A DNA stretch of 64,000 nucleotides. It comes from an uncultured Polaribacter sp. (GTDB taxonomy: Bacteria > Bacteroidota > Bacteroidia > Flavobacteriales > Flavobacteriaceae). The stretch lies in NCBI GenBank assembly GCA_913020555.1, contig CAJWAC010000002.1, forward strand, positions 20,460 through 84,459, written 5' to 3'. The position numbers were made by a program, and so were the translations under genes. Positions 1 through 64,000 of the stretch are shown in pieces; position 1 is the stretch's first letter, and every line of letters begins with the position of its first letter. Under the pieces are notes generated by a model. That model was not told the origin of the DNA, did no database searches, and worked only from the letters and a program-made list of their open reading frames with translations.

Positions 1-576
1 AAAAAAAGGTACTGTAGTTTTTGTTGATTTATGCGCTTCTCCAAAAACTTGTTTTCTACCATTTTCTTGCATTACCTGTTGATCTATTGGTAATTGCTCT
101 TTAATTGTTACACCTTCATTGAAATAGAGCATGACACCAACAATAATTCCCAAACCAACTTGCCCTAAAATTTTGAATTTGCCCTTTAAACCATCTTTAT
201 CTTTTTTGAATACTTTTATATAGTCATCCAAAAAACCAATCAACCCCATCCAAACTGTAGTAATTATAAGAATAATGATATAAATATTATCTAACTTTGT
301 TAGTAAAAACACTGGGATTAATGTTGCGAAAATGATAATAACTCCACCCATTGTTGGGGTCCCTGATTTTTGCTTTTGCCCTTCTAAACCTAAATCACGA
401 ACCGTCTCACCAACTTGCTGTGTTCTTAAAAAGTTGATAATTCTTTTCCCATAAATTGCCGAAATCAATAATGATAAGATAAATGCAGCTGCAGCTCTAA
501 AAGAGATAAATTGGAAGACACTTGCTCCAGGGAAACTAAATTGACTTTCTAAATATTCAAATATATAATACAACAT
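1..576 (-). CDS. mraY: Phospho-N-acetylmuramoyl-pentapeptide transferase (5' part, truncated by window edge)
   Basis: Manual translation from ATG at 576: [32 protein letters not shown]...[11 protein letters not shown]...IGFLDDYIK. MraY motifs are present and it follows murE. Not in the ORF track. Confidence 0.95.
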
Positions 577-577
577 G

Positions 578-2044
578 CTACTTCTTTTTTAATTGATTAA
601 AACAATAAGACACCTCTTCTAAGTCATTAAAATGAGTGCGAACTCCCTTAATTTCTTGGTAATTTTCATGTCCTTTCCCAGCAATTAAAATAATATCTCC
701 AGTTTTTGAAAGTTTACAAGCCGTTTTAATTGCTTGCTTTCTATCTAAAATTGTTAATGTTTTTCTGTAATTTTGAGATGAAACGCCATTTTCCATTTCA
801 TCTAAAATTGTCTGTGGATTTTCTGTTCTTGGATTGTCTGAAGTAAAAATGGCTTGATTGCTTAATTGAGCTGCAATATGTGCCATTTTAGGTCTTTTGG
901 TTTTATCTCTGTCACCGCCACAACCTACAACTGTAATTACATTTTCGTTATTTGTTCTAATATCATTAATCGTTTCTAAAACATTTTTTAATGCATCTGG
1001 TGTATGCGCGTAATCTACAATTGCAGTAACTCCTTCATCGGAAATAATATGTTGAAAACGACCACTAACACTCTCTAACTGACTTACAATTGTTAAAATT
1101 TCCAATTTTTTTAAACCTAATAATTCAGCTGTTGCAATAATTGCTGTTAGATTATAGATATTAAAAACACCTATTAATTTGGTCCAAACTTCAGTTCCAC
1201 CAACATTAAGTAATGTTCCAGAAAGTTGCTTTTCTAAAATTCGAATTTTATAATCAGCAAAAGTTTTTAAAGCGTAAGTATATTTTTTTGCTTTGGTATT
1301 CTGCAACATGTAGTTGCCATTTTTATCATCAATGTTTGTGAGTGCAAATGCAGATTTTGGTAAACCATCAAAAAATGCTTTTTTCACATTTCTATAGGTT
1401 GCAAAAGTTTCATGATAATCCAAATGATCATGAGAAAGATTTGTGAAAATTCCGCCTGTAAAGGTTAATCCTTCCGTTCTTTTTTGATGAATTCCGTGAG
1501 AACTCACTTCCATAAAACAATATTCCACCCCTTGCGCTAACATCAAATTTAAATAACAATTTATAGTTATTGAATCTGGTGTAGTATGCGTTGCTTTGTA
1601 TTCAGTTTTATCTATTAAAATTTTTACTGTTGAAAGCAAACCTACCTTATAGCCAGCTTGCATAAATAATTGATACAATAATGATGCAATTGTAGTCTTT
1701 CCGTTTGTGCCTGTTACACCAATTACTGGGAATTTAGTGGAAGGGTTATCATAAAAATTAGCTGACATAATTGCCAAAGCCACGTTTGCATCATCGACTT
1801 TTATATAGGTTACTCCACTCTTTTTATTTTCAGGTAAGTTCTCGCAAATTATTACAATTGCTCCTAATAAGATGGCTTTATTGATGTATAAATGACCATC
1901 AACCTGAACACCTTTTTGAGCAACAAAAACATCATTTTCTTGAACTTTTCTAGAATCAAAAACAATGCTATTGACATGAATATCTGCATTACCAAATACT
2001 TGTTTGATGCCAACTTTGTATAATATGTCTTTTAAATTTTTCAG
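578..2044 (-). CDS. murE: UDP-N-acetylmuramoyl-L-alanyl-D-glutamate--2,6-diaminopimelate ligase
   Basis: [28 protein letters not shown] and AGKGHE motifs. The frame stays open upstream of the track start (1783) through the N-terminal domain (FDSRKV) to CTG at 2044, one base after the ftsI stop. Confidence 0.93.
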
Positions 2045-2045
2045 T

Positions 2046-4064
2046 TTATGATAATTTTAAAACAATAGTACTTCCCTTAACTAACTTTTCTCCTTTTTTA
2101 ATTGACTGAGTCCGCACTTTACCAACTCCTGAGAACTTTACTTTTAATCCTATATTCTCTAACATAGCTACAGCATCCATAGCACTCATGCCTTTTACAT
2201 TAGGTACTTTGGTGTATTCTTTATTAATAATTTTCGCATAATTTTGATACTGATTTTCAATCGCAGCAAACTTCACTTTATCCTCTACCGATTGATTATT
2301 GATAGGAGTAGTTGTATAAATTTTTTGCGCAATTTCTTTAAAAATTGGTGCAGCTACAGTTGCCCCATAATACCCTTTCTTTTTATCTGGATCGTGGACA
2401 ACAACGATACAAGAATATTTTGGTTCATCAGCAGGAAAAAAACCTGCAAAAGAAGCCACATATCGCTCTGTAGAATAATAACCGCCTTCCCACTCACCTT
2501 TTGTATTTTTAGTTCTTGGAATGTATTTTTTAGCAGTACCCGTTTTGCCTGCCATGGAAAAATTTGGTGAGTAAATATTATCTGCTGTTCCCTTAACAAC
2601 AACATTTTCCATCACTTTACGAACTTTACTTAAAGTTTCTTTTGATGCGATTTTGGAATTTACAATCTCTGTTTTGAATATTTTTTCCGCTTTACCATCT
2701 CTTCTTAGTTCTTTTACAAAGCGGGGTTTTACCATAATTCCGTTATTTGCTACAGCATTATAGAACATTAAAGTTTGCATTGGCGTTACTGAAATGCCAT
2801 AACCCCATGACATCCACTCTAAAGAAATTTTACTCCAAGCTTTATCCTTTGGTTCGGGAATATATGGTTTTCCCTCTCCTTTAATTTGGAAACCTACAGG
2901 TTTTGTAAATCCGTATTTCGCTACTTTATAGATAAACTTTTCTGGTTGATGATCATAATGTTTTTTGATCAACTTAACCACACCCACATTTGACGAAACT
3001 TCAAAAGCTCTGGCTGCAGAAATTTTACCATAACCTCCTTTTTTTGAATCTTCTACTTTTCTATTGTTTATATAAATTCTACCTTTTTCAGTATCTACAA
3101 CTGTTGCAGTATCTATAACCTTATCATCTAGAGCTGCCATTAAACTTACTAATTTAAAGGTAGAACCAGGCTCATGACTTTCCCAAACCGCATAATTTCT
3201 CTTTTCGTAATACTTCCCTTTTGATGTTCTTCCTAAATTAGAAATTGCCTTAATTTCACCTGTTTTGGTTTCCATAACAACAGCACAACCGTGATCTGCC
3301 TCAAAATATTCTAACTGACGTAATAATGCGTGATGTGTAATATCTTGGATATTTACATCTATAGTTGTAATAATATCATGACCATCTAAAGGCTCTTTCT
3401 CATTAACGTCAGAAATTGGTTTCCACTGATTTTTGGCGATTTTCTGCTTCCAACGCAAACCATCTTCACCTTGCATAAAATCAGCAAAAGCACCTTCTAT
3501 ACCAGCCTCTCCTCTATAATCATCGTAACCAATAGTTCTTTCAGCAATTTTACCAATTGGATGAGTACGAACTGTTTTGTGTTCTGCTATAAAACCACCG
3601 CCATAAACACCTTTATTAAAAATAGGGAAGGTTTTCATTTTTAAATAATCATTATACCCTATATTTCTAGCAATAAGTAAATAACGATTTTTACGTCTTT
3701 TTGCAGTTCTTAATTTATTTTGATAATAGCTTACAGATTTTCCCAACATTTTGGATAATTCTTTTGACAAAGCCGCAATATTTTTCTCAAATATTTTATT
3801 TTTTACAGCAGCCATAACATCCATTCTAATCGTATATTTAGACATTGAGGTTGCCAATAAATTACCATCTGCAGCATAAACATTACCTTTATTGGCTTTT
3901 ATTTTAAACTCTTTTACGGTAAGCTCTGTGGCTAGTTTCTTGTATTTTTCTCCCTGTACATATTGAATATTTACAAGACGAAAAATAATTGTGAATAAAA
4001 GAAGCGCGATAAAAGAAGCCACTATGTAAAATTTGGTAAGTATGCTTTTTTTGTGAGTTGCCAA
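2046..4064 (-). CDS. ftsI: Class B penicillin-binding protein FtsI/PBP3 with C-terminal PASTA domain
   Basis: N-terminal TM helix; EPGSTFK (SxxK), SSN (SxN) and KTG motifs; dcw position. Confidence 0.93.
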   Translation of the reverse strand: MATHKKSILTKFYIVASFIALLLFTIIFRLVNIQYVQGEKYKKLATELTVKEFKIKANKGNVYAADGNLLATSMSKYTIRMDVMAAVKNKIFEKNIAALSKELSKMLGKSVSYYQNKLRTAKRRKNRYLLIARNIGYNDYLKMKTFPIFNKGVYGGGFIAEHKTVRTHPIGKIAERTIGYDDYRGEAGIEGAFADFMQGEDGLRWKQKIAKNQWKPISDVNEKEPLDGHDIITTIDVNIQDITHHALLRQLEYFEADHGCAVVMETKTGEIKAISNLGRTSKGKYYEKRNYAVWESHEPGSTFKLVSLMAALDDKVIDTATVVDTEKGRIYINNRKVEDSKKGGYGKISAARAFEVSSNVGVVKLIKKHYDHQPEKFIYKVAKYGFTKPVGFQIKGEGKPYIPEPKDKAWSKISLEWMSWGYGISVTPMQTLMFYNAVANNGIMVKPRFVKELRRDGKAEKIFKTEIVNSKIASKETLSKVRKVMENVVVKGTADNIYSPNFSMAGKTGTAKKYIPRTKNTKGEWEGGYYSTERYVASFAGFFPADEPKYSCIVVVHDPDKKKGYYGATVAAPIFKEIAQKIYTTTPINNQSVEDKVKFAAIENQYQNYAKIINKEYTKVPNVKGMSAMDAVAMLENIGLKVKFSGVGKVRTQSIKKGEKLVKGSTIVLKLS

Positions 4065-4068
4065 TATA

Positions 4069-4395
4069 TTAATCTTTAATTGTTACTTTAATTTTTTTAG
4101 GAGGCACTTCTGATGGTTTTAAACCTCTTTCTTTTGCTTTTTCCCTGATACTTGATTCCATTTTTAATCGCATTAAAATGGTTCCTGTATCTACATATTC
4201 GGCTCTTAACTCTCTTTTCTTTTTGTTTAGTTCAGAGATTTCAAAAACTTTTCTTTCTGCGCTATGAGAACTATATATAATAATCAACATTAAAAACATC
4301 ACAAAAATGATTATTCTCCAATTTTTAAAAGCTGACTCATCTGTAAGAAAACTTCCTCTCAAAAAACTATAAACACCTTTTCTAACTTTAGACAT
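4069..4395 (-). CDS. ftsL: FtsL-like cell division protein
   Basis: Single TM helix plus coiled coil, between rsmH and ftsI. Confidence 0.85.
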   Translation of the reverse strand: MSKVRKGVYSFLRGSFLTDESAFKNWRIIIFVMFLMLIIIYSSHSAERKVFEISELNKKKRELRAEYVDTGTILMRLKMESSIREKAKERGLKPSEVPPKKIKVTIKD

Positions 4396-5299
4396 TTTGA
4401 TTTTTTAAAGTTGCTATTCTTAATTTTGCACTTCTAGCTCTGTTGTTTATTTTTATTTCCTCTTGAGAAGGAATAATCAATTTCCCAACTTTTTTCAATG
4501 GTTCATTGGAATTTCCAAAAACATCCTTTTCAGGTTCACCCTTAAACAAGCCTGTTCTAATAAATCGTTTCACCAATCTATCTTCTAAAGAATGATAAGA
4601 AATCACGCTTAATCTGCCATCCTCTTTCAACAGATTAGGAATTTGTTCCAAAAACTCTTTCAAAACATCTAACTCTTCATTTACCTCAATTCGAATTGCC
4701 TGAAAAATTTGAGCCAAAATCTTATGTTCTTTTGCTTTAGGTAAAAAAGCTTTTAAAACCTCCTTTAGCTGAAAACTAGTTTCAATTTTTTGATTTCCTC
4801 TTTCGTGCACAATTGTTCTTGCTAACTTTCGAGAATTTCTAAGTTCACCATATAAAAACAAGATCTCTGCCAACTTTTCTTCTGAATAATTATTCACTAT
4901 TTCTTTGGCAGATTTCTTAGATTTCTGATTCATACGCATGTCCAAATCTCCTTCAAAACGAATAGAAAAACCTCTCTCTGCCTCGTCAAATTGATGAGAA
5001 GAAACACCTAGATCAGCTAAAATACCGTCAACCTTTCGGATTCCATGAAACCTTAAAAATCTTGAGATATATCTAAAATTTTCTGGAATTAATACAAAAC
5101 GCCTATCATCAATCAGATTATTTAAAGCATCGGGGTCTTGATCAAAACCAAATAATTTTCCATTTTCTCCAAGCCTATCTAAAATTTCTCTGGAATGACC
5201 CCCACCACCAAAAGTTACATCCACATAAACACCATTTTGTTTGATAGCTAACGCATCTATACTTTCGTTCAATAAAACTGGGTTATGATACTCACTCAT
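4388..5299 (-). CDS. rsmH: 16S rRNA m4C1402 methyltransferase
   Basis: HNPVLL, DVTFGGGGHS, DLGVSSHQ, SYHSLEDR and NRARSAKLR motifs. Confidence 0.97.
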   Translation of the reverse strand: MSEYHNPVLLNESIDALAIKQNGVYVDVTFGGGGHSREILDRLGENGKLFGFDQDPDALNNLIDDRRFVLIPENFRYISRFLRFHGIRKVDGILADLGVSSHQFDEAERGFSIRFEGDLDMRMNQKSKKSAKEIVNNYSEEKLAEILFLYGELRNSRKLARTIVHERGNQKIETSFQLKEVLKAFLPKAKEHKILAQIFQAIRIEVNEELDVLKEFLEQIPNLLKEDGRLSVISYHSLEDRLVKRFIRTGLFKGEPEKDVFGNSNEPLKKVGKLIIPSQEEIKINNRARSAKLRIATLKNQNV

Positions 5300-5759
5300 C
5301 TTCTTCCCCTTTAAAATCTCCCATAACCTCTTCTGCTAATTCCGCAAAACCTTGCGCTCCACTTGCTATAATATCCTGATACCTATCTTTATCCCAAATC
5401 TCAATAATACCAGCAGATGAAGACATTACTATCTCTTTTTTAATACCTGCATAAGCACATAAATTTTTCGGAATTAAAAATCGCCCTGTTGTATCTAATT
5501 CAACTGACTTTAAACCTGCAGAAAATATCCGAATGAAATCGTTTGTTTTTTTATTAAACCTATTCTTTTTACTTACCTGAGCCATTGTTGAACTCCACTC
5601 TTTCATGGGATATAACTCCAGACATGACTCAAAAATAGATTGTTTTAGCACAAAACCTTCTTGCAAAACTGAAGCAAGTTGCTTTTTGAAAGCTGATGGC
5701 AACATCACCCTTCCTTTCGCATCTGCTTTACAATTATATTCTCCAATTAGGTTTATCAC
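5292..5759 (-). CDS. mraZ: dcw cluster transcriptional repressor MraZ
   Basis: Two DxxGR repeats (DAKGR, DTTGR), IEIW motif; first gene of the dcw cluster. Confidence 0.95.
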   Translation of the reverse strand: MINLIGEYNCKADAKGRVMLPSAFKKQLASVLQEGFVLKQSIFESCLELYPMKEWSSTMAQVSKKNRFNKKTNDFIRIFSAGLKSVELDTTGRFLIPKNLCAYAGIKKEIVMSSSAGIIEIWDKDRYQDIIASGAQGFAELAEEVMGDFKGEEDE

Positions 5760-5779
5760 TAAAACTTACATTTGTACTT

Positions 5780-5787
5780 CAAAAATA
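5780..5787 (-). promoter_or_regulatory. Bacteroidota sigma70 -7 box for mraZ/dcw
   Basis: TATTTTTG on the minus strand matches TAnnTTTG, 20 nt upstream of the mraZ GTG. Confidence 0.6.
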
Positions 5788-5796
5788 TAGAAAAAA

Positions 5797-5825
5797 TACC
5801 ACTTTTTACCACTTTTTACCACTTT
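5797..5825 (-). promoter_or_regulatory. MraZ operator, three direct repeats at a 10-bp period
   Basis: Minus strand AAAGTGGTA-A-AAAGTGGTA-A-AAAGTGGTA just upstream of the -7 box; fits the known GTGG-type MraZ boxes. Confidence 0.85.
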
Positions 5826-5926
5826 GTTAATAAAAACAGAGCATACCCTTTATTCACAAGGAAAAGAGATGTTAATAAGTGTAAATGACTGATAACTAAA
5901 GCAGTTTCTATGTTATAAAAAAGAAC

Positions 5927-5934
5927 TACATTTG
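5927..5934 (+). promoter_or_regulatory. -7 promoter box for the hydrolase-engB-rluA unit
   Basis: TACATTTG matches TAnnTTTG, 26 nt upstream of ATG 5961. Confidence 0.6.
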
Positions 5935-5960
5935 CGGATAGTGAATTCAAACAAAAATCA

Positions 5961-6725
5961 ATGACTGACAAGTTAAAAACTGAAGGTAAGTTTACATATG
6001 CAGAAGCCGGAGAAGGACCTGAAATCATTATTTTACATGGATTAATGGGGGCTTTAAGTAATTTTAAGCCAACTTTTAATCATCTGTCAAAAAATGGTTA
6101 TAAAGTTTTAATACCTGAATTACCTCTTTACACACTTCCACTCATTAAAACTAATGTTAAAAATTTAGCTGCTTATCTGCAAGATTTTTTAGAACATAAA
6201 AATATAAATCAAGCTATTCTTTTAGGAAACTCTTTAGGCGGTCATATCGCTCTATATTTTACCAAACACTATCCTGAAAAAGTAAAATCACTAGTACTTA
6301 CAGGTAGTTCTGGTTTATACGAAAATGCCATGGGAGGTAGCTTCCCTAAAAGAGGAAGTTATGAATATATAGAACAAAAGGTAAAAGATGTTTTTTACGA
6401 CCCTGCTGTAGCAACAAAAGAATTGGTTGACAGTGTGTATGCTACTGTAAATGACAGAGTAAAGGTTTTAAAAACCTTATCTATTGCCAAAAGTGCTATT
6501 AGACACAATATGGCCAATGATTTACCCTTAATGAAACAACCTACCTGTTTAATTTGGGGAAAACAAGATGAAGTTACACCTCCTGAAGTGGGGGAAGACT
6601 TCCATAAATTATTACCAAATTCCGATTTATTTTGGCTTGACGAATGTGGCCACGCTCCAATGATGGAAAAGTCAGAAGAATTTAACAAGATTCTGATTGA
6701 TTGGTTTAATTCTAAAAATATTTAA
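5961..6725 (+). CDS. Alpha/beta fold hydrolase
   Basis: LHG oxyanion motif, GNSLGG nucleophile elbow, D and CGH catalytic residues. Confidence 0.9.
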   Translation: MTDKLKTEGKFTYAEAGEGPEIIILHGLMGALSNFKPTFNHLSKNGYKVLIPELPLYTLPLIKTNVKNLAAYLQDFLEHKNINQAILLGNSLGGHIALYFTKHYPEKVKSLVLTGSSGLYENAMGGSFPKRGSYEYIEQKVKDVFYDPAVATKELVDSVYATVNDRVKVLKTLSIAKSAIRHNMANDLPLMKQPTCLIWGKQDEVTPPEVGEDFHKLLPNSDLFWLDECGHAPMMEKSEEFNKILIDWFNSKNI

Positions 6726-6736
6726 ATTCCTTTTTT

Positions 6737-7348
6737 GTGAAAATTAAGTCTGCTGAATTTGTAATGAGTAACAGCAATGTTATTAACGCTCCAAAAGACC
6801 GTATTCCTGAATATGCTTTTATTGGACGTTCTAATGTTGGAAAATCTTCATTAATAAATATGTTAATGGAACGCAAAGATTTGGCAAAAATTTCTGGAAA
6901 ACCTGGTAAAACCCAATTGATTAACCATTTTAAAATAAATGAAAATTGGTTTTTAGTGGATTTACCTGGTTATGGCTATGCACAGGTTTCTAAGAAGAAA
7001 CGTGTTATTTTTCAATATTTTATAGAAAACTACTTTAAAGAAAGAGAGCAGCTAGTTTGCACTTTTGTGCTTATTGATTCTAGACACGACCCTCAAAAAA
7101 TTGATTTGGATTTTATGCGCTTTTTAGGAGAACAACAGATTCCATTCTGTATTGTTTTTACAAAAGCTGATAAATTAGGAAGCTCAAAACTGAATAAACA
7201 AATTACTTCTTACAAAAAGAAATTATTACAACATTGGGAATCTTTACCAATGACTTTTCTAACGTCATCATCCACAGGGTTAGGCCGTAAAGAATTTTTA
7301 GATTTTGTAGATGGTATAAATGAAGATGTTGCTAAAGATTTTAAATAA
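6737..7348 (+). CDS. engB: Ribosome biogenesis GTPase YihA/YsxC
   Basis: GRSNVGKSS, PGKT, DLPGYG and TKAD motifs. Confidence 0.96.
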   Translation: MKIKSAEFVMSNSNVINAPKDRIPEYAFIGRSNVGKSSLINMLMERKDLAKISGKPGKTQLINHFKINENWFLVDLPGYGYAQVSKKKRVIFQYFIENYFKEREQLVCTFVLIDSRHDPQKIDLDFMRFLGEQQIPFCIVFTKADKLGSSKLNKQITSYKKKLLQHWESLPMTFLTSSSTGLGRKEFLDFVDGINEDVAKDFK

Positions 7349-7354
7349 TCAAAA

Positions 7355-8041
7355 ATGCACTCTAATAAGGATAACTTACAAGTACTTTTTGAAGATAATC
7401 ATTTAATGATTGTTAATAAGCGTTCTGGAGACATAACTCAAGGAGATAAAACTGGAGACAAACCTTTGAGCGATGTAGTAAAAGAATACATCAAAGAAAA
7501 ATACAATAAAACTGGCAATGTGTTTTTAGGCGTTGTGCACAGACTAGACAGGCCTACTTCTGGAGTAATTATTTTTGCAAGAACATCAAAAGCATTGGAG
7601 CGTTTAAATAAAATGTTGCGTGATAAAAATATAAACAAAACATATTGGGCTATTGTAAAAAATAACCCAAAGAAAGAAAAAGACACTTTAATTCATTATT
7701 TAAAAAAGAATCCTAAAAACAATAAATCTTCTGCTTTTCATAAAGAAATTTCTGGTTCAAAAAAAGCCATTTTACATTATCATGTTTTGCAAAAGTTAGA
7801 CAATTACAGTTTGTTAGAAATTGATCTAGAAACAGGTAGACACCATCAAATTAGAACACAATTATCCAATATTGGTTTTCCTATAAAGGGCGATTTAAAA
7901 TACGGTTTTAACAGGAGTAATAAAGATGGAAGTATTCATTTACATGCCCGAAAAATTCAATTTACTCATCCAGTATCAAAAGAAAATATTTCTATTGTTG
8001 CTCCCACTCCAAATGAAGCTGTTTGGAATGCTTGTAACTAA
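7355..8041 (+). CDS. RluA-family pseudouridine synthase
   Basis: HRLDRPTSG, TGRHHQIR and GDLKY motifs. Confidence 0.93.
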   Translation: MHSNKDNLQVLFEDNHLMIVNKRSGDITQGDKTGDKPLSDVVKEYIKEKYNKTGNVFLGVVHRLDRPTSGVIIFARTSKALERLNKMLRDKNINKTYWAIVKNNPKKEKDTLIHYLKKNPKNNKSSAFHKEISGSKKAILHYHVLQKLDNYSLLEIDLETGRHHQIRTQLSNIGFPIKGDLKYGFNRSNKDGSIHLHARKIQFTHPVSKENISIVAPTPNEAVWNACN

Positions 8042-8072
8042 TTATTATCTTTAGAGGAAATTATTTTCTTTA

Positions 8073-9104
8073 ATGAAAGCTTTCAAATATTTTTCAATTT
8101 TAATATTACCCATAATCGTTTATATTTCTTTTACCTCTAAAGGATGGTTAACACACATACCTGCTATTGTTTTTTTTGGAGTAGTGCCTTTGTTGGAGTT
8201 TTTTATTAAACCTAACGAAACTAATTTTTCGAAAGAACAAGAAAAGATTGAAAAAGAAAATAAACTATATACATATCTACTATACCTTACATTACCTATT
8301 CAAGTGGGCTTTTTAATTTTCTTTTTCTATTCTATTCAAGAACCAAATTTAACTAATTCAGAAATTTTTGGACGTATTTTTGGAATGGGTATTATGTGTG
8401 GTGTCATTGGAATAAATGTTGGACACGAATTAGGGCATAGAAACAATAGATTAGATGAATTTATTGGAGAAATATTGTTATTAACCTCTTTAAATACGCA
8501 TTTTTTACCTTATCATAATGGAGGACATCATTACAATGTGGCTACTCCAAAAGATGCTGCAACCGCTAGAAAAAACGAAATATTATTCACTTTTTGGCTT
8601 CGTTCACATTTCTCTAGTTATTTAGAAGCCTGGCGCTTAGAAAATAGAAGAATGCAACAAGAAAACAGAAGCTGGTTACACTACCAAAATAGAATGATTA
8701 TCTACACTATTTGTAATCTTGCATTATTAAGTCTTATTTATTTTTTCTTTGGTCAATTTATTTTATACTGTTTTGTAGCAGCCGCTATTTCAGGAATTCT
8801 TTTGTTGGAAACCGTAAATTATATTGAACACTACGGATTACTCAGAAAACAAAACGAAAACGGACGTTATGAGCGCGTAAAAAGAAATCATTCTTGGAAT
8901 TCAAATCATCAAGTTGGGCAAGTATTATTATTCAATTTATCTCGTCATTCAGATCATCATTTTAACGGGAGCAAACATTATCAATTACTAAAGTCAGTAC
9001 CAGAAAGTCCGCAGATGCCAACCGGTTATCCTGGAATGATGCTACTCTCTTTCTTTCCTCCTATTTGGTTTTGGGTGATGAATAAAAAAATCAAAAAATC
9101 TTAG
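8073..9104 (+). CDS. alkB: Alkane 1-monooxygenase-like membrane di-iron hydroxylase
   Basis: His boxes HELGH, HNGGHH, NYIEHYG and RHSDHH; HSWN motif; multiple TM helices. Confidence 0.88.
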   Translation: MKAFKYFSILILPIIVYISFTSKGWLTHIPAIVFFGVVPLLEFFIKPNETNFSKEQEKIEKENKLYTYLLYLTLPIQVGFLIFFFYSIQEPNLTNSEIFGRIFGMGIMCGVIGINVGHELGHRNNRLDEFIGEILLLTSLNTHFLPYHNGGHHYNVATPKDAATARKNEILFTFWLRSHFSSYLEAWRLENRRMQQENRSWLHYQNRMIIYTICNLALLSLIYFFFGQFILYCFVAAAISGILLLETVNYIEHYGLLRKQNENGRYERVKRNHSWNSNHQVGQVLLFNLSRHSDHHFNGSKHYQLLKSVPESPQMPTGYPGMMLLSFFPPIWFWVMNKKIKKS

Positions 9105-9114
9105 TTATCATTTT

Positions 9115-9852
9115 ATGTATAAAGAAAAAACAGTCTCTGAAGCCATACATTATAGGCGTTCAGTAAGAGTTTACGATGCTGAAAAACCAATTCAAAAAGA
9201 CATTGTAAAAAAATGTATTCATCAAGCAACTTTAGCTCCAAATAGCAGCAATATGCAATTGTGGGAGTTTTACCATGTTACATCAAAAGATATCATTGCA
9301 AAAATCACCCCTTTTTGTTTTAATCAGAATGCAGCAAAAACAGCACAACAACTGGTTATTTTTATAACACGAAAAGATTTATGGAAACAACGAGCAAATG
9401 CCAATTTAAAGTTTATTGACAAAAATTTTGGAGCTGATAACCCTAAAAACAAACAAAGTAAAAGAGAAAAAACAGCCCGAAATTATTACAGTAAAATCAT
9501 TCCTTTTGCCTACGGTGATTTTTTGGGTATGCTAGGCTTTTTAAAATACCTAATGGTTTCTTTTATTGGTTTTTTCAAACCTATGTACAGACAAGTTAGA
9601 AAAAGTGATATGCGAATTGTAGCTCATAAAACTTGCGGTTTAGCTGCAGAAAACTTTATGATTTCTATGGCAGCAGAAGGCTATGATACTTGCCCAATGG
9701 AGGGTTCAGATACGTTGAGAATTAAAAAATTGTTAGGATTACCTCTTGGTGCAGAAATAAATATGATTGTATCTTGTGGAATCAGAAAACCTGAAGGAGT
9801 TTACGGAGATCGCTTTCGAATTCCCTTTGAAGAAGTTTATAAAGAAGTATAA
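9115..9852 (+). CDS. Nitroreductase family protein
   Basis: RRSVR, APNSSNMQLW and TCPMEG motifs. Confidence 0.9.
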   Translation: MYKEKTVSEAIHYRRSVRVYDAEKPIQKDIVKKCIHQATLAPNSSNMQLWEFYHVTSKDIIAKITPFCFNQNAAKTAQQLVIFITRKDLWKQRANANLKFIDKNFGADNPKNKQSKREKTARNYYSKIIPFAYGDFLGMLGFLKYLMVSFIGFFKPMYRQVRKSDMRIVAHKTCGLAAENFMISMAAEGYDTCPMEGSDTLRIKKLLGLPLGAEINMIVSCGIRKPEGVYGDRFRIPFEEVYKEV

Positions 9853-9897
9853 ATGGAACACCTATTAAATCAAGAATCAATTTTGCATCACTAGAAA

Positions 9898-11520
9898 CTA
9901 ATTTACCTCTAGTGATGTAAACTGAAATTTTTCTCCATTAAACAACCCTTTATCAGATAATTTTAAGGATGGGATTACCAAAAGTGCCATAAAAGACAAA
10001 CTCATGTATGGAGCTCTTAATTGACTACCCATTTTTTTTGCCATTTTATCTAATTCAGCGTATTGTTCCCCAATTTCTTGAGCTGACTTGTCAGACATAA
10101 TTCCGGCTACAGGTAAAGAAACTATTTTCTCTTCTAATAATGTTACCGCACAAACTCCACCTCTATTTTTAATAATTAAATTTACCGCTTTACAAATCAT
10201 TTCGTCAGACACACCCACTGCAATAATATTGTGAGAATCATGACCTACAGAGCTTGCAATTGCACCTTCTTCTAATCCGAAGTTTTTGATAAAGGCCATA
10301 GACGGCATCTGGTTTTTATATCTATTTACAACTGTCATTTTTAAGACATCCGTATCTATATTTGAAACTAAATTACCGTTAACTATTAAAGAATCTGCTA
10401 TTATCTCATTGGTTACCAATTCACCATCTAAAGCTTCAATAACTCTAATTTTTTTAGATGACGATGCAAATCTAAAATCTGTCACTTTCTTTATATCTGT
10501 GTTAAAATTATTCAATACTTCAAAAGGAACAGATTTCACAAAACTTTTGCCATTTTTAGCTACCAATTCACCATTAATATAGGTTTCTAAAACATTGAAT
10601 TCTTTTAAATTATCAACCAAAATAAAATCTGCAGCATCACCTTCTTGCAGTAAACCAACATCTAAATTATAATGTTTTACAGGATTTATACAGGCTGCTT
10701 GCAACACTTTAAAAACATCAATTCCTTTCGCCACTGCTCGTTCACATAATTGATTGATATGCCCCAATAGCAAATCATCTGGATGTTTGTCATCTGAACA
10801 AAACATCATATTCTCGAAATGTTCAGGTAGTAAATCAATTAAAGCTTCAAAGTTTTTCGCGGCGCTCCCTTCTCTAATAATCACTTTCATTCCCTTTTGT
10901 AACTTCTCCTCTGCTTCATCGTAAGAAAAACACTCATGATCTGTAGAAATTCCTGCAGCAATGTATTTTGATATATCTTCGCCTCTTAAACCTGGTGCAT
11001 GCCCATCGATGGGTTTATTGTTATTTTTTGCATGTTGTATCTTTTTTAGCACCTCATCATCATCAAAAAGCACCCCAGGATAATTCATCATTTCTGCCAA
11101 ATACTTGATATCAGAATTTGCCATCAATAATTTAATATCTTCAGCACTTATAATTGCTCCAGCACTTTCAAAAGAAGTTGCAGGCACACAAGAAGGGGCT
11201 CCAAAATTAAATTTTAAGGGTACTTTTTTTCCGTTTTCAATCATAAAATCAACCCCTTTTACTCCTAGTACGTTGGCAATTTCATGCGGATCAGAAACTG
11301 TAGCTACTGTGCCATGAATTACGGCAATTTTTGCAAATTCACTAGGAACTAACATTGAGCTTTCTATATGAATATGAGCATCTACAAAACCTGGTAAAAT
11401 ATAGTTTTCTACCTCGTGATGTATTTCGTTAATTGCAGAAATCTTTCCATTTCTTACAACCACTTCACCTTTAAAAATTCGTTTGTTAAGAATATCTACA
11501 ATGTTCCCTTTTACATTCAT
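9898..11520 (-). CDS. ade: Adenine deaminase
   Basis: [34 protein letters not shown] and HDSHN motifs. Confidence 0.95.
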
Positions 11521-11595
11521 AAACTTGCTATATTTAGAACAAATTTACAAAGAATAAAAAGGGTTTTTTATTCAACTTTATCCTATTTTTAATTT

Positions 11596-14500
11596 ATGAA
11601 TTACGCTCAACAAAAAATTACCATACCCGAGGCAGAAAAAATTCTTTTTGATCTTTATCATATTCAAGGAACGGTATCTCCTTTGCCTGGTTATATTGAT
11701 TTTAATTTTAGAATTAAAATAGCAGGTGAAGAAGGGTATATTCTTAAAATATCTAGAGTTGATGAAAATAAAAAGTACCTAGAATATCAGCAAGAATTGT
11801 TGCAATTTATTGAAAATAGCGATGAGAAAATCATTGCTCCAATAGCCGTTAAAGATAAAAATAAGTATTTAGTTTCCGAAATAAGAGATCGTTACAAAAA
11901 AACACGTTGTGTACGTTTACTCACCTGGGTTTCTGGTAAAGTTTGGAGTGCTGTAAACCCACAATTAGAAGATTTAAGGTATAGTATTGGCACGCAATGT
12001 GGTATTTTAACAAAAGTATTACAAGGTTTTAAACATCCTGAAGCGCACTATAATTTTGAATGGGATATTGCTCAATCTCTTTGGACAATAAAGCATTTAC
12101 ATTTATTTGAAGTGCCCGAAAAAGAAATACTAATGCTGTTTCAAGATAAATTTAAAGCCTATCAACGCACCTATACTAGTTTAAGAAAAAGTATTGTACA
12201 TAATGATCCGAATGACAACAATATTATTGTTACCAATAACCTATTGCAACCAAAAGCAAAAGCAGCCATAGACTATGGAGATGCTATGCATACACAAACC
12301 ATAAATGATCTTGCCATTCTTTGTGCTTATGGTACAATGAGGCATCAAGATCCTTTAGCAGCATCACTCTCTTTTATAAAAGGTTATCATACCTCTTTTC
12401 CATTATTAGAAGAAGAATTAGCGCATTTATTTAATGCCATTGCCATGCGGCTTGTTATTATTGTTACCAGAGCTGCCATTAGCAAAATTGAGGAACCAGA
12501 CAATGAATATCTATGGATTAGCGAAAAACCCGCTTGGAAAGTACTGCATAAATGGTCTAAAATTTCAGAGGATTTTGCACATTATTCTTTTAGAAATGCG
12601 TGTGGTTTTTCTGCACACCCAAATGAAAAACAATTTAAAAAATGGGCTGCTACTAACCAATATTCTTTAACTGCACTATTCCCTTCCATACAAAAATCAG
12701 AAATTAAGTTATTAGATTTAAGTGTAGCTAGTTATTGGATTGGACAACAAACAGATTTTAACAATATTGATGTATTTCAATTTAAAATAGATCAACTTCA
12801 AAAAGAACATCCAACAAAGATTATTTCTGGTGGATATCTAGAACCAAGACCTTTGTATACGTCTAATACCTATGATAAAATAGGAAATCATGGCCCAGAA
12901 AGTAGAACTATTCATTTAGGGATCGATTTCTGGTTGCCTACGAATACGCCTGTACACGCATTATTTGATGGAGAAGTTGAAATAGCTATTGATGACCACG
13001 GAAATAAAGAGTATGGTGGTTTGGTTATTTTAAAACACTCAGAAAATGAACTAGAATTCTACACGTTATATGGTCATTTAAACCCGGAAGGTGTATTAAA
13101 TTATCAAAAAGGAGACAAGATTCTAAAAGGACAAAAAATTGGTGTTTTAGGTGATAAAAACGTAAATGGGAACTGGGCACCTCATTTGCATTTTCAGGTA
13201 ATGCTGTCTTTATTGGATTATACAACTGATTTTCCTGGAGTTGCCTACACAAATGAGATAGCAACTTGGAGAAGTATTTGTGTAGACCCCAATGTATTGT
13301 TCCAAATTAAAAATCTCCAAACAAAAGAGAGTGCTTCAAACAAAGAATTAATTTCTTACAGAAAACAACATCTAGGAAAAGGATTGAGTTTACACTATAA
13401 AGACCCCATAAAAATGGTTCGAGGAGAAGGCGTTTATCTTTTAGATGAGTTGGGTAGAAAGTATTTGGACACTGTGAACAATGTTGCGCATGTTGGCCAT
13501 GAACATCCTGCTATTGTGCACGCTGGGCAAAAGCAAATGGCCTTACTGAATACAAACTCACGTTATCTTCATAAAAATATCAACTTATTAGCCAAGGAAA
13601 TTTTAGAAACCTTACCACCAGAATTAAGCGTTGTTCATTTTGTAAATTCTGGCAGTGAAGCAAATGAATTGGCCATTAGAATGGCAAAAACAGTTACAGG
13701 TAAACAACATGTTATTGCTTCTGAAGTTGGTTATCACGGAAATACCAACACTTGCGTAGCTATTTCTTCTTATAAATTTGATGGGAAAGGTGGCAAAGGA
13801 GCCCCAGAATACACTCATATTTTTCCGTTACCAGACGCTTTTAGAGGAAAATACAGAGGCGAGAATACTGGAAAAAAATATGCAGAAGAAGTACAAAAAT
13901 GCATTAATACTATTCATAAAACAGAAGATGGGGTAAGTGCGCTAATTATAGAACCTATTATTTCTTGTGGCGGACAAATAGAGTTGCCAAAAGGCTTTTT
14001 ATCTGAGGCTTATAAAGCGGTTAGAAAAGCTGGTGGCTTGTGTGTTTCTGATGAAGTACAAGTGGGCTGTGGTAGACTTGGAAAAACTTTTTGGGGCTTT
14101 CAATTACACAATGTACTTCCAGATATTATTACCATAGGAAAACCCATAGGAAACGGACATCCTTTGGCTGCTGTTGTGTGCACTGAAGCAGTAGCTAATG
14201 GTTTTGCCAATGGTATGGAGTTTTTTAATACTTTTGGCGGAAACCCGGTTTCATGTGCTATTGGGACTGCCGTATTACAGACTGTAAAAAAAGAAAAATT
14301 ACAAGAAAACGCACTAGAAGTTGGGACTTATTTAAAAGACCAACTCTTAAATTTAGCCAAAGATTTTCCTATTATTGGAGAAGTTCGTGGGCAAGGTCTT
14401 TTTCTAGGAATAGAATTGATAGATGCTCAAAAAAATCCATTACCAGAACAAACTAGCTATCTTATTAATAGAATGAAGGCACATGGTATTTTAATGAGTT

Positions 14501-14622
14501 CTGATGGCCCTGATCATAACGTATTAAAAATAAAACCACCACTCGTTTTTTCTAAAGATAATGCCAACCAAGTACTATTTTATCTTAAAAAAATACTGAA
14601 TGAGAATTTTATGACAGAATAA
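11596..14622 (+). CDS. Fusion: APH-like amino-alcohol kinase + M23 peptidase-like domain + class III PLP aminotransferase/phospho-lyase
   Basis: Kinase HNDPNDNN and DYGD; M23 HLGID, YGH and HLHF; aminotransferase III NSGSEAN, DEVQ, GKPIGNG and NTFGGNP. Confidence 0.88.
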   Translation: MNYAQQKITIPEAEKILFDLYHIQGTVSPLPGYIDFNFRIKIAGEEGYILKISRVDENKKYLEYQQELLQFIENSDEKIIAPIAVKDKNKYLVSEIRDRYKKTRCVRLLTWVSGKVWSAVNPQLEDLRYSIGTQCGILTKVLQGFKHPEAHYNFEWDIAQSLWTIKHLHLFEVPEKEILMLFQDKFKAYQRTYTSLRKSIVHNDPNDNNIIVTNNLLQPKAKAAIDYGDAMHTQTINDLAILCAYGTMRHQDPLAASLSFIKGYHTSFPLLEEELAHLFNAIAMRLVIIVTRAAISKIEEPDNEYLWISEKPAWKVLHKWSKISEDFAHYSFRNACGFSAHPNEKQFKKWAATNQYSLTALFPSIQKSEIKLLDLSVASYWIGQQTDFNNIDVFQFKIDQLQKEHPTKIISGGYLEPRPLYTSNTYDKIGNHGPESRTIHLGIDFWLPTNTPVHALFDGEVEIAIDDHGNKEYGGLVILKHSENELEFYTLYGHLNPEGVLNYQKGDKILKGQKIGVLGDKNVNGNWAPHLHFQVMLSLLDYTTDFPGVAYTNEIATWRSICVDPNVLFQIKNLQTKESASNKELISYRKQHLGKGLSLHYKDPIKMVRGEGVYLLDELGRKYLDTVNNVAHVGHEHPAIVHAGQKQMALLNTNSRYLHKNINLLAKEILETLPPELSVVHFVNSGSEANELAIRMAKTVTGKQHVIASEVGYHGNTNTCVAISSYKFDGKGGKGAPEYTHIFPLPDAFRGKYRGENTGKKYAEEVQKCINTIHKTEDGVSALIIEPIISCGGQIELPKGFLSEAYKAVRKAGGLCVSDEVQVGCGRLGKTFWGFQLHNVLPDIITIGKPIGNGHPLAAVVCTEAVANGFANGMEFFNTFGGNPVSCAIGTAVLQTVKKEKLQENALEVGTYLKDQLLNLAKDFPIIGEVRGQGLFLGIELIDAQKNPLPEQTSYLINRMKAHGILMSSDGPDHNVLKIKPPLVFSKDNANQVLFYLKKILNENFMTE

Positions 14623-14882
14623 AAAAAACTCCTTCAGGATGGAAATAATCTATGGCTAATTGAGTTTTTTGTCTCTAATATTTCATGTAATATGGCTTGT
14701 ATTAGATATAAAATAGCCAACATGAAAATTAGGTGCTCTTGCACTAACGCTAAGGTTAAACACTTGTATTTTATTGGCAAGTTTGTGGCTTTACCTTTTA
14801 ACAGGCAAAAGCAGTGCAAACATCAGTATGTATTTTAACAAACTATAGTAACTTTTGCAACACGCATACGTATCTCTTTTGT

Positions 14883-14970
14883 AAATATACTAGTATATTT
14901 GACTAAAAGTTCTAGTATATTTTACAAAATATACTAGTATAAATGAGTAAAAGATGTAGTATTTTTACAA
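14883..14970. repeat. Four imperfect 22-bp tandem units with TAGTAT core
   Basis: TAGTA occurs at 14891, 14913, 14935 and 14957. Unit 1 holds the perfect palindrome AAATATACTAGTATATTT (14883-14900). Confidence 0.8.
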
Positions 14971-15178
14971 AAGGTAAAAAGAAAGTAGTTTTGGGCAATA
15001 ATTTGCTTGTTTTATAAAGGTACGGTAAACGCGTAAAAAATGCAAGTAATTTGCTCTATTATAAAATTGAAATTTTGCCAATTTAATATTGTTAAGTTAA
15101 TTAACCCCTTGCTCTGAAGTTCATCTTTAACCTATGATTGTATAAATCTAAATTGAATACAAAGTTAGCATTAAGATT

Positions 15179-16402
15179 TTATTCTAAGATATTTTTTGAA
15201 TATACCATCCTTGAAAACTCATCAAATATTGAGGTGGTTTCTTTGTGATTGAAAGGAATGTGCTGTGTAAAAATACAAGAAGCAATTCCAGACTTATAAT
15301 CTATGTAAAAATAAGTATTCATCATTCCACCCCAAAATACAGTTCCTGGTTGACGACCATAATTTTTTCCTTCATTATCAATAGCCCAAGCCAGACCCCA
15401 TTTAGTAGTGTTGGTCGTAAAATTTTCAAGATTACAGCAATATGCAGGGTTAAAATAATTCCCTTTACTATCCATATTTATATCTCCAATTTGATTTTTC
15501 AACATTTCTTCCACCGTTTTTTTCTCTAACAATTTTACATTGTTGACAGTACCATAATTGAGTAAACATTTAAGAAGCTTCATATAGTCATTTGGTGAAG
15601 ACCATAAACCATCATCACCGCTAAATTTAGTCGCTTTTTCCTTTGGAATTCGATTTGACATTTCTACTAATGGTTGTTTTCCGTCTGCACCTCTATAACC
15701 TCTTGAAACGATAAATTGCTGCAAAGTATCTGGAACATTAAAAAAAGTTCTATTCATTTGTAATGGATAAGTGATATTTTCTTTAAAATAATCTTTCAAA
15801 GTAGATTCAGAAATTTTTTCAATAATCTTTCCTACCCATTCCAAACTTGTACCGTAAATAAATTCAGTTCCACTTTCAAACCTTCTAGGAGCATCTTCAT
15901 ATTTCCAGTTTGTATAATTAAATTTAGCCAATTCAGCATCGGTACAACAAGCGTAACCGAATCCAGAAGTATGCGTCAAAAGATGTCTTAAAGTAAGTGA
16001 TTTATTAGCTTGAGATAGTTTTCCATTTTCTAAAATTGGAATACTTGTCATTTCCGGCATCAAGGAACTTAAATCCTCATCTAAGCTAATTCTACCTCTC
16101 TCAACAAGCTGCAGAGCTGCAACACTTGTAAGTAGTTTGGTCATAGAATGAAGCTGAAAAATATGATTTTTTGTGATATTTACATCTTTATTCCAAATTC
16201 CTTTGCCGTAACAAAAAGACACTTCTTCATCAAATTTATTTGATGCTACAGCAACAACACTAGGCAAATCACTAGAATTCATTTTTTTATTCATAGCAAA
16301 TATTACTTCGTTTTGATTTGGTAATCTAAAATAGTTATTTTGAGTTTCTTTACAACCTGTAATTAAAATAAATAGTAGCGCTATTTTTAATATTTTAGTC
16401 AT
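15179..16402 (-). CDS. Beta-lactamase-family serine hydrolase lipoprotein
   Basis: Lipobox ITGC; SMTK (SxxK), LLTHTSG, FIYG and WGG motifs. Confidence 0.85.
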   Translation of the reverse strand: MTKILKIALLFILITGCKETQNNYFRLPNQNEVIFAMNKKMNSSDLPSVVAVASNKFDEEVSFCYGKGIWNKDVNITKNHIFQLHSMTKLLTSVAALQLVERGRISLDEDLSSLMPEMTSIPILENGKLSQANKSLTLRHLLTHTSGFGYACCTDAELAKFNYTNWKYEDAPRRFESGTEFIYGTSLEWVGKIIEKISESTLKDYFKENITYPLQMNRTFFNVPDTLQQFIVSRGYRGADGKQPLVEMSNRIPKEKATKFSGDDGLWSSPNDYMKLLKCLLNYGTVNNVKLLEKKTVEEMLKNQIGDINMDSKGNYFNPAYCCNLENFTTNTTKWGLAWAIDNEGKNYGRQPGTVFWGGMMNTYFYIDYKSGIASCIFTQHIPFNHKETTSIFDEFSRMVYSKNILE

Positions 16403-16511
16403 TTTTTGTACCTTAATTTAACTTTATTCAGGGTAATAAGGCTCTTTACTACGCCATAGCATTTAGATAAAATGATTTACCTAATCTTTTATAAATTATA
16501 AAAGCATCAAT

Positions 16512-17573
16512 TTAAAAAGCTTCTCCAATTCTAAAATAAACACCCCAATCGTCTCTTCCTGCGGCAACATCTATACCAATGTTCATTTTATTTTTTGGAA
16601 ATACAGTATAGCGATATCCCATACCTACACTTGGTAATATTTTACCGCTATTGGTTTCAACTTCTGAGCCATAAACCGAACCTAAACCAGCAAAACCTAC
16701 AAGGCCCATGTTTCCTTTAAAGTTATATCTATATTCTCCTTGTAAAGCTACTAATTGTTTACCTCTATATTCGCCCATAGAATACCCTCTTAAGTCTGTA
16801 CCTTCTACAACAAGTAAATTATTAAATGGTACGTTTCCTAAACCAAAACCTCCATAACCTCTAACTGCAATTACATCTTTGCCTCTTTTAGCTTTAAAAA
16901 AATGATTGTACTGTAATTCAATTTTACTTGATTCATCATCATTACCCATAAAACCAAGATATCCTGTGTAATCTAAATTTAACTCAGATCCTTTTGTTGG
17001 GTAGTAAACATTATCTCTTTTATCTCTAAGAAATACCAATCCTAAACCATTAAGTGTTACTTCTTCATTTACCGGTGTTTCAAAAGCAAACTCATTATTA
17101 AATTTAGTGTACATATAGTTAGCACCAAAATATAAATCTTCTCCTATTTTACGTTGTACTTCTAATTTGAAAAAATCTGCTCCTGTTTGATAATCTATAA
17201 AACTTGAGCTAGTACCACCACTAAGAAACTGTGAATTTGCAGTTCCTAAACCAGCTCCTATTGTTATTCTCCAATGATCTTCCATTAAATATAATTTGGA
17301 AAAAGCTATGGCAAACCAAGTTTTATTAGTGGTATATATGCCCATAAGACCCGAAATGGATTCTGGAGATATGGTGTCTTTTTTGTTAACCTTATACATT
17401 AACATAGGAACAGCTCCAAACATAAACTCGTAGGTTCTATTGTAACTTATGTAAGGAACAACTTTTATATTTTTTGACTTCTTTTTTTGTTCCTCTTTTT
17501 CTCTCTCTTTTTCTTGAGCGTACGAAAGATTAAAAGATAACAAAAAAAGTAATAGGATGATTGCACCTTTCAT
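16512..17573 (-). CDS. BamA/TamA (Omp85)-like outer-membrane beta-barrel without POTRA domains
   Basis: Signal peptide; D.RDN.YYP, LRGY motif; C-terminal YFRIGEAF. Confidence 0.8.
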   Translation of the reverse strand: MKGAIILLLFLLSFNLSYAQEKEREKEEQKKKSKNIKVVPYISYNRTYEFMFGAVPMLMYKVNKKDTISPESISGLMGIYTTNKTWFAIAFSKLYLMEDHWRITIGAGLGTANSQFLSGGTSSSFIDYQTGADFFKLEVQRKIGEDLYFGANYMYTKFNNEFAFETPVNEEVTLNGLGLVFLRDKRDNVYYPTKGSELNLDYTGYLGFMGNDDESSKIELQYNHFFKAKRGKDVIAVRGYGGFGLGNVPFNNLLVVEGTDLRGYSMGEYRGKQLVALQGEYRYNFKGNMGLVGFAGLGSVYGSEVETNSGKILPSVGMGYRYTVFPKNKMNIGIDVAAGRDDWGVYFRIGEAF

Positions 17574-17585
17574 ATTTTGATTATT

Positions 17586-18128
17586 TTAGTTGATACTATA
17601 ACCTTTTGCTTTTATACAAGCTGAAAAAGCTTTTACGAAACTCGTTTTCATTTCGCTTTCAATACTTTTAGCTTTTTGAGTATTCTGAGCATTTTGCATA
17701 CTCTGCGCTCTTCTAGTGGCTCTTCTTCCTCTAATTGCGCCTGTTACTGCCCCTATTGCAGCGCCATCTCCAGTATCTCCTGCAACTGCGCCTATAGCCA
17801 CTCCTGCAACAGCCCCTCTTGCGGCTCCTGCAACGGCTCCGCCTTTTACCTTTTCAGCTTCTTTAACCGTAACTTTTGTAGGATTCATTGGGTCAAATTT
17901 AGTTTGATTGTATGCCCATGAATAACATTCTTTCAAATCTTTTTGCTGTTGTAAACTGTCTTGATTTTTTGAAGGGAAAATATACAAGCCAAGTGTTTTG
18001 GAGTAATCCTTTGGCAGTTTAAGTGTCGTTTTTTTTTCCTCTGTGATTGTTATTGTTTCTTGAGAAGCAAGCGTAAAGGTTAGAAAAAATAGTAGTAGTG
18101 TTGCGTAAATTTTTATTGAAGCTTTCAT
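17586..18128 (-). CDS. Exported glycine-zipper protein
   Basis: Signal peptide; GAVAGAARGAVAGVAIGAVAG...GAAIGAVTG repeats; Cys pair ending in CIKAKGY. Confidence 0.75.
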   Translation of the reverse strand: MKASIKIYATLLLFFLTFTLASQETITITEEKKTTLKLPKDYSKTLGLYIFPSKNQDSLQQQKDLKECYSWAYNQTKFDPMNPTKVTVKEAEKVKGGAVAGAARGAVAGVAIGAVAGDTGDGAAIGAVTGAIRGRRATRRAQSMQNAQNTQKAKSIESEMKTSFVKAFSACIKAKGYSIN

Positions 18129-18147
18129 AATTATCTGTTTTTAAATT

Positions 18148-19224
18148 TTATAATTGCACTAACTCTGGGACTTTCCAAGAACCAGTAAAATATTTTTCTG
18201 TAGGTTGATACATGCGTAAAATAAAGTTCCATCCTTCAAAAGTATCAAGATAGTTGTCAGCATTTTTATCACCTCCAAAATGTATGATATATTCTCCTTT
18301 TTCGTTCGTTTTTGCAAAAGAACTATTCACATTAAATTTTTCTCCAATAACCCATCCTCCTTGATCATAAACAGTAATAGACCAAAAAGCATCGACAGGA
18401 ACATCTTTTAAAGTTAACGTTGCAGGATTTGAATTTTTAGGTTGATAATTAGGATAAACCGCTTGTTTAGAGGTCATACCTCCCCAACCTGTGGATATAC
18501 CAGCATTGTGATTTTCTAAAGTTGTTTCTCCCTTTTTACCAAACATAACACTTGAAACAATACCTTTTTCTTTTGCGATTTTTTGGTATTTCTTGCGCAT
18601 TTTTAAAACCTCAGCCCTGTCCCAATTGTTAGTCATTACAAAAGATCCTCTATCTTTTTGACTTAGTTGTAACTGATCTTGTAATGCTGATACTTTTGCA
18701 AGATCTTCTGGATCAGTCATATTCACCTGAGTCCTAATCACTAGCATAATATATCTAGAACCCATATCTTCTTGGGTTATTTTATAAGTTCCAGGGTTGT
18801 TGATTGCCATTGGATTATAATGCTCTTCAGTGATAAACCAAGCACTTTGGTAACGTCCATTGGTTTCGGGCATTATTAACGTTGCTTCCTCCTTTAAATC
18901 TAAAATTGCAACAGAGTATTGTGTGTCAAAATTGATTCTTACAACCGTTTTGTCTTTTGGATCTGCAGCCTTTTTATTGTGCATAAAAACACCTACGCCA
19001 TTTGTTTTAGTTATGGCAGCAATGTCTTTTATATATTTTGCAAAAATCATTTGTGATTCTGCTAGACCAAAATTTTCATCTGTCAGAATGGTTGTTGCTT
19101 TTTCAGAAGTAACTTTTTTTACTGTTTTATTTACTTCATCTGTATTTGTCTCTGTAGCTTTGTCTTTCTTGCAAGATAATATTGCTAAGGCTAAAACAAT
19201 AGTAATAATATACATTTTTTTCAT
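18148..19224 (-). CDS. DUF1254/DUF1214 domain lipoprotein
   Basis: Lipobox ILSC; VVRINFDTQYS, PVDAFWSITVY and LRMYQP motifs. Confidence 0.85.
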   Translation of the reverse strand: MKKMYIITIVLALAILSCKKDKATETNTDEVNKTVKKVTSEKATTILTDENFGLAESQMIFAKYIKDIAAITKTNGVGVFMHNKKAADPKDKTVVRINFDTQYSVAILDLKEEATLIMPETNGRYQSAWFITEEHYNPMAINNPGTYKITQEDMGSRYIMLVIRTQVNMTDPEDLAKVSALQDQLQLSQKDRGSFVMTNNWDRAEVLKMRKKYQKIAKEKGIVSSVMFGKKGETTLENHNAGISTGWGGMTSKQAVYPNYQPKNSNPATLTLKDVPVDAFWSITVYDQGGWVIGEKFNVNSSFAKTNEKGEYIIHFGGDKNADNYLDTFEGWNFILRMYQPTEKYFTGSWKVPELVQL

Positions 19225-19243
19225 AATGAGTCAATTTGATATT

Positions 19244-20677
19244 TTATTTAACTTTTTGGACTCCAGGCATTTTATAGGATCTGTTTATAACATTTTCTTT
19301 AGGGTAGTACATTCTAAAGGTTAATTCAAATTCTTCACCGGCTTGAGGACTTGGCAACCAGTTTGATTTTAATTTCTCAGGTTGTTCAGCTTGGATTAAT
19401 ATATCTAAGGAACCATCTTGGTTATAGGTCAAGTCTTTCATCCCTCCTAAATTATATCTGTCGATAGCATTGTCTACCAAAAAGCCTTTTTTATCATACA
19501 TTGTTAAAGACCAAAATCCGTTTACCGGTGGCATATGGTCAGCATCAAAATGTAAAACATATTTATTGGATCCATTATAATTATTGCCATCAGAATCCAC
19601 TGCAGAGTTTGGATATATAGCATCAACAGACTGATTTGCACCATAACCGATTTTTGTAACATAAGCTCTTAAAAAGTATCCTGTACCATATTCTCCTAAA
19701 CCAGATGTAATTACATTCCATCCATTTTGAAGGTTTTCAGTTGGTGGATTTGCAGTCATTTTTGAAAATAATCCTTGGACTATTGAAGGTACTTTCTTTA
19801 CCATTTCTTGTGTTTGGGAATTAAATTGATCCAATTTAAAATCACCTCCAGGCTCAAATCCAATGGTTTTTAATTTTTCTAGTAAAGGTTTATCAGTAGC
19901 ATAACCGGGGTTATCTATCATTAATTGCATGACTTCATTTAAATAGGTGGTAATATCTTTATTATCTACTTCATCCATAGGAACTTTATTTAAATAATCA
20001 GGATTAATTATTCCTTTAGGATTTACATAATTTTTGTTGTTACGTTCAGAAAGAGGACGAGCAATTAATTTAGATTGAAAATTTGCTATTTCAACTTTAC
20101 CATCTTCATTATTTTTTACAGCTACTCTTCCTAACATCCAATTAAGATTTGTTGTAGATCTAATTACTGTTAAATCATCATCAATTTCACCATCATATGT
20201 TGGACCTACCAAAGCGATATCTACAGCACCTTGCCCTGTTGTTCTTGATCCTACAGACTTAATTACATCACCATGAGCATTTAATATTGGCATGAGATAA
20301 TACCGTTCTGTAGCTGGTATATGCAAGTATAAAGGGCTTTCACCTAAATCTGCATATATAACACTGTAATAGGTATCAAGATTAGGACGAACCACTTCTG
20401 TAAAGCCTGCTTTCGGGAATTTATGCATATTCCCCCATTGATTCATAGGGCCTTTTCCCATACCGTTATCTGACGCTACATTTGATGATATTTTATGGGT
20501 GTAATCCATCGTCATCATAGGATAACCATAAATGTATGCTTGAGTAACTAAAGCTACTTTTGTTGAATCTGCTTTTGAAATTGAAATTTCCTTTGTACTT
20601 GAATTGTTATTTTTTTCATTTTTACATGAAACGAAAAAGATTAATAATAAAATGGTTATAAATTTTAGCTTGTTCAT
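19244..20677 (-). CDS. DUF1254/DUF1214 domain lipoprotein
   Basis: Lipobox FVSC; AYIYGYP, VVRPNLDTYYS, PPVNGFWSLTMY, NWLP and RMYYP motifs. Confidence 0.88.
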   Translation of the reverse strand: MNKLKFITILLLIFFVSCKNEKNNNSSTKEISISKADSTKVALVTQAYIYGYPMMTMDYTHKISSNVASDNGMGKGPMNQWGNMHKFPKAGFTEVVRPNLDTYYSVIYADLGESPLYLHIPATERYYLMPILNAHGDVIKSVGSRTTGQGAVDIALVGPTYDGEIDDDLTVIRSTTNLNWMLGRVAVKNNEDGKVEIANFQSKLIARPLSERNNKNYVNPKGIINPDYLNKVPMDEVDNKDITTYLNEVMQLMIDNPGYATDKPLLEKLKTIGFEPGGDFKLDQFNSQTQEMVKKVPSIVQGLFSKMTANPPTENLQNGWNVITSGLGEYGTGYFLRAYVTKIGYGANQSVDAIYPNSAVDSDGNNYNGSNKYVLHFDADHMPPVNGFWSLTMYDKKGFLVDNAIDRYNLGGMKDLTYNQDGSLDILIQAEQPEKLKSNWLPSPQAGEEFELTFRMYYPKENVINRSYKMPGVQKVK

Positions 20678-20679
20678 GA

Positions 20680-21633
20680 CTATTTATTTTTTTTAATTTT
20701 TAAATAATTTAGTTGTAAGTTAAATCTAAACATGTTAGACTCTGCTTCACCACCTCCGAATACAATGCCACCATAATCTGCATGTAAATAAATAAGTGGA
20801 TGTAATTGATAACCTAAACCAATTGTTGCTCCATAATTATTGAAAGAATTGCCATCTTTACTCCCATCAGTTGTGGTTTGTCCACCAACCTGATATCTTC
20901 CATTTAAAGTGGCACGTAACTTTTTATTAAAGTTATGTATAATGTGATTCTCAAAAACAAATAAAGGAGCTTGAGTTCTTTCTACACTTGCATTTGAAAC
21001 AGGATTAACTAACACATCTTTATTTTTTGTAAAAAATCGTATGCTTGGAAATAGTTCGAGGTTTGTTGAGGAATTACCTTTAGACCAAAGAGACATTGTT
21101 GTGGGGATCCCATATTCAAAAGTAGTTCTATTTGTACCTATATTTACCAATTCATCCTTGTCATAAGATCCAGAATACCATATTCTAAAATAACTCATCA
21201 TTGTAAAGTTTATCTTACCTTTCATATAATCTTCTAGGCTTATTGCTTTACCATTAACCATTCCAACTTTTAACCCAATAAATCCGTCGGAGAAAGCTGT
21301 TTTATCAAAAACTCTGTCCTCAAGTGGATTTGGTAAATCTAAGGTTGACGATATAGATGTAGGATTCATCATAGCTACAATTTCGGCATGTTGCCCTTTA
21401 ATTGAGAAGACATGAAAAAGTGTTATGGGAAAGGAATTAATCTCTAGGTTTAGATTCGGTGTCAGTAAATCCCCGTTTACAGACATGTTCTGATTTAGGT
21501 TTAGATATTTTATGTTTAAACCCCACATTTTTTGTGGTTTTAGAAAATGACTTTCTGGCCCATCTCCTTGAGCGCAGGTCAAATAACTGGTTAAAAAGAA
21601 AAGTAAAAACGAAATTTTTAATGTAATTCTCAT
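20680..21633 (-). CDS. Putative outer-membrane channel (MetA-pathway of phenol degradation-like 'transporter' family)
   Basis: Signal peptide; G.YD...VNIGTNR motif; amphipathic beta strands. Confidence 0.7.
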   Translation of the reverse strand: MRITLKISFLLFFLTSYLTCAQGDGPESHFLKPQKMWGLNIKYLNLNQNMSVNGDLLTPNLNLEINSFPITLFHVFSIKGQHAEIVAMMNPTSISSTLDLPNPLEDRVFDKTAFSDGFIGLKVGMVNGKAISLEDYMKGKINFTMMSYFRIWYSGSYDKDELVNIGTNRTTFEYGIPTTMSLWSKGNSSTNLELFPSIRFFTKNKDVLVNPVSNASVERTQAPLFVFENHIIHNFNKKLRATLNGRYQVGGQTTTDGSKDGNSFNNYGATIGLGYQLHPLIYLHADYGGIVFGGGEAESNMFRFNLQLNYLKIKKNK

Positions 21634-21756
21634 ACTTATATTTATTAAATGTGAAGTTTGGGGAAACTCTTGAGAATTTGAAATGAGCTAATAGATATTT
21701 AATAAAATGTTCATCTTACTCATATAAATTTTACAAGATTTTATAACGGTATAAAT

Positions 21757-21801
21757 CAAATTTAGAGTGAATAAGCCAAAAAAAATTTAACTCATGTTAA
21801 A
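21757..21801 (-). promoter_or_regulatory. -7 box plus upstream palindromic operator TTTAAC-N4-GTTAAA
   Basis: TAAATTTG at 21764-21757; palindrome TTTAAC-TCAT-GTTAAA at 21786-21801. Confidence 0.55.
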
Positions 21802-21848
21802 AAAAATAAAGATTTTTTTACTTCAATTAAAAGTTAAAGTTATTCTAG

Positions 21849-22859
21849 TTAGTTGAAAGACCATCCAAAACCTGAAGTAAATAGATAATCAGAATTACTT
21901 CCTGTAATTGCTGATTGATTGTCATAATTAAATTTAAACCCAGTTTTGATATAAAGGTTTAAAGGTAAATCGTATTGAATGTTAATAGTATAGTCTGCTC
22001 TAATTCTTCTTAATTCTCCTTTGCTAAGAAATAAATTAATATTGGTTATTAGTTTAAAATCATTGAAATCAAACATATCAAACTCAGAACCAAAATAAAG
22101 TTCTGATGATGAATTTTTATTTGTAGCATCATTGAATTTTTCAATATTAAAATTTACACCAAAATTAAAACCTAAAGAAAGTTTCTGAGTAAACAGCAAA
22201 TACCTTCCAATTCCGGTACTTATGGTATATCTAGATTCTATTGCTTGCTCTGTATTAGATAAAAACCCCAAATTACTTAGTAAGTACCATTTTTTTGGGA
22301 GTATGCGTTTAATATCGGCTTTCACTTCAGTTCTTTGAATGTCTTCTGTATTGTCTTGCTTAGAATTTAAAGCACTAAATGATGAATTTGAAATCCATTT
22401 TAAATCTCTGTAACTCAAATTTCCTTCAATTACAAACTGACTTGCCTTATTTGCTTTTGTTAAGTTATAGTTTAAATCAATATTAAATTTAAACCGATCC
22501 CAGAACTCTTCTGATAATTCATCCAAAGAAATTAAATCTGTTAGCTTAAACGTTTCCTTAACTTTATTTTTTGCTGTAATTGTAAAGTAATTGGATTTAT
22601 TTGACTTGACATAGCCCGTTCTTCTTCTCCCTTTTGTAAGTAAAACAAAGCAAATCTTTTGTATTTTAATTCCTGTAACTTCTTTAAAATTTATTTTAAA
22701 ATCACTATCGCTGTAGGAAGTTTCTACGGTAAGTACATTTGATTGAATGTTTTTTATTTCACCATATATTTTTTTGCCGTTTTTTAAGGCAATTGTATCG
22801 TTTTGAGAATACAATGAAAAGCTGATAGTACACAATAAAAAAAGTAAATGAAATCTCAT
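21849..22859 (-). CDS. DUF481-like outer-membrane beta-barrel protein
   Basis: Signal peptide; DTI.LKNG N-terminal domain; C-terminal GFGWSF strand. Confidence 0.75.
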   Translation of the reverse strand: MRFHLLFLLCTISFSLYSQNDTIALKNGKKIYGEIKNIQSNVLTVETSYSDSDFKINFKEVTGIKIQKICFVLLTKGRRRTGYVKSNKSNYFTITAKNKVKETFKLTDLISLDELSEEFWDRFKFNIDLNYNLTKANKASQFVIEGNLSYRDLKWISNSSFSALNSKQDNTEDIQRTEVKADIKRILPKKWYLLSNLGFLSNTEQAIESRYTISTGIGRYLLFTQKLSLGFNFGVNFNIEKFNDATNKNSSSELYFGSEFDMFDFNDFKLITNINLFLSKGELRRIRADYTINIQYDLPLNLYIKTGFKFNYDNQSAITGSNSDYLFTSGFGWSFN

Positions 22860-22908
22860 GTCCTTTTTGCCGGATTAAATATTAATTTGATGATAACAAA
22901 CATATGAC

Positions 22909-23463
22909 TCATTTCTTTTTTGATCTTATTCTACTAAGACTTTGTTGCGTAATTCCTAAATAGGAAGCAATTTGACCTAAACTGGCTCTTTTGCTAATGC
23001 CAGGATAGTTTGCTTTTAAATCTTTATACCTCTCTTCCGCAGTTTTTGTTTGCAAGTCAATTACTTTTTTACCTAAAGAAATCATTGTTTGTGTTACCAT
23101 TACCCTGCAAAATGTTTCTATAATTCTATGTTTTTCAAAGGCATTTTCTAGCAGATCAATAGAAAAAGCCCTAACCGTTGTTCTCTCTACTGCTTCTAAA
23201 TTAAATTGACTTTCTTCTCGGTTAAAAAAACTTGGAGGAATGGTCATTAACATACTTTCAGATGCAAACCAATGTGTAATATCATTACCTTTTAAATCAA
23301 AATAATAACTTCTTAAAAGTCCTGTTTCTATCAAATACAAATAGTTACATACATGATTTGCCTGAACAATAATTTCCTTTTTTTCAAAAGTTAAATATTC
23401 TGATTGTTCTATTAATTCTGCAAAAGGTTTTGACTCTAAAATTACGGGGTTAAATTTTATCAT
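22909..23463 (-). CDS. Crp/Fnr family transcriptional regulator
   Basis: cNMP-binding-like domain; C-terminal TAEERY...IASYLGITQQSLSRIR HTH. Confidence 0.92.
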   Translation of the reverse strand: MIKFNPVILESKPFAELIEQSEYLTFEKKEIIVQANHVCNYLYLIETGLLRSYYFDLKGNDITHWFASESMLMTIPPSFFNREESQFNLEAVERTTVRAFSIDLLENAFEKHRIIETFCRVMVTQTMISLGKKVIDLQTKTAEERYKDLKANYPGISKRASLGQIASYLGITQQSLSRIRSKKK

Positions 23464-23483
23464 GTTAAAAAATTAATTAATAA

Positions 23484-24521
23484 CTAAACTTTCTGAAGCG
23501 CTTCTTCTATCGTGGCTTTCAAATTTGTATTGGAAGGTCTAATTTCATCCGGACTGATAATTTTACCTTCTTTATCCAGAAAAATAAATCTTGGTAATGC
23601 TCCAATATCATAAAACTTTACAAATTCACTATCTAACCCTGAATGTATTTGAATGCCCTTCATGGAATTATCTACCACATGTTTTTTCCATTTTTGATAA
23701 TCACGATCTGTGCTGATAGAAATAATTTGAAAGTCTTTATTACTTGAGAAATAGGTTTCTAATTCTTCTAAAAATTTGTGTTCTACCTTACAAGGCTTAC
23801 ACCAGGTTGCCCAAACATCTATATAAACATACTTTCCTTTAAAATCCTGAAGTGATTTTGATGTATTGTTAACATCCTTAAAGGAAAAATTATTACCAAT
23901 TAAATTTATTAAAGAAGCCTTATATCTGTATTTTTTATTCTTCTTTTTTAAGATATTAGAGAAAGCGTCAAATTTTTCAAAAGCATCTATTTTTAAAGAA
24001 TCAATAATATTAAGGGTATTAGATTTCTTTACAATCAAGTCTTTATTTTGCGCTATTTTAAGATTTAAACTGGCAGAATCAATACCTTTCCTTACCCAAT
24101 TAGTGAGTTCGTTTTGAACTTTTTTAGAATACGCTAAAAAATTATTGGGAATTTCAAAAGTTCCTTTATAAATAGCATCATGAGTGGATTTATTCTCCTC
24201 AATATTTAAATTGATATCGCTATTTGGTGCTATCAAAATCTCTCCAAATTCGCTTTGTACTCCCTTTCTAAAAGCATAAACTTGATATATTTTTTGATCT
24301 GAAATCAATAACGTATCAATAACAGTTCTTGTATTTATAAATCGAAGACAAGATTTTATTTCCCAAGAATTTTCTTTATCATAAATAATAAGACTGTCTA
24401 AATCACTATTTTTATCAATATTAACTTTAATAACTGATGAAATATTTATGGGATTTTTACTGCAACTCGAAATTAAAACTAGCAGCAGAGTAGACATTAA
24501 AATTGATTTTAACATGCTCAA
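23484..24521 (-). CDS. TlpA-like thiol-disulfide oxidoreductase lipoprotein
   Basis: Lipobox ISSC; DVWATWCKPC and LPRF thioredoxin motifs. Confidence 0.9.
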   Translation of the reverse strand: MSMLKSILMSTLLLVLISSCSKNPINISSVIKVNIDKNSDLDSLIIYDKENSWEIKSCLRFINTRTVIDTLLISDQKIYQVYAFRKGVQSEFGEILIAPNSDINLNIEENKSTHDAIYKGTFEIPNNFLAYSKKVQNELTNWVRKGIDSASLNLKIAQNKDLIVKKSNTLNIIDSLKIDAFEKFDAFSNILKKKNKKYRYKASLINLIGNNFSFKDVNNTSKSLQDFKGKYVYIDVWATWCKPCKVEHKFLEELETYFSSNKDFQIISISTDRDYQKWKKHVVDNSMKGIQIHSGLDSEFVKFYDIGALPRFIFLDKEGKIISPDEIRPSNTNLKATIEEALQKV

Positions 24522-24538
24522 TGGTATTTAAATTATAA

Positions 24539-25714
24539 TTATTTTAAAATTACAATTTTTTTAGATGCAATTGCAATGTTATTTGAAATCAAATTTGCAA
24601 AGTAAACACCATTGGCTAAATGACTAGTGTAAAACGGAATTGATGATTGATTTTTATCAATATTTAGTGATGATATTCTTTGGCCTTTAGTCGTATAAAT
24701 TTCTATTCTATCTAAATTAAATTTTGATTTGAATGTAAAATTTGTTTCTGTTTTTATTGGATTGGGACTATTTGTAAAGAATGATGCAACCATCATTTCA
24801 TCTGTTGTTTGCAAATTTGAGTCTGCAAATATTTTTAAAGCAACAGGTCTGTGATCTGAAATATCTTGATCATACTCATACCAGCCATTTTCTAGATATT
24901 CTTCTAGTTTAATTGTTTCAATATTTGAATTTTCGTTTTCAAATTTTTCAAATAATTCGTTTGTTATTAAAATATGATCTAAATGCGATGGCCAATTTGG
25001 AAATGACCAATTTGAACTATTGCCATTTGCAATGTCAATGTCAGTAAACAAATAGTTGTTGCTATCTTCTATAATAGTTCTAAAAACATTGTCTTGAGAG
25101 TCATCCGTTAATTCGTCATTTAAATCGCCTAAAATAATTACTTGTGCATCAGAAAAATTGTCATCTACATATTCCTTTAATAAAATACTGGCATTATACC
25201 TTCTTGTTTCTTCATCATCAGAATCATTCACATCAAAAAAACCATCGCCACAACACTTTAAATGATTGTTAATAACTATATATCTTTGATTTTTAAAATT
25301 AAAATCCATAACCATGGGAGACCTTGGGAAAGGAGACCAATATTGTGAAGTGGTATAAATTTCATAAATCGAATTAATTTCTATCGTGTTTTTGTTATAA
25401 ATAAAAGCAAGTCCAGCAAACCACTCAGATTCTAAATAGCCTTCGTATGATTCCATATTTGCAACCATTTCATTGAAACTATTTCTATCATCTACTTCTT
25501 GAATGGCAATTATATCTGCATTTAATGCTTCAATTATATCACCAACTTTTGCCACAGTTGTAGCCTCATTTTTGGGAAAATTTTCAATATTCCAAGAAAG
25601 AATTTCTAAGGTAGACGAAGTTCCGTAATCTATACCATCAATATTTTGTGTAAAACCTGTAAAACAATGCATTACAAATGTGAATAAAGTTAAACTTCTT
25701 ACTTTAAAGGGCAT
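24539..25714 (-). CDS. Endonuclease/exonuclease/phosphatase (DNase I-like) protein with T9SS C-terminal domain
   Basis: SWNIE, IQEV, GDLN, LDHI and SDH motifs; CTD PNP...GVYF...KKIVILK. Confidence 0.88.
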   Translation of the reverse strand: MPFKVRSLTLFTFVMHCFTGFTQNIDGIDYGTSSTLEILSWNIENFPKNEATTVAKVGDIIEALNADIIAIQEVDDRNSFNEMVANMESYEGYLESEWFAGLAFIYNKNTIEINSIYEIYTTSQYWSPFPRSPMVMDFNFKNQRYIVINNHLKCCGDGFFDVNDSDDEETRRYNASILLKEYVDDNFSDAQVIILGDLNDELTDDSQDNVFRTIIEDSNNYLFTDIDIANGNSSNWSFPNWPSHLDHILITNELFEKFENENSNIETIKLEEYLENGWYEYDQDISDHRPVALKIFADSNLQTTDEMMVASFFTNSPNPIKTETNFTFKSKFNLDRIEIYTTKGQRISSLNIDKNQSSIPFYTSHLANGVYFANLISNNIAIASKKIVILK

Positions 25715-25838
25715 ATTTTGAATAATTTCTAATGATTTTTAATGAGATCAAAAATACAAAATCCTTTTTGCATGAAATACAAGTTTTGTGAAGGAGTTTA
25801 AGATTTAACTCCTGTAAAAAGTTATTCTAAATTTAAAA

Positions 25839-27002
25839 TTAATCTAACTTTTTTCTCTTTTTTTGTTGCACAATTTTACCAACATAAAAACCTATAGCAA
25901 AGGGTAAAAAGATAATTACAGCTAATAAAATAATAATATACAATAAAGCGGTTTTTACCAAGTCTTTTATATGATTCATTGTATTATCTAAAAGCTTGGT
26001 GCTAAGCGCATCTGCATCTTTAGATAACGCTTTTCTTTCTCTTTGAATTATTGAATCTAATTTTATCCTTTCTTTCTCTACAACTTCATAAATTAATGCT
26101 CTTTCAGTAGAAAGATAGTCTAATGTATAAGAAACATTATCATCAATTCTAGCATTAAAACTGTTTAGTTGTTGTTGAAGGTTGATTAAGGCTTCATCCA
26201 AAAGTTCTGGTGATTGTTCTGCAACTTCAAGAAAACGATTGATCTTTACATTGATGCTATCTGAAAGTTGTTTGAGACTTTTTTCATCAAAACCTTGCGC
26301 TTTCATAAAAAGCTCGCTGTTCCATTGAATTTGTTTACCTGTGGTTTCTGATGCTACCGAAATTCTATTGGTTAAATCTGCAACTACTTCAGATAAAGAA
26401 CCCACAGTTTGCACCGCTAAACTATCTGGTATTCTCTTAAAATCTAGGTATGATTCCCTAACAGGGTGATGATTGAATGTTAAGTTTTTTGCTGGATACT
26501 TTTTTGTAAATGTTCTAACAAAACCTTCCGTATCTTTATATTCACTTTTTGGAATACCTACTTTGGCAATTCTTTTTATTTGATCTAAATTTTTCTGCGA
26601 AACTGAAATCGGTAAATCTTTATAAGTACCAAATAAATTTTGAGCTGTTTGTTCAGAAAAATAATCTTTTATACTTGAAGTTAACACCCATGTATCCATT
26701 AAGGCTATATTAGGTGAAGTTTGATAGCCCACAGACCTCAAAGCAGATAATGTATTAATCTTCCATTTTAAGGCATTTTTTTGAATTTCTACATCCTTAC
26801 TGGATTTTAAAATACTGTCTGCAGCAACCTCTACTTTTTTAGACGCGTCTTGCACAAATGCCTGAGTAAGTAATCGCGTATTTAAATCAGTTTTAGAGAG
26901 AGGAATCTGTTCATTTTCAATTTTTACCAATGAACAAGAACTCACAAAACATACTATAAATACAACAGATATTTTATTGGAAAGTTTAAAAAAGAATTTC
27001 AT
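25839..27002 (-). CDS. Hypothetical lipoprotein with coiled coil and C-terminal TM helix
   Basis: Lipobox VSSC; helical body; hydrophobic C-terminal anchor followed by KKRKK. Confidence 0.75.
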   Translation of the reverse strand: MKFFFKLSNKISVVFIVCFVSSCSLVKIENEQIPLSKTDLNTRLLTQAFVQDASKKVEVAADSILKSSKDVEIQKNALKWKINTLSALRSVGYQTSPNIALMDTWVLTSSIKDYFSEQTAQNLFGTYKDLPISVSQKNLDQIKRIAKVGIPKSEYKDTEGFVRTFTKKYPAKNLTFNHHPVRESYLDFKRIPDSLAVQTVGSLSEVVADLTNRISVASETTGKQIQWNSELFMKAQGFDEKSLKQLSDSINVKINRFLEVAEQSPELLDEALINLQQQLNSFNARIDDNVSYTLDYLSTERALIYEVVEKERIKLDSIIQRERKALSKDADALSTKLLDNTMNHIKDLVKTALLYIIILLAVIIFLPFAIGFYVGKIVQQKKRKKLD

Positions 27003-27024
27003 TTATTAAAGAGCGTGAGTGTTT

Positions 27025-27684
27025 TTAATCAATTTTAAAAAATTGGATCAGTTCTTTTCCATTGTTATCAAATAAGTACAGTTTATTTTCTTTAATTTCG
27101 TATGAGTTTACACTTTGTAGAGCAACATTAAAAACGTTTGGAATCTCCATATTTGGACATAATTTTCTTGTTCCCATTGCAGCTCCAAAAGTTACATCTC
27201 TTTCAGTTAACGTTTTTAAAGATGCTCTAATGGAGTTACATCCGTCTGTTCCTTGAAGGCTCATATCTTTAACTGATATTTCAATTCTAGGTTGCATCTC
27301 AAGTTGTTGTATTTGAATATCTCCAATTTTTGAAGCCACCCAAATATCATTTATACGTAATTTTCTATCCACTTCTTTAGACATAACTTTTTTTAGTTTA
27401 TATGAATATATTGATTTATCTGCAGGAGTATTTTCTTTCTCTGTCTCTTCAACTTCAACCTCAATTTTATACATATATCCAGGAACATAATTGAACCCCG
27501 AAATTTTCTCATAAAAGTTTTCCCAATTAGAATCCTCAGATTTTTTTATTTGAAGACAACTCATTGGAGCTACTCCAACACAATCTTTTTTAAAACTATT
27601 TATATAGAATATTTCTGTTTTTACATTTTTGGAGCATCCCATAAATATTGAAATTAAAAAAATATAAATAAAATTCCTTCTCAT
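27025..27684 (-). CDS. DUF4377 + META (HslJ-like) domain lipoprotein
   Basis: Lipobox FMGC; CVGVAPMSCLQ, I.GF.Y.PGY.Y, GTDGCN and TRKLC motifs. Confidence 0.85.
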   Translation of the reverse strand: MRRNFIYIFLISIFMGCSKNVKTEIFYINSFKKDCVGVAPMSCLQIKKSEDSNWENFYEKISGFNYVPGYMYKIEVEVEETEKENTPADKSIYSYKLKKVMSKEVDRKLRINDIWVASKIGDIQIQQLEMQPRIEISVKDMSLQGTDGCNSIRASLKTLTERDVTFGAAMGTRKLCPNMEIPNVFNVALQSVNSYEIKENKLYLFDNNGKELIQFFKID

Positions 27685-27696
27685 TATTTTTTGTTT

Positions 27697-28068
27697 TTAT
27701 TGTTTTAGTCTTTCTATATCGGTAACAATATAATTTGTGTCTCCTTGCCAAGGCAGTGTTTTGTATCTTTCTTTATAAAATAACTTTACTTTGTCTCCTT
27801 CGAGGTCTTTCATTTTTTTTACCAATTCATCATCAAACATTGTAAAAGACCATATGTTACCTTCTAATCCGTTTGACAAATTTACACCTCCAAGATTTAG
27901 TTCTCCTTCGTAAGTTTTAAACGCAACACCTTTTTTAGAAATCTTTATGAGATATCCTGATCGTGTTCCTTCAGAGAAAGTCCATGTACAAACCCAATAG
28001 GCGATTCCCAAAGAAATTACAATAATTAATAGCAGCCGATAAAATATTTTTTTTAATTTTTCTTTCAA
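27697..28068 (-). CDS. Conserved small membrane-anchored protein
   Basis: N-terminal TM helix; SEG.RSG.L.K.SKKG..FKTYEGEL and WQGDT.Y motifs; TTG start. Confidence 0.75.
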   Translation of the reverse strand: MKEKLKKIFYRLLLIIVISLGIAYWVCTWTFSEGTRSGYLIKISKKGVAFKTYEGELNLGGVNLSNGLEGNIWSFTMFDDELVKKMKDLEGDKVKLFYKERYKTLPWQGDTNYIVTDIERLKQ

Positions 28069-28080
28069 AATAATAGTGTT

Positions 28081-28809
28081 TTACAAGAATAAAGTTGCCC
28101 CTAATCTAAAAGTATTAATATCATTTGTAAAGTTAGGAAAATACCCCAAATTTACTTTTAGTTTGTTTGGTGTAATCATATAGTTAAAGTTAAACTCACT
28201 AGACCAATTGGTTTTCTCTAAAATAGTAACAATAGGATTTACAAATAAAAATGCTCTTTGAGAAAAGCTAATACTCATATTGGTTTGGAAATTTACCCCT
28301 GTCTGGGAACTGCCAACATAATCATCTGGTGCTGTTACGTGTACAAGTCCAACACCAGGGAACATGGCAATTTTAGGCGAAACCACATAACCTGCAACAA
28401 CACCAGCCGCTAATGACCAAATGCCTAAGCTTAAACCATTTTTAGTTGAGCCAGGTGGTATTGTAATGTCAACATAAGGTGCAATGGCAATTAATCTTAT
28501 AGTAATATTCCGTTTTAATGCATGAAAATAACGCACTCTGGTATCAGATAAACCAAATTTACTTGTTCCTTCATTATACAATAACGGAACTTCTACAAGT
28601 AATAAATTATCTGCATCAAATGCATATTGAACGTTAATTCTAGTTCCATACCAGTCAGAGCCGTCTCTAGCTTGATATTCAAAAGCTGCATTCAATTGGG
28701 TGTATAAGTTTGTTGGTTTAGAAGCATCTACAGTTTGATCTTGTGCAAAGCTCACTTGCGACAGGGTTAAAAAAACAAGTGCTATTATTTTTAGTTTACT
28801 TGACTTCAT
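28081..28809 (-). CDS. Putative outer-membrane beta-barrel protein
   Basis: Signal peptide; alternating beta-strand pattern; GLSD motif; C-terminal RLGATLFL. Confidence 0.7.
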   Translation of the reverse strand: MKSSKLKIIALVFLTLSQVSFAQDQTVDASKPTNLYTQLNAAFEYQARDGSDWYGTRINVQYAFDADNLLLVEVPLLYNEGTSKFGLSDTRVRYFHALKRNITIRLIAIAPYVDITIPPGSTKNGLSLGIWSLAAGVVAGYVVSPKIAMFPGVGLVHVTAPDDYVGSSQTGVNFQTNMSISFSQRAFLFVNPIVTILEKTNWSSEFNFNYMITPNKLKVNLGYFPNFTNDINTFRLGATLFL

Positions 28810-28829
28810 AATTATTTAATTTGTTTCAT

Positions 28830-29240
28830 TTATTTTTTTCTTCCTAATAATTCAATTTTCGCTCTTTTTGTTACAAGCATATTACCAATAGCTTCGTAAG
28901 AAAGCTCGATCTTATCTATTATTTTCCCTTTTTCAATATTAAAAACAAAAGAGCTCATGCCTTTAGTTAAAAGTCCTGTACCTTTTGTCTTTTTATTGAT
29001 TTTACTTTTATCTTTATAATGCACCACTATATATTTAATTTTTAAATTTCCTTGGGTACATTTAATTTTAAACTGAGAGATTTCTTTCTCATTACCTCTT
29101 AAATTAATGACATCCTTGTCGCTTTTATAAGACACATCTTTTTTAGCAACCGTGAACCAATCATTACTTTGTGAACTTACTGAGAAGCTTATAAAAAATA
29201 AAATGATTGATATATAATTATTTGTAAATTTAACTGTTAT
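28830..29240 (-). CDS. Exported hypothetical protein (DUF2541-like), start uncertain
   Basis: The frame is open upstream of the track GTG (29135) and encodes a signal-peptide-like stretch ISIILFFISFSVSS-QSNDW. Only ATA, ATT or ATC are available as starts; ATA at 29240 is assumed. Confidence 0.6.
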   Translation of the reverse strand: MTVKFTNNYISIILFFISFSVSSQSNDWFTVAKKDVSYKSDKDVINLRGNEKEISQFKIKCTQGNLKIKYIVVHYKDKSKINKKTKGTGLLTKGMSSFVFNIEKGKIIDKIELSYEAIGNMLVTKRAKIELLGRKK

Positions 29241-29248
29241 ATCAATAA

Positions 29249-29611
29249 TTATTTTAATTTATCAAAAAGTGTTACTTTTTTCTCTTTTTTAATATTTTCA
29301 TACACTTTAGCACCCCAAATTTCTCCATTTTCTAAATGCAACTTAAAACTAAAATTTCTACCACTTACAACTTGAGAGCTAGCATCTGTAATTTTAATAA
29401 CTTTACTTTCAATATTTTTATCAGACACTACAAAGTCAGCGATTTCTTTAATTTTATCGTTTACTTCCATACTTTTCCATCCTCCTGCTAAATTTTTCGG
29501 GACTTCTTCCATAATTGTTGGAGTTTTTTCATTTGTATTCGTTTTTTTATCACAACCGGTAACTAAAAGTGTGATAACAAAACAAGATATTATAAAAAGT
29601 TTTTTTTTCAT
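29249..29611 (-). CDS. Cystatin-like lipoprotein
   Basis: Lipobox VTGC; LAGGW followed by QVVSG (cystatin G...QxVxG signature). Confidence 0.75.
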   Translation of the reverse strand: MKKKLFIISCFVITLLVTGCDKKTNTNEKTPTIMEEVPKNLAGGWKSMEVNDKIKEIADFVVSDKNIESKVIKITDASSQVVSGRNFSFKLHLENGEIWGAKVYENIKKEKKVTLFDKLK

Positions 29612-30042
29612 TTTGATTCAATTTGATTCATTACTTGGTTATAATTTTCTTTAGAAAAAATAATAGGTTTAAAATTAGTCAACCATTGAATTTTATTTTT
29701 TATAGTTGGTTTAGGATGAACATAGTCTGTATTTCGTCCAATTTTATCCCAAATAATTTTGTTGTTGACAAATTTGATTTTTACAAATATATAATCGCAA
29801 CAAGCATCTACACAACCATACAAAAGGTGATTTGAAGAAGACTTCTTATTTTCTATCAAACTAGATAATTTAGATTCTAAACGCAACATAAATGGCTCCT
29901 TAAATCTACCATTAGAAAATTCATTTTTAAAAGACGATCTTAAATAATGTTGAAATGATTCGTCATTTATAAATAAATCTTTGACTGCTATATCTTCCCC
30001 GTAAATATGTATAGAAATTTTCCCTAAACTCAGTTCTTTCAT
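29608..30042 (-). CDS. Hypothetical protein
   Basis: 144-aa ORF with a 4-nt ATGA overlap with the next gene; GCVDACC motif; no signal peptide. Confidence 0.65.
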   Translation of the reverse strand: MKELSLGKISIHIYGEDIAVKDLFINDESFQHYLRSSFKNEFSNGRFKEPFMLRLESKLSSLIENKKSSSNHLLYGCVDACCDYIFVKIKFVNNKIIWDKIGRNTDYVHPKPTIKNKIQWLTNFKPIIFSKENYNQVMNQIESK

Positions 30043-30062
30043 CTCTATTAAAAAATTAAATT

Positions 30063-30098
30063 TAAAAGACTCAACTTCATTTTAAGATGTGTCTTTTA
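30063..30098 (-). terminator. Probable intrinsic terminator after the amidohydrolase pair
   Basis: Inverted repeat TAAAAGAC...GTCTTTTA directly after the stop at 30105. Confidence 0.5.
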
Positions 30099-30104
30099 AT
30101 TTTA

Positions 30105-31823
30105 CTATTTTTTGTAAACAGAAATACCTTCTTTAATTGTTTCTAACACCACAATGTTTTTGATATCTGCTTCATCAACCTTCAATGGATTTTTATCTAA
30201 GATAACCAAGTCGGCCAATTTCCCTTCCTCAATCGTTCCTTTGGTATTTTCTTCAAAATGCTGATAAGCAGACCACTCTGTTATTCCTTTTAAGGCTTCG
30301 TAAGGAGTTAACTTTTCACTTTCTCCAATTACTTTCCCAGACCTAGATTTACGCTCAACTGTAATACCTACCATTCTCATTAAATTTGGCAACGCTACTG
30401 GTGCATCAGTATGGATTGTTAGTCTTAAACCTTTGTTTAAAGCTGTTCTAGTTGGACTAATTTTATTCCCTAGTTCATCACCAATAATCTCTTTGTGCCA
30501 ATCTCCCCAATAAAATGTATGCAATGGAAATAATGATGCAATTATATCTAATTCTTTATATGCATCTAATTGATCTTCTCTAACATACTGACCATGAATT
30601 AAAACATTACGTCTATCTTTCTTTTCAAATTCACTTGTTACCTTGCGCATAGCTCTAATCATTTGATCCATAGCCGCATCACCATTTGCATGCGTTTGAA
30701 TTTGCCAGTCATTTGCAAATCCTTTTCTGTATAAGTTTTCTAAAACACTATCTTGTGGAATCGCTGGGTATCCTAAATAACCCTCTTTTGCTCCATCTGG
30801 AGGAAGCAAGTATGGTTTTGTTCTCCAAGCAGTTCTTCCTTGTGGCGAGCCATCCAAGGTTAATTTCATTCCGCCAATTCGGTATTTTTTATCATATTTT
30901 TTAGAATTCCATTTAGTATACATAAGGGTATCCACAAACATGTAATCTACGTAACTTACAACATCTAGTTTTAATTTATTCTCTTCGGCTTTTGCAGCTA
31001 AGAAAGCATGATTCTCAAGCATAGCTCTACCTTCTTGTGCAGTGGTATAGCCAAATGATAAAGCCATATCTTGACCTGCATTAAAAAAAGTTTCAGCAGC
31101 TTCCACTGTTTTTGGTGTTAATGCCTTTGCGTAGTAAGGGATAGCCGCAAGTTCTTCTAAAACACCATTAGGTTCATTCCCATTTTCTCTTCTAATAAGA
31201 CCACCCTCAGGGTTTTTAGTATCCGCAGTAATATTTAAAAGTTCTAAACCTTTTGAGTTTACAACTGCAAAATGACCTGAAATATGTATAATCATAATAG
31301 GGAATTCAGTCGTAACTTTATCCAAATCGTGTTTTGTTGGAAAACGCTTGTCTTCCATCACACTGTCATCAAATCCAGCTCCAAAAATCCATCCTGTTAA
31401 TGCACGATTTTCTGGAGTATTCCATTCTTTTAATATGCTAATAACAGCATCAATATTTTTTGCTCCTGCATCTGGTGGAGGTAATATTTGTGCTCCAATT
31501 GCCTGTGATGAAAAATTACCAAAATGTGCATGTGCATCTATTAACCCAGGTAGCATTGTTTTGCCTTTCAAATTATATTCTTTGGCTTTTCCTTCAAACC
31601 TTTGCATTGCATCAGTCTTGGTTCCCGCAAAAATAATGCTACCTTCTCTTTGAACTACTGCTTCTACATAAGTAGGTTTGTCTCCCGCCATTGTAAGAAT
31701 ATCACCTCCATAGTAGATGGTTTGATTTAATGCGTAAGGTTCTGCAACCGCTGATTGTTTTGAATCACTTTTACAACTTATTAAAATTGTAATTAATGAA
31801 CAACATAAGATTATTTTTTTCAT
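30105..31823 (-). CDS. YtcJ-like amidohydrolase (Amidohydro_3) lipoprotein
   Basis: Lipobox LISC; PGLIDAHAH, KLTLDGS, HANGD, HTD and GKLADLV motifs. Confidence 0.9.
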   Translation of the reverse strand: MKKIILCCSLITILISCKSDSKQSAVAEPYALNQTIYYGGDILTMAGDKPTYVEAVVQREGSIIFAGTKTDAMQRFEGKAKEYNLKGKTMLPGLIDAHAHFGNFSSQAIGAQILPPPDAGAKNIDAVISILKEWNTPENRALTGWIFGAGFDDSVMEDKRFPTKHDLDKVTTEFPIMIIHISGHFAVVNSKGLELLNITADTKNPEGGLIRRENGNEPNGVLEELAAIPYYAKALTPKTVEAAETFFNAGQDMALSFGYTTAQEGRAMLENHAFLAAKAEENKLKLDVVSYVDYMFVDTLMYTKWNSKKYDKKYRIGGMKLTLDGSPQGRTAWRTKPYLLPPDGAKEGYLGYPAIPQDSVLENLYRKGFANDWQIQTHANGDAAMDQMIRAMRKVTSEFEKKDRRNVLIHGQYVREDQLDAYKELDIIASLFPLHTFYWGDWHKEIIGDELGNKISPTRTALNKGLRLTIHTDAPVALPNLMRMVGITVERKSRSGKVIGESEKLTPYEALKGITEWSAYQHFEENTKGTIEEGKLADLVILDKNPLKVDEADIKNIVVLETIKEGISVYKK

Positions 31824-31833
31824 GGGACTAATA

Positions 31834-33588
31834 TTATTTGGTTTTCAAATTATTTGATTTAATGATATTAAAATCCCCTTTAAAAACTGTTGCCAGGACT
31901 TTAATATCTTTAATTTTAATTGGTTCAATTGAAAATGGACTTTTATCAAGAATTACGAAATTAGCTTTCTTACCTTTGGCAATAGACCCAATTTGTTTTT
32001 CTAGGTTTAAGGTTCGTGCTGCATCTATCGTAATGGCTTTCATTGCATCAAACACAGATATTTTTTGATCTTGAGAAAAGCTACTATTTTGTGAAGTAAC
32101 TCTATTAACAGCTGTCCATGCTAAAGTTAGTGGTTCCATAGGCGCCATTGAAAAATCAGAATGAAAAGATACTGGAATGTTTCTTTTTACCAAACTATTT
32201 ATCCTTACCAAATTTTCACCTCTTTCTTTTCCTAAACCATTCTCACTATATTTATCTGCTAAAGCCCAAAGATAATATGGGTTTACTGATGACTCAACGC
32301 CTAATGCTTTAATTTCTTCAGCCATTTCGTCTGTAAAATAACCCATATGATGTAAAGTTAATCTGTGATCTTTACGAGGATTTCGTTTTTGATCAAGCGT
32401 TAAGTAATCTAATACTTGTTGAATCCCTTTATCTCCATTGGAATGTACATGGATTTTATAACCATTATCCCAATACATACTTATCTGATCTTTAAATAAG
32501 TCTAATGGGGTCATCCACTCTCCATGATGACCGTCTGTGTAATTATCCTTCATTTGCATTAGTTGAGAATAAATAGCACCGTCAGAAAATAATTTTACCT
32601 GTTTTGGTAAAAACTGAATATTATCAGTGTTGTATAAACTGTCAAGAGTTTCCATAAAAGCCATAGCTTCTTTATTTCCTCCTTTCATTCCAAAAAGTTG
32701 TGTTCCACTTGGAATTAGATACACATCATAAGGTGGGTTTTTAGCCATTTCTTTTTTAAGCAAAGTAAGTTCACCGTTAAAATCTGCACTTGGAAAACCA
32801 GGCTCTGCAACAGTGGTAATTCCATTTTTTTGAATCAATTGCGTCATCATGCCAAGACCTTCCATGTAACGAGTAGGTTCTAACATTATAGGAGCCATTT
32901 TTGGAACAAGAGCTAGCCATCCTCCTTCAAAGAAATGACCTTTCTCCCATTCTACTTGAGGATTTCCTTTGAAGTCCTCCTTTTTAATTCCTAACAATGC
33001 AATAGCTGCATCATTTAAATATATTTCATGAAATGAACGATGGATTATTCCTACTGGTTTGTCTTTAGTGATAACATTAATAATGTCTCGAGATAGTTCC
33101 CCATGCCATAATTGATGATAACCCCAAATAAAATACATTTGACCTTCTTTGGCATTTTGGGTTATAGAATTTGTGATTCTTTCCATATAGGCTTCATGGC
33201 CTGTTACTCCTTTTTTTGTTCCGTTTGGTAAAACCCAATCGTAAGGAGCAATAATTTCATTTGGTAACATTGTGGCTGCTAACGATGGATGCACATGAGG
33301 CTCCACAAAACCTGGCATCATTACATGATTTTTCAAGTCATGTTTCTTTCCATTCGGAAACCTTTTAAGAGCCTCTTCTTTTGAACCTATAAAAACAATC
33401 TCGTCATTCTGAGAAACAATAGATTCAACCAATTCAAGCTCTTTCCCATCCATACTAATAATATCTCCACCATAGTAAACGACAGTATTTAGGTTATCAC
33501 TAAAAGACTTTTTGGTTTCATTTGAAGTTTTATTGCAAGATATAAATGTGACTATCAGAAAAACGATTAATATTTTAAGAAATTTCAT
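31834..33588 (-). CDS. YtcJ-like amidohydrolase (Amidohydro_3) lipoprotein
   Basis: Lipobox FISC; PGFVEPHVH, KLFSDG, HSNGD, HSD and GKKANFV motifs. Confidence 0.9.
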   Translation of the reverse strand: MKFLKILIVFLIVTFISCNKTSNETKKSFSDNLNTVVYYGGDIISMDGKELELVESIVSQNDEIVFIGSKEEALKRFPNGKKHDLKNHVMMPGFVEPHVHPSLAATMLPNEIIAPYDWVLPNGTKKGVTGHEAYMERITNSITQNAKEGQMYFIWGYHQLWHGELSRDIINVITKDKPVGIIHRSFHEIYLNDAAIALLGIKKEDFKGNPQVEWEKGHFFEGGWLALVPKMAPIMLEPTRYMEGLGMMTQLIQKNGITTVAEPGFPSADFNGELTLLKKEMAKNPPYDVYLIPSGTQLFGMKGGNKEAMAFMETLDSLYNTDNIQFLPKQVKLFSDGAIYSQLMQMKDNYTDGHHGEWMTPLDLFKDQISMYWDNGYKIHVHSNGDKGIQQVLDYLTLDQKRNPRKDHRLTLHHMGYFTDEMAEEIKALGVESSVNPYYLWALADKYSENGLGKERGENLVRINSLVKRNIPVSFHSDFSMAPMEPLTLAWTAVNRVTSQNSSFSQDQKISVFDAMKAITIDAARTLNLEKQIGSIAKGKKANFVILDKSPFSIEPIKIKDIKVLATVFKGDFNIIKSNNLKTK

Positions 33589-33622
33589 AGCTACTTTTAT
33601 ATTTTTAAACCTTTAAATTAAT

Positions 33623-33817
33623 TTAATGTCTTAACCTTCCTCCATTGTAAATATCAAAATCTACATGTGGTCTTACACGAGGACCATTTGGACCCCAAGT
33701 AACATTTAGGCCAGCATCTGTTCCCCATCGGGCATTTGCACAGCTATAAAATGTTTCAAAAACTAAAACTCCAAGTGTGATAAAAAGTATCAGTCTGTAT
33801 TTTTTTAAAAATCTCAT
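33623..33817 (-). CDS. Small putative lipoprotein
   Basis: Basic N-terminus, hydrophobic stretch, FYSC; stop-start spacing of 3 nt after the VOC gene. Confidence 0.65.
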   Translation of the reverse strand: MRFLKKYRLILFITLGVLVFETFYSCANARWGTDAGLNVTWGPNGPRVRPHVDFDIYNGGRLRH

Positions 33818-33820
33818 AAT

Positions 33821-34684
33821 TTATTTTTTTTGAATTGCGATAATTGCTCCGTGAGGATCTTGAATAATTCCGATTTTCCCTCCTCTAATTTTCATTGTAG
33901 GAGCTAAAAGTACTGAACCAGAAGATTTTTTAGCTATTGTAACTGATGCAGCAGGGTCATCCATTTTAATGTATGGAACCCATTGAGAGCCTTGATTTGT
34001 TACAGGATTTTGAATCATTCCTGCAAGAGTTTTTGACTCCAAAGTAAATAACCAATAAGCCTTGTTGTCGTATTCTGTTTTTTCTACATTTACTTCAAAA
34101 GCATTTTTATAAAATTCTTTAGCGTTTTCTACATCTGAAGCCCAAAGCTCTATACCTAACCAATTGCCATTAGCTTCACTGGTGTCCATTTTAGCAGTGT
34201 ATTCATTTTTTGAAATTAACGAGAATTCTTCACCTTGTAAACCTTCAAAGACAACTTGTTTTCCTCTGCCAGGAAGTTTAACAGGTGGCAACAACACTTT
34301 TGCGCCATTGCTCATAACCGTCTTAATTCTATTATTTAAATCTTCATTACTTAAAGGTAAAGAGGTAATCCATGTTGAGTTCTTTGCGCTTTTAATTTCA
34401 ATCATTCCACCTATAACTTTGTCATTATTATATATGGTTGTATAATTTATTCCTTTGAAATTTACATCAACAAATGTCCAATTAAATATTTTTCCATAAA
34501 ATTCTTTAGAAATATTCAAGTCTGGAGTTATTAAATCATGCCATAGACTTGAGCTCGGATTTTCAATGGATAAGGATTTCGTTTGTTTATAAATTGTTTT
34601 TTGTATTTCCTTAGGTAATTTAATATTTGTACTAAATAAAAATGATAAGAGGAAAATTGGAGTTAAAAATAAATTGATTTTCAT
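33821..34684 (-). CDS. Exported VOC/glyoxalase-family protein (two VOC domains)
   Basis: WHDLITPD...FYGKIFNW, W.PY and IQDPHGA motifs; signal-peptide-like N-terminus. Confidence 0.85.
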   Translation of the reverse strand: MKINLFLTPIFLLSFLFSTNIKLPKEIQKTIYKQTKSLSIENPSSSLWHDLITPDLNISKEFYGKIFNWTFVDVNFKGINYTTIYNNDKVIGGMIEIKSAKNSTWITSLPLSNEDLNNRIKTVMSNGAKVLLPPVKLPGRGKQVVFEGLQGEEFSLISKNEYTAKMDTSEANGNWLGIELWASDVENAKEFYKNAFEVNVEKTEYDNKAYWLFTLESKTLAGMIQNPVTNQGSQWVPYIKMDDPAASVTIAKKSSGSVLLAPTMKIRGGKIGIIQDPHGAIIAIQKK

Positions 34685-35076
34685 GTGTTTTGATACTTAT
34701 TTGTTTTTGTGAAATATGAAAAATTAAAGCTAAATCTTGGTAAGAATGGGTTTTAATCTTTGGCACTATTTACCAAGTTAAAGTCTTCAATTCTTGCTGA
34801 AGAGGATATTATTACATTACTATTCATATGATAATTTAAACCTAGAGCGTAAAGCATTAAAGTATAATTATCATTGAAATAAATATTTTTTTGACTGAAA
34901 CCCCTCTTATTAACTGACCTTATTGAGTTTATATTTAATTCTATATTATTATCAAACAAAAATGAATGCACTCTGAGCTTGCCATAAAAGTGTAAAGCAT
35001 CAATCTTAATATTTTCTTGAGCAAATAAAAAGCTAGTCGTTAACAAACCAGAAATTATTTGTAAGAAAATTTTCAT
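34681..35076 (-). pseudogene. Decayed porin-like gene
   Basis: Signal peptide and YGKLR N-terminus joined to C-terminal strands. The frame continues past TAA (34755-34753) as NPFLPRFSFNFSYF... to a TGA at 34683-34681 that overlaps the next ATG. Confidence 0.6.
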
Positions 35077-35115
35077 ACTATTTTAATACTAATGAGTTTT
35101 AGAAGTGTCTATTTT

Positions 35116-35787
35116 TTAATACCCTGATTTTGCCTGAGCATCCTTTATCATTTGGTCATTAGCTACAATAGCCATTTCGACCCTTCTATTTTTAGATCTA
35201 CCGTCTGCTGTTGTATTATCAAACCTAGGAGTGGTTTCTCCCATTGCTTCAGTTGTTAACCTGCTCCTATAGATGCCTTTTGACACTAAATAACTTGCTA
35301 CAGATTCTGCTCTTTTTTTGGATAATAACATATTATATTCTTCTTTACCAGTATCATCTGTGTGACCTTGTATTGAAATTTTTGTATCTGCAAACTCATT
35401 TAAAACTTTAGATACTTTATCTAAATTAGCTTTAGAGGCTGCCGTTAAATCTGATTTATTTGTAGCAAAATTAACTCCACTGTTTTCATCAAAAATCAAA
35501 TGAATACCCTCACCAACACGTTCAACGCCAGCTCCAGGAACAGCTGCACTTATTTCCTTTGCTTGTTTATCCATAACATTTCCTATTATTCCTCCGCTAG
35601 CACCACCAATTGCTGCACCAATAAGAGCTCCTTTAAGGTCTCCACCAATTAAACCTCCAATTAAAGCACCAGAAGCAACACCTATACCCGCTCCTTTTTG
35701 TGTTCTATTAGCATTTTGTAATGCCGTGCAATTAAAGAATAAAGAAGTCACCAATATTAAACTAAGTATTTTATAAGTATTTCTCAT
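35116..35787 (-). CDS. OmpA-family lipoprotein with glycine zipper
   Basis: Cys after the signal peptide; GxxxG repeats; GHTD, LSKKRA and NRRVE motifs. Confidence 0.93.
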   Translation of the reverse strand: MRNTYKILSLILVTSLFFNCTALQNANRTQKGAGIGVASGALIGGLIGGDLKGALIGAAIGGASGGIIGNVMDKQAKEISAAVPGAGVERVGEGIHLIFDENSGVNFATNKSDLTAASKANLDKVSKVLNEFADTKISIQGHTDDTGKEEYNMLLSKKRAESVASYLVSKGIYRSRLTTEAMGETTPRFDNTTADGRSKNRRVEMAIVANDQMIKDAQAKSGY

Positions 35788-35789
35788 AA

Positions 35790-36290
35790 TTATTTTAAAT
35801 TAACGTTATCTGATATTTTATTGAAGATTAAATTAACATTAAATGGGCTCCCATTAACAACTACGCCTACAGATGCAGACATTGAACTTGTCTCTAAATT
35901 ATTTATTTTAAGTTGATAACCTCTGTTCATAGCATCAATATTTTTATTCTTTTGGTTCACATACTTAAATTGCAAAAGCTTATTTGTTTCACCTTGCACA
36001 AAACTCCAAATAATTCTAGCGGTTTGTGATTCACAAGAAGAACTATTTGACGTTGTAAATTTTCCTGTGTTATTATTTGGTATAAACATCCAAATACTAT
36101 TTTTAAAACAAGATGTGTCATCAAAACCAAACATTTTTGCTTTATAAGTACCTTGTTCTCCTTGGAATTTTACACTCGTAATTTGCCATTCTCCCTTAAG
36201 AGTTTTTTCTTTTGGTTCTCCAGTTACAGATTTATTTGATCCGCACGAGACTAAAATTAATAGTGCAAACAAATATATTATTTTCTTCAT
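35790..36290 (-). CDS. Lipocalin-like lipoprotein
   Basis: Lipobox LVSC; LKGEWQI motif; paired with the OmpA lipoprotein gene. Confidence 0.75.
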   Translation of the reverse strand: MKKIIYLFALLILVSCGSNKSVTGEPKEKTLKGEWQITSVKFQGEQGTYKAKMFGFDDTSCFKNSIWMFIPNNNTGKFTTSNSSSCESQTARIIWSFVQGETNKLLQFKYVNQKNKNIDAMNRGYQLKINNLETSSMSASVGVVVNGSPFNVNLIFNKISDNVNLK

Positions 36291-36407
36291 ATTATTAAAT
36301 TTATGTTAAAAATAATAAAAAATTAAATATTTTTCTAAAATAAACCCACTAAATTACATTTCTTATAAAAAATAGCTTTTTTTTATTGTAAACCAATACT
36401 TTAGAAA

Positions 36408-37298
36408 TTATCGAAGTCCGTTAATATCATATTTAGAAACAAAATCCCAAACTAACTCAGAAGCATTCTTACCTTCAAATGTTGTATTGAACCATACATG
36501 ATTCCCACCAACATATTTGTAAACCTCTACTGAAACTCCATTATCACCCTGACCATAAAAGTATTTTTCGATAGTAATTGAACCATTAACTTTTGAACTA
36601 ATTACAGGCGTATTACTTATATTATTAAAATTCAACCAATGATTTACAGTAGAATTTACGGATGCGTATTCTGAATTTCCATCATAAGGAATTACATCAT
36701 CTAAAGTACCATGAAGATTAATTACCGGCATGGGATGATTAACTTCACCAATACAATCAAGCATGCTTCCTGAAACAGAGGCAACCGCCGCTATTAAATT
36801 GCTTTTATGATTTGCCAAACCATATGCCATCATACCACCATTTGAATATCCAGCTGCATAAATTCTCTCCATATCTATATTATAGTTTGAAGAAATTTCC
36901 ACAATCATATCTTCTACAAACCCTAAATCGTCAGCAGCACTTTTATTATCTGCAGAAAACGGACAAGGATTCCAATGTGAAAAATTATTCATACAACTTC
37001 CTTGAGGGTATACAATTATAAAATTTTCTTGTTCTGCTAAAGATCTCATATCAGCTTCATCCATAAAATCACCCGCTCCGCCTCCAAAACCATGGAAATT
37101 GATCATTAAAGGTCTTGATGAAGAATTATCATAACTATTAGGAACATACAAAACATACTCTCTATCAGTTCCATTATGCATAATGGTTAATGCATTTGAA
37201 TTCATATAACAAGAATCTACTACCTTATCATTGTCTTGTTTTTTACATGCTAAAACTAATAACACAGATAAAATTAAAAGGAAATTGCTGTTTTTCAT
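36408..37298 (-). CDS. PHB-depolymerase/LpqC-like esterase lipoprotein
   Basis: Lipobox VLAC; FHG, VYPQG, GYSNGG, HGTLD and HVW motifs. Confidence 0.85.
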   Translation of the reverse strand: MKNSNFLLILSVLLVLACKKQDNDKVVDSCYMNSNALTIMHNGTDREYVLYVPNSYDNSSSRPLMINFHGFGGGAGDFMDEADMRSLAEQENFIIVYPQGSCMNNFSHWNPCPFSADNKSAADDLGFVEDMIVEISSNYNIDMERIYAAGYSNGGMMAYGLANHKSNLIAAVASVSGSMLDCIGEVNHPMPVINLHGTLDDVIPYDGNSEYASVNSTVNHWLNFNNISNTPVISSKVNGSITIEKYFYGQGDNGVSVEVYKYVGGNHVWFNTTFEGKNASELVWDFVSKYDINGLR

Positions 37299-37358
37299 AT
37301 TTATTACAGATTTTAGTACTTAATCATAAAAGGTAGGTATAGAGAATCACATAAATTA

Positions 37359-38180
37359 TTAACGACCTCTTCTTCCTCCCCTTCTATTATTTCTCATATC
37401 TGCCATTTTGGTACGGATTGTTGTCGCGTAGGCTTGTTTGGTGATTTCATCTCCTTTTTCTGGTGCTTGAATCTTCACCTTTTCGTCAGGATTTAAAACA
37501 ATTTCCGTACATAATAACGTTGTATTTTGGGCACTTACTTCTAAAATAAGACCTGGTAAACCCCAAAATTCTGCTGGACCTTGAGCTACGGGTATTTGCG
37601 GTGTGTACCAAGCTTCTACTACAGTTAAATCTTCTTCTGGCTTTCCTTCTTCATTGTTTTCCTTTTTCCTGAGGTCTCCCCATGAAAAACTATACCATTT
37701 TAACTCTGCAGTTGGTACAAAAGCTTTTGCCTTATAGCATGTATATTGACCGATTTTTTTTGTTTCAGTTCCTAGGTTCCATTCGATTTTATAGAGATCG
37801 TCCTTAACTAAAAAGCGTTTGCCATAAAACTCTTGTTCCTGAACTAATCTATTTGTTTTTACATTTTTATATTGATGTCCTCTAGAAAAATAACCTCCCC
37901 AAGAATCTGTAGCTCCTGCAATTGCATCCACCTTTTGTTCTTCTAAGAACATAGATTCTTGCATATTAAAAGACAAACTATACGTTTTTTCTAATCTATT
38001 TTTAAGCCTTGCTGCAATTTGTTTCTTTTGGCCTTCACTCATTCTTGCTCCCCACGTTCCTAAATCCATTTTAGACTTAGACATGTATTTTGCTTGACCT
38101 TGAAATTTTTGGGCATTGAATTCAGTAAATATGGCAAAAGCAAAGAAAAAAAGTAGCGGTCTAAAAAAAGATGATTTCAT
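37359..38180 (-). CDS. GLPGLI family protein
   Basis: AWYTPQIP..GP..FWGLPGLIL motif; signal peptide. Confidence 0.92.
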   Translation of the reverse strand: MKSSFFRPLLFFFAFAIFTEFNAQKFQGQAKYMSKSKMDLGTWGARMSEGQKKQIAARLKNRLEKTYSLSFNMQESMFLEEQKVDAIAGATDSWGGYFSRGHQYKNVKTNRLVQEQEFYGKRFLVKDDLYKIEWNLGTETKKIGQYTCYKAKAFVPTAELKWYSFSWGDLRKKENNEEGKPEEDLTVVEAWYTPQIPVAQGPAEFWGLPGLILEVSAQNTTLLCTEIVLNPDEKVKIQAPEKGDEITKQAYATTIRTKMADMRNNRRGGRRGR

Positions 38181-38301
38181 AATATTATTGGATTTTTGTT
38201 GAACAAATATAATAAAATGCTCAACACGCTATCTTTTTGAAAAAAATATTAACAATATTTTAGGTATCCTCTAATAAACAGAAATTCAATAAATTTGATT
38301 T

Positions 38302-39117
38302 TCACTTTTTATACTGATGGGGGTTTTCACGAATTCCTTTTCTAAAAATTCTGCGCAACCCACTTCTAAAATTATTATCAAGTTTTAAAATAAAATCTCT
38401 GAATTTTTCAGTGGGCCTCCCTCTAAATGTTGTAATGTGAAAATTATCGTCTAATAGTAAAGGTTTTTCTGAAAAATAATAGTTAGACACACAACATCTA
38501 ACATCATCTGCTAAAACTTGATTTACAGAGTGCCATGATTTTTGATGTGTGCCCATAATTATCAATCTATTAAATTTACTGGTAATTTCAATTGGTTGAT
38601 TTTCCAAACCTTTTGGCCAAATTTCTAAATTACCTCCATTTTCTAATTTCCAATTTGGTGTAACATAAAAAAGCAAATTAAAAACTCTCCATAATTGACG
38701 ATCTTTATCGTGAGAATTATCTATATGCGGACTCAAATGGTTCCCTTTTGCCATTAAACTCAAACCTCCTGCATACAAGTTTTCATCAGGTAGGACATCT
38801 TTAACACCGCAAATTTCTGACACTAAACTTACAACAATTGGATCTTGAAAAGCATAAATAACCTCTTCTAAAAGAGGATGATACTTATTCATTTGATATG
38901 CCACATACTTATTTTCTCGAATGCTTTTACGTTGTTTGGTTTCTGATATTTTAGGAAAATTATTATAAATTTCTATCACCAAATTTTTTGGTAATAAATC
39001 ATCAACATAAAAAAAACCTATTTCATTTGCGCTCTGCTTAAAAAGATTTTTTAAACTTGTTTTTTCAGAAGTCAATTTCTCTGAAATTAATATTGCAATT
39101 TCCTTTCTTTTAATCAT
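38302..39117 (-). CDS. 2OG-Fe(II) oxygenase
   Basis: HID...SWH...R facial triad pattern; GGNLE motif. Confidence 0.88.
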   Translation of the reverse strand: MIKRKEIAILISEKLTSEKTSLKNLFKQSANEIGFFYVDDLLPKNLVIEIYNNFPKISETKQRKSIRENKYVAYQMNKYHPLLEEVIYAFQDPIVVSLVSEICGVKDVLPDENLYAGGLSLMAKGNHLSPHIDNSHDKDRQLWRVFNLLFYVTPNWKLENGGNLEIWPKGLENQPIEITSKFNRLIIMGTHQKSWHSVNQVLADDVRCCVSNYYFSEKPLLLDDNFHITTFRGRPTEKFRDFILKLDNNFRSGLRRIFRKGIRENPHQYKK

Positions 39118-39856
39118 TTACAATTTTTCTTGACAAAAACTTTGTAAATGCAATACTAAAGAAAAAAGGTCTAAATAATATTGAACTTAAGTCGGTTTTT
39201 AAATTAATTTCTTCTTTGTAGATTTTCCAATTACCAGTCTTAGAAATCCCATCAGAATTACAATTAGCAATTACTAAATCTAAAATCACACATTTTACAT
39301 CTGCTTTTAGCAATTGTAAATTTAGATGATAATCAGACAACGTTTTATATTTTAAAGTATAATTTCTATCATTAAAAAGCTCTTTTTTATAAAATGTGCC
39401 TTGATGATGTAGTCCATTTAATAGCCACATCCTTTTAGACCAATTAATATTCTTAACCTTTTTATTTTTGCTATATACGAAGGGTTTTCTAAAACCATTG
39501 TAAACTATTTTACCAGCAATTAGCCCTATATTTTCATATGATAATCTAAAAAAAACCTCACTTAAAATATTTTTATTATGCAAAACATCACCTGAGCCCA
39601 AGAAATAAAGCCATTCACCCTTAGCTAGTTCAATTCCTTTATTCATTGCATCATACACCCCTTTATCCAATCTTGATTGATAAAAAAAAGGCTTTTCCAA
39701 GAGATTTAAATAATTTTGAGTTTTTAAGCTAGAGCCACCATCTATAATCCAAACCTCAAAATCTTTGAAAGTTTGATTTTTGATGCTTTTAACACTTTCT
39801 TGCAACCCAGCCAGATTGTTTAAAACAGGAATTATTATGGTTAATTTAGGATTGAT
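39110..39856 (-). CDS. Family 2 glycosyltransferase, start uncertain
   Basis: IIDGGS, DKGVYDAMNKG and HHQG motifs. The first GT2 strand PKLTIIIPVLN lies upstream of the track TTG (39805); ATC at 39856 is assumed as the start. Confidence 0.8.
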   Translation of the reverse strand: MNPKLTIIIPVLNNLAGLQESVKSIKNQTFKDFEVWIIDGGSSLKTQNYLNLLEKPFFYQSRLDKGVYDAMNKGIELAKGEWLYFLGSGDVLHNKNILSEVFFRLSYENIGLIAGKIVYNGFRKPFVYSKNKKVKNINWSKRMWLLNGLHHQGTFYKKELFNDRNYTLKYKTLSDYHLNLQLLKADVKCVILDLVIANCNSDGISKTGNWKIYKEEINLKTDLSSILFRPFFFSIAFTKFLSRKIVND

Positions 39857-39865
39857 AAAATTTGG

Positions 39866-40963
39866 CTATTTAAAATAATTGTCTAATTTTTTACTTTCAA
39901 TTTCCCAACACAAAACTTTCTTTGCTTTTTGTTGGTTGTCTTTAATTTTAGATAATAACGTTTTATCTTTTAAAAGATTGTGAATTGTTTTGGCAATTGT
40001 TTCTGGTTTGTAATCTTCAACCAAAACTCCAACTTTATATTCATTGATAATTTTTGATATTTCGGGCAAATTACCAGCTATAATTGGGATTTCTGCATGA
40101 ATATAATCAAACAACTTATTGGGCAAAGAAAATTTGAAACTCAACCCTAAAGGCTCCTCTAAAACCATTCCTAAAGTAGCTTGTTTTGTATAATTAAATA
40201 ATTTGTCTCTCTCTACTCTTCCTAAAAAGAATACTCTTTGACTCATTTTATGCTCGCGAACAAAACTTTTCAATTCTTCTTCTACTTTTCCGTAACCGAT
40301 AATTATTAAATCTAGATCATCAATATACTTTAAAGCCTTTATCATAGGTTTTATTCCTCTGCCAGGATTTAAAACGCCTTGATATAAGATTGTTTTATTT
40401 TTAGTTGGGAAATAAACTTCTTCCTTTACTTGAAGATCTTTTTTTAAAGGGACGTTACGAATTAATCCCATTTTATTTTGATATTTCTTATCATAAAAAT
40501 CAACAATAGACTGACTTACTGTATATGATTTTTTAATTCTTGGAAGAAAGAAATCTTCTAATTTCTGCCAAAAGGTTTTTACAAATTTTCTTCCTTCAAG
40601 CTCCACACTTTCCGAAAATAATTCGTGACTATCATAAACTAATTCAATATTTTTGAGTTTACTAACAAAAAAACAAGCAGGTAAAGTGTCTAAATCATTT
40701 GCTAAAATATAGTCGTAATTTTTAAAAATAAGGTAAAAGAATAACCGAATATTAAATTCAGCATAAAACCAAGCTTCGTTATTAAAAAAATGTTTTTTTC
40801 TGATAATTTTGTAGCTCCTATTTACATGAATTGTATTTGACAAAACCCTCCCATACACCTGTACAGAAAAGTTTTTACTGATTAAATAGTTGCAAATTTT
40901 ATGTACTCTGTAATCTGTAGAAACATCATTAGTGACCGCTACAAAGACTTTCTTTTTACTCAA
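39866..40963 (-). CDS. GT-B (family 4-like) glycosyltransferase
   Basis: D.RV.K, ANDLDTL, YDSHE and SLPNKLFDY motifs. Confidence 0.9.
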   Translation of the reverse strand: MSKKKVFVAVTNDVSTDYRVHKICNYLISKNFSVQVYGRVLSNTIHVNRSYKIIRKKHFFNNEAWFYAEFNIRLFFYLIFKNYDYILANDLDTLPACFFVSKLKNIELVYDSHELFSESVELEGRKFVKTFWQKLEDFFLPRIKKSYTVSQSIVDFYDKKYQNKMGLIRNVPLKKDLQVKEEVYFPTKNKTILYQGVLNPGRGIKPMIKALKYIDDLDLIIIGYGKVEEELKSFVREHKMSQRVFFLGRVERDKLFNYTKQATLGMVLEEPLGLSFKFSLPNKLFDYIHAEIPIIAGNLPEISKIINEYKVGVLVEDYKPETIAKTIHNLLKDKTLLSKIKDNQQKAKKVLCWEIESKKLDNYFK

Positions 40964-40995
40964 AACACATCAAAATTAAAAAATAAGAACACAAA

Positions 40996-41667
40996 CTACG
41001 CAACTTCAAATAAAGCTCCAGCTTCTACCTTTAAAGTTTTGTGTTTAAATTTAACAATTAACTGATAATCATGAGTAGCCATTAAAATGGTTTTACCACT
41101 TTTATGAATATCGTTTAATAATTGCATCACCTCTAAAGAAGTTTTAGGATCTAGGTTTCCTGTAGGTTCATCTGCCAAAATTAGTTCTGGATCGTTCAAT
41201 AAAGCTCTAGCAATAGCTACCCTTTGTTGCTCTCCTCCAGAAAGTTCGTACGTTTTTTTATAATATTGAGACTGCATTCCTACTTTTTCTAAAACCTCAT
41301 TAATTTTACTTTTTATTTCCTCTTTATTTTTCCAGCCTGTAGCTTTTAAAACAAATTCTAAGTTCTGAAAAATTGTTCTATCACTCAACAATTTAAAATC
41401 CTGAAAAACAATTCCTATTTTTCTTCTCAAAAAAGGAATCTCTTTTTCTTTTAGCTTTTTTAAATCAAAATTTACAATTTCCCCAGTTCCTCTTTGTAAA
41501 TTTAAATCACCATAAAGTGTTTTCATTAAACTGCTTTTTCCACTCCCAGTCTTACCTATCAAATAGTAAAAATCACCTTTATTGATTGTTAAATTCACCT
41601 TAGACAACACTAAATTATCTCTTTGATAAATATCGGCATCCTCTAATTTTAAAATGGTTTTGCTCAT
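40996..41667 (-). CDS. ftsE: FtsE-like ABC ATPase
   Basis: [38 protein letters not shown] and DEPTGNLD motifs. Confidence 0.85.
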
Positions 41668-41825
41668 AAAGACAGTAGTTTTTACAAACTTATTAGTTTC
41701 TTATGATTTTAGCGTCTAAAATTTCAATAATCTTAATTTTAGGATAAATAATTTTGAATATTTTTCTTAAATTCATCCAACAAATTTAAAAAATGTTCGT
41801 TAATTAGATTAAACTAAAAATTGAT

Positions 41826-44800
41826 ATGAAACTTCGTTTTTACAGAAAATTCATTTTATTATTTATTTTTTTCATATTAAGCAATAGTATAGTTGCTCAA
41901 AAATCTATTATTGATACTAGTACTATTACAGATTTTAACAACGCATTAGAACTCTACAATAATAAAGCTTACGGTGCCGCACAAAAAACATTTGATAAAG
42001 TAAAAAAAGAAGCTGTTCAAAGTTCTAATTTGCAAGCAGATGCTTCTTACTATGATGCCATGTGTGCCATAAAACTAAACCAAACGAATGCAGATGAAAA
42101 AGTATTAAATTTTGTGGAAGAAAACCCAACAAGTAATAAAAAGAATAAGGCGTTTTTTAATGTTGGTAATTATTATTTTGCAAATAAAAAAGCAGCTCAT
42201 GCTTTAAAATGGTACAAAAAAGTAAATACTGCTTTTATATCTAAAGAAAATATAAAAGAACTTAATTTTAAAATGGGTTATGGTTTTTTAGTGGCCAAAA
42301 GATTAGACTTAGCAAAAAACAAATTTCTACCACTAATTAACGATGCAAAATATGGAAACGATTCCAGATATTATTACGGTTATATTTCTTACAAACAAGA
42401 AGATTATGGAATTGCTGAATCTACATTAAAAGAAATTGCCGATAACAAATCTTACAAAGCAGAAATCTCATACTATTTATTAGACATTAGCTTTAAATCT
42501 GGCCAATTTGAGCGCTGCATAATTGTAGGTCAAAAACTTTTAAAAACTGCCAAACGAAAAGATATTTCAGAAATCTCTAAAATTGTTGGCGAAAGTTTTT
42601 TTAATTTAAATAAATATGAGGAAGCCATTCCCTATTTAAAAGCATATAAAGGGAAAAATAAGAAATGGAACAATACTGATTATTATCAATTGGGATACGC
42701 ATACTATAAGCAAAATGATTTTGAAAATGCTATAAGCTTTTTTAATAAAATTATTTCACAAAAAAATGCTGTTTCTCAAAACGCTTATTATCATTTAGCT
42801 GAATGCTATTTAAATATTGATAAAAAAAATGAGGCTTTAAATGCGTTTCAAACTGCGAGCATAATGACCTTTAATAAAAAAATTCAAGAAGATGCTGCTT
42901 TAAATTATGCCAAATTAAGTTACGAAGAAGGAAACCCTTTTGAAAGTGTTTCTGATGTTTTACAAAATTACCTCAAAAAATATCCAAACTCCAATGCTTA
43001 CAAGGAAATTAATGAATTGGTAGTTTCTTCTTTCATTCATCAACAAGATTATAAAGGTGCGTTAGATTATCTTAAAAAGAAAAAGTCTCAAGAAAATACC
43101 GAGCTAACTTTTGAGGTTTCTTTATACAGAGGAATCCAATTATTTAATGAAAACAAACTCTCTGAATCTATTTCTTACTTTGCGACTTCACAATCTTCTA
43201 AAAACAATAAAATAAGTCAAAAAGGAAAATATTGGGAAGCTGAAGCATTGTATAGATTAGGAAATTATGATACTGCATTGCCTAAGTTCTTAAGCCTTCA
43301 AAATTCATTAAAAAAAGACAACAATAATGTTTTCCCTTTATTAACCTACACTATTGGTTACACGTATTTTAAATTGAAAAAATATGAAAAATCAGCCAGT
43401 ACATTTAGTCTGTTTATAACGCAAGAGGAACCAGAAACTTTAATTAAAAATGATGCTTACATTCGTTTAGGAGATAGCTATTTTGCAACTAGAAATTACA
43501 AGGATGCCATTAAAAGTTATGAAGTTGTAATTACTGAAAATGGCGCAGAAGCTGATTATGCTCAATATCAAATTGGGATGAGTTATGGTTTTATAAACGA
43601 AAATCAAGCAAAGATTACAGCTCTAAACAAAGTTGTAAATGAGTATACGACATCTACTTTAAAAGATGATGCTTTATATCAATTGGCAAATACATACACA
43701 AAAATCAAAAGTAATTCAAAAGCGCATCAAGCTTATGATCGCCTTTTAAGTATATATCCAAAAAGTGCATTTTTACCAAAATCTTTGGTAAGACAAGGTT
43801 TATTGTATTACAATGAAAATGAGAACTCAAAAGCGTTAGAAAAATTTAAATTAACAGTTCGTAAATTTCCAAATTCGCCTGATGCTATTGAAGCAGTAAG
43901 AAACGCAAAAAATATTTATATCGATCAAGACAATTTAGATGATTATGTGACTTGGACCAAAACTTTAAAATTTATTGACGTTTCTGATAATGAACTAGAA
44001 AGTTCTTCTTTTGCAATTGCCGAAAGAAAATATTTTGAAGGCAAAAATGATGGAAGTATTCTAAGTTTAAAAAAGTATTTAAGAAAATTTCCTGATGGGA
44101 AAAATAATCTTAAAGCAAACTATTATTTAGCAGATATTTTATTTAAAGAAAAATTATTTACACAATCCATAGAGAAATATCAAATTGTATTAAAAAATGG
44201 TCAAAGTGAATTTAGTGAAGATGCTTTGGCAAAACTATCTCAGGTATATCTTCAAAAAGAAGATGTTAAAAATGCAATTCCCCTTTTAGAAAGACTAGAA
44301 AAAGAAGCATATGTAAAAGAAAATATTTTATTTGCACAAAGTAATTTAATGAAAGCCTATAATTTTAATGAAGATTACAATGCATCAATTATTTATGCTA
44401 AAAAAATTCTTGACAAAGATAAACTTGATGACAATTTACGTTTAGATGCCAAAAAAATAATTGCTAGAGCTTCATTTAACAATAAAGACTTAGAAACTGC
44501 AGCGATTTATTATGAAGAAATTAATGAGGAAGCTAAAGGAGAGTTAAAAGCTGAAAGTTTGTATTATAGCGCTTATTTTAAAAATAATGATAGAGACTTT
44601 GAATCATCAACCAAAGTTGTGCAAGAACTGATTGCAAATTACTCTGCCTACAAATATTGGGGAGTAAAAAGTTATGTAATTATGGCCAAAAATTACTATA
44701 GTTTAAAAGATGCCTATCAAGCCACTTTTATCTTAGAAAATGTAATTAAAAACTTTTCTCAATACGATGATATTTTAAAAGAAGCCCAGCAAGAGCTTGA

Positions 44801-44861
44801 TAAAATAAAAGATAATGAAGCAAAAACAAATAATTCTGTAACTCCTCAAAACAAAAATTAA
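41826..44861 (+). CDS. Large exported tetratricopeptide repeat protein
   Basis: Signal peptide; many TPR-like repeats (e.g. YYQLGYAYY, AYYHLAECY). Confidence 0.9.
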   Translation: MKLRFYRKFILLFIFFILSNSIVAQKSIIDTSTITDFNNALELYNNKAYGAAQKTFDKVKKEAVQSSNLQADASYYDAMCAIKLNQTNADEKVLNFVEENPTSNKKNKAFFNVGNYYFANKKAAHALKWYKKVNTAFISKENIKELNFKMGYGFLVAKRLDLAKNKFLPLINDAKYGNDSRYYYGYISYKQEDYGIAESTLKEIADNKSYKAEISYYLLDISFKSGQFERCIIVGQKLLKTAKRKDISEISKIVGESFFNLNKYEEAIPYLKAYKGKNKKWNNTDYYQLGYAYYKQNDFENAISFFNKIISQKNAVSQNAYYHLAECYLNIDKKNEALNAFQTASIMTFNKKIQEDAALNYAKLSYEEGNPFESVSDVLQNYLKKYPNSNAYKEINELVVSSFIHQQDYKGALDYLKKKKSQENTELTFEVSLYRGIQLFNENKLSESISYFATSQSSKNNKISQKGKYWEAEALYRLGNYDTALPKFLSLQNSLKKDNNNVFPLLTYTIGYTYFKLKKYEKSASTFSLFITQEEPETLIKNDAYIRLGDSYFATRNYKDAIKSYEVVITENGAEADYAQYQIGMSYGFINENQAKITALNKVVNEYTTSTLKDDALYQLANTYTKIKSNSKAHQAYDRLLSIYPKSAFLPKSLVRQGLLYYNENENSKALEKFKLTVRKFPNSPDAIEAVRNAKNIYIDQDNLDDYVTWTKTLKFIDVSDNELESSSFAIAERKYFEGKNDGSILSLKKYLRKFPDGKNNLKANYYLADILFKEKLFTQSIEKYQIVLKNGQSEFSEDALAKLSQVYLQKEDVKNAIPLLERLEKEAYVKENILFAQSNLMKAYNFNEDYNASIIYAKKILDKDKLDDNLRLDAKKIIARASFNNKDLETAAIYYEEINEEAKGELKAESLYYSAYFKNNDRDFESSTKVVQELIANYSAYKYWGVKSYVIMAKNYYSLKDAYQATFILENVIKNFSQYDDILKEAQQELDKIKDNEAKTNNSVTPQNKN

Positions 44862-46627
44862 TGAAAAAAGGTGTTCTTATATTTTTAATTTTATTTGTTT
44901 TTTTAAGCGTAAATGCTCAACAAAAACCTGTAGCTGTAAAAGATACTGTAAAAACTGAAGTTGTAGAAGTTATTACAAGCTATAATCCTGAAATTGCTGA
45001 CGCAAATAAAATTAAAAAAAGTCCGATTATAACATTATTAGATAAAAACAAGAAGAAAAAATTAGCATACAATATTTTCTCTGCACCTGTTGCTTCTACT
45101 TTTATTCCCAAAAGTGGGGTTGTAAAAGGAGTGGATGTTGGTGTAAGAGAGCGCCTCTACAACAATTATATTGCTGCTGGATTTGGAAATTATACATCAC
45201 CATACGCAGAAATTTATATTCATAATTACGCTCGGTTTGAAAGTGAATTCGGTGCCTCCGTGAAATATGCAGCTTCTTTAGATAACATTCCAGACATTCA
45301 GTTAGATAGTAATTTTTCAAATTTCATTGCAAGCCTTTTTTACAAAAGAGAAGAACGTTATTTTGATTGGAAAATTTCTTTAAACACAGAAGTTAATGCT
45401 CATAATTATTATGGTTTAAAGAAAAATACTTTTGATTTAAATACCATTAACGGCATTGAAGAAAATCAGAAATACAATTATTTTAATGCAACTGGTGAAA
45501 TTGATTTTATAGACGCTTACATAAATAAGAGTATTTTGTCGCTATCATATTTCACAGACGATTATAGTAGTAAAGAATTTTTATTCAACTTAAACACTGA
45601 CTTAGATTTACCTCTTAAATATATAAGTAGAAGTTTAAATAACTTACAAATAAAAACGGGGATAGAATATTTAGGAGGAAGTTTTGCTATTGATTATGCC
45701 AACCAAAACCAACTGAATTATTCCATTTTTACTTTGAACATAAATCCAGAATACAAGGATATTTTTGTTGGTTTTTCACTTAAACTAGGTGCAAAATTAT
45801 TTGCGTCATTTGACACTGAAAATAATTCAAATAATTTGTTAGTTTATCCAGATATTAAACTTCAAAAATCTATAATTGAGGAGAAACTTAATATTTACGC
45901 AGGTGCTTCTGGTAATTTAAATACAAACACCTATAGAAACTTTACTAAAGATAATCCTTTTATTTCACCAACACAATTTATAACACAAACTTCAGAAAAG
46001 TATAATATATTTTTAGGTTTAAATGGTGTTATTAATAATGCTATAAGTTTTAATATTTTAGGCAGTTTTAACGAAGAAGAAGATAAAGCTTTGTTTATTC
46101 TAAACAATTCAAAATCTAATGGTATTAATAACACGATAAATGGATTAGCAATAAAAGGCTATGAATATGGTAATTCATTTTCCGTTATTTATGATGATGT
46201 AAGTACTACTTCTATTTTGGCAGAATTAGAATATGATTTAACCAAAAGAATTACGTTTTCTGCTAATTTTCAATTCGATAACTTTTCATTAAAAACCCAA
46301 AGAGAAGCCTGGAATTTACCTCAAATACAAAGTAGTTTAAGTGCAAAATATAAAAATGCTAAATGGTATGCCACTTCAAATATTTTCTATATTGGTGAAA
46401 GAAAAGATGTTTTATATAGTTCAGTATTCCCGTCAAATTTAAATAATACTCAAAATTTAGATGCTTTTATAGATGTAAACTTAAGTGGTGGATATCAATT
46501 TAGTAATAAATTCTCAGCATTTCTAAAACTAAGTAATATTTTAAATACAAATTATGAACGTTATGTAAATTTTAATGTTCAAGGCTTTCAAGTTTTAGGA
46601 GGAATAGCTTATAAATTTGATTTATAA
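44861..46627 (+). CDS. Outer-membrane beta-barrel (TonB-dependent receptor-like)
   Basis: Signal peptide; C-terminal NILN..Y...GFQVLGGIAYKF; 1-nt overlap with the TPR gene. Confidence 0.8.
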   Translation: MKKGVLIFLILFVFLSVNAQQKPVAVKDTVKTEVVEVITSYNPEIADANKIKKSPIITLLDKNKKKKLAYNIFSAPVASTFIPKSGVVKGVDVGVRERLYNNYIAAGFGNYTSPYAEIYIHNYARFESEFGASVKYAASLDNIPDIQLDSNFSNFIASLFYKREERYFDWKISLNTEVNAHNYYGLKKNTFDLNTINGIEENQKYNYFNATGEIDFIDAYINKSILSLSYFTDDYSSKEFLFNLNTDLDLPLKYISRSLNNLQIKTGIEYLGGSFAIDYANQNQLNYSIFTLNINPEYKDIFVGFSLKLGAKLFASFDTENNSNNLLVYPDIKLQKSIIEEKLNIYAGASGNLNTNTYRNFTKDNPFISPTQFITQTSEKYNIFLGLNGVINNAISFNILGSFNEEEDKALFILNNSKSNGINNTINGLAIKGYEYGNSFSVIYDDVSTTSILAELEYDLTKRITFSANFQFDNFSLKTQREAWNLPQIQSSLSAKYKNAKWYATSNIFYIGERKDVLYSSVFPSNLNNTQNLDAFIDVNLSGGYQFSNKFSAFLKLSNILNTNYERYVNFNVQGFQVLGGIAYKFDL

Positions 46628-46663
46628 GGTATTTAACTTACTTTTTACTTATCTTTACTTGCT

Positions 46664-47380
46664 ATGTTTTATTATTTATTAATAGCTTTCCAAGCATTTT
46701 GTATGTTTCATGTTTACAAAAGCAGAAACGACTATTACTGGTACTTCTTAATTTTTTTTGTACCATTAATAGGTGGTCTTGTATATTTTATTTTAAAAGT
46801 AATTAATAAAACCAATATGAATAATACTTTAAATACCATTACTCATATTATTAATCCTTTAAAAGAAATAAAAGATCTCAAAAAAAAACTAGCTTTTAAA
46901 GATAGTTTTCAAAATAAAATTAGTCTTGCAGACGCCCTTGCAGAAAAAAATGATTTTAATAATGCAATAGTTTATTATGAAAAAGCTTTATCCGGAAAAT
47001 ATAAAAACCACCCACTTACTTTAAACAAAGTATTGAAATGCTATTTTCAAATTAAAAATTATAAAAAAGTATTGCATTATGCCAATAAATTAAATCTTGC
47101 TAAATCTTCAAATGGGTCCATATGTTTATATGCCATTTCATTAGAAAATTGTGGTTTCATTACGGAAGCAGAAATTCAGTTTAAAAAAACAGATAAAAAA
47201 TACTCGCACCATACAGAACGACTCGAATTGTCAAAATTTTTAGTTCGGCGAAATAAGAAAGAAGATGCAAAAATTGTTTTGAATAATATTATTATCGAAA
47301 TAGAAAATATGATTAAAAGTAACAAGAAAAAACACAAGCATATTTACAATGAATCCAAAAAATTAATAAGTGAAATATAA
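46664..47380 (+). CDS. Membrane-anchored TPR-like protein
   Basis: Two N-terminal TM helices (W..LIFFVPLIGGLVY) followed by helical repeats. Confidence 0.75.
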   Translation: MFYYLLIAFQAFCMFHVYKSRNDYYWYFLIFFVPLIGGLVYFILKVINKTNMNNTLNTITHIINPLKEIKDLKKKLAFKDSFQNKISLADALAEKNDFNNAIVYYEKALSGKYKNHPLTLNKVLKCYFQIKNYKKVLHYANKLNLAKSSNGSICLYAISLENCGFITEAEIQFKKTDKKYSHHTERLELSKFLVRRNKKEDAKIVLNNIIIEIENMIKSNKKKHKHIYNESKKLISEI

Positions 47381-47643
47381 TTTACTAAAAAACTATTTCA
47401 TAACATCTAAATATTTTTTTACCATGATTTATTCGTATAATAATTATAGTTTCTAGGTGCTAAAAATAAAATGAATAATTTTATTAAAACGATGCAGACT
47501 TTTGATTATTATCATAACAGCTGAGATACTTTTGATAAAGTTAAAAAACGTAAATTAAAATTAGGAAATCTATCAATAGCAAGTAAAGTATATTTAATGG
47601 ATAAATATGTATTTACTTATTCACCTGTAAAACCATAATTTAT

Positions 47644-48006
47644 TTGGACATTCTAGTATTCATCTTAAAAATAATCTACGGGACTTTTTTCTGCTTCGCA
47701 GGAATAATGCATTTTGTAAAACCAAAATTTTTCTATCCTTTTATCCCAAATATTTTCCCTAAAAATTTAGTCAATTATTTAATTGGATGCATTGAATTTT
47801 TATTGGGTTTAGGAATTTTCTTCCCAAAAACAGCAAAGGAAACATCATTAGGTATTTTTATTTTACTTGTTATATTATTACCAATCCATCTTTGGGATTT
47901 AACTAAAGTAAAACCTGCTATTGGGTCTAAAAAAATGGCTATTATTCGAATACCTATTCAATTTATTTTGATGTATGGAGTTTATGTTATATATAAAAAA
48001 ATTTAA
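47644..48006 (+). CDS. DoxX-like membrane protein
   Basis: AGIMHF..P.F motif, GCIE, RIPIQ; four hydrophobic segments. Confidence 0.8.
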   Translation: MDILVFILKIIYGTFFCFAGIMHFVKPKFFYPFIPNIFPKNLVNYLIGCIEFLLGLGIFFPKTAKETSLGIFILLVILLPIHLWDLTKVKPAIGSKKMAIIRIPIQFILMYGVYVIYKKI

Positions 48007-48010
48007 ATTT

Positions 48011-49624
48011 ATGAAAAAAAATTATTTTATTTTTTGCATCATTTTAACCCTATTTTCTTGTGGAAAAGAACAAGTCGATTTAATTGTAACCAATGCAACA
48101 ATATATACAGTAGATTCAGAATTTAGCAATGCAGAAGCTTTCGCTATCAAAGATGGAAAGTTTATTGCCGTTGGAACTGCTGCAGAAATTACCAATAAAT
48201 ATTCTGCAACAGAAACTCTAGATGCAAAAGGAGAAACTATTGTTCCTGGCTTAATTGATGCGCATTGTCATTTTTACAGAATGGGATTACAGCAACAAAA
48301 AGTATCTTTAGAAGGAACAAAAAGTTATGATGAAGTCTTAGAAAAACTTGTCGCTTTTCAAAATGAAAAGAATGTTTCCTTTATTACAGGTCGTGGTTGG
48401 GATCAAAATGATTGGGCTGTAAAAGAATTCCCTAAAAAAGACAAATTAGATTCTTTATTCCCCTCAATTCCTGTTGCGGTAAGAAGAGTGGATGGTCATG
48501 CACTTTTGGTAAATCAAGCTGCTATAGATTTATCAGGTATTACCAAAAACACTCCAGTTATTGGTGGTGAAATCATTACTCATAATGGTGAGATGACAGG
48601 AGTGTTAATTGATGCTGCTATGGATTTCATTAAAATTCCTGAACCAACAAAACAAGAGTCTATTCAAGGTTTACTTGATGCTCAAAAAATCTGTTTTTCT
48701 TACGGATTAACTACGGTTGATGATGCTGGTTTAGACAGGAATACAATTGAACTAATTGAAGAATTACAAAAAAATAATCAATTAAAAATGAGAATTTACG
48801 CTATGGTTTCTGGCGATAAACAATCTCAAATAGATTATTATATAAACAAGGGCATCTACAAAACTAATAAATTAAATGTACGTTCTTTTAAAGTTTACGG
48901 AGATGGTGCTTTGGGTTCTAGAGGAGCCGCCATGCGAAAACCTTATTCCGATAGAGAAAATCATTTTGGAGCTCTAATTTATCCTGCTGAGCGTTATCGA
49001 GAAATTGCCAAACAAATTGCAGCTTCTGAATTTCAAATGAATACACACGCCATTGGTGACTCTGCAAATACTTGGGTTTTAAAAATTTATAAAGAAGCAC
49101 TAAAAGGAACTAAAAATAGACGTTGGAGAAATGAACATTCTCAAATTGTATCCTTAGAAGATTTTGAATTATTTGAAAAAGTAATTCCATCAATTCAACC
49201 AACTCATGCAACATCAGATATGTATTGGGCTGAAGATCGAGTTGGTAAAAAAAGAATGAAAGGTGCTTATGCTTACAAAGATTTATTAAATGCATATGGA
49301 AAAATTGCTCTAGGAACTGACTTTCCTGTAGAAAAAGTAAATCCTTTTTTAACTTTTTATGCTGCTGCAATCCGTAAAGATTTAGATGGATATCCAGAAA
49401 AAGGTTTTCAAATAAAAAATGCCTTAAATAGAGAAGAAACATTAAAAGGGATGACAATTTGGGCAGCCTATGCAAATTTTGAAGAGCATGAAAAAGGAAG
49501 TATTGAAGTTGGTAAAATGGCTGATTTTACAATTTTAAATCAAGATATTATGAAAATTGACGGAGCACAAATTCCAAATACAAAAGCTATAGGAACATAT
49601 GTAAATGGCGAGAAAGTTTATTGA
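48011..49624 (+). CDS. YtcJ-like amidohydrolase lipoprotein
   Basis: Start moved to ATG 48011 (MKKNYF...LFSC lipobox). PGLIDAHCH, GRGWDQ, DGALGSRGA, HAIGD and GTDFPVE motifs. Confidence 0.9.
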   Translation: MKKNYFIFCIILTLFSCGKEQVDLIVTNATIYTVDSEFSNAEAFAIKDGKFIAVGTAAEITNKYSATETLDAKGETIVPGLIDAHCHFYRMGLQQQKVSLEGTKSYDEVLEKLVAFQNEKNVSFITGRGWDQNDWAVKEFPKKDKLDSLFPSIPVAVRRVDGHALLVNQAAIDLSGITKNTPVIGGEIITHNGEMTGVLIDAAMDFIKIPEPTKQESIQGLLDAQKICFSYGLTTVDDAGLDRNTIELIEELQKNNQLKMRIYAMVSGDKQSQIDYYINKGIYKTNKLNVRSFKVYGDGALGSRGAAMRKPYSDRENHFGALIYPAERYREIAKQIAASEFQMNTHAIGDSANTWVLKIYKEALKGTKNRRWRNEHSQIVSLEDFELFEKVIPSIQPTHATSDMYWAEDRVGKKRMKGAYAYKDLLNAYGKIALGTDFPVEKVNPFLTFYAAAIRKDLDGYPEKGFQIKNALNREETLKGMTIWAAYANFEEHEKGSIEVGKMADFTILNQDIMKIDGAQIPNTKAIGTYVNGEKVY

Positions 49625-49706
49625 ATTTAATAAACATTCCAAAAATTCTTTATTACAATTATTTGCTTCTTTGTTATTAATAATTATTAGGATGTTCTTC
49701 AAAAAT

Positions 49707-49735
49707 AAAAAGGCAGTGATAAAAAATCACTACCT
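49707..49735 (-). terminator. Intrinsic terminator after the S41 protease
   Basis: Minus strand AGGTAGTGAT-TTTTT-ATCACTGCCT followed by TTTT, with one G-U pair. Confidence 0.65.
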
Positions 49736-49786
49736 CTAATATATTAATTTGTAACGCTATTTCAGGACGTCACATTACTAGTCGTT

Positions 49787-52700
49787 TTATTTCAAATCCT
49801 CCAATAAAATCTCAACTGCCTTTTTAAGTTGATCATCTTCTCCTCTAAAACCTGAACCAGGAGCATTCTTTACCAAATAATCAGGAACAGCTGGCGACTC
49901 ATTTTCCATATTTTTACCAGATTTTGCAACATACCAAGCTCTAAACGGCATTCTAACATAACCTCTTTTTAAACTGTAACCTCCTGTAGAAATTACTGCA
50001 CCAAAAGTAGGTTGACCAACTAATTTACCCAAACCTAAATTTTTATATGCATGTGAAAATATTTCTGCATTAGAATAACTATTTTCATTACATAAGGCAA
50101 CACTTGGTTTTGTGTTTACAGATAAAATTGCACGTTCATTAAATGGATAATGCTTTGTGAATTTTTTATTTTCCTTCTCTAAATTTTTAGCAGCTCCTCG
50201 TGGAACTGTATATGCATGTTGATAAACATTTAGTACCGCCATTAAACGATCTGTAGTCCAGCCACCACCATTATATCTAACATCTATCACAATACCTTCT
50301 TTGCCATAACCACTTGCTTTTAATTCACGTTCAAAACGCTCAAAACTTGGTGCATTCATTCCTTGAATGTGTATGTAACCTAATTTTCCATTTGAGAATT
50401 TATCTACTAACTTTTTTCTAGAACTCACCCAAGCTTCATATTGTAAAGTCCTTAAACTTCCTGATGTCCTTGCTACTACTTCACTACCATTACTTAAAGT
50501 TAATAAGATTTCATCTCCTCTAGTATTTTTCAATAAACTGAAGAAATTGATGCTTTTATTCACTTTCTGATTATTCACCTTTGTTATAACATCTCCTTCT
50601 TGGATACTTACTTTAGATTTATCTGCTACTGAATTATCTAAAACATATAACACCTCTGCTCCTTTTGAAGTGTTCCTAACTTCTATCCCTAAAAGTCCGA
50701 TATTATCACTATTTGTTCTTTCTGGAGTACCTGCTCTGTATCCCATATGACTCGCATTTAATTGACCAAATAATTGATTAAATACAAATGAATAATCTTG
50801 AGCTGTACTAGCTTTTAAGGCTAATGGCTTGTATTTATTAACCAATCCTTTCCAATCATAACCGTGAAAATTAGGGTCATAAAAACCCATTGTTAAAACT
50901 CGTGTACCTTCTGCATACATTTGCGCATTAACCGCTTTAAAATCTTCTGTATATTTTGCAGAATGAGACATAGAAGTTACTTTATCTGTTTTTGGATTTA
51001 ACTCGCTTAACCTTCCTCTTGAAGTAAAATAAAACTTTCCATTTACTTCAGAAAACCCTCCAATTCTGCTAGTCCCTTTAATTTCTTTAGGGTTTCCGCC
51101 TTCTAACTTCACTTTGTAAAAGCTCCTGCTATTGGTAGCTGGGTTTGTAGCTGAATAATATATGCTTTTATTGTCAGGGCTAAACATTCCACCAAATTCG
51201 TCATCTGGCAATCTTGTTATTCTTTCTAAACGATTATAAATTTCATCTTTATCAATACTAACCACAACCTTCTCTTTGGTTTTTGACTTTTTTACTGGTT
51301 TAGGTTGATAATAATCTCCGTTTTCACGGTCGGTTCTTGTTCTTTCCCAATCTTCGTTCTTTAACCAAACCATCCAAATATCATAATCAATACCCCCTCT
51401 GTTACCGCTTCTATTAGATGAAAATGATAGCATTTTACCATCTGAACTCCAAGATGGAGAGCGATCGCTTCTAGGATGCATAGAAACATTAAACTTCTCT
51501 TTTGGGTTAGCCACGGACTGGATAAAAATTTCACTATCAAAATCTAAATCTTGTTGCGAATAGGCTAAATATTTACTGTCTGGGCTCCAGCTTATTCCTG
51601 AAGGAGCTGCCCAACCAATCGAGAAAGGAACAATATTGGTGATTTTCCCTTCTTTATAATCTGCAACCATCAAATTCCCACGGCCAACTTGATAGGATAT
51701 TTTTTTATGATTTGGCGAAACTAAAAGGTTGTAAACATCCTCTTTACTTTTTGTTAACTTTTTAGTTTGAATTTTTAAACTTCGTTCTAAACCTACTAAA
51801 GTGTCTTTTGATGTTGATACGTAAATCTCATTATGTCCATCTCTATCCGAAATAAATAAAACTTCTTTATCACTTATCCACTGTGGATTTCGATCTCTAA
51901 ACGGATGATTACTTACATTGTTTGTGCTCTTCTTTTCTTTAGTATTTTCTTTTACAAAAATTTCTCCTTCAATTTCCATGGCAGCTAATTTACCATTCGG
52001 AGAAACATCAAAAGTTGAAATTCCACTTGTAGTCACAGCTGTTTTTTCCAATTCAAAACGGTAATCAGCAGCTATATTTATTTTCAACTTTTTAGCACTT
52101 CCATTTTTCAACAAATACAAATCAAACAATGTTGAATATACAATTGTGCCATCATTACTTACAGAAAATGAAACCACACCATTTTTTGTTTGGTTCGTTA
52201 ATTTTTTTGGCTGACCATTTTTTGCTCCAGTTTCAGAAATGGATTGTTTATAGATATTATATCTTCCGCTCTCTGCTCCTATGTAATACAAATTTCCTTC
52301 TGCGTCCCAAATTGGAGAATGGTCATTTTTTTGAGTATCTGTAATTTGAAAGTACTGATTTGATTTCTTGTTAAAAATCCAAATATCTCTTTGTGCAGAA
52401 CCTGCGTAATCTTCTCTAGAAATTCTACAAGCACCCTTTGCGTATGCAATGAAGTTTCCATTTGGTGAAGCAGTTGCCATAGAACCTAGAGCTGTAATTG
52501 TTCTTTCTGGAGTACCTCCATTTGCATTTACATGATACGTTTGAGCATCCCATTGAGGGCCTTTCATTATTCTATTTGTTGTGAATAAGATGTTGTTTTC
52601 ATTGGTCCAATCATAAGGTGTATCTCCTGTGGGATAATAGGTAACTTGCATTGGCATTCCACCTAATTTATCCACTGTAAATACATTGTTTGATCCCTTT

Positions 52701-52948
52701 CTATTGGATGCAAAAGCTAATTTTGTTCCTTTATTATTCCAAATAGGATTACTTTCATAAGCTTCATGAACTGTAAGTCTTTTAGAAATTTTAGAGCTTA
52801 AGTTGTATAGCCAAATATCTCCTTGATAGGAGAATGCAAGCTCATTTGAATCAGGGCTTAAGTTAGGAGTTCTTATTAATGAAGTTTGTGCTAAAACAAG
52901 TGAAATATTGCATAGAAGCAAATAAATAAAGATAATTTTTCTAGACAT
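49787..52948 (-). CDS. Tricorn-like S41 family peptidase
   Basis: PD40 beta-propeller repeats, PDZ domain, LNASH, DVRYNGGG, SNAE and TFGAV motifs. Confidence 0.92.
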   Translation of the reverse strand: MSRKIIFIYLLLCNISLVLAQTSLIRTPNLSPDSNELAFSYQGDIWLYNLSSKISKRLTVHEAYESNPIWNNKGTKLAFASNRKGSNNVFTVDKLGGMPMQVTYYPTGDTPYDWTNENNILFTTNRIMKGPQWDAQTYHVNANGGTPERTITALGSMATASPNGNFIAYAKGACRISREDYAGSAQRDIWIFNKKSNQYFQITDTQKNDHSPIWDAEGNLYYIGAESGRYNIYKQSISETGAKNGQPKKLTNQTKNGVVSFSVSNDGTIVYSTLFDLYLLKNGSAKKLKINIAADYRFELEKTAVTTSGISTFDVSPNGKLAAMEIEGEIFVKENTKEKKSTNNVSNHPFRDRNPQWISDKEVLFISDRDGHNEIYVSTSKDTLVGLERSLKIQTKKLTKSKEDVYNLLVSPNHKKISYQVGRGNLMVADYKEGKITNIVPFSIGWAAPSGISWSPDSKYLAYSQQDLDFDSEIFIQSVANPKEKFNVSMHPRSDRSPSWSSDGKMLSFSSNRSGNRGGIDYDIWMVWLKNEDWERTRTDRENGDYYQPKPVKKSKTKEKVVVSIDKDEIYNRLERITRLPDDEFGGMFSPDNKSIYYSATNPATNSRSFYKVKLEGGNPKEIKGTSRIGGFSEVNGKFYFTSRGRLSELNPKTDKVTSMSHSAKYTEDFKAVNAQMYAEGTRVLTMGFYDPNFHGYDWKGLVNKYKPLALKASTAQDYSFVFNQLFGQLNASHMGYRAGTPERTNSDNIGLLGIEVRNTSKGAEVLYVLDNSVADKSKVSIQEGDVITKVNNQKVNKSINFFSLLKNTRGDEILLTLSNGSEVVARTSGSLRTLQYEAWVSSRKKLVDKFSNGKLGYIHIQGMNAPSFERFERELKASGYGKEGIVIDVRYNGGGWTTDRLMAVLNVYQHAYTVPRGAAKNLEKENKKFTKHYPFNERAILSVNTKPSVALCNENSYSNAEIFSHAYKNLGLGKLVGQPTFGAVISTGGYSLKRGYVRMPFRAWYVAKSGKNMENESPAVPDYLVKNAPGSGFRGEDDQLKKAVEILLEDLK

Positions 52949-53036
52949 TTTTTTGTATTTTAATTAAGCTAAAATAAGTTAAATTAAAATACCTTTTTGA
53001 TAACTAATATATTTTTAAGAATATTTTGATATCTCA

Positions 53037-53804
53037 TTAACCAATAACAGGTTTGATAAAGTTTTTAATTTTATCAATTCCATTAATTCCTAAATATTTA
53101 ATAAATGCAGAACCTATAATTGCTCCGTTGGAATAATTACAAGAAGTATTGAACGTTTTTTTATCAGAAATACCAAAACCAACAATAAGCTTACTTTGTA
53201 AATTCATTTCTTTTATTCTTTCAAAATAAGCAATTTGCTGGCCAGAAATAGCTCCTTTTGCACCAGTGATGGATGCCGAAGCCACAACATAGATGAATGC
53301 TTTTGTATATGAATCTATTTTTCTAATTCTTTCTTCTGAAGTGTGAGGTGTTATTAAAAATACGTTTGTGATTCCGTATTTATCAAATAATTGTTGATAA
53401 TGATTTTCAAACTCAACCATTGGTAGATCTGGGATAATTACAGTATTGATTCCGCAATCTACTACTTTTTTACAAAATTTATCTTCGCCATATTTTAGCA
53501 TTTGATTCAAATACCCCATTAAAACCAAAGGTGTTTTATTATTACCTTTTATTGTCATTAATTGGTCAAAAACAATATCTAAATTGATGCCATTTTGTAA
53601 AGCTATTTGACTGCTTTCTTGAATTGTAGGACCGTCTGCTAAAGGATCTGAATACGGCAAACCAACTTCTATAAAATCGACACCACTTTTTTCTAACTCC
53701 AAAATTACTTTCACAGTATCATGTAATTTTGGATATCCACAGGTAAAATAAATCGAAAGTAAATTTTTATCTTTTTGCTGAAATAGTTTTTGAATTGAAT
53801 TCAT
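53037..53804 (-). CDS. trpA: Tryptophan synthase alpha chain
   Basis: EVGLPYSDPLADGPTIQ, PDLP and VGFGIS motifs. Confidence 0.97.
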   Translation of the reverse strand: MNSIQKLFQQKDKNLLSIYFTCGYPKLHDTVKVILELEKSGVDFIEVGLPYSDPLADGPTIQESSQIALQNGINLDIVFDQLMTIKGNNKTPLVLMGYLNQMLKYGEDKFCKKVVDCGINTVIIPDLPMVEFENHYQQLFDKYGITNVFLITPHTSEERIRKIDSYTKAFIYVVASASITGAKGAISGQQIAYFERIKEMNLQSKLIVGFGISDKKTFNTSCNYSNGAIIGSAFIKYLGINGIDKIKNFIKPVIG

Positions 53805-53807
53805 GGC

Positions 53808-54992
53808 TTACTCTTCTAAATGTTTGATATAAGTTTCTAAATCCTTATCTCCTCTACCAGACAAATTAATTACTACAACTTGATTTTTCTTTAATTCCAT
53901 TTTCGGTAAAACAGCTAAAGCGTGTGCAGTTTCTAAAGCTGGAATAATACCTTCTATTTTTGTGAGTTCATAGGCTGCTTCTAAGGCTTCTTTGTCAGTC
54001 GCGTTTAGGAATTTAGCTCTTTTGCTTTCGTATAAATAAGCATGTAACGGTCCAACTCCTGGATAATCTAGTCCGGCAGAAATAGAATATGGCTCAACAA
54101 TTTGCCCATAATCATCTTGCATTAAAATGGTTTTCGCACCATGTATAATGCCTACTTCACCTAATTGAGAAGTAGCTGCACTTTCTCCAGAATTTACTCC
54201 TAACCCTGCAGCTTCAACAGCAATTAACTCTACATCTTCATCATCCATATAATGGTAAAACGCTCCTGCAGCGTTACTCCCACCTCCAACACAAGCTATA
54301 ATGGTATCTGGATTTTCCTTACCTGTTTTTTCCTTTAATTGCCACTTCATTTCTTCTGATATGATGGCTTGTAAACGTGCAACCATATCTGGATGTGGAT
54401 GTGGACCAACTACAGAACCAATTAAATAAAAAGTATCTGGATTTTGTATCCAATAACGAATTGCTTCATTTGTAGCATCTTTTAATGTTTTAGATCCAGA
54501 TGTTGCAGCAACCACTTTTGCGCCCAACATTTTCATTCTAGCAACATTTGGTGCTTGACGAACAATATCTTTTTCGCCCATAAAAACAGTACAATCTAAA
54601 CCCATTAAAGCACAAACAGTAGCTGTTGCCACGCCATGTTGACCTGCCCCAGTTTCTGCAATAATTTTAGTTTTACCTAATTTTTTAGCAATTAAAATCT
54701 GACCAACAGTATTATTTACTTTATGGGCTCCTGTATGATTTAAATCTTCACGTTTTAAATAAATTATTGCTCCGTATTTTTCTGAAAGTCTTTTTGCAAG
54801 ATAAAGAGGTGTTGGACGCCCTACGTAATCTTTTAATAATGATTTATATTCTGTTTGAAATTCTTCAGACTCGATAATTTGAATATAATTATCTTCTAAT
54901 TCTTTTACATTAGGATGTAATAATTCAGGAATAAATGCGCCCCCAAACTGTCCAAAATATCCATTCTTATCTGGTTGAAATTTTGATTTCAT
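53808..54992 (-). CDS. trpB: Tryptophan synthase beta chain
   Basis: [30 protein letters not shown] and LSGRGDKD motifs. Confidence 0.98.
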
Positions 54993-54993
54993 A

Positions 54994-55677
54994 TTATAAC
55001 TTATTCTTGAAGATTTTTACTTCATTAATGTTTTTTAATCCTGGCCTGCTTTCAAATTTACTATTAACATCTATGGCATAAATGGGTAGATTTTTATTTC
55101 TCATTATTTGGATTTGTTCTAAATCATCTAAACCAATACCGCCGCTTAAAAAGAAAGGTTTAACAAAAGGATATTTTTCTAAAACTGACCATTCAAACTT
55201 TATTCCATTACCTCCTCTTTCTTTTCCCTTTGTATCAAACAAAAAATAATCTACTACATCTAAATAGGGTTTTAAGGCATTAAAGTTAAACTCATCCTTA
55301 ATTCCAAAAACTTTAATAATCTCTAATTTCTCGTAGGATTTCGGTTTTTTAACTTTTTTTCTACCTTTATTTTGTGCTATAAATGACGCTCTGCTTTCTG
55401 CCAAGTATTTTCGAATCAGTTTTATATAATCTACTGATTCATCTCCATGTAATTGAATAGCATCTAGCTGATATTCTTCTACATAAGAAACCACAATCTC
55501 AGGAATTTCATTTACAAAAACACCAACTTTTTTTACTTCTTTGGATAATTCCGGAATAATACCTTCAAAATTTCTTTTAGATTTATCGTAGAAAATAAAC
55601 CCTAAATAATCGGGCTGCAAGGCTGCAACTTGCTGAATATTTTCAACATATTTCATTCCACAAACTTTCAGTTTCAT
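54994..55677 (-). CDS. trpF: Phosphoribosylanthranilate isomerase
   Basis: KVCG, GVFVN, QLHGDE, GGNG, LSGG and DVNS motifs. Confidence 0.95.
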
Positions 55678-55679
55678 TT

Positions 55680-56468
55680 TTATCTAATTTGATTTATAAA
55701 ATCTTGACATGCTTCTCCTGGATTTTCTTCTTTCATAAAATTCTCACCAATTAAAAACCCTTGAAAACCAAACTCTTTTAAACCCGTAATTATTTTTGGA
55801 TCGGAAATACCACTTTCAGAAATTTTGATTGATGTATCCGGGATTTGATCGGCTAATTTTATAGAATGCTCTAAATCAACCTCAAAAGTTTTTAAATTTC
55901 TATTATTAATCCCTATAATTTTATTGTTTAAATCGTTAATTCTATCTAAATCTTCTTGCGTATGCACTTCATATAAGACACTTAAACCTAAATCAGTTGC
56001 TAAATTTCCAAAATTCTTTAATTCTTTAGAAGTTAAACATGATGCAATCAATAAAATTACATCTGCTCCAATTGCTTTTGATTCTACAATTTGAAATCCA
56101 TCAACTATAAAATCTTTTCTTAATATTGGTTTTTGCTGATTAATAACTCTTGCCTCCATTAAATCTGCCATAGTTCCTCCGAAAAATGAAGTATCTGTTA
56201 AAATGGATTGTGCAGCTACATTTGCATCTAAATATCCGTTTGTAACTTCTGCAATAGTGGCTTTATCATTAATAATTCCTTTTGATGGAGATTGACGTTT
56301 AAACTCTGCAATTATTCCTGTAGAACCAACCTCTAACAATGATTTCTTTAAGGAAAACGGAGTCCTTTTAAAATTTGGGCTACCCACCAACTTCTTAACA
56401 GGAACTTCTGCTTTTATTTTTGCAATTTCCTTTTTTTTGAATGCTATTATTTTATCTAAAATTGTCAT
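55680..56468 (-). CDS. trpC: Indole-3-glycerol phosphate synthase
   Basis: IAEFKRQSPSKG, LRKDF, GINNRNL and SESGI motifs. Confidence 0.97.
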   Translation of the reverse strand: MTILDKIIAFKKKEIAKIKAEVPVKKLVGSPNFKRTPFSLKKSLLEVGSTGIIAEFKRQSPSKGIINDKATIAEVTNGYLDANVAAQSILTDTSFFGGTMADLMEARVINQQKPILRKDFIVDGFQIVESKAIGADVILLIASCLTSKELKNFGNLATDLGLSVLYEVHTQEDLDRINDLNNKIIGINNRNLKTFEVDLEHSIKLADQIPDTSIKISESGISDPKIITGLKEFGFQGFLIGENFMKEENPGEACQDFINQIR

Positions 56469-56481
56469 TTTTATTCTAATT

Positions 56482-56562
56482 TATCATTTCAACTTTATGT
56501 AAAAATCTCAAAATCATTAACCAGAGATTTTTCAACATCATTCCATTGCGCTCAAAATGACA
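56482..56562. repeat. Degenerate REP-like palindromic element
   Basis: Outer arms TATCATTT / AAATGACA; inner perfect arms AAAAATCTC (56501-56509) / GAGATTTTT (56524-56532). Confidence 0.55.
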
Positions 56563-56733
56563 TTATCTATTTAATTTCTTATTTCTATATCTCAAGAAAA
56601 AATAAACAATAACTCCAACAATCAAACCAACTATCATTTGCTTAAAAAGACTTTTAGTTTGAATACCAATTGCTGTTCCCATTAAAAGAAAAGCCGGAAT
56701 AATAAGAATTATATTATTTTTCTTTTTTATCAT
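56563..56733 (-). CDS. 56-aa two-helix membrane protein inside the trp operon
   Basis: MIKKKNNIILIIPAFLLMGTAIGIQTKSLFKQMIVGLIVGVIVYFFLRYRNKKLNR. The ATG is 1 nt after the trpD stop. Below the ORF-track size cutoff. Confidence 0.75.
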   Translation of the reverse strand: MIKKKNNIILIIPAFLLMGTAIGIQTKSLFKQMIVGLIVGVIVYFFLRYRNKKLNR

Positions 56734-56734
56734 G

Positions 56735-57727
56735 CTAAATACTTACTAATGTCTCTAAGGCGTGTTTTGCTTTTAATCCAAAAAGTGAATCTTTACACTC
56801 TGCAAAAGCTGTCTCGAAACTTTTTGTTTCATCCACTATTTTTAAAGCAAAAGCCGCATTGGCTAAAACTACATTATTTTGCGCTTCTGTTCCATTTCCT
56901 TCTAAAATAGTTTTAAAAATTTTTGCCGCACTTTTTACGTCTTCTCCTCCAAAAATATCAGATTGCTGCACTCTTTTTTGACCTAAATCTTCAGGGGTTA
57001 TCAATTGTTCTCCTTGTTTTGTAAATATTTTAAATCCACTTGTTAAAGAGATTTCGTCATACCCATCTAAGGCATGAATAATTCCATAATTAATGTTTTC
57101 TTCCTCCTGTAAAATATAATTATACAAACGTGCAACCTCTAAATTAAACGTTCCTAACATATGATTTTTAGGCGAGCTTGGATTTACCAAAGGTCCTAAC
57201 ATATTAAAGAATGTTTTCAATTTTAAAGCCTTTCTTGTTGGCCCCACAGCTTTCATTGCTGGATGGAATTTAGGTGCGTGTAAAAAACAAATATTTGCTT
57301 TTTCTATTTGTCTTTTTAGGCTGTTTTCATCATTCGTAAACTCATAACCAAAACTCTCTAACATATCAGAAGAACCAGATTGAGAGGATACAGAATAATT
57401 TCCGTGTTTTGCAACTTTTTGACCTGTACCTGCAACAATAAATGACGTTAAAGTTGAAATATTGAAGGTGTCTTTTCCATCTCCACCAGTTCCAACAATA
57501 TCAATAGTATTATAATCAGAAAAGTCTACTTGTATACATAATTCTTTTAATGCATTTCTAAAACCAGAAAGTTCATCAGCTGTAATTGGACGCATCATAA
57601 ACACTGTCATAAAAGACGATAAATGAGCATCATTGTATTTTTTAGCAGCAATATCTATTAAAACTTGCTTTGCTTCTAATTTTGATAATCTTTCGTGATT
57701 ATATAATCTATTTAAAATTGATTTCAT
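56735..57727 (-). CDS. trpD: Anthranilate phosphoribosyltransferase
   Basis: DIVGTGGDG..TFNIST, KHGN, FNMLGPL.NP and GYDE motifs. Confidence 0.97.
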   Translation of the reverse strand: MKSILNRLYNHERLSKLEAKQVLIDIAAKKYNDAHLSSFMTVFMMRPITADELSGFRNALKELCIQVDFSDYNTIDIVGTGGDGKDTFNISTLTSFIVAGTGQKVAKHGNYSVSSQSGSSDMLESFGYEFTNDENSLKRQIEKANICFLHAPKFHPAMKAVGPTRKALKLKTFFNMLGPLVNPSSPKNHMLGTFNLEVARLYNYILQEEENINYGIIHALDGYDEISLTSGFKIFTKQGEQLITPEDLGQKRVQQSDIFGGEDVKSAAKIFKTILEGNGTEAQNNVVLANAAFALKIVDETKSFETAFAECKDSLFGLKAKHALETLVSI

Positions 57728-58302
57728 TACGAATTTGCATTGATAAAATTAGTAACTATCTGTTCTCCAACATCAGTTAAAATTGATTCTGGATGAAACT
57801 GAACTGCTGATATTGGAAATACCTTGTGTTCTATTGCTTGAATACCTCCTTCTTCATCGCGAGCTGTAACCTGAATTTCTTTTGGAAAATCTTTATCAGT
57901 TGCAGACCAAGAGTGATAGCGTGCAGCCATAAATTTTTCTGGAACGTCCTTGAAAATAATAGCATTTTTATCTGTAACTTTCATTTCGGTGGCAACCCCA
58001 TGAAAAACATCATCTAAGTTGATAATTTTACCGCCAAAAACTTCTGTGATTGCTTGTAAACCTAAACAAACCCCAAAAATCGGCTTTGTACTTGCATATG
58101 TTTTTATAACTTCTTTTAAAATCCCTGCTTCATCTGGAATTCCTGGCCCTGGAGATAGCATAATGATGTCATAATTTTCAACTTCTGCAATACTGATTTC
58201 ATCGTTTCTAAATACAGTTGGAAAATTTCCTGTAATTTTCTCTACCATGTGAACTAAATTATAGGTAAACGAATCGTAATTATCTATGATTAAAATCTTC
58301 AT
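57727..58302 (-). CDS. trpG: Anthranilate synthase component II (glutamine amidotransferase)
   Basis: IDNYDSFTYNL, SPGPG, GVCLG, RYHS and QFHPES motifs. Confidence 0.96.
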   Translation of the reverse strand: MKILIIDNYDSFTYNLVHMVEKITGNFPTVFRNDEISIAEVENYDIIMLSPGPGIPDEAGILKEVIKTYASTKPIFGVCLGLQAITEVFGGKIINLDDVFHGVATEMKVTDKNAIIFKDVPEKFMAARYHSWSATDKDFPKEIQVTARDEEGGIQAIEHKVFPISAVQFHPESILTDVGEQIVTNFINANS

Positions 58303-58303
58303 A

Positions 58304-59695
58304 CTAAATGTTTTCTGCTAAAATCAACGCTTTCTTTAACGCTGCTAACTTATTATTTACTTCTTGCAATTCTTTTTCTTCATCAGAATGAATAACAATT
58401 CCCGCTCCTGCTTGATAGTATAATATCTTATTTTTACTTACAAAACTTCTAATTGCAATGGCCAAATTTACAGAACCATCCAATCCAATAATACCAACTG
58501 CCCCACCATAAAATCCTCGAGATTGATTTTCATATTTGTCAATCAGTTGCATTGCCTTATATTTTGGAGCACCACTTAATGTTCCTGCAGGAAAAGTATC
58601 CCCAACAATTTCTATTGGATTTCCTTTTAATTGACCAGAAACAGTTGACACTAGATGAATAACATGACTAAAATACTGCACTTCTTTAAACACCTCTACT
58701 TCTACATTATCGGCATGTTTACTCAAATCATTTCGAGCTAAATCTACCAACATTACATGTTCTGCTGTTTCTTTTTTATCTGCGGATAATTTTTTGCCTA
58801 GCAAGATATCCTTAGCCATATCTCCAGTTCTCCTGAAAGTACCAGCAATAGGATTAATTGTTGCTTTGCCTGCTGATATTTTGATCTGTGCTTCTGGCGA
58901 AGAACCCATTAATTTAAATGAACCATAATCAAAATAAAACAAATAAGGTGATGGATTTATAGAACGTAGCGCTCTATAAACATTAAATTCATCTCCTTTA
59001 AATTTCTGCTGAAATTGTCGAGACAAAACCAATTGAAACACATCTCCTCGTTTACAATGTGATTTTGCTTTTTTAACATATTCAATAAATTCATCTCCTT
59101 TTACGTTAGAAGTTTCGTCTCCAACAATTTCAAACTTTTGAGTATTAAATGCTTGTGCATCAATAATTGTTTGAATTTCATTAATTCGAGATTCAGTACC
59201 TTCTTCAATATTTTCTATTAGAGTCATTTCATCGTTAAAATGATTAATAGCAATAATAAATCTATAAAAACTATACTGCATTAAAGGGATTGCAGAAGGG
59301 GCTTTATCAACATTTAAAGTAATATTTTCAAAATACTGAACAGAATCATAAGTTGTGTAGCCATACAAACCATTAAAAGATTTTAATTCGTTTGGACAAT
59401 CTAACTCAATTCTTTTGGTATAGTTCTCAAAAATGGCATTAAAATTTCTTCCAATATTTTGATTATCCAACTGTAATCCATTGTGAGAAAAACTTAAATG
59501 GTGGTTTTCTGCTTTAATAGTAATTAACGACTCTATAGCTATAAACGAAAAGCTTTCTTCTTTGCTATGATAATCTGAACTTTCTAATAAAAGTGTATTT
59601 GGGTATTTATCTCTAAACCTCAAATACAAACCAACAGGTGTAATTGTATCTGCAATTTTAGTTTTTGATAATGTTTTGAATTTTATATGAGTCAT
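58304..59695 (-). CDS. trpE: Anthranilate synthase component I
   Basis: LLES, NPSPY, SSPE, PIAGT, EHVMLVDLARND and FPAGTLSGAPK motifs. Confidence 0.97.
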   Translation of the reverse strand: MTHIKFKTLSKTKIADTITPVGLYLRFRDKYPNTLLLESSDYHSKEESFSFIAIESLITIKAENHHLSFSHNGLQLDNQNIGRNFNAIFENYTKRIELDCPNELKSFNGLYGYTTYDSVQYFENITLNVDKAPSAIPLMQYSFYRFIIAINHFNDEMTLIENIEEGTESRINEIQTIIDAQAFNTQKFEIVGDETSNVKGDEFIEYVKKAKSHCKRGDVFQLVLSRQFQQKFKGDEFNVYRALRSINPSPYLFYFDYGSFKLMGSSPEAQIKISAGKATINPIAGTFRRTGDMAKDILLGKKLSADKKETAEHVMLVDLARNDLSKHADNVEVEVFKEVQYFSHVIHLVSTVSGQLKGNPIEIVGDTFPAGTLSGAPKYKAMQLIDKYENQSRGFYGGAVGIIGLDGSVNLAIAIRSFVSKNKILYYQAGAGIVIHSDEEKELQEVNNKLAALKKALILAENI

Positions 59696-59707
59696 GTCTT
59701 AAAATTG

Positions 59708-59738
59708 AAAAAGGCTTATCGTGAGATAAGCCTTTTTT
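59708..59738 (-). terminator. trp attenuator terminator hairpin
   Basis: Minus strand GGCTTATC-TCAC-GATAAGCC followed by TTTTT, 12 nt before the trpE ATG. Confidence 0.9.
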
Positions 59739-59768
59739 ATATTTATTAAATATAGGATTAGTTCTCAC

Positions 59769-59819
59769 TTATTGTTTAAGAGAACTCCACCACCATATTT
59801 TATTTAAATTAAATTTCAT
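59769..59819 (-). CDS. trpL: trp operon leader peptide MKFNLNKIWWWSSLKQ
   Basis: Three tandem TGG codons upstream of the terminator and trpE. Confidence 0.92.
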   Translation of the reverse strand: MKFNLNKIWWWSSLKQ

Positions 59820-59826
59820 TATGAAA

Positions 59827-59857
59827 CAAAGGTAAAAAGGGATTTGTTACCGAACAA
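59827..59857 (-). promoter_or_regulatory. trp operon promoter
   Basis: TTG (59857-59855), 20 nt spacer, TACCTTTG (59834-59827). Confidence 0.7.
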
Positions 59858-60059
59858 ATTTTATCGTGTTTTTTTGTTTTAACTATAATTTTTACAGAAA
59901 TTAAAACTCAAAGGTTTTCGAACTTACATTTTATCAAAATATTTGTATTTAATATTTTGATATGTAACCTACTTTAAACAATCTATTTATAATAATAAAT
60001 TATAATTGTTAATTTGTGGTTACAAACAATGTGTTTGATTTGAATTTACTGAATTAATG

Positions 60060-60097
60060 AATGCGCCAATAATGTAGAGATATTGGCGTATTTTTTT
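60060..60097 (+). terminator. Orphan intrinsic terminator (no upstream + strand CDS)
   Basis: 12-bp stem AATGCGCCAATA / TATTGGCGTATT with one G-U pair, 9-nt loop, T-run at 60091-60097. Confidence 0.7.
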
Positions 60098-60290
60098 ATT
60101 AATTTAGGGAAATGTTTAATTTTTTGTTCACAGTATACTCAATTCAAGGAATCATATCTTTCATTATTTGAAATTTTAAGTAATAAAGTTGAAATGAAAC
60201 AAAAGTTATAGTATTTGAATCATTTGTGCCAACAAAACACCTAATAACTTCGTCAATTTATACCTTAATTTTAAATAATACAATCCAGAT

Positions 60291-62762
60291 ATGAGAATAC
60301 TTTACTTTTCATTATTTTTTATTTTAGTTAGCAATGCTTTTGCACAAACTCCATTATATATTGATGATTTTGACAATGGAATAATCAGTATAGATAATTC
60401 TTCTGCTTTTGATTTTTCAGTTGTAGAAAATAATTTAGAAATTCAAGGAAATGGATCTGGAGGACAATGGACTGCCATTTCATATAAAATGCATTCCAAT
60501 GGAACTGACGCTACCATAAATGTTTCTTCAAGTCCTAAATTATATTTAAAAGCAAAAGCAAATCCTGGTTTAGAGTTTAGAATAGATTTACAAGATGCAA
60601 CTGGCTATGTAACTAACTTAAATGCTACTTCTGTAAATTTAACAGGTAATTATACCATTTACGAATTTGATTTTTCGGGTAAGTTTTCTGACGGTGGTTA
60701 CGGAGGTCCTTGCACAAACGGACCCTGTACCGTAGATGAAACAAAAATTACACATTTATCAATTTTTGCCAAACCAGGAACTGGTGGTTACAACGGAACT
60801 ATTACTATAGACTGGATATCATTAGGTTATCAATACGATAACGGAACGCCAACACCGGATCACACAATAAGATACAATCAAGTTGGATATTTTACGAATA
60901 GAAACAAAATTATTAGTGTCAATTCTCCAAATAATTTTAATGGTTTAAGTTATACCATCAAAAATTCAAGCGATGTAATTGTTAAATCTGGAACAACAGG
61001 AACAACTAATTTTTGGTATGACGCTCAAGAATATGTTTCTAATATTGATTTTTCAGAAATAAACACCGCTGGCGACTATACAATTGATATTGATGGAGTA
61101 ACAGAATCATTTACAATAGGAGAAAATGTATATGAGGATTTAGCAGATGCAGTTTTTAAATACTACTATTATAATAGAGCAAGTACTCCAATAACTTCCG
61201 CTTACGGAGGTCAATGGTCGAGACCAACAGGAATTCCAGACACACAGATTAAAATACATTCTTCTGCTGCAACTGCTGCAAGACCTGAAAATTCAGTAAT
61301 ATCGGCACCAAAAGGATGGTATGATGCAGGAGATTACAACAAATACATCGTGAATAGTGGTATTTCCACGTATACTTTATTAGCAGCTTACGAACATTTT
61401 AATACATATTACGAAACAAAGAATTTTAATATTCCCGAATCAAATAATAATTTACCCGATATTTTAGACGAGGTGTTATGGAATTTAGACTGGATGTTAT
61501 CTATGCAAGATCCTAATGATGGTGGTGTTTACCATAAATTAACTGGATTAAATTTTAGTGGTATAGTAATGCCAAATGAATATAATTTACAAAGATATGT
61601 TGTTAAAAAAAGTACAGCAGCAGCTTTAAATTTTGCAGCAGTTACTGCCACAGCAGCTAGAATTTTTGAAGATTTCGAAAGTGAAATACCAGGTTATAGT
61701 GCAAAATTAATACAAGCATCAAAATACGCTTATGCTTGGGCCAAGGCAAATCCCAATAATTTCTTTAATAACCCAAATGGAGTTTCAACAGGAGAATACG
61801 GAGATTCAAATTTAACAGATGAATTTCAATGGGCAGCTGTTGAGCTTTTTATAACAACTAAAGAAAACACTTATAAAAATGATGTAAGAATTTATACCAT
61901 TGCAAATAATGCACCGAGTTGGCAAGGTGTTGCCAGTTTAGCACTTTTTTCATTAAATCATCATTCTTCATCAATCTCTTCAGATTTAGATATTAATCAG
62001 GCAGAAACTAAATTACTTTCTCAAGCAGATAATATAGAAGCACTGGTAAATAGTTCTCCTATGAGAATAAGTATGGCAGCAAATGATTACGTTTGGGGTA
62101 GCAATGGTATGGCTGCCAATCAAGTATTTTATTTAATCAGAGCATATGAGTTAACCACAGAAACTAAATATCTAGATGCTGCATACACTGCTATGGATTA
62201 TCTACTTGGTAGAAATGGAACAGGATATTCTTACGTTACTGGTTTTGGAAATGTAACACCGACAAAACCACATCACAGAATTTCGGAAGCAGATAATGTT
62301 TCAGAAGCAGTCCCTGGTATGTTGGTTGGTGGGCCGCATCCAGGTCAACAAGACAACTGCTCGTACCCTAGCAATGCAGCTGCAAAATCATTTTCAGACA
62401 CTTGGTGTTCTTACGCATCCAATGAAGTAACGATAAATTGGAATGCCCCAATGTTGTATGCTATTAACGCATTGCAAAATTATCAAAATCAAGAAACTGC
62501 TTTATCAAATGAAGATTTAATTAAAAATGATAATGATGTAAGCATATATCCAAATCCTGTTAGTAGTAATTTATATTTTAACTCTAATTCTCACGATTTA
62601 AGAAATATAGAGGTTTACTCTATTCAAGGAAAAAAAGTTTTTGCTTCTAATGGAACATTAATTAAAAATAATATTGATTTCTCTAGCTTTAAACCAGGTA
62701 TCTATTTTTTGAAATTAAATACAGACAAGGGTTCAATCACAAAAAAAATAATAAAAAAGTAG
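60291..62762 (+). CDS. Glycoside hydrolase family 9 with N-terminal CBM-like and Ig-like domains and T9SS C-terminal domain
   Basis: GWYDAGDYNKY, YLLGRN...SYVTGFG, PHHR, LVGGP and NEVTINWNA motifs; CTD IYPNP...GIYFL...KKIIKK. Confidence 0.92.
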   Translation: MRILYFSLFFILVSNAFAQTPLYIDDFDNGIISIDNSSAFDFSVVENNLEIQGNGSGGQWTAISYKMHSNGTDATINVSSSPKLYLKAKANPGLEFRIDLQDATGYVTNLNATSVNLTGNYTIYEFDFSGKFSDGGYGGPCTNGPCTVDETKITHLSIFAKPGTGGYNGTITIDWISLGYQYDNGTPTPDHTIRYNQVGYFTNRNKIISVNSPNNFNGLSYTIKNSSDVIVKSGTTGTTNFWYDAQEYVSNIDFSEINTAGDYTIDIDGVTESFTIGENVYEDLADAVFKYYYYNRASTPITSAYGGQWSRPTGIPDTQIKIHSSAATAARPENSVISAPKGWYDAGDYNKYIVNSGISTYTLLAAYEHFNTYYETKNFNIPESNNNLPDILDEVLWNLDWMLSMQDPNDGGVYHKLTGLNFSGIVMPNEYNLQRYVVKKSTAAALNFAAVTATAARIFEDFESEIPGYSAKLIQASKYAYAWAKANPNNFFNNPNGVSTGEYGDSNLTDEFQWAAVELFITTKENTYKNDVRIYTIANNAPSWQGVASLALFSLNHHSSSISSDLDINQAETKLLSQADNIEALVNSSPMRISMAANDYVWGSNGMAANQVFYLIRAYELTTETKYLDAAYTAMDYLLGRNGTGYSYVTGFGNVTPTKPHHRISEADNVSEAVPGMLVGGPHPGQQDNCSYPSNAAAKSFSDTWCSYASNEVTINWNAPMLYAINALQNYQNQETALSNEDLIKNDNDVSIYPNPVSSNLYFNSNSHDLRNIEVYSIQGKKVFASNGTLIKNNIDFSSFKPGIYFLKLNTDKGSITKKIIKK

Positions 62763-62881
62763 CATATTTTACATAATATTTATTTTTAATAATTTAATCA
62801 TGCTTTAAATATCGGATACGTAAAAAAAACAATTTAAAATTATACTTTATTTAAAACTGAGTCTTAATTGAATAAAAAGTA

Positions 62882-62911
62882 TTGCCAACAATGTAAATTA
62901 ATATATATTTG
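62882..62911 (+). promoter_or_regulatory. Promoter of the leader-gatC-gatA transcript
   Basis: TTG (62882-62884), 19 nt spacer, TATATTTG (62904-62911); matches the Bacteroidota -33/-7 consensus. Confidence 0.75.
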
Positions 62912-62928
62912 ACAACAATAAAGTATTG

Positions 62929-62976
62929 ATGACAAACAATAATAACAATCGTAATTTCAATAATCCTAATATGTAG
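62929..62976 (+). CDS. Asn-rich leader peptide MTNNNNNRNFNNPNM
   Basis: ATG ACA AAC AAT AAT AAC AAT CGT AAT TTC AAT AAT CCT AAT ATG TAG; 9 of 15 codons are Asn. Confidence 0.85.
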   Translation: MTNNNNNRNFNNPNM

Positions 62977-63004
62977 GACGGAAGGTTGTTGTTTAAAAAT
63001 ATAT

Positions 63005-63035
63005 AAAAGCCTTCCAAATTTGGAAGGCTTTTTTT
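63005..63035 (+). terminator. Attenuator terminator upstream of gatC
   Basis: AAAAGCCTTCCA-AATT-TGGAAGGC followed by T7, ending 13 nt before the gatC ATG. Confidence 0.9.
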
Positions 63036-63048
63036 AATTTATACGAAA

Positions 63049-63315
63049 ATGAGTAAAATAATGACAGTTGACGTTTTGTCAAGTATTAAAGGAGCGCAAG
63101 AATCAGAATCTGTAAATAAATTATTTCAGGTAATTAAAAATGCAAATATATCCAACACAAATAATTTTAGTGATTCCAGTAAAAGTGTTTCTTTAAACCA
63201 TTTACGAGATGATATTGTTATCAATAGCTCAGAAAGAGAGAGAGAAATTATCATTGAAAACTTTCCAAAAGAAAAGAATGGTTATTTAGTAGTTGCTAAA
63301 GTGATAGAAGAATAA
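63049..63315 (+). CDS. gatC: Divergent GatC-like subunit of Asp-tRNA(Asn)/Glu-tRNA(Gln) amidotransferase
   Basis: C-terminal LRDD...NFP...GYLVVAKVIE resembles the GatC tail; 2 nt upstream of gatA. Confidence 0.75.
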   Translation: MSKIMTVDVLSSIKGAQESESVNKLFQVIKNANISNTNNFSDSSKSVSLNHLRDDIVINSSEREREIIIENFPKEKNGYLVVAKVIEE

Positions 63316-63317
63316 AT

Positions 63318-64000
63318 ATGGAATCACAAATACATAAAATTCATCAACAATTGATGAACAAAGAAATTTCATGTACCAATTTAGTCCAAGAGAAATTAGA
63401 GCTACTAAAGCAAAATACTCACAATACAGTCAATTCACTTTTAGAAGATTTAGCTTTAGATTTAGCTACTAAAATTGATGCTAAGATTGAAAAAGGCCAA
63501 GAAATTGGGTTGTTGGAAGGGATTCCTTTTGGAATCAAGGATGTTTATATGGTTCAGGGAACCTTAACCACAGCCAGTTCTAATTTATTAAAAAATTACA
63601 AATCTTCTTATACAGCTAGCGCCATCCAAAAATTATTAGATGCCGGAGCTATTCCTTTAGTGAAAGAAAATTGCGATAGTTTTGGGCATGGTTCTTCATC
63701 AGAAAACACCATTTTTGGAGCAGTAAAAAATGCAATAAATCCTGATTTAGTAGGTGGAGGTTCAAGTGGAGGTTCTGCAGTAAATGTAGCCAAAGAATAC
63801 ACTGTTTTTTCAATTGGTGGGGATACTGGCGGCTCTATTCGTCAACCTGCTGGCTATAATAAAATTTATGGTCTAAAACCCACTTACGGAAGAGTTTCTC
63901 GTTTTGGATTGATGGCTTATGCTTCATCAACAGACTGTGTAGGACCAATTGCAAAATCTATAGAAGATATTAGAATTGTTCTAAATGTAATAAGCGGTAA
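63318..64000 (+). CDS. gatA: Amidotransferase subunit A (amidase signature), truncated by window edge
   Basis: Manual translation from ATG 63318: LEGIPFGIKD, GGSSGGSA, DTGGSIRQPA, GLKPTYGRVSRFGLMAYASS. Open to the window end; not in the ORF track. Confidence 0.9.
   Translation, partial: MESQIHKIHQQLMNKEISCTNLVQEKLELLKQNTHNTVNSLLEDLALDLATKIDAKIEKGQEIGLLEGIPFGIKDVYMVQGTLTTASSNLLKNYKSSYTASAIQKLLDAGAIPLVKENCDSFGHGSSSENTIFGAVKNAINPDLVGGGSSGGSAVNVAKEYTVFSIGGDTGGSIRQPAGYNKIYGLKPTYGRVSRFGLMAYASSTDCVGPIAKSIEDIRIVLNVISG

Follow-up and report, generated by a model that had tools for sequence, protein, structure and literature searches.

The gatC leader and its operon

The window, that is the whole stretch of 64,000 nucleotides analyzed here, reaches at its 3′ end into an operon of the order gatC-gatA-gatB::aspS, which extends past the window. 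A predicted promoter, one short upstream open reading frame (uORF), one G-rich switch segment and one intrinsic terminator precede gatC (Table 1). The uORF, the G-rich segment, the terminator, gatC and gatA all lie where an earlier sequence-only reading had placed them.

Table 1. Positions of the leader elements and of the operon genes
Feature	Position	Strand	Details
Predicted Bacteroidota sigma-A promoter	62882..62911	+	TTG 62882-62884, spacer 19 nt, −7 box TATATTTG 62904-62911; called from sequence, −7 box position kept across pattern matches
Leader uORF MTNNNNNRNFNNPNM	62929..62976	+	ATG at 62929, TAG ending at 62976, 15 codons
Switch segment GGAAGGTTGTTGTTT	62980..62994	+	Predicted partner: Asn codons or terminator 5′ arm
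Intrinsic terminator	63005..63035	+	12-pair hairpin 63005-63032, U tract to 63035
gatC	63049..63315	+	88 aa, divergent; TIGR00135 E 1.6e-5 and PF02686 E 2.3e-4, both below cut-off; precedes gatA
gatA	63318..64000 (past window end)	+	466 aa in total; best match TIGR00132, 427 bits, cut-off 481
gatB::aspS fusion	G000:C2:85177-88512 (outside window)		1111 aa, last operon gene; GatB TIGR00133 and AspRS TIGR00459 over cut-off

The uORF contains nine Asn codons, and five of them are consecutive (codons 3-7). Together with CCTA, the Asn codons also form the 5′ side of a predicted protector helix. With the local base composition, the binomial probability of finding nine or more Asn among 14 codons is ∼3e-7. 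Only 6 of the 32,882 small ORFs (8-30 aa) of the genome contain at least 40% Asn, and the uORF is the richest. The fold of the leader region has a z value of −3.85; none of 200 shuffled sequences was equally stable.

The promoter had been described as a consensus one, which held in part. Its −7 box TATATTTG, read against TAnnTTTG, which we take to be the Bacteroidota −7 consensus, is conserved, whereas a generic sigma-70 scan performed no better than chance (8 sites versus 9.5 expected). Because that scan is uninformative, the promoter call rests on the −7 box and its conservation; transcription would presumably start at ∼62916-62918. Between the trp operon and the leader, the window encodes one 823-residue cellobiosidase-like glycoside hydrolase with a T9SS tail (60291-62762, + strand), and no terminator-like site was called between this gene and the leader promoter.

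Rfam search of the leader gave nothing at the gathering score. Different from the Rfam families Phe_leader (RF01859) and Thr_leader (RF00506), the gatC leader reached only 35.6 bits (the best match) and 23.6 bits against them, with a cut-off of 55. No T-box match was found in 62700-63400, even at E values up to 5, and seven related loci likewise gave no Rfam leader family, T-box or riboswitch at the gathering score.

The last operon product is named 'bifunctional amidotransferase subunit GatB/aspartate--tRNA ligase AspS' in its NCBI homologs, many of which are from Polaribacter (85-89% identity among those listed). The suggestion that Asn supply, not Gln supply, is the role of this GatCAB is supported, as gatB is fused to AspRS and the genome encodes GlnRS. 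It had also been proposed to look for gatB and a non-discriminating aspS downstream; gatB::aspS does follow, and it carries one of two markers of non-discrimination. We take these anticodon-domain markers of the non-discriminating bacterial AspRS to be His31 and Gly83 (numbering of the Pseudomonas aeruginosa enzyme). The His of the RDHG motif, which the P. aeruginosa enzyme of the transamidosome (4WJ3) also has, is present in the fused AspRS and conserved in 120 of 120 of its homologs; the stand-alone AspRS has Lys at this site. At the Gly83 position, the fused enzyme has Asp. The tRNA-Asn of the genome has a U1-A72 pair, the pair required by GatCAB according to passages of PMC4206432 and PMC2330236. 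Most GatC homologs contain one Asn-rich stretch, such as TNNNSFNNNHNN (63145-63170 in the window), and this stretch could make gatC translation also Asn-dependent.

Conservation and reading frame of the leader

The operon was found in 46 of 301 genomes of the family Flavobacteriaceae, 45 of them with upstream DNA (in G224 a contig end coincides with the start of the match). The leader is present at 31 of these 45 loci, including that of the window, and missing at 14. Twelve of the genomes with a leaderless operon keep AsnRS; the two genomes without an asnS match both belong to the leaderless group. Loss of the leader as a consequence of missing AsnRS was rejected as a general rule, because the 12 other leaderless genomes have asnS. 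In a quick GatC+GatA tree, in which only 3 of 44 branches are well supported, the leader pattern needs nine changes, and 5 of 500 shuffles were as low; with so few supported branches, the tree is compatible with one origin of the leader as well as with several. Leaderless operons have a AAAACTTT(C/T)GTAATTT-like box ∼27-42 nt before gatC, which is probably a direct promoter; boxes of this type were seen at L012, L016, L018, L031, L035, L037, L040, L044, L049, L051, L052, L053, L100, L101, L201 and L202.

We also scanned GTDB genomes using the core motif alone as the pattern. The scan gave 98 matches, 80 of which were examined. Although none of these features was demanded by the pattern, 79 of the 80 matches are accompanied by gatC, a terminator, an ATG in frame and, 10-23 nt before this ATG, a TAnnTTTG box. 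The strict switch-segment motif occurs in 75 of the 80, and one of the 80 is an unrelated chance match. The named hosts are nearly all marine Flavobacteriaceae (Algibacter, Polaribacter, Tamlana, Seonamhaeicola, Flavivirga and Mariniflexile). At L022, L042, L109, L116 and L181, insertions of ∼90-200 nt separate the terminator from gatC; the one of L022 contains inverted-repeat-like sequence. No leader was present at 27 loci of ordinary gatA elsewhere in the phylum (42-54% identity), nor at two further gatA loci of the family.

Pooling gave 110 leaders, of which 88 are distinct; each encodes 7-14 Asn. In all 88 an ATG stands in the Asn frame, compared with 2 and 1 for the other frames; the count is independent for the 79 leaders of the GTDB scan and circular for the 31 that an ATG search had yielded. 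The spacing between the box and the core is spread over all three phases (36, 34 and 18 leaders), and the distance between the ATG and the core is 8, 9, 10, 12 or 13 whole codons. Codons −6, −5 and −4 before Phe encode Asn in 81, 81 and 87 of the 88 leaders, with AAT/AAC usage of 61/20, 46/35 and 18/69, respectively. Codons embedded in helices are invariant at the nucleotide level. Either Asn codon can pair with GTT, so some of the synonymous variation could originate at the RNA level; translation and pairing can therefore be separated only by the codons upstream of the helix and by the phase. The in-frame ATG found blind, the whole-codon indels and the AAT/AAC swaps all point to selection of the uORF as a reading frame.

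Phase and codon usage also bear on whether the leader could be an RNA-only switch, such as a riboswitch or a protein-controlled antiterminator, in which the AAY repeats would serve pairing and the frame would be incidental. The AAY codons can pair with GTT/ATT repeats, the helices are 99% paired, and the Rfam matches are weak. However, the in-frame ATG occurs in 79 of 80 matches to a pattern that contains no ATG, the phase varies upstream of the ATG but not downstream of it, Asn is retained at codons beyond the consensus helix, and no T-box or riboswitch reaches the gathering score. We consider an RNA-only switch very improbable.

Alternative RNA structures and the ribosome

The leader is predicted to form three alternative structures. 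In the window, the predicted energies of the protector, the antiterminator and the terminator are −11.0, −11.0 and −16.8 kcal/mol; the means over the 88 leaders are −12.9, −10.0 and −15.8 kcal/mol. In the family-wide register, AACAATAAT pairs with GTTATTGTT and encloses one inner CCTA/TAGG hairpin. Pairing of the switch segment to the Asn run through G-U pairs, as had been suggested, is thus partly upheld: the protector is predicted, but the G-U-rich form of the window is a variant of the family register.

Over the 88 sequences, 99.4% of the protector cells and 99.6% of the antiterminator cells are paired, compared with 34-75% in slid controls. No compensatory changes were found in the protector or the antiterminator; variation there is one-sided only, and shuffles do equally well. 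At the closing pair of the terminator, A-U and G-C are swapped, with 30 cells changed on both sides, and none of 500 shuffles was as high. The upstream alignment proposed in the sequence-only reading thus recovered conserved Asn-rich uORFs with AAT/AAC variation, but covariation in the terminator only.

GGAAGG begins 3-5 nt past the uORF stop in 87 of the 88 leaders. To model the ribosome, the RNA behind it was masked, and transcripts lacking the terminator 3′ arm were folded at equilibrium. With footprints of 9-15 nt, all 88 leaders were predicted to form the antiterminator when the A site was in the Asn run, and none of the 88 when the ribosome was at the stop codon; with a 6-nt footprint, 22 of the 88 still antiterminated with the ribosome at the stop. 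In the modeled early transcript of all 88, segment 2 folds back onto the leader. With full-length RNA of the window's leader at equilibrium, the terminator wins at every ribosome position, and with partial RNA and no ribosome the antiterminator wins in 30 of 31 leaders. The switch would therefore have to be kinetic; the switch of the trp attenuator is likewise held to be kinetic. In the model, termination is set mainly by a stop-codon ribosome covering GGAAGG.

Taken together, these observations suggest that the conserved leader is very probably a ribosome-mediated transcription attenuator, which senses Asn-tRNA and opens the operon when Asn-tRNA(Asn) is scarce. The trp/his-type logic put forward in the sequence-only reading agrees with the conservation, the codon-level signature, the helix geometry and the pathway logic, from which we infer the regulation itself. 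RNA polymerase would start at ∼62917 and a ribosome would load on the uORF. With ample Asn-tRNA, the ribosome would reach the TAG and cover GGAAGG, CCTTCC would pair with the terminator 3′ arm, and one leader RNA of ∼120 nt would be released. With scarce Asn-tRNA, the ribosome would stall on the Asn codons and leave GGAAGGTT free, which would capture AGCCTTCC before the 3′ arm is synthesized and lead to read-through. The fused AspRS would then load Asp onto tRNA(Asn), and GatCAB would amidate it. Asparagine supplied from outside would switch the operon off, since AsnRS loads this tRNA with Asn that is imported or recycled.

The 3′ part of the uORF allows a different reading. TTC-AAT-AAT-CCT and TAG are nearly invariant, which was also seen without search bias in the 31 gatA-anchored leaders, and the two AAT codons after Phe are fixed yet unpaired in the main protector model. 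The translated uORF might thus act through stalling by its nascent peptide or at its stop codon (invariant FNNP-x-x-stop), or it might report general translation or nitrogen status. GatCAB needs glutamine, hence Asn-tRNA also tracks nitrogen. However, Phe is TTC and Pro is CCT in 88 of 88 leaders; that their synonymous codons are never used points to RNA pairing rather than peptide identity. In addition, the asnA and asnB leaders described below retain Asn runs without FNNP. Peptide-mediated stalling or a general status report therefore seems unlikely to us, and sensing of Asn-tRNA remains the preferred reading.

Transcript data raise the question of whether gatC has its own start. Seven marine RNA runs from near-identical organisms cover gatC-gatA; they are available as assembled contigs only, which do not show ends or levels. 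The first contig position is 63055-63085, shortly after the start of gatC, in six of these runs and 62999 in the seventh; a further run, of unrecorded kind, spans the entire stretch. The uORF is covered by none of the seven runs, which, as these are contigs only, is no sign of absence. The contig starts weakly hint that either an RNA 5′ end or a stop of reverse transcription lies near gatC. They could be taken to mean that the leader is an independent, always-terminating small transcript and that gatC is transcribed from just past the terminator. However, the same contig starts would be expected if reverse transcription stopped at the hairpin, if the RNA were processed or if AT-rich sequence dropped out, and the RNA contig that starts at 62999 extends over the terminator into gatC. 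Moreover, neither a TAnnTTTG −7 box nor the promoter motif of the leaderless type occurs between the uORF stop and gatC in any of the 88 leaders, and the U tract is only 13-22 nt from the gatC ATG in 72 of the 88. An internal promoter in this interval, which had been named as an observation that would speak against attenuation, is unlikely for these reasons, and we regard a separate gatC start as extremely improbable.

Asparagine supply and other leaders

The genome, which is 76.5% complete, encodes AsnRS, GlnRS, GluRS and a separate AspRS. The sequence-only reading had asked whether asnA, asnB and asnS are present: asnS was found, and neither asnA nor a canonical asnB was matched in this 76.5% complete assembly. 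One AsnB-like gene (628 aa) scores 325 bits against a canonical asnB cut-off of 499 and passes the broader TIGR01536; it is flanked by weakly glycosyltransferase-like and dehydrogenase-like genes. As it is below the canonical cut-off and located in a polysaccharide-like locus, we read it as a probable polysaccharide amidotransferase.

Among the 301 family genomes, 46 have the operon (gatA), 230 have a canonical asnB and none has both; the Fisher p value of this exclusion, 2e-36, overstates it because the genomes are related. None of the 46 genomes with the operon has asnA, which is present in 6 of the 25 genomes that have neither the operon nor asnB. Of 45 operon genomes, 43 encode AsnRS. Among 401 genomes sampled from the phylum, close gatA homologs (at least 85%) are confined to this family; the other GatA proteins are ordinary, with ∼40-54% identity. 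Because the operon never occurs with canonical asnB, asnA is absent and AsnRS is mostly kept, the operon is likely the cell's asparagine source. As the genome keeps AsnRS, asparagine synthetase, and not AsnRS, is likely the enzyme that the operon replaces. The gene content argues that the annotated GatB-AspRS fusion is an asparagine-biosynthesis module replacing AsnB. Many asnB promoters of the family (L070-L099) have, ∼60-130 nt upstream, AT-rich words of the form GTTT(T/C)AATTG(A/T)AA, noticed by eye; possibly these are a transcription-factor site instead of an attenuator.

Leaders with cognate codons are found at other loci as well. A blind scan of this genome for a box, a short ORF and a terminator gave 11 candidate ORFs, the gatC leader included. 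Directly before trpE, the window contains leader MKFNLNKIWWWSSLKQ with three Trp (WWW; 59819-59769, − strand) and a terminator at ∼59736-59707, which, judged by its sequence, is a classical trp attenuator. The Phe/Tyr-rich leader MLNKNYTRFFFYFYFYNKRRDFVCF precedes, with a terminator, prephenate dehydratase and an aminotransferase (G000:C10:32767, + strand, L268). Both leaders indicate that cognate leader logic is in use in this genome.

Asn-rich leaders followed by terminators were found before asnA at 9 of 22 loci. Five of these have tandem leader and terminator units ∼350 nt upstream of asnA (L233, L235, L249, L250 and L251), and single units were seen at L234, L247, L248 and L243. The unit of L243 contains a GGAAGG/AAGCCTT switch much like that of the gatC leader. 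When three asnA leaders were folded, two gave the same structural alternatives. When 151 genomes of the order were searched with a covariance model built from the gatC leaders, eight non-self matches were obtained, seven of which are plain terminators. The remaining one is an Asn-rich leader, MNIRNINNCNNLNTPLRLRQ, with promoter box and terminator (L264:1501-1647, + strand). It precedes a canonical asnB (at 1689) in a host from another family of the order; at the 30 top asnB loci of the window's family, no such leader was found. With model R1, seven asnA leaders score 39-45 bits and plain AT-rich terminators 40-49 bits. As terminators alone score as high, there is no support for homology between these asnA or asnB leaders and that of gatC.

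The classical attenuators are those of Escherichia coli trpL, hisL, pheL, thrL and leuL. Like these, the gatC leader has one short uORF with a run of cognate codons, alternative protector, antiterminator and terminator structures, a stop codon that positions the ribosome over the switch segment, and a biosynthetic operon downstream. Different from the E. coli leaders, it would sense Asn, its host belongs to Flavobacteriaceae, and the pathway under control synthesizes the sensed aminoacyl-tRNA on the tRNA itself. In pheM-pheST, a leader-peptide attenuator controls phenylalanyl-tRNA synthetase; there, too, the product of the controlled enzyme is the sensed charged tRNA. The route here, however, is a two-step transamidation, which is also the likely source of the amino acid and stands beside a separate AsnRS. 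The aspS2-gatCAB operon of Clostridium acetobutylicum is under Asn T-box control. It shares with the gatC leader the input (tRNA-Asn charging), the target pathway and the choice between termination and antitermination; however, the T-box binds uncharged tRNA directly without a ribosome, and the gatC leader has no T-box match.

In Thermus thermophilus, Deinococcus radiodurans and Bdellovibrio, Asn synthesis is tRNA-dependent, and Asn can be made by the indirect route only, according to passages of PMC2330236 and PMC4206432. As in the organisms described there, AsnRS and GlnRS are present here, asnA and canonical asnB are absent, tRNA-Asn has U1-A72, and GatCAB with AspRS is the likely sole Asn route. 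Different from them, the second AspRS here is of bacterial type and fused to GatB. The same passages describe no leader control, and the Outlook of PMC2330236 names regulation of the indirect aminoacylation routes as an open question. A literature search, with few subscription papers in reach, found no description of an Asn leader attenuator or of a GatB-AspRS fusion, and a term look-up in the main text of PMC2965389 and PMC2864571 gave no mention of asparagine.

We lean slightly toward a broader reading, in which Bacteroidota have an unrecognized class of Asn leader attenuators, placed on whichever unrelated route is used (gatCAB::aspS, asnA or asnB). On the fused transamidosome operon, such a leader would close a loop, the ribosome reading the operon's own product, and it might also serve as a nitrogen gauge through the glutamine need of GatA. 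Attenuation as a mechanism is textbook; what the leader would add is asparagine, which would join the amino acids sensed in this classical way, on an operon whose GatB-AspRS fusion is annotated but apparently unstudied. In cultured marine Flavobacteriaceae, the leader may offer a small, directly testable answer to how the Asn route is regulated.
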